Assembly: GCA_027319565.1 (NCBI GenBank)
Contig: DAHVNA010000033.1
Location: 4,982 to 21,695 of the forward strand
Direction: 5' to 3'
Source: Elusimicrobiota bacterium
GTDB taxonomy: Bacteria > Elusimicrobiota > Elusimicrobia > UBA1565 > UBA9628
Length of the DNA: 16,714 nt
The notes below the pieces were generated by a model. The model did no database searches and had not been told where the DNA came from. It saw nothing but the letters and a program-made list of their open reading frames with translations. Positions within the stretch are counted from its first letter, which is position 1. Each line of letters begins with the position of its first letter. Of the stretch, positions 1-16,714 are shown one piece after another. Made by a program: the position numbers and the translations under genes.

Positions 1-1
1 G

Positions 2-448
2 GTTTCGGAGTCCATTCAGGTCGCGATGAAAGAAATCGCCAACCGCTTTGATTTTAAAGACGCCCAGGCCTCTATCGAGCTTAATTCAAAGGATAAAAAA
101 CTGATTCTTCGCGCAAAAGATGAGAATCGCATCGAGGCGGCTTTCGATGTTCTCTCAATGCGAATGGCTAAGCGCGGGCTTCCGCTTAAAAATTTTAAAA
201 AGGAAAAAGTGGAAACGGCCCTGGGGCAAACGGCCCGAATGGAGGTCTCCGTTCAATCTGGGATACCGACAGACAAGGCCAAGGAAATGTCGGCATCTCT
301 TAAGGCGGCCAAACTCAAGGTCAACCCCTCGATTCAGGCAGACCAGTTGAGAGTTTCCAGTAAATCCAAAGACGATCTTCAGGCGGCGATGGCCCATCTT
401 AAAAACGGAAATTTCGGCCTAGATATCCAGTTTAAAAACTTCCGTTGA
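2..448 (+). CDS. yajQ: YajQ family nucleotide/cyclic-di-GMP-binding protein (5'-truncated by the window edge)
   Basis: Frame is open from nt 2 (VSESIQVAMKEIANRFDFK). Motifs KEIANRFDFK, QSGIPTDKAK, KLKVNPSIQADQLRVSSKSKDDLQ and the terminal IQFKNFR are typical YajQ. The ATG at 26 in the ORF track is internal. Confidence 0.95.
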   Translation, partial: VSESIQVAMKEIANRFDFKDAQASIELNSKDKKLILRAKDENRIEAAFDVLSMRMAKRGLPLKNFKKEKVETALGQTARMEVSVQSGIPTDKAKEMSASLKAAKLKVNPSIQADQLRVSSKSKDDLQAAMAHLKNGNFGLDIQFKNFR

Positions 449-2613
449 TGAGGATCAGACTCCTAATCGCGGCCGTCCTTCTTTTCCCGCGAGCGGCCGC
501 GGCTGTCCAAGCCCCAAACGCCAAAACCCAATCATCCGATCCTTTTTTATGGCTAGAGCCTACCAACTCGCCCAAAGCTCTTCAATGGGTCAAGGCCCAA
601 AATCAAAAGACCTTGTCGGTTTTAGCCCAGGACCCTAGATACAAAATCATCCGCGAGAAAATTCTTAAAATTCTTGAAGCTCCGGACAAGCTCGCCTATC
701 CCAATCTGCGCGGAAAATGGGTTTATAATTTCTGGCAAGACCACAGACACGTGCGCGGAGTTTGGCGCCGCGCCTTGATTTCCGATTACTCAACTCCCCA
801 TCCCCATTGGCAAAATCTACTGGATATCGACGAACTCGCCAAGAAAGAAAAGAAAAACTGGGTTTGGCAGGGGGCGGAGTGCCTGCCTTCCTCTCAAGAG
901 CGTGCGCGGCCGACTCAGAAAACGGCGTTTCGGCCGCGCCTGCCCCCTATCTATCACCGCTGTCTGCTCAATCTCTCTGATGGAGGAACCGACGCGAAAT
1001 TGGTCAGGGAATTTGACATCCCTTCGCGCTCTTTTGTCAAAGACGGGTTTAATCTCCCCAATGCCAAATCCGAAACGGCTTGGTTAAACCAAGACGCGAT
1101 TTTAGTCGCAACCGATTTCGGCCCGGGAACCTTGACCAGCTCGGGATATCCCAGAATCGTCAAACTCTGGAAGCGGCACACGCCCTTGTCCCAAGCCCAA
1201 ACTCTTTTTAAAGGAAAGAAAACCGACATGGAGGCCTACGGCTTCGTTAATTTCCGCCCCTCCGGCCCCATTGCCGTCATCGTCAGAACTCCGGCTTTTT
1301 TCCGTTCGATTAATTATTGGATTTCACCCCATCAAAAGCTCAAGCGCATTCCAATTCCCGAGGACGCGGATTTAAAAGGTTTTTTTAAGGGCTTGGCTCT
1401 GGCCGTTTTGAGAAGCGATTGGAAAACCCCTTCCGGCAAATTTCTTCGGGGAGATCTCATCTCTTGGCCGATGGCCGATATCGACAAAACTCACCCCGAG
1501 CGTTTCGCGTCCTTGGTCTATCGCCCCAAATTTCATGAGACCATTGAAGACGCCCTTGCGGCCAGAAGCGTTCTTTATCTCTCGATTCTTCACGACGTGC
1601 ATGGACAAATTTTGGAAGGCCGCCTTAAAAATTCTCGATGGTCCTTAAGCGAAATCAAACTCCCCCATAACGGCGCGACCGATATCGTCTCCGGAGAAAG
1701 TCTTTCAAACACGATTTTCCTCAGTTACCAGGATTTTTTGACTCCCACCACGCTTTATCTCAAAGACCGCTCGGGGCCCAAAGTCGTCAAGAAACTTCCC
1801 GCGCGCTTTGACGCCCAAAATCTCGTCTCCGAACAAATCTGGACTCACAGTAAAGACGGAACCGCCATCCCCTATTTTATCATCCATCAAAAACAAATTA
1901 AATTTGACGGAAAAAACCCGACGCTTCTTTACGGCTACGGCGGATTTGAAATTTCGATGACGCCGTTTTATTCCGGCATTATCGGAAAAATCTGGCTTAG
2001 AAAAGGCGGGGTCTACGCGCTCGCCAATATCCGCGGCGGCGGGGAATTTGGGCCGGCTTGGCATGAAGCGGCGCTTAAAACCCATCGCCAAAAGGCCTAC
2101 GACGATTTTTTGGCCGTCGCAAAAGATCTCATCCAAAGAAAAATCACCTCGCCCCGGCATCTGGGAATCATGGGAGGATCCAACGGCGGGCTTTTAGTCG
2201 GAGCGGCTTTTACGGAAAGGCCGGATCTCTTTAACGCCGTCGTTTGCCAGGTTCCGCTTTTGGACATGTTGCGCTACACCCACATCGGAGCCGGAGCCTC
2301 TTGGATCGCCGAGTACGGAGATCCTAAAGATCCCAAAATGGCCGCAGCTATTAGCCGCTATTCCCCCTATCAAAACGTAAAACCCGGGGTTCAGTATCCG
2401 CAAGTTTTTTTCTTAAGCTCTAAAGATGATGACCGCGTCGCCCCCACTCATGCCCGAAAAATGGCGGCCAAGATGGAATCTTTGGGGGATCCGGTTTTCT
2501 ACTATGAGAGCCTCGACGGCGGACACTCCTCTGCCGCCAATCTTAAAAAAGCGGCCAAGGAGTACGCGCTTGAATACGCCTACCTTTTTGAGCGGCTGTT
2601 CCCCAACAAATAG
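448..2613 (+). CDS. Exported prolyl oligopeptidase, peptidase family S9A
   Basis: N-terminal signal peptide (MRIRLLIAAVLLFPRAAAA), DPFLWLE N-terminal motif, SKDGTAIPYF, LLYGYGGF, ANIRGGGEFGPAWH, and catalytic triad motifs GGSNGG (Ser), DDRV (Asp), GGH (His). The ATG at 448 overlaps the yajQ TGA (TGATG). Confidence 0.96.
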   Translation: MRIRLLIAAVLLFPRAAAAVQAPNAKTQSSDPFLWLEPTNSPKALQWVKAQNQKTLSVLAQDPRYKIIREKILKILEAPDKLAYPNLRGKWVYNFWQDHRHVRGVWRRALISDYSTPHPHWQNLLDIDELAKKEKKNWVWQGAECLPSSQERARPTQKTAFRPRLPPIYHRCLLNLSDGGTDAKLVREFDIPSRSFVKDGFNLPNAKSETAWLNQDAILVATDFGPGTLTSSGYPRIVKLWKRHTPLSQAQTLFKGKKTDMEAYGFVNFRPSGPIAVIVRTPAFFRSINYWISPHQKLKRIPIPEDADLKGFFKGLALAVLRSDWKTPSGKFLRGDLISWPMADIDKTHPERFASLVYRPKFHETIEDALAARSVLYLSILHDVHGQILEGRLKNSRWSLSEIKLPHNGATDIVSGESLSNTIFLSYQDFLTPTTLYLKDRSGPKVVKKLPARFDAQNLVSEQIWTHSKDGTAIPYFIIHQKQIKFDGKNPTLLYGYGGFEISMTPFYSGIIGKIWLRKGGVYALANIRGGGEFGPAWHEAALKTHRQKAYDDFLAVAKDLIQRKITSPRHLGIMGGSNGGLLVGAAFTERPDLFNAVVCQVPLLDMLRYTHIGAGASWIAEYGDPKDPKMAAAISRYSPYQNVKPGVQYPQVFFLSSKDDDRVAPTHARKMAAKMESLGDPVFYYESLDGGHSSAANLKKAAKEYALEYAYLFERLFPNK
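881..944. repeat. 57-bp in-frame insertion with a 10-bp inverted repeat, bounded by a 7-bp direct repeat
   Basis: GCCTGCC at 881-887 and 938-944 (57 bp apart). GCGCGGCCGA (904-913) and TCGGCCGCGC (930-939) are exact reverse complements around a 16-nt loop. Confidence 0.7.
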
Positions 2614-2630
2614 GGACTGTCCCCTTTTTT
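2608..2630. repeat. Short REP-like palindrome GGGAC-T-GTCCC with A/T-rich flanks
   Basis: AAATAGGGACTGTCCCCTTTTTT; perfect core palindrome at 2613-2623 fills the gap between the peptidase stop and the next ATG. Confidence 0.45.
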
Positions 2631-3263
2631 ATGGAAATCATTTTTGAAGACGCCCATTTAATCGTGGTTTCAAAAGCCTGCGGCGAAACCGTCGTTTTTG
2701 GACGCAATTTAAAAGAAAAACCGCTCAATTATCTTCTCTCGGAAAAATTGGGGCATTGCGTCTATCCGGTTCACCGTTTAGACAAGGAAACTAGCGGGGT
2801 TTGTCTTTTCGCCAAGGACCCTCAAACCCAGCGCCGATTGTCGTCTCTTTTTGAAGCCCGTAAAATTAAAAAAACCTATTGGGCCTTAGTTTCCGGAAAA
2901 TTAGAGGGGCAAGGTTCTATTGACGCCCCGCTTAAATTGTTCGGCTCCGGGCGAACCGGGGTCTCAAAAGAAGGAAAGCCGTCAAGCACTCTCTACCGCG
3001 CCCTTCAAAGTTGCCAGAGCGCTTCTCTTTTGGAGCTTTCGCCCCTGAGCGGAAGGCGACATCAAATTCGCGCCCATCTCTATTTTATTGGACACCCCAT
3101 CTTGGGGGATTCTCTCTATGGGAAATCCGCTATCGCGGCTCCGCGGTTAATGCTTCACGCGCTTAAAATTTTAATTCCGGAATCAAACTGGCCGAGCTTT
3201 GAATCTCAGATACCCGAGGATTTTGAAAACTTATATCGAAGAATTCTGAGTCAGGAAATATAG
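2631..3263 (+). CDS. RluA-family RNA pseudouridine synthase (no S4 domain)
   Basis: IIFED..LIVVSK start, catalytic motif VHRLDKETSG, KKTYWALV, GRRHQIRAHL, GHPILGDSLYG, RLMLHA. Confidence 0.95.
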   Translation: MEIIFEDAHLIVVSKACGETVVFGRNLKEKPLNYLLSEKLGHCVYPVHRLDKETSGVCLFAKDPQTQRRLSSLFEARKIKKTYWALVSGKLEGQGSIDAPLKLFGSGRTGVSKEGKPSSTLYRALQSCQSASLLELSPLSGRRHQIRAHLYFIGHPILGDSLYGKSAIAAPRLMLHALKILIPESNWPSFESQIPEDFENLYRRILSQEI

Positions 3264-3808
3264 ACGAAATTATTGTCAGTTTGAGACAAAGAAGGAAGCT
3301 CGGCGTCTTTGGAAGACAAATGCGGATGCTCGACCGGCCAGGAAATATTGAGCGCCGGATCATTCCAGATGATGCCGCGCTCGTTTTCGGGAGACCAGTA
3401 TCCCGTCGTCCGGTAAAGCACGGCGGCCTCAAGGCTTAAAGCGCAAAACCCGTGGGCAAAACCTTCCGGAACCCACAACATCCGATTGACGTCCCCGGAA
3501 AGCTCCAGAGCCGCCCACTGTCCAAAAGTGGGAGAGCCTTTGCGAATATCAACGGCGACATCCCAAATTTTTCCGTAAACGCAACGCACTAATTTGCCGA
3601 TTCCTGAAGGACGCTTTTGATAATGAAGCCCGCGAATAACCCCCTGGCGGGATTTTGAAAGATTGTCCTGAACAAAGCGCGCGCCGGGAACGGCGGCAAA
3701 ATCCTCTTCTCGCCAGCTTTCCATGAAGAGTCCCCGTTCATCCGGAAAAGCCTTCCCTTCAACCAACAAGAGACCAGGAATTTTATAAGGCGATAAATGC
3801 GCGGACAT
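3251..3808 (-). CDS. rmlC: dTDP-4-dehydrorhamnose 3,5-epimerase
   Basis: DERGLFMES, FVQDNLSKS..GVIRGLHYQ, KLVRCVYGKIWDVAVDIRKGSPTFGQW, LWVPEGFAHGF, GIIWNDP, LSSKD. Confidence 0.97.
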   Translation of the reverse strand: MSAHLSPYKIPGLLLVEGKAFPDERGLFMESWREEDFAAVPGARFVQDNLSKSRQGVIRGLHYQKRPSGIGKLVRCVYGKIWDVAVDIRKGSPTFGQWAALELSGDVNRMLWVPEGFAHGFCALSLEAAVLYRTTGYWSPENERGIIWNDPALNISWPVEHPHLSSKDAELPSLSQTDNNFVYIS

Positions 3809-5158
3809 TTAGGCGGTAACGGATTGTTTTTTCCAATAATCCTGGCCCGCGGCGGAAAGGGTATAGACCGGATCATAATATTCATAACGCCGGGTCAAGG
3901 CGTCGGGATCGTTTTTTTCGATCGATGTCCGGTAATTTTTAGTCCAGTAGGAAATCCCTTTTTCCCGATCATAGGCGTCGACTTGATGGACCCATCTCTT
4001 TCCCACCAAGGGAACGTCGCAGACAATTCTAGGAGTCGCAAAACCCGGAAGATATCCCATGATATCGTGCTGAAGCCTTTGGGCTTCGTCAATAGAAACC
4101 CTCCAATGCTCGGAATTAGGAATCATATCGCAAACATAAAAATAATAAGGCATGATTTTCGCGTGATCTAAAAGGGTAAAACAAAGCTCCAAAAGGTCTT
4201 GCGGCGTCGCATTGACCCCCCGCAAAATGACCCCTTGATTGCGCACATCCCGAAAACCCAGCTCCAAAATCTTTTTTGCGGCCTTGGCGACCAAGGGAGT
4301 GACCTGCGCGGCGTTATTGGCATGGGTGTGAAGAGCGATATCCACTCCGCGCTCGCGCGCTTTTTTGGCCAGACGCTCAAAAGCCCTTAAAACCTCATCC
4401 TGCAAAAAATGTTGCGGAAGGCCCTGAAGCCCTTTGGATGCCAGTCGAATGTCGCGAATGTTAGGGATATCCATCAAAGACGAAACAAAGGCTTCCAGCT
4501 GCGCGATTGGGACATTGGCAATATCGCCGCCAGAGACGACCACGTCCCGGACCGCGGGAGTTTTTCTTAAATAGTCGAGCATGAGATCAAATCTTTTTTG
4601 CGGAAGAAGCTCGAATTTTCTTTTCTGGACCTGGGGCACAGAATTGCCGACCAAATCCATTCTAGTGCAATGCCCGCAGTATTGAGGGCAGGTCGAAATT
4701 AACTCCGCTAGGACCTTGGTGGGATAGCGGTGAGTCAAGCCCTCAACGGCCCACATCTCGCTTTCATGCAGGCTGTCTCGCCCGGCCTTTGGGTGGTTCG
4801 GCCACTCAGAATGGCGATCCGAAATCATCGGAATCATGTAGCGGCGCACGGGATCATGGCGCAAATCTTTTTCATTGATCGTGTTGAGCATCTGCGGCGG
4901 AATCAGCATCGACATCGTCGCATATTCTTTTTGATCGCACTCGATTTCCAAGGCCAGGTCATCGGTCAAATAAGCGCCTAGGGCATTTTTAAGCTCTTTA
5001 AGATTTTTGACCGAATGCTGCCGCTGCCACAAAGCGCTCTCCCACTCCGAAGAAGAGACGTCTTTATAGCCGGGCAAACGCCGCCAGTCCGGCTCGACAA
5101 ACGCGCGTTTAAGCGGGTAGGAAAACGGCTGCGAATTTTTCTGGCTCAAGTTCCCCAT
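3809..5158 (-). CDS. kamA: KamA-family radical SAM aminomutase (lysine 2,3-aminomutase-like)
   Basis: GLTHRYPTKVL, CxxxCxxC motif CPQYCGHCTR, DVVVSGGD, NQGVILRGVN, PYYFYVCDMI, and likely PLP lysine in DVPLVGKR. The C-terminus (GISYWTKNYRT...YEYYDP) resembles the actinobacterial/myxobacterial subtype as I recall it. Substrate not proven. Confidence 0.9.
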   Translation of the reverse strand: MGNLSQKNSQPFSYPLKRAFVEPDWRRLPGYKDVSSSEWESALWQRQHSVKNLKELKNALGAYLTDDLALEIECDQKEYATMSMLIPPQMLNTINEKDLRHDPVRRYMIPMISDRHSEWPNHPKAGRDSLHESEMWAVEGLTHRYPTKVLAELISTCPQYCGHCTRMDLVGNSVPQVQKRKFELLPQKRFDLMLDYLRKTPAVRDVVVSGGDIANVPIAQLEAFVSSLMDIPNIRDIRLASKGLQGLPQHFLQDEVLRAFERLAKKARERGVDIALHTHANNAAQVTPLVAKAAKKILELGFRDVRNQGVILRGVNATPQDLLELCFTLLDHAKIMPYYFYVCDMIPNSEHWRVSIDEAQRLQHDIMGYLPGFATPRIVCDVPLVGKRWVHQVDAYDREKGISYWTKNYRTSIEKNDPDALTRRYEYYDPVYTLSAAGQDYWKKQSVTA

Positions 5159-5165
5159 CTCCTGA

Positions 5166-5171
5166 ATTATA
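5166..5171 (-). promoter_or_regulatory. -10 element TATAAT, 7 nt upstream of the kamA-like ATG
   Basis: Minus strand reads TATAAT-tcaggag-ATG. Confidence 0.6.
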
Positions 5172-5173
5172 AC

Positions 5174-5746
5174 TCAGTATCCCATGGGATTAAAAGAGCG
5201 CAGAAAATCGATAAAGGTATCGCGATAATCTAAATAGACCGAACGCGTGCTGGAAAGAGTGATAATCCAATAACTTCTCCCGCGCGGCAAAATAGCCACG
5301 TAAGAATGAAGATGCTTTTTGATCGATGGAAGGCGTTCGCTGGGAAGCCAGCGGTTTTCATTGATTTCAAACATTCGAGCGAAAGTGTCGGCTCCTCTGA
5401 CCACGCGCAACAAAGTGGAAGAGCGCCCGGTCAGGGAATCGGATGCGCGCATTCCCTCCACCGCCTTGGTTAGCGGCACAAACCCGGGGCGGCTGGAATC
5501 AAACCAGTGGATGTCAATTCCGGTTCGGTAAACCCCGGTGGGGTCATCCGGCCCCAGGATATGGACGACATAACCCATCTGATCTTTTTCGCTAAAGGCC
5601 ACCCAACCCTTAGGCAAGGTGCAGGAGAAATCCCGCCAAGGCGAGACGTAATCAGTCGAATTATCCGAACCCGCGAACGCCGAACATCCTAGCAGTAAAA
5701 TTGCCGTCAAAAGCCCGAGTTTTTTCCCAATTCTTTTAAGGAACAT
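5174..5746 (-). CDS. Exported or lipoprotein hypothetical protein, possibly PsbP/DcrB-like fold
   Basis: Start reassigned to the ATG at 5746 (AGGAG SD upstream; MFLKRIGKKLGLLTAILLLGCSAFA signal with possible lipobox LLGC). FSCTLPKGW near the N-terminus and the terminal YWIITLSS...FIDFLRSF pattern resemble PsbP-like proteins. The start overlaps the upstream gene's 3' end. Confidence 0.65.
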   Translation of the reverse strand: MFLKRIGKKLGLLTAILLLGCSAFAGSDNSTDYVSPWRDFSCTLPKGWVAFSEKDQMGYVVHILGPDDPTGVYRTGIDIHWFDSSRPGFVPLTKAVEGMRASDSLTGRSSTLLRVVRGADTFARMFEINENRWLPSERLPSIKKHLHSYVAILPRGRSYWIITLSSTRSVYLDYRDTFIDFLRSFNPMGY

Positions 5747-8090
5747 AAGGCGCTCCTGTTTTCTCGCGGAAATTTTTCTCGGCCAAGGCCGCCTCATCCA
5801 TCAATTGATTGAGGATGTTGGACCCCATGAACTCCTTCTGCCAATAATTGATGCATTCCCGGCGAGATGGAATTTTTTTGTTGGCCTCAATGGCCGTAGC
5901 CCTAAAATCAAGGCTGTTGAGAGCCCGTTCAAAATCGCTTTCGCTAACGAAATGAGCTTTCGCCAAGGACATCGCTTCTTTTTTAGTCGAATCGATACTC
6001 TCCGACTCTTTGAGCGCGTTTTCCTTGCCTAAAGATTTCGGACAGGCGACATATGATTTCCGGATAAAATAATCGCGGCGGGAAGGGCCGATATGGCGCA
6101 AATCCCAGAGTGAATTTTGCCCCGAGGCCAGGGAATGGATGATAAAATCATGAAACCGCGCCGGATGGTTGAGCCAATCCTCAAACAAAGCCCGCATCTG
6201 GGGATCGAGAAAGTCCGCGGTCTTAGCCCCGTCTTTAATCTGGGCGTAGAGAAGCATCTGCGCGGAATAGGCATAGGACTGTTCTTGATAGGGAAACGCC
6301 GACCAGCCCTCAATTTGGGCTTCCAATTCCAACAGCCCATGGAGCAAAAAGCCCGCCATCTCAAAAGAAGAATAATTTCCGCGTTCGCTTCCATCGGAAT
6401 AAATCTGGGTCTTGGTTCCCCAATCGCCGGACTCAACTTTATCCGGGCGAGCGGAAAGGTCTAAAGCCGCAACCGACGGAACCGGGACCCCCATCGTCTG
6501 ATAGGCGGCAGACGACACCGGAAGCATTGCTTTCCAGTCTTCAAAAATAAATTCCCGCTTTGAGGCCAGAACCGGATTGGGGTTAATGGCAACGGTGGCT
6601 TCAAAACGCCCCTCTGAGTTCTGTTTTAAAAATGTCTTTTGATGAGCCTCTTTTCCCATTTGATCCGAATCGATGACGATTGCCGGCATCAAATTCATCA
6701 CGATATTTAAAGCTCTTGAGCGAAACGGCTCTTGGGCGTCGGTGTTAATAAGCCTCAATAGGCCCTTCGGGTCTTCGGAATAAGGAGCGCTCAACAAAAA
6801 CTTTTCGAAATCGGCGGGAGAAACCGCGCTTAAAGGAGGCAAGGCATAACTCTTTAAAGGCGGAAGAGGCGTTGGCCCCTTTGGTTTTGAAACCCCATAC
6901 TCTCTGGACCCAATGACGCTGGAAGAGGCCAAGGCCTGGCGAATGGAAGCAACCGTCACTTGAGATAAAGTGGCAGAAGAATTGAAGACTTCCACCGAGG
7001 CTTTCGCCGTGGACGAGGAAATTGCCGTGGAAACGGGAGAATGGACGAGCGGTTGAGAAATAGCGGCGGGGCTTGAAATAGGCGCGCGAACTGCGGATAC
7101 GGCTTGGGCCGCCACGGACGCGGGAAGAGAAAGCGCATGAGTCGCCGCCGCGACAGGAACCGCTGCCAAAGAAGAGGCTTGCCCCAACGCCGCTCCTGAA
7201 CCCGCGGCAACCGCTGCCGCGGGCGGCAAAGAAGAAAGCGCATTTGAGGGAGAAATCAATTGTGGAGACGGCTTGACCGCCAAGGCCGGAGCGCTTGGAA
7301 GCGCCGGAGCCGCAGCAGTTTGAGTCGCAACCGGCGCGGGCATCGGAGATTGCGAGACCAGCGGCGCCTCGACGGGCGGCGGAGCCGCAACTTCGGAATT
7401 GGAAGGCGAGACAGGAGTTAAAGCCGGGCTTTGAGTTTGCGGCAAAAACGGAGCGGGAGATGCGACCAAGGGAGAATTTTGAATAGGGGCAAACGCCTGC
7501 TGCGGGGCCAAGGGTATTGCGGGCGCGCTCTCGGGAGAGGCCTGAATTTGAGACAAAAACCCGGCGGGAAGCGGCGGGGGCGGCGGGGTTCCCAAAGGCG
7601 CTTGCGACAAAAGGTCGGGATCGGAATCTTCATCGGGAGGAGTTAGATTGAGAGAATATAATTCTTCTCTTGAAAAATAGCGCGAGAAATGTTTGCGGTT
7701 ATCGATCGTAAAAAAAGGCCACACATCTTTAAGAATATGGCGCACTTTTTTGAGCTCATCCGGAGTCAGATGTCCATTGGGATTTTCCGAAAGGATCAAA
7801 TCGATTTTGAGCATCGCCTTTAAGCGCTCGGTGCTTTTAAGCCGGCGAATGAGAACCCGAATTTGGGATTTGCGTATTTCTTCCTTGCGAGAGGGAGACC
7901 ATATCGAGCCGTCGGAATGAACGAAATAGTGGTTGTCCATCAACAAATGGATCACCGGACGCGGCAACGGATCGGCTTTGACATTGTAAAACGGATCGGA
8001 AGGATTTTCCAAACGCGCGTCCATCGGCAAAGCCGCGAACACGCTCTGATTCCAAAGGAAAATAGACGCCAAAATCAGCCGCCTCATCAC
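5736..8090 (-). CDS. Exported 784-aa hypothetical protein: N-terminal domain, long Pro/Ala/Ser-rich linker, C-terminal degenerate zincin-like domain
   Basis: Long ORF with signal peptide (MMRRLILASIFLWNQSVFA), low-complexity central region of roughly 250 aa, and a C-terminal region with LLHGLLE and DPxxRxxF...P..F.D aligning by eye to the HExxH protein at 10523. Confidence 0.75.
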   Translation of the reverse strand: MMRRLILASIFLWNQSVFAALPMDARLENPSDPFYNVKADPLPRPVIHLLMDNHYFVHSDGSIWSPSRKEEIRKSQIRVLIRRLKSTERLKAMLKIDLILSENPNGHLTPDELKKVRHILKDVWPFFTIDNRKHFSRYFSREELYSLNLTPPDEDSDPDLLSQAPLGTPPPPPLPAGFLSQIQASPESAPAIPLAPQQAFAPIQNSPLVASPAPFLPQTQSPALTPVSPSNSEVAAPPPVEAPLVSQSPMPAPVATQTAAAPALPSAPALAVKPSPQLISPSNALSSLPPAAAVAAGSGAALGQASSLAAVPVAAATHALSLPASVAAQAVSAVRAPISSPAAISQPLVHSPVSTAISSSTAKASVEVFNSSATLSQVTVASIRQALASSSVIGSREYGVSKPKGPTPLPPLKSYALPPLSAVSPADFEKFLLSAPYSEDPKGLLRLINTDAQEPFRSRALNIVMNLMPAIVIDSDQMGKEAHQKTFLKQNSEGRFEATVAINPNPVLASKREFIFEDWKAMLPVSSAAYQTMGVPVPSVAALDLSARPDKVESGDWGTKTQIYSDGSERGNYSSFEMAGFLLHGLLELEAQIEGWSAFPYQEQSYAYSAQMLLYAQIKDGAKTADFLDPQMRALFEDWLNHPARFHDFIIHSLASGQNSLWDLRHIGPSRRDYFIRKSYVACPKSLGKENALKESESIDSTKKEAMSLAKAHFVSESDFERALNSLDFRATAIEANKKIPSRRECINYWQKEFMGSNILNQLMDEAALAEKNFREKTGAPYVP

Positions 8091-8096
8091 CCTCTT

Positions 8097-8102
8097 AGTT
8101 TA
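8097..8102 (-). promoter_or_regulatory. -10 element TAAACT, 6 nt upstream of the GTG start of the 784-aa gene
   Basis: Minus strand reads TAAACT-aagagg-GTG ATG. Confidence 0.5.
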
Positions 8103-8151
8103 ACCCTTTCAGGTTACCCAAATATTTCAGGTTTTAGAGGAGGCTTGGTCT

Positions 8152-10344
8152 TTATGGGCGGAGAAAAAAAGCCTTTGACAGGACAAAATTAACCGGGCCG
8201 GGAGCGTAAATTTGACCCAGAATCAAGGCCGACATCAAAATCGAGACGGCGTTGGTCAAGACCCAGTAAATATTGCCTTGGGCGAGGGCGACGACTAGGC
8301 TGAGCGCGCTGCCGGAAATGACTAAAACCGAAAGAAGCGGGCTCAGGCCTTCGGGAGATTTTCTTTCCGCGCGGTAGAGTTTTAAATTAGCGGCAATTTG
8401 AGGAATGTTTAAAACCGTCAAAAGCCCCAAAGCGGCCCCGAATAAAACCGCAGGAAAAGAAATTCCGCCGAGAACCGCGGCTAGAGAGCCCACGGCGACG
8501 GAAAGCGCGCTTAAAGCGCCCCGAACCCCTTTGTGATTGTAAAGGAGAATCTGGGAAATCAAGACCGAACTTTCCAATAGTCCCGAGAGATTGGAGGCAA
8601 CCCAAAAGGGGCTTGAGTGTTGGATCAGAGACAAACCCAGAAACAAGGCCGAAGCCGCCGCCCAAATCAATCCGGCTTTAAGCGACAAGTCCTTGGTCGC
8701 CGCCGACTTCCATCTGAAATTTTTGACGATCTGCGGAATTCCGGCGGCACTGAGAACGGTTGCTCCCGCCCCCCCCAAGGCTGAAACGGGATGATGCAGG
8801 ATGCTCGTCCAAGGAACTTCCGACAACGCCGCCATGCTTAATCCGCCCAAGGCAAAAGAGGAGGCCGCCCAATACTGAGCCTTTCTCTTCAAAGCGCTTT
8901 CTCTTTTCGGAGCCGGCAATCTCAAGAGTTCCCGCATCACTAAATCCGTTCCCGCAGTTCGCTCGCCAAGCCATAATACGCTGGGCGGCAGGGTTCCGCG
9001 CAAATCTTTTCCAACGCTAATTGACATCGACTTGGGAAAAGCCAAGGCCATCTTCGCGTCTCCCCCCATGGTTCCATTGGGAAAAAGATGGAACTCATCT
9101 CCGACAAAAAGAAGATTTTCTTCCGACACCGGAAATCCCTTTTCCCGCATCGCCGAATAAATCAGGGCCGCGCCCGTCCCTTTATCGAATTTATTGAAAT
9201 AGACAAAATCTCCGCCATGAATGACGGGAAAAAGAAGGCCACGGCTTTTGAGATTTCTATCCAAAAGTTCGGCGAAGGGAGTCGAACGCGGGTCCCCATG
9301 GCGATTAAAGCGCACCAGCATTTGAGACGGCAGGTCGCGGCTGATATTGACCTCTTTGGGAGAAATCTTTAACTCGGATAAGGCCTCATCTATGATGGAA
9401 GATATTTTCTCTTTCTCATCTTCGCTCCAGTCCCTGTCCAAATAGCGAACCGGCTTTCCATTTTTAAACGCGATAAATTCGCTTCCCGCACCGCCGACGA
9501 AAAAGAGATGACTCCGCAGGGATTCCGGAATTTGGCTGATCAAGGGTTCGATGGTGTTGGCGAAATTGGCGCTTATAGGCTGGCGATCAAAAGTGCGGCT
9601 AGTGATAATCGCGATCGGCCAACCCCGTTTAAGAAGAGTCTTAATTCCCTCAATCAAATTCTTCGCGGGCGGAAGGCTAATCCCCTGCTCGTTGACCTCG
9701 GTCAAGGTTTTGTCGTAATCGAAAAAAACGGCGGACGGCGGACGCTGACGCAATTGCGCCAAAATTTTTTCGCCGTCCAAGGGCGCCGGAATTTCTCCCG
9801 TTCCTGGATTTTGAATCTGTTTGGGAGAAGACGGCGAAAGGCGCGGCGAGGAATTTAAGGGGGTCGAATCGGGAAGAGAAATTAAATCAGAAGCGCTCTC
9901 TTTGACCTGACGACCGGAGACGATGCTCCAGATTCGGCGACCGACGGAAAAGGCGGAAAACCCGGAGGAAGGGTGCGACAGTTTTTTAACTTCCAATGAG
10001 ACGCCTTTCTGGGTTTTGAAAAGAGTTCTAGACCATGTAGAGAGCCGGGGCGAGGATGCGGCAACAGCCTTAGCGGCGCTTAGAGGAATTCGGGCCGGCG
10101 CGGGAGAGTTCGGTAAAGAAGATATCTGCGGCCCTTCCGTCTTAAGAGAAGCGGATTTTTCAACGGGTGCGGAAAGATCCAAGGTTGTGGGATTTTGACC
10201 TAGAGGCAAAGAAGAGAGGGCATCTCCCATTACAGGCGTGGGATTAACAATGTCTGGTTCAACAGGGCGTTCGGCCGCCAGGGCCCCGGATGAAAGGCTC
10301 CAGGACAGTAGAATCGAGAGAACAGCGGTGTGGCGAGTTTTCAA
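8152..10344 (-). CDS. Fusion protein: signal peptide, Pro/Ser linker, HAD-IIB hydrolase domain, C-terminal double PQ-loop (SWEET-like) membrane domain
   Basis: TTG start with GGGGGAGG SD. HAD motif I FFDYDKTLT (9706-9720), motif II IAIITSR, motif III FDKGTG, motif IV LFVGDE...GGD. Two PQ repeats GIPQIVKNFR..KDLS (PQ at 8731-8736) and NIPQIAANLK..EGLS (PQ at 8398-8403), each followed by two hydrophobic helices, the second with WVxxN. Confidence 0.82.
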   Translation of the reverse strand: MKTRHTAVLSILLSWSLSSGALAAERPVEPDIVNPTPVMGDALSSLPLGQNPTTLDLSAPVEKSASLKTEGPQISSLPNSPAPARIPLSAAKAVAASSPRLSTWSRTLFKTQKGVSLEVKKLSHPSSGFSAFSVGRRIWSIVSGRQVKESASDLISLPDSTPLNSSPRLSPSSPKQIQNPGTGEIPAPLDGEKILAQLRQRPPSAVFFDYDKTLTEVNEQGISLPPAKNLIEGIKTLLKRGWPIAIITSRTFDRQPISANFANTIEPLISQIPESLRSHLFFVGGAGSEFIAFKNGKPVRYLDRDWSEDEKEKISSIIDEALSELKISPKEVNISRDLPSQMLVRFNRHGDPRSTPFAELLDRNLKSRGLLFPVIHGGDFVYFNKFDKGTGAALIYSAMREKGFPVSEENLLFVGDEFHLFPNGTMGGDAKMALAFPKSMSISVGKDLRGTLPPSVLWLGERTAGTDLVMRELLRLPAPKRESALKRKAQYWAASSFALGGLSMAALSEVPWTSILHHPVSALGGAGATVLSAAGIPQIVKNFRWKSAATKDLSLKAGLIWAAASALFLGLSLIQHSSPFWVASNLSGLLESSVLISQILLYNHKGVRGALSALSVAVGSLAAVLGGISFPAVLFGAALGLLTVLNIPQIAANLKLYRAERKSPEGLSPLLSVLVISGSALSLVVALAQGNIYWVLTNAVSILMSALILGQIYAPGPVNFVLSKAFFLRP

Positions 10345-10373
10345 TCGAGTTCCTCCCCCAAAAAGATTAATCT

Positions 10374-10382
10374 ATTGTAGCA
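10374..10382 (-). promoter_or_regulatory. Extended -10 promoter (TGcTACAAT) for the HAD/PQ-loop gene
   Basis: Minus strand reads TGC TACAAT about 30 nt upstream of the TTG start, followed by a strong SD. Confidence 0.6.
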
Positions 10383-10401
10383 ACCAGAACTAAAAATGGC
10401 T

Positions 10402-10487
10402 TGGGTCAAAAGACCCAGAACGAACCCGGCAAAAGGCCTAACCCTTGAAGCCAAAAGGCCCAGAAACTTTCTGGGACCAAAGACCCT
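10402..10487. promoter_or_regulatory. Array of four 16-bp palindromic boxes (consensus TGGGNC-AAAA-GRCCCA) in the divergent intergenic region
   Basis: TGGGTCAAAAGACCCA (10402-10417, perfect arms), CCCGGCAAAAGGCCTA (10425-10440), GAAGCCAAAAGGCCCA (10447-10462), TGGGACCAAAGACCCT (10472-10487); start-to-start spacing 23, 22 and 25 bp. Confidence 0.7.
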
Positions 10488-10522
10488 TATAAAAAGGATA
10501 TGGATAAAGTCATAATCAAGCC

Positions 10523-11488
10523 ATGGACGCATTGAAGCGATCACTCATTTTATTTTTCCCGTTGGCATTGGGACCTTTGGCGCATTTATCTTTTGCGGCA
10601 AACCTAACGCCGTCGCGTTTTTCGGATTGTCCGTCTCTTCAAATTCCGGCGCTGACCAGTCTTGATTTAAAAAATCCGGCTTTAGATCTGGTTTCTCCGA
10701 TGGAAAACGCTTTTCAATCCCAAGAGGAGACTCTTGAAAAAATGGCGGGGCTCAAATTGCTCAAAGCCACAAAAATCCAAGAAGCGCGGCTTAAAGAAGT
10801 GATCGCTTTAGCCCAGACGACCCCCACGGGACGCCGGATTTTAAGGAAAATGAGGAAACTTGCCAGTCAATCTGGAAGTTACCCCATCGTTTTTTCCTCG
10901 CTAGGAAAAAATCTCGGACAGTATGATTATGCCTCTCAAACCCTCGAACTCAACCGCCAGTTTCTCCATGAGGACATAAGGCTATCGGTCTCAACCCTAA
11001 TTCACGAAATGACTCATATCCTCCAGCATTCCCAAAACGTGCCGGCGGAATCTCTTGAAATGGAACTTGAGGCATATTTGGTTCATATGAAAACTCTTAG
11101 GGAACTTAAAATGCCGGTCAAGGATTGGGATCCTTTCTCGCGACAGGCCTTTAAGCTCGTTAAAAGCGATCCTCAAAAATATATTGATTGGATGGCGGAA
11201 CAGCATCCGGGAAAGTTTCTCCTCAAAGACGGCAATAGCGAAGAACTCGCGGATTTCCAAGAGCAAGAACTTGAACGCCAAGATAAACTCATCGAGCATC
11301 TCAATCGAAAAATAGAAGAAAACCCCAAGGATATCAATCTCAAAAAGAAGAAAAAGCGCGCGCGGATTATTCTCTCCTGGATTGAAAGAGACATCGCTTT
11401 ACTGCGTTCCCCCAAGGCTTTGGCCCGCTACCGCCGGTTTTCAAAGCGCGTCCATTCGCTCCTGCGGCGCTTAAGCGATAGGCTATAA
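10523..11488 (+). CDS. Exported HExxH (gluzincin-like) putative metallopeptidase with a C-terminal coiled coil
   Basis: Signal peptide (MDALKRSLILFFPLALGPLAHLSFA), TPTGRRIL, GQYD...LELN, TLIHEMTHILQ, downstream ELEAY (candidate third zinc ligand), and a charged helical C-terminus. Confidence 0.75.
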   Translation: MDALKRSLILFFPLALGPLAHLSFAANLTPSRFSDCPSLQIPALTSLDLKNPALDLVSPMENAFQSQEETLEKMAGLKLLKATKIQEARLKEVIALAQTTPTGRRILRKMRKLASQSGSYPIVFSSLGKNLGQYDYASQTLELNRQFLHEDIRLSVSTLIHEMTHILQHSQNVPAESLEMELEAYLVHMKTLRELKMPVKDWDPFSRQAFKLVKSDPQKYIDWMAEQHPGKFLLKDGNSEELADFQEQELERQDKLIEHLNRKIEENPKDINLKKKKKRARIILSWIERDIALLRSPKALARYRRFSKRVHSLLRRLSDRL

Positions 11489-11499
11489 TTTCTAAATCT

Positions 11500-12522
11500 A
11501 TGGCTCTATCCTTGGGCACGCTCAAGCTTTCATCTTCCATCATCCAATCTCCCATGGCAGCCTGCACCGATCTTCCCTTTCGCTTGATCGCGCGGGAAAA
11601 AGGCCTCGGGTTCTCTTTTCTGGAAATGGTTTCGGCCCAAGCCCTGGTCCGGGATAACGCCAAAACTAAATTACTCCTTCAAAGCTCTCCGGAAGATCGC
11701 CCTTTAGGAGCGCAGCTTTTAGGTTGCGACCCGGCAATTATGGCGGAAGCGGCGCGCATCATTGAAGACATGAATTTCGATCTTCTGGATTTAAATCTCG
11801 GGTGCCCGGTCAGAAAGGTGGTCTCTAACGGAGAAGGGGCAGCCCTCCTAAAAGAACCCCAGAAAGCCGAAACCGTTTTTAAAGCGGTTCGTGCCGCGGT
11901 CAAAAAAATCCCGCTGACCGTCAAGATGCGGGCGGGTTTTGAAGATCCCAGCGGAGAAGAAGCCTCCGCCATCGCCCAAAGGGCCGAGGCCTGCGGCTTT
12001 GACGCCGTCACCGTCCACGGAAGAACTCAAAAACAAGGATATTCCGGAAAAGCCGACTACGCGGCTATCGGAAAAGTTAAAAAGGCGGTTAAAATTCCGG
12101 TCATCGGAAACGGAGATGTCGTCGACGAAAAAGCGGCCAAGGACATCCGCTCAATGAGTCAATGCGACGGAATTATGATCGGCCGCGGGGGATTGGGAAA
12201 CCCGTGGATTTACCGCAATCTCGATGCGGCGATAAAAAACGACGATTCTGAAATTCACATTCCTCCCGTTAAGGAAAGAATGGAAACCCTCATCAAGCAT
12301 TTAAGCCTTGAACGCTCTCTTTTAGGCGACCGCCAAGCCGCGCTTAACTGCCGTCGCATCGTCGTTTGGTATACCGCGGGTCTGCCCAACTCAAAAGCCC
12401 TGCGCGGAGAAGTGTGCCGCACCAACGATATGGATGAGATTATTTCAATGGTCGGAGATTTTTTTAACGCGCTTCCTTTAAACGCGCCGCCGCCTCAAGC
12501 GCCATTACTACTCTCGGAATAA
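11500..12522 (+). CDS. dusB: tRNA-dihydrouridine synthase, DusB/NifR3 family
   Basis: SPMAACTDLPFR, EMVSA, QLLGCDP, DLNLGCP (catalytic Cys), PLTVKMRAG, VTVHGRT, IPVIGNGDV, DGIMIGRGGLGNPWIY. TATAAT at 11484-11489 lies upstream. Confidence 0.95.
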   Translation: MALSLGTLKLSSSIIQSPMAACTDLPFRLIAREKGLGFSFLEMVSAQALVRDNAKTKLLLQSSPEDRPLGAQLLGCDPAIMAEAARIIEDMNFDLLDLNLGCPVRKVVSNGEGAALLKEPQKAETVFKAVRAAVKKIPLTVKMRAGFEDPSGEEASAIAQRAEACGFDAVTVHGRTQKQGYSGKADYAAIGKVKKAVKIPVIGNGDVVDEKAAKDIRSMSQCDGIMIGRGGLGNPWIYRNLDAAIKNDDSEIHIPPVKERMETLIKHLSLERSLLGDRQAALNCRRIVVWYTAGLPNSKALRGEVCRTNDMDEIISMVGDFFNALPLNAPPPQAPLLLSE

Positions 12523-12524
12523 CC

Positions 12525-13331
12525 TTAAATAAAGAACGCCAAAAAGGCGTTGAGGCGCCGGGTTAAGGACATTAAAAGGCCGGAGTACTCGACCGCCTTG
12601 GGATAAGGCGTCATCTTGCGAACCGTTTCGCTGGCTGAAATCGGAATAGTAAAGTAAAAAGTCGCGCCCAGCCCCGGCCAACTCTCGGCCCAAATGCGCC
12701 CGCCGTGAAGTTCGACCATCATCTGAGACAAGCTAAGCCCGAGTCCGGTTCCTTGTCCGGCGTCGGTATGGCTGGCCTGGACAAAGGGCTTAAAAATTTT
12801 TTCCAACTCGTCTTGCGGAATTCCCTTGCCCGTGTCTTTAACTTTAAAAACAATCGTCCCTTCATGTTCAAAACGTCCCATGTCGGCCGAGACCGTCACC
12901 GTTCCGCGCGGAGGGGTGAATTTGACGGCATTGGAAATTAGATTAGTCAAAACCTGGACAATGCGTTGAGAATCCGCCTCGATTCGCGGAAGAGGAATCG
13001 GGCAGTCGCGGTTTAAGCGCACGCCATGAGCCAAGGCAAAAGACTGAAGTCCCTGAACCGCTTCTCCGATGAGATTTCTGACATCGCACAATTGCCAGTT
13101 AATCTTCATTCCGCTGTGGGAGGCCTTGGAATAATCCATGACATCATCCACGAGATCTTCTAGTCGCCCGGCGCTGCGAATGGCCAAATCCAGCATCTGC
13201 CTTTCCTGCGGGCTTAGGCGGCTTTTCGCCTGTTCATTGAGAAGCTGAAGCCCCAGACGCAGGGAAGTCACCGGCGCGCGAAGCTCATGGGTCAGGCAGG
13301 CCGGATCAAGAGCTTGGGTCTTTCTCTCCAT
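12525..13331 (-). CDS. Orphan histidine kinase (HisKA plus HATPase_c) without a sensor domain
   Basis: H-box THELRAPVT at residue 15, N-box QVLTNLISNAVKFT, G1 VKDTGKGIP, F-box IFKPFVQ, G2 GTGLGLSLS, HGGRIWAES..GLGATFYFTIP. Confidence 0.93.
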   Translation of the reverse strand: MERKTQALDPACLTHELRAPVTSLRLGLQLLNEQAKSRLSPQERQMLDLAIRSAGRLEDLVDDVMDYSKASHSGMKINWQLCDVRNLIGEAVQGLQSFALAHGVRLNRDCPIPLPRIEADSQRIVQVLTNLISNAVKFTPPRGTVTVSADMGRFEHEGTIVFKVKDTGKGIPQDELEKIFKPFVQASHTDAGQGTGLGLSLSQMMVELHGGRIWAESWPGLGATFYFTIPISASETVRKMTPYPKAVEYSGLLMSLTRRLNAFLAFFI

Positions 13332-13362
13332 GCCCTTAAGATAACTAATTGGTGTTACAAGC

Positions 13363-13818
13363 TTATTGCGGCTTTGAGCGAACCATCAGGGACCAAACGC
13401 CGCCCTGGACGATATCGGAATGTTGGTTGGAGAGATCCGCATTTAAAAGGACAAAACCTTGGGCCGGGCCCACGCGCTTAAGCTTGAAAACTTCCATCTT
13501 CAAAGAAACGGCGTCTCCAATGAAAATCGGTTTTTTAAATTTCCATTCGCCGCCGGTAAAAGCGATGATGGTCTCTCGAATGATGCCGGTCTCATGCAAC
13601 AGCCCGCTGGCCACCGAAAGACCTAAAAGCCCGTGCGCGATTTTTTTCCCAAAAGGGCTTTTTCGGGCGAAGGCCTCGTCAAAATGGAGGGGATTCATGT
13701 CCCCCGAGACGCGACCGTAGTCCTCAATCATTTTTTCAGTCACGGTCCTCGAAACGGGGCTGGTAAAAATTTGTCCGACAGAGAAGTCTTCAAAATAAAG
13801 GCTTTTCATATTTCCCAC
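13363..13818 (-). CDS. MaoC-family (hot-dog fold) enoyl-CoA hydratase/dehydratase
   Basis: LYFEDFSVGQ, RTVTE, hydratase motif SGDMNPLHFDEAFARKSPFGKKIAHG, FKKPIFIGD. Start is either GTG 13818 or ATG 13809. Confidence 0.92.
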   Translation of the reverse strand: MGNMKSLYFEDFSVGQIFTSPVSRTVTEKMIEDYGRVSGDMNPLHFDEAFARKSPFGKKIAHGLLGLSVASGLLHETGIIRETIIAFTGGEWKFKKPIFIGDAVSLKMEVFKLKRVGPAQGFVLLNADLSNQHSDIVQGGVWSLMVRSKPQ

Positions 13819-13874
13819 TTATATAGGATATCTCAATTTGCGCGCCGTTCACAAATCCAATCGGCGATGACATC

Positions 13875-14354
13875 TTAGGCGGCCTCAAAATGGAGAATAT
13901 CGGAGAGTTTGCCTTGGCGATTTTCCGCAAAAACAGGTTTGACTCGAATGCCGATGGCTGGCGGCCAATCGGGATCGACTTTAAGAAAATGTTGAAACTG
14001 GGTCGAAGCCCCATCCAAAAGGATGAAGGCATATCCGTAGGGAACCGGCTTTTTCTCTCCGGTTTCCGGATCGATAAACGGAAAGCGTAAAATCGTAAAG
14101 GCCGACAATGTCCCCATGGGACCGACCTCGACCCACTCATCCATTGTTTTAAAGCAAGGCCCGCAAATTTTTCGCGGCGGAACGTAGACCTTTCGGCAAG
14201 ACGGACAGCGCAGCCCCAAAAATTTCATATGATCTCGGAGCTGGGCAAAAAACCGGCTTCCCTCCATCCCAACGGAATACTGAAACGGCTGAAAAGCGTC
14301 ACCGCTCTCGATAAAGACAAAATCAGATCGTTTAAGACGGTTTTTCTGAACCAT
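13875..14354 (-). CDS. DUF35-type Zn-ribbon/OB-fold acyl-CoA-binding protein
   Basis: YSVG...SRFF..LRD, CPSC...VYVPPR..CGPC zinc ribbon, GTLSAFT, ILLDGAST.F.H, GIRVKPVF...RQG..SDI.HF. Confidence 0.92.
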   Translation of the reverse strand: MVQKNRLKRSDFVFIESGDAFQPFQYSVGMEGSRFFAQLRDHMKFLGLRCPSCRKVYVPPRKICGPCFKTMDEWVEVGPMGTLSAFTILRFPFIDPETGEKKPVPYGYAFILLDGASTQFQHFLKVDPDWPPAIGIRVKPVFAENRQGKLSDILHFEAA

Positions 14355-15486
14355 AAATTAAAATGTCAGACCAGAAACATCCTCCAAATCCCGTCGACAA
14401 AGCCTTTTTGACTCCCTGGGCTTGGCGCTCGCCCGCCCGCCCCATGATTTGATGCGCGCATTCAGCCGCGCGAATAAGCCCGGTCGCTCCGATGGGGTTG
14501 GTCGATAAAACCCCGCCGGACAGATTAATCGGAAGAGATCCTCCCGCGTCGGTAACGCCGTCCCAAATTAATTTCGCCCCTTCGCCGGGCTTGGCTAGTC
14601 CCAAGGCCTCAATCCAAGATAAATTAGCGAAGGAATAGGGAGTGTAGAGTTCCATTAAATTGATTTCTTTTAACGGCTCTTTAATTCCGAGTTTCGCGTA
14701 AAGTTCTTGCGAGGCCAAAACAAGGGACTTGAGCGGATACCAATCGACATCGCCTAAATAGGCGTAGGGATGGCGGTTGGCCGCCCCTAGAATCCAAGCG
14801 GGCTTGGGACAAATTTTTTCGGCGTAATCCTCATTGGCGAAAATAACCGCGCAGGCGCCGTCGGTTCGCGGACAAATGTCCAAGGCCTTGATCGGATCCG
14901 ACAACAGGGGAGCGCGCAAAACTTCCTCAATGGTCACTTCTCTTCTCAAATGCGCGTGGGGATTTTTAACGGCATGCTTGCGGTCTCGGATGACCGCTCG
15001 CGCCGCGTCTTTTTCGGTGACGCCAAATTTCTTCATATACGCCGAGGCCTCCACCGCAAGGCCCGAAATCGCGCCGGCAAAGACCAGGCGATCCCACACC
15101 GGATCAAAGGCGGTCGTGATCGCTCCGGTGGTATCCGATTCGGAATTTTTTTCCCAGCCGATGACCAAAAGCTTGTTGAAAAGCCCCGAGGCGGTTAAAT
15201 GATATCCCCCAATTGCCAGCGTGCTTCCGGTGGTGCCGCCGGTGGTGAGTTTGATCGTGGGTTTTAAAATGCCGCCGTTTCCGGAAATCGACCACAGCTC
15301 AACGCCGTTAATTCCTTCAAAATGGTCCATATTCCCGATGACGACCCCGTCGATATCCTCCATCGTCAAATCCGCATCCTCAAGCGCGCGGGAAACCGCT
15401 TCATGAATCAATTCAATTCCGGTTACGTCAAAACGATTTCCGTTGTGATCGGTCTGCCCACAGCCGACAATGGCGGTTCTTTTCAT
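14332..15486 (-). CDS. Thiolase-superfamily (SCP-x type) protein, Ltp3-like, lacking the acylating Cys
   Basis: Start reassigned to the ATG at 15486 (MKRTAIVGCGQT; TAATG coupling with the upstream stop). TTGGTTGST replaces the usual CASG; also NPHAHLR, CPRTDGACAVI, LPINLSGGVLSTNPIGATGLIR. Confidence 0.88.
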   Translation of the reverse strand: MKRTAIVGCGQTDHNGNRFDVTGIELIHEAVSRALEDADLTMEDIDGVVIGNMDHFEGINGVELWSISGNGGILKPTIKLTTGGTTGSTLAIGGYHLTASGLFNKLLVIGWEKNSESDTTGAITTAFDPVWDRLVFAGAISGLAVEASAYMKKFGVTEKDAARAVIRDRKHAVKNPHAHLRREVTIEEVLRAPLLSDPIKALDICPRTDGACAVIFANEDYAEKICPKPAWILGAANRHPYAYLGDVDWYPLKSLVLASQELYAKLGIKEPLKEINLMELYTPYSFANLSWIEALGLAKPGEGAKLIWDGVTDAGGSLPINLSGGVLSTNPIGATGLIRAAECAHQIMGRAGERQAQGVKKALSTGFGGCFWSDILIYGSEKPS

Positions 15487-16577
15487 TAGTTTTCCAAGAC
15501 CCACACCGCATGAGACTGACCGCAAAGCCCGTATTGTCCATGGGCCACGGCGCGTTTGGCGTTTGAGATTTGATTTGAAGCCTGTCCGCGAAGCTGCAAG
15601 GACGCCTCGATCATCCGAACCAGGCCAGAAGCAATCCAGGCGTGAGCCGATAGACATCCGCCGGAAAGATTCACTCGGTTTAAATTCCGGTAATTGAGTT
15701 CTTCAAGCCACAAAAGTTCCTGATAGGAAAATTGTTCGGAAAGTTCTATTAAGTCAATCTGGGCCGTCGGATTGTCAATTCCGGCCATCTGATAGGCTTG
15801 ACGCGCCGCCAGTCTTAAGGCCTTCGATTCTGCGAGATTTCTTTCCCCTAGGGGAGCGTCGGCGCAAAGGCCCACCCCCCGAACCCAAATCGGGCGCTCG
15901 CTCTTTTTTTGGGCAAAGCTTTTGCTCGCCAGAATAATCGCGGCGGCTCCATCGGAAGACGGACAAACGTCGGTCTCTTTGAGCGGAGAAGCCAACAGCG
16001 GAGAACGCAGAGCCTCGTCAATCGTCAAGGGCTTCCTAAGATGGGCCTTGGGATTTTTGGCCCCATTGGCCCGGTTTTTAACGATTACATTTCCGCACTC
16101 GATATTGCCGATGTTTTTTTCTCTTAAGAAAACCCGCGCCTGAAGAGCGGCGGAGGAAACCCAATCAAGCCCCAAAGACCTCTCGGTCAAGGGATCGAAA
16201 AAAGCGTTGGTGAGCAGCCGTAAATCTCCTTCCGAGGATTTGGAATGGGCGACCACCAAGGTGGTATCGTAGTTTCCCGATAGAATGCGGCTAAGCCCGT
16301 AAAACGCGGCAAAGGTTCCGTCCCCTTCAACAGTTGAAATGCTTTTCCCGCCGCCAAAAGCCGCGCCGCAGGCGTCTCCGACGGCCATGCTGGAAATAGT
16401 TCTCCCATCGAAAAAATCGTTGGAAGCGGTGACAATATTGTCGATATTGGCGATGGAAAGCCTCGCATCCGACAGGGCCGCAGCCGTCGCTTCGTAAACC
16501 AGATCGGCATATGTTTGGTCTTTCCGATTGGAGCTAAACGCGGTTTGACCGACCCCAATGATCGCGACCGGCTCCAT
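15486..16577 (-). CDS. Thiolase-superfamily (SCP-x type) protein, Ltp4-like, lacking the acylating Cys
   Basis: VAIIGVGQT, SNDFFDGRTISSM, STVEGDGTFAAFYG (no Cys), NPKAHLR, CPSSDGAAAIILAS, VNLSGGCLSAHAWIASGLVR, AVAHG. Confidence 0.88.
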   Translation of the reverse strand: MEPVAIIGVGQTAFSSNRKDQTYADLVYEATAAALSDARLSIANIDNIVTASNDFFDGRTISSMAVGDACGAAFGGGKSISTVEGDGTFAAFYGLSRILSGNYDTTLVVAHSKSSEGDLRLLTNAFFDPLTERSLGLDWVSSAALQARVFLREKNIGNIECGNVIVKNRANGAKNPKAHLRKPLTIDEALRSPLLASPLKETDVCPSSDGAAAIILASKSFAQKKSERPIWVRGVGLCADAPLGERNLAESKALRLAARQAYQMAGIDNPTAQIDLIELSEQFSYQELLWLEELNYRNLNRVNLSGGCLSAHAWIASGLVRMIEASLQLRGQASNQISNAKRAVAHGQYGLCGQSHAVWVLEN

Positions 16578-16712
16578 TTAACTGACCACCTTAAAATAAG
16601 CGATATCTAAAATCGAGCCAACTCTTTTCTCGGCAAACACCGGGAGGACCTTGACCCCGATTTTAAGGCTTTGCAAATTAGTCTCCCCCAGCATATGGAG
16701 AAAAGAAGTGTC
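16578..16712 (-). CDS. C-terminal part of a second DUF35 OB-fold protein (5' part outside the window; absent from the ORF track)
   Basis: Manual translation DTSFLHMLGETNLQSLKIGVKVLPVFAEKRVGSILDIAYFKVVS* parallels the C-terminus of 13875..14354 (STQFQHFL...IGIRVKPVFAENRQGKLSDILHF). Its TAA directly abuts the next ATG. Confidence 0.88.
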   Translation of the reverse strand, partial: DTSFLHMLGETNLQSLKIGVKVLPVFAEKRVGSILDIAYFKVVS

Positions 16713-16714
16713 GG

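Follow-up and report, generated by a model that had tools for sequence, protein, structure and literature searches.

Introduction

Seven-helix carriers of the SWEET/PQ-loop type share with the protein described here a 3+1+3 fold, two PQ motifs, an Asp-x-Ser element after helix 1 and an asparagine in helix 3. In SemiSWEETs, glucose is sandwiched by tryptophans of helix 2, with an asparagine contributed by helix 3 (PMC5972207, section 7 in excerpt). Seven-helix members of the PQ-loop/MtN3 clan are already in print for bacteria (20 proteins; excerpts of PMC5972207, section 6, and of PMC5742349), which tempers an earlier view of our locus that took the 3+1+3 architecture to be mainly eukaryotic. 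The excerpts of these two surveys mention no fusion of a PQ-loop carrier to an enzyme (PMC5972207; PMC5742349).

A second point of comparison is offered by the Pnu carriers, in which facilitated diffusion is combined with trapping by a kinase (PnuC with NadR, PnuT with thiamine kinase; PMC5749112, excerpt). The present protein resembles them in its seven-helix core with an extra N-terminal helix, in a principle whereby phosphorylation state would set the direction of transport, and in a cargo that is probably nucleoside-like. In the Pnu systems, however, the partners are separate genes and trapping kinases, whereas here the partner is fused and is a predicted phosphatase. Pnu proteins also match NMN_transporter and bear a WxxW(x)3D/N motif in helix 6 (PMC5749112, same excerpt), whereas our carrier matches the PQ-loop profile: the motif is absent from its helix 6 in the alignment, PF04973 (NMN_transporter) finds no match in the protein, and PnuC is not among the 50 fold matches listed for the membrane model.

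The enzymatic half can be set beside C2-capped enzymes of the HAD class. In Plasmodium ISN1, W365 stacks on the base, D363 and D367 bind ribose and base, and motif IV reads D394-Q-F396 (PMC7320144, excerpt). Here we describe a gene of an uncultured Elusimicrobiota bacterium, located in a window of 16,714 nucleotides (the whole stretch of DNA analysed), that joins a HAD domain to a SWEET-fold carrier. The fusion is genuine and conserved, seems not to have been described before, and amounts to a variation on enzyme-coupled facilitated transport whose cargo and direction are predictions. No description of a HAD-PQ-loop fusion, or of a nucleoside-carrying PQ-loop protein, was found in the open-access listings searched, as judged by titles and the opening of abstracts, in agreement with the initial annotation, to which no characterisation of this architecture was known.

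A single reading frame joins a leader, a HAD domain and a carrier

The gene occupies positions 8152..10344 of the minus strand and encodes 730 residues, comprising a leader, a low-complexity linker, a HAD phosphatase domain and a probably eight-helix carrier of the PQ-loop/SWEET fold. The frame (10344-8152) opens with a TTG codon, and a ribosome-binding-site-like hexamer in the sequence, GGAGGA (10351..10356, minus strand), lies six bases 5' of this start. The N-terminal parts had been overlooked when the HAD and carrier moieties were first read. They consist of a signal-peptide-like segment, residues 1-24 (10273..10344, minus strand), with a basic start, a hydrophobic core and an Ala-x-Ala end, followed by an Ala/Pro/Ser-rich, low-complexity linker, residues 25-195 (9760..10272, minus strand), within which a short helical motif at about residues 104-151 is conserved.

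The fusion is genuine and forms one 730-residue frame. Contigs of runs X1, X3 and X4, all from one study and with X1 possibly the source, cross the HAD-carrier junction with 0 differences, and neither an indel nor a joint was found within the gene in four runs of one study. The fusion is also intact in 12 of the 101 genomes of the order, representing 7 genera and 2 families; a thirteenth is interrupted by a contig break, and in genome G003 the split coincides with two contig ends, which overlap. These observations lead us to reject an assembly or frameshift artefact, the possibility against which the initial annotation had cautioned. No adjacent pair of separate HAD and carrier genes was seen in the loci scanned, a search for loci with a single sequence as query returned nothing, and no RNA holder was listed.

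The HAD domain is a predicted C2-capped phosphatase

Residues 196-480 (8905..9759, minus strand) make up the HAD domain, in which profiles, model and alignment place the catalytic residues D209, D211, T248, K388, D416 and D429. The motifs read D209-x-D211-x-T213, T248-S-R250, K388, D416-E-F and D429. All 18 close relatives compared keep D209, D211, T213, R250, K388, D416 and D429 unchanged, and their position 248 is Thr or Ser, bearing out the original reading of one ORF with its HAD motifs intact. In the model (pLDDT 93), a C2-type cap, residues 308-384 (9193..9423, minus strand), is inserted into a Rossmann core between motifs II and III; it is built of helix-strand-strand twice, with the aromatic residues F380 and Y382 on the last strand. 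C2-capped HADs match this model with Z 18-22, and the full catalytic set together with the position of the cap places the domain in HAD subclass II.

Profile scores nonetheless fall below the curated cut-off of every HAD family tried in Pfam and NCBIfam. The ISN1 family (PF06437) gives 22.1 bits against a cut-off of 25, which the relative P0010 exceeds with 35 bits; Trehalose_PPase (PF02358) gives 11.5 of 27 bits and TIGR00685 13.1 of 68. For the HAD-IIB label first attached to the domain, the profile TIGR01484 reaches 25 bits where 41.8 are needed. The modelled HAD fold is clear despite these sub-threshold scores, and we assign the domain as a C2-capped HAD phosphatase whose activity is predicted from the intact catalytic residues.

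Fold rankings diverge between a nucleotide and a sugar phosphate as substrate. The IMP nucleotidase ISN1 is the first-ranked HAD match in both Pfam and Foldseek, where alpha-phosphoglucomutase and trehalose-6-phosphate phosphatase (T6PP) are nearly tied with it by E-value; VIA-align ranks T6PP first (Z 22.2), followed by alpha-phosphoglucomutase (21.5), with ISN1 at 18.5 (rank 30), and another profile also puts T6PPs first, weakly. With ISN1 (Plasmodium 6rme, yeast 8j6h) the domain has in common the C2-capped HAD fold, a GD[EQ]F motif IV and an aromatic residue that precedes the motif III Lys by six positions. This residue, Y382, stands at the spacing of ISN1 W365 (a match of spacing rather than of superposed structures) and is aromatic in 15 of 18 relatives, while F418 of D416-E-F, the counterpart of the D-x-F of ISN1 motif IV, is present in 17 of 18. 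Unlike ISN1, however, the domain has an invariant Arg in motif II and lacks Asp where D363 and D367 would fall by spacing, these places being F380 and N384 here, with a one-residue shift (D379) possible; its score stays below the Pfam cut-off, identity to ISN1 is 11-21%, and the protein is membrane-bound, with no sign of regulatory or oligomerisation domains. Searches of PDB sequences gave no useful residue-level alignment of the HAD to ISN1, a word-based and therefore weak search found no stand-alone HAD relatives of 148-538 residues at E 0.001, and the atlas look-alikes of the protein are generic HAD and PQ-loop clusters. Aromatic stacking, moreover, suits sugars as well as bases. With the structural evidence divided, it is the partners of the carrier, described below, that underlie the proposed nucleotidase.

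The same rankings bear on one form of the proposal in the initial annotation, namely a phosphatase for trehalose-6-phosphate or hexose phosphate that hands the free sugar on for export, which we judge distinctly unlikely. OtsB (6upb) and the Lactococcus alpha-phosphoglucomutase (4bnd) share the cap type and the DYDxT motif I and provide the best VIA-align scores, the motif II Arg likewise resembles T6PP, the genome makes trehalose through its own OtsA and OtsB, and an archaeal SemiSWEET has been reported to adjoin a trehalose phosphatase (PMC5742349, excerpt). Yet the separate OtsB gene of this genome scores 136.9 bits for Trehalose_PPase, against a value far below the family cut-off for the fused HAD, and the cap motifs read in that OtsB are not present in the fused domain.

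The carrier adopts a SWEET fold with a modified pocket

As first proposed, two PQ-loop repeats are joined by a linker helix, all on the minus strand: repeat 1 spans residues 519-602 (8539..8790; P537-Q538, W561, F568, W581, N585), the linker helix TM4, placed by hydrophobicity and model, residues 606-629 (8458..8529), and repeat 2 residues 631-713 (8206..8454; P648-Q649, S682, W694, N698). Over two stretches the Pfam PQ-loop profile reaches 43 bits; taken singly, the repeats score 23.4 and 26.4 bits, both above the cut-off of 22. Superposition of the membrane model (about residues 490-730, pLDDT 80) on SWEET structures, the check suggested at the outset, matches AtSWEET13 (5xpd) with Z 18.8 and rmsd 2.9 over 199 residues, with which Foldseek agrees, and OsSWEET2b (5ctg) with Z 18.7. 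That plant SWEETs are the best carrier matches favours a sugar cargo; cystinosin (7zk1), however, reaches Z 18.1, and such similar scores suggest that the fold is silent on cargo.

Upstream of repeat 1, and preceded by basic residues, lies a further helix, TM0, at about residues 492-510 (8815..8871, minus strand), which is weakly hydrophobic (mean 1.1) and modelled with low confidence (pLDDT about 50). Its hydrophobicity is 0.99-1.54 in this genus and up to 2.8 in relatives, most of which, leaderless carriers included, have a strong TM0. The 3+1+3 layout read initially thus holds for the fold that matches AtSWEET13, and the addition of TM0 probably makes the full arrangement 1+3+1+3, with eight helices.

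Inspection of the pocket revealed departures from known SWEETs. By the spacing of PMC5972207 and our alignment, the pocket Trp positions of SemiSWEETs correspond to F568 and S682, and neither is Trp in any of 37 aligned carriers, these positions having become Phe/Leu and Ser/His. The present carrier further differs from SWEETs in a new conserved Trp at the fourth position ahead of the Asn, in the probable extra N-terminal helix and in the fused enzyme; W561 and W694 are invariant in the aligned carriers and W581 nearly so. The helix 3 asparagine is retained as N585 in 35 of 37 carriers. In the second repeat, position 682 is His and position 697 is Asn in 30 of 37, whereas this genus has Ser and N698, so that the WVxxN motif ascribed to each repeat keeps its Asn in both but its second-repeat spacing in 7 of 37, the Asn standing one place earlier in 30. 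N585 and N698 would be in keeping with a sugar, but the pocket Trp is missing from both repeats; judged by its residues, this is not a standard sugar pocket. Because the second half-pocket of this genus differs from that of its kin, the transfer of cargo from kinase-fused relatives is weakened. The pocket His and Asn of kinase-fused carriers recur in the HAD-fused proteins of loci L007, L008, L009, L047 and L057.

A resemblance to PQ-loop proteins suspected in G000 C56:30097-31701 gained no support, and a true relationship there is very doubtful.

Partners of the carrier suggest a nucleoside cargo

Among 38 full-length carrier representatives, which as relatives are not independent, a uridine-kinase-like domain follows at the C-terminus in 17 (partial in two) and a HAD stands at the N-terminus in 11; adenylate kinase is the sole partner in one and an exonuclease in another, and for eight no partner was detected, some of these being cut-off sequences. 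HAD and kinase occur together in one chain in 0 of the 38, and a Pfam-named sugar enzyme is likewise the partner in 0 of 38, which argues further against free-sugar export. The best matches of the partner kinase are uridine kinases (PDB, 7e-26), and 22 of 22 match the NCBIfam family udk, below its cut-off. A cytidine deaminase tail is found by Pfam in three representatives, and adenylate kinase follows the uridine-kinase-like domain in loci L032 and L041. In P0045 and P0048 the order is exonuclease-HAD-carrier, as expected for a path from nucleic acid through monophosphate to nucleoside.

From these partners of the same carrier in relatives, we infer that the cargo is a nucleoside; the partners and the exonuclease-HAD-carrier chains together suggest that the HAD is a 5'-nucleotidase. 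The initial annotation had offered a sugar phosphate or a nucleotide as substrate, and the second fits better, given that the partners are mostly nucleoside or nucleotide enzymes. Its notion of a protein that dephosphorylates and transports stands, as does the architecture, with the two domains co-diverging, but the species moved is more likely to be a nucleoside than a free sugar. In the unrooted carrier tree, HAD-fused L008 nests among kinase-fused copies with strong support (97/97), which indicates that partners were swapped at least twice; genome G008 holds both HAD-fused and kinase-fused forms.

The pairing is conserved across an order of Elusimicrobiota

Of 27 named relatives, 25 are Elusimicrobiota; among 251 genomes sampled from the phylum, full carriers were found solely in this order (11 genomes), five more giving short, weak matches, and a profile search of 1.84 billion representatives returned 45 carrier matches at E 1e-30 or better. 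Over 13 fusions, which are 24-57% identical, the identities of HAD and carrier rise and fall together (rho 0.73, Mantel p 0.0002), a co-divergence that could also stem from shared ancestry of the genomes.

Such a distribution must be weighed against the idea that this lineage simply strings domains behind a common leader, so that HAD and carrier would share no substrate. The wider HAD family is also fused to ClpB, M13 and M48 peptidases, signal peptidase II, a nucleotidyltransferase and MFS, in frames that reach 17,755 codons, and huge proteins are abundant in Elusimicrobiota (PMC11573180, excerpt). Unrelated tails are found on carriers as well: a beta-lactamase-like domain ends P0045, and others are CDP-diacylglycerol synthase-like or, in two cases, unnamed. 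Against this, the order of HAD and carrier and the short linker between them are preserved at identities of 24-57%, with the co-divergence noted above; the pairing recurs in 7 genera of 2 families, and in nearly every case the carrier has this HAD or a nucleoside/nucleotide kinase as its immediate neighbour. We therefore regard an unrelated bead-on-a-string polyprotein as quite improbable. P0006, in which the same HAD-carrier bears a TPR/SpoIID-like front, consists of a single member and was left out as a possible chimera.

Loop charges and the leader give conflicting topologies

Lys plus Arg per segment in 37 carriers is 2.0, 0.0, 3.7, 0.2, 2.5, 0.3, 3.1, 0.1 and 2.1. By the positive-inside rule, these alternating loop charges place the segment before TM0 and the C-terminus both inside. 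Such cytoplasmic ends would suit the ATP-using kinases and put the HAD in the cytoplasm as well, as predicted from the charge pattern. The leader, which has the look of an ordinary Sec signal, conflicts with this topology. A similar hydrophobic start and Ala/Pro/Ser linker is seen in most of 46 related frames, as judged by a simple scan that picked a few false starts. Elsewhere in this genome (25 of 30-odd candidates scanned), leaders of this kind stand before MscS, FtsH, a ClpB-like ATPase, an enzyme of the LOG family and two weak MFS matches, and LOG enzymes are of cytosolic type; plainly exported enzymes carry such leaders too. The Sec signal shape fits the leader, but loop charges and leader-bearing enzymes of cytosolic type conflict with it.

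Because TM0 is weak in this genus, a periplasmic HAD has to be considered, in an arrangement that we think unlikely: a true Sec signal with a TM0 that does not cross the membrane, a HAD that dephosphorylates nucleotides outside the cell, and a carrier that imports the nucleoside for salvage. The classical signal shape of the leader and the weak, poorly modelled TM0 would accord with it, as would carrier-free proteins of the form leader-exonuclease-HAD (L034) and leader-HAD (L012), and the genome encodes thymidine kinase, deoxynucleoside kinase and nucleoside phosphorylases for salvage. The pairing of e(P4)/NadN with PnuC is a parallel for periplasmic scavenging followed by import. What speaks for the opposite orientation are the basic residues before TM0 with none in its exit loop, the strong hydrophobicity of TM0 in most relatives, leaderless carriers among them, and the similar leaders on ATP-dependent enzymes, which would be unable to work in the periplasm; a NupC-family importer is, in addition, already in the genome.

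A signal-like leader and cytoplasm-side enzymes would be reconciled if the leader routed the protein to the membrane of a host or prey, with the HAD stripping phosphate from nucleotides in that cytoplasm and nucleosides leaking to the producer. The protein would then be a nutrient-theft effector on a SWEET fold, with an exonuclease built in for some relatives; both this role and the delivery that it presumes strike us as very improbable. Five leader-bearing multi-helix proteins of this genome are richer in Ala/Gly/Ser helices than 113 others (p 0.002, on one of four measures), and giant Omnitrophota proteins with HAD, LOG-type and AAA domains have been proposed to serve predation (bioRxiv 2023.11.21.568195, excerpt). 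The helix comparison, however, has an n of 5, MFS helices are Gly/Ala-rich anyway, and overall helix hydrophobicity differs little (p 0.07). Kinase-fused carriers share the leader, and trapping in a prey membrane would be useless to a predator; de novo purine and pyrimidine genes (purC, purE, pyrF) are present in the genome.

A nucleotidase may feed a nucleoside release channel

We tentatively favour a cytoplasm-facing nucleotidase that feeds a nucleoside release channel, as the mirror of the kinase-trap form, and a nucleoside cargo in general, whether released, scavenged or tapped by delivery, is probable. According to the release reading, the HAD would remove phosphate from a nucleoside monophosphate on the cytoplasmic side, and the uncharged nucleoside would diffuse out through the carrier. 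The carrier itself would be a passive facilitator whose attached enzyme sets the direction, such that kinase-fused relatives import and trap, and the phosphatase-fused form releases. The leader, in turn, may sort the protein to the membrane without carrying the HAD across.

Several observations count against release. Loss of nucleosides looks wasteful; pool overflow or the disposal of damaged nucleotides might be its use. The rankings that put T6PP first, the missing ISN1 aspartates, the remodelled half-pocket, the Sec-like leader and the weak TM0 all weigh on the same side, as do the unrelated fusion partners of HAD and carrier. A uridine-kinase-family match was found neither in this genome (92% complete) nor in five congeners, and the neighbourhood is uninformative: adjacent genes have no nucleotide or sugar link, and no operon context is conserved outside the genus (120 of 139 candidate neighbour frames scanned).

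Were release correct, bacteria would be using the SWEET/PQ-loop fold to move nucleosides, and a single passive carrier would have been turned to opposite directions by exchanging a fused kinase for a fused phosphatase, providing a natural single-gene test of vectorial metabolism. A compact facilitator of 250 residues could in that case serve the engineering of nucleoside export. Small and foldable, the protein also lends itself to studying why this lineage puts a signal-like leader on enzymes and transporters of cytoplasmic type.

Carriers without an enzyme exist as well (L014, L030 and P0044). For two of the enzyme-free carriers, close relatives of each other, the preceding gene has an adenosylhomocysteinase NAD-binding domain, a weak indication.

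Genes surrounding the phosphatase-carrier fusion

On the minus strand, the fusion gene is accompanied by genes for a signal-like, Pro/Ala-rich protein of 784 amino acids (window positions 5736-8090) and a 207-amino-acid protein (5174-5797), for which Pfam and NCBIfam searches returned no family match; at three congener loci, frames matching the two proteins in size lie downstream of the fusion gene. Divergent from the fusion gene, on the plus strand, is a signal-bearing, DUF6782 metallopeptidase-like gene (10523-11488), which is present in both G001 and G002, two of the genomes compared; at the corresponding place in another, G005, a frame as large as this gene was not found. The window also encodes, on the minus strand, a KamA-type radical SAM protein (3809-5158) that scores below every aminomutase cut-off, and a single run (13363-16577) in which a pair of thiolase-like genes is grouped with a ChsH2-like Zn-ribbon/OB-fold gene and one for a MaoC dehydratase.

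Leaders and domain fusions beyond the window

Elsewhere in the window genome (G000), signal-like leaders and low-complexity linkers are found on a LOG-family enzyme (C15:43784-45124), a ClpB-like ATPase (C28:11984-14698) and two MFS-like proteins (C23:196928-198793 and C111:38689-40878). A leader is likewise borne by a 4,659-amino-acid protein (C56:31671-45677), which gave zero matches in a Pfam search. The trehalose gene otsA (C78:1648-3912) encodes an N-terminal, membrane-anchored sensor-like region with a hydrophobic start, a second helix and, judged by eye, a HAMP-like appearance; otsB sits on a different contig.

Among relatives, MFS transporters are recurrently joined to related HAD domains (loci L013, L035, L073, L074, L077 and L079), and these fusions are a second phosphatase-plus-carrier design within the order. 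At L066, L067 and L072, frames of 1,900-2,400 codons combine ClpB-like ATPases with one or two HAD domains, one of the ATPases being additionally joined to an M48 peptidase. In the carrier-kinase gene at L022 (3041-5311), a PQ-loop carrier joined to a uridine-kinase-like domain, the kinase domain runs on in a different frame (4692-5267); this change of frame is a frameshift or an assembly error.
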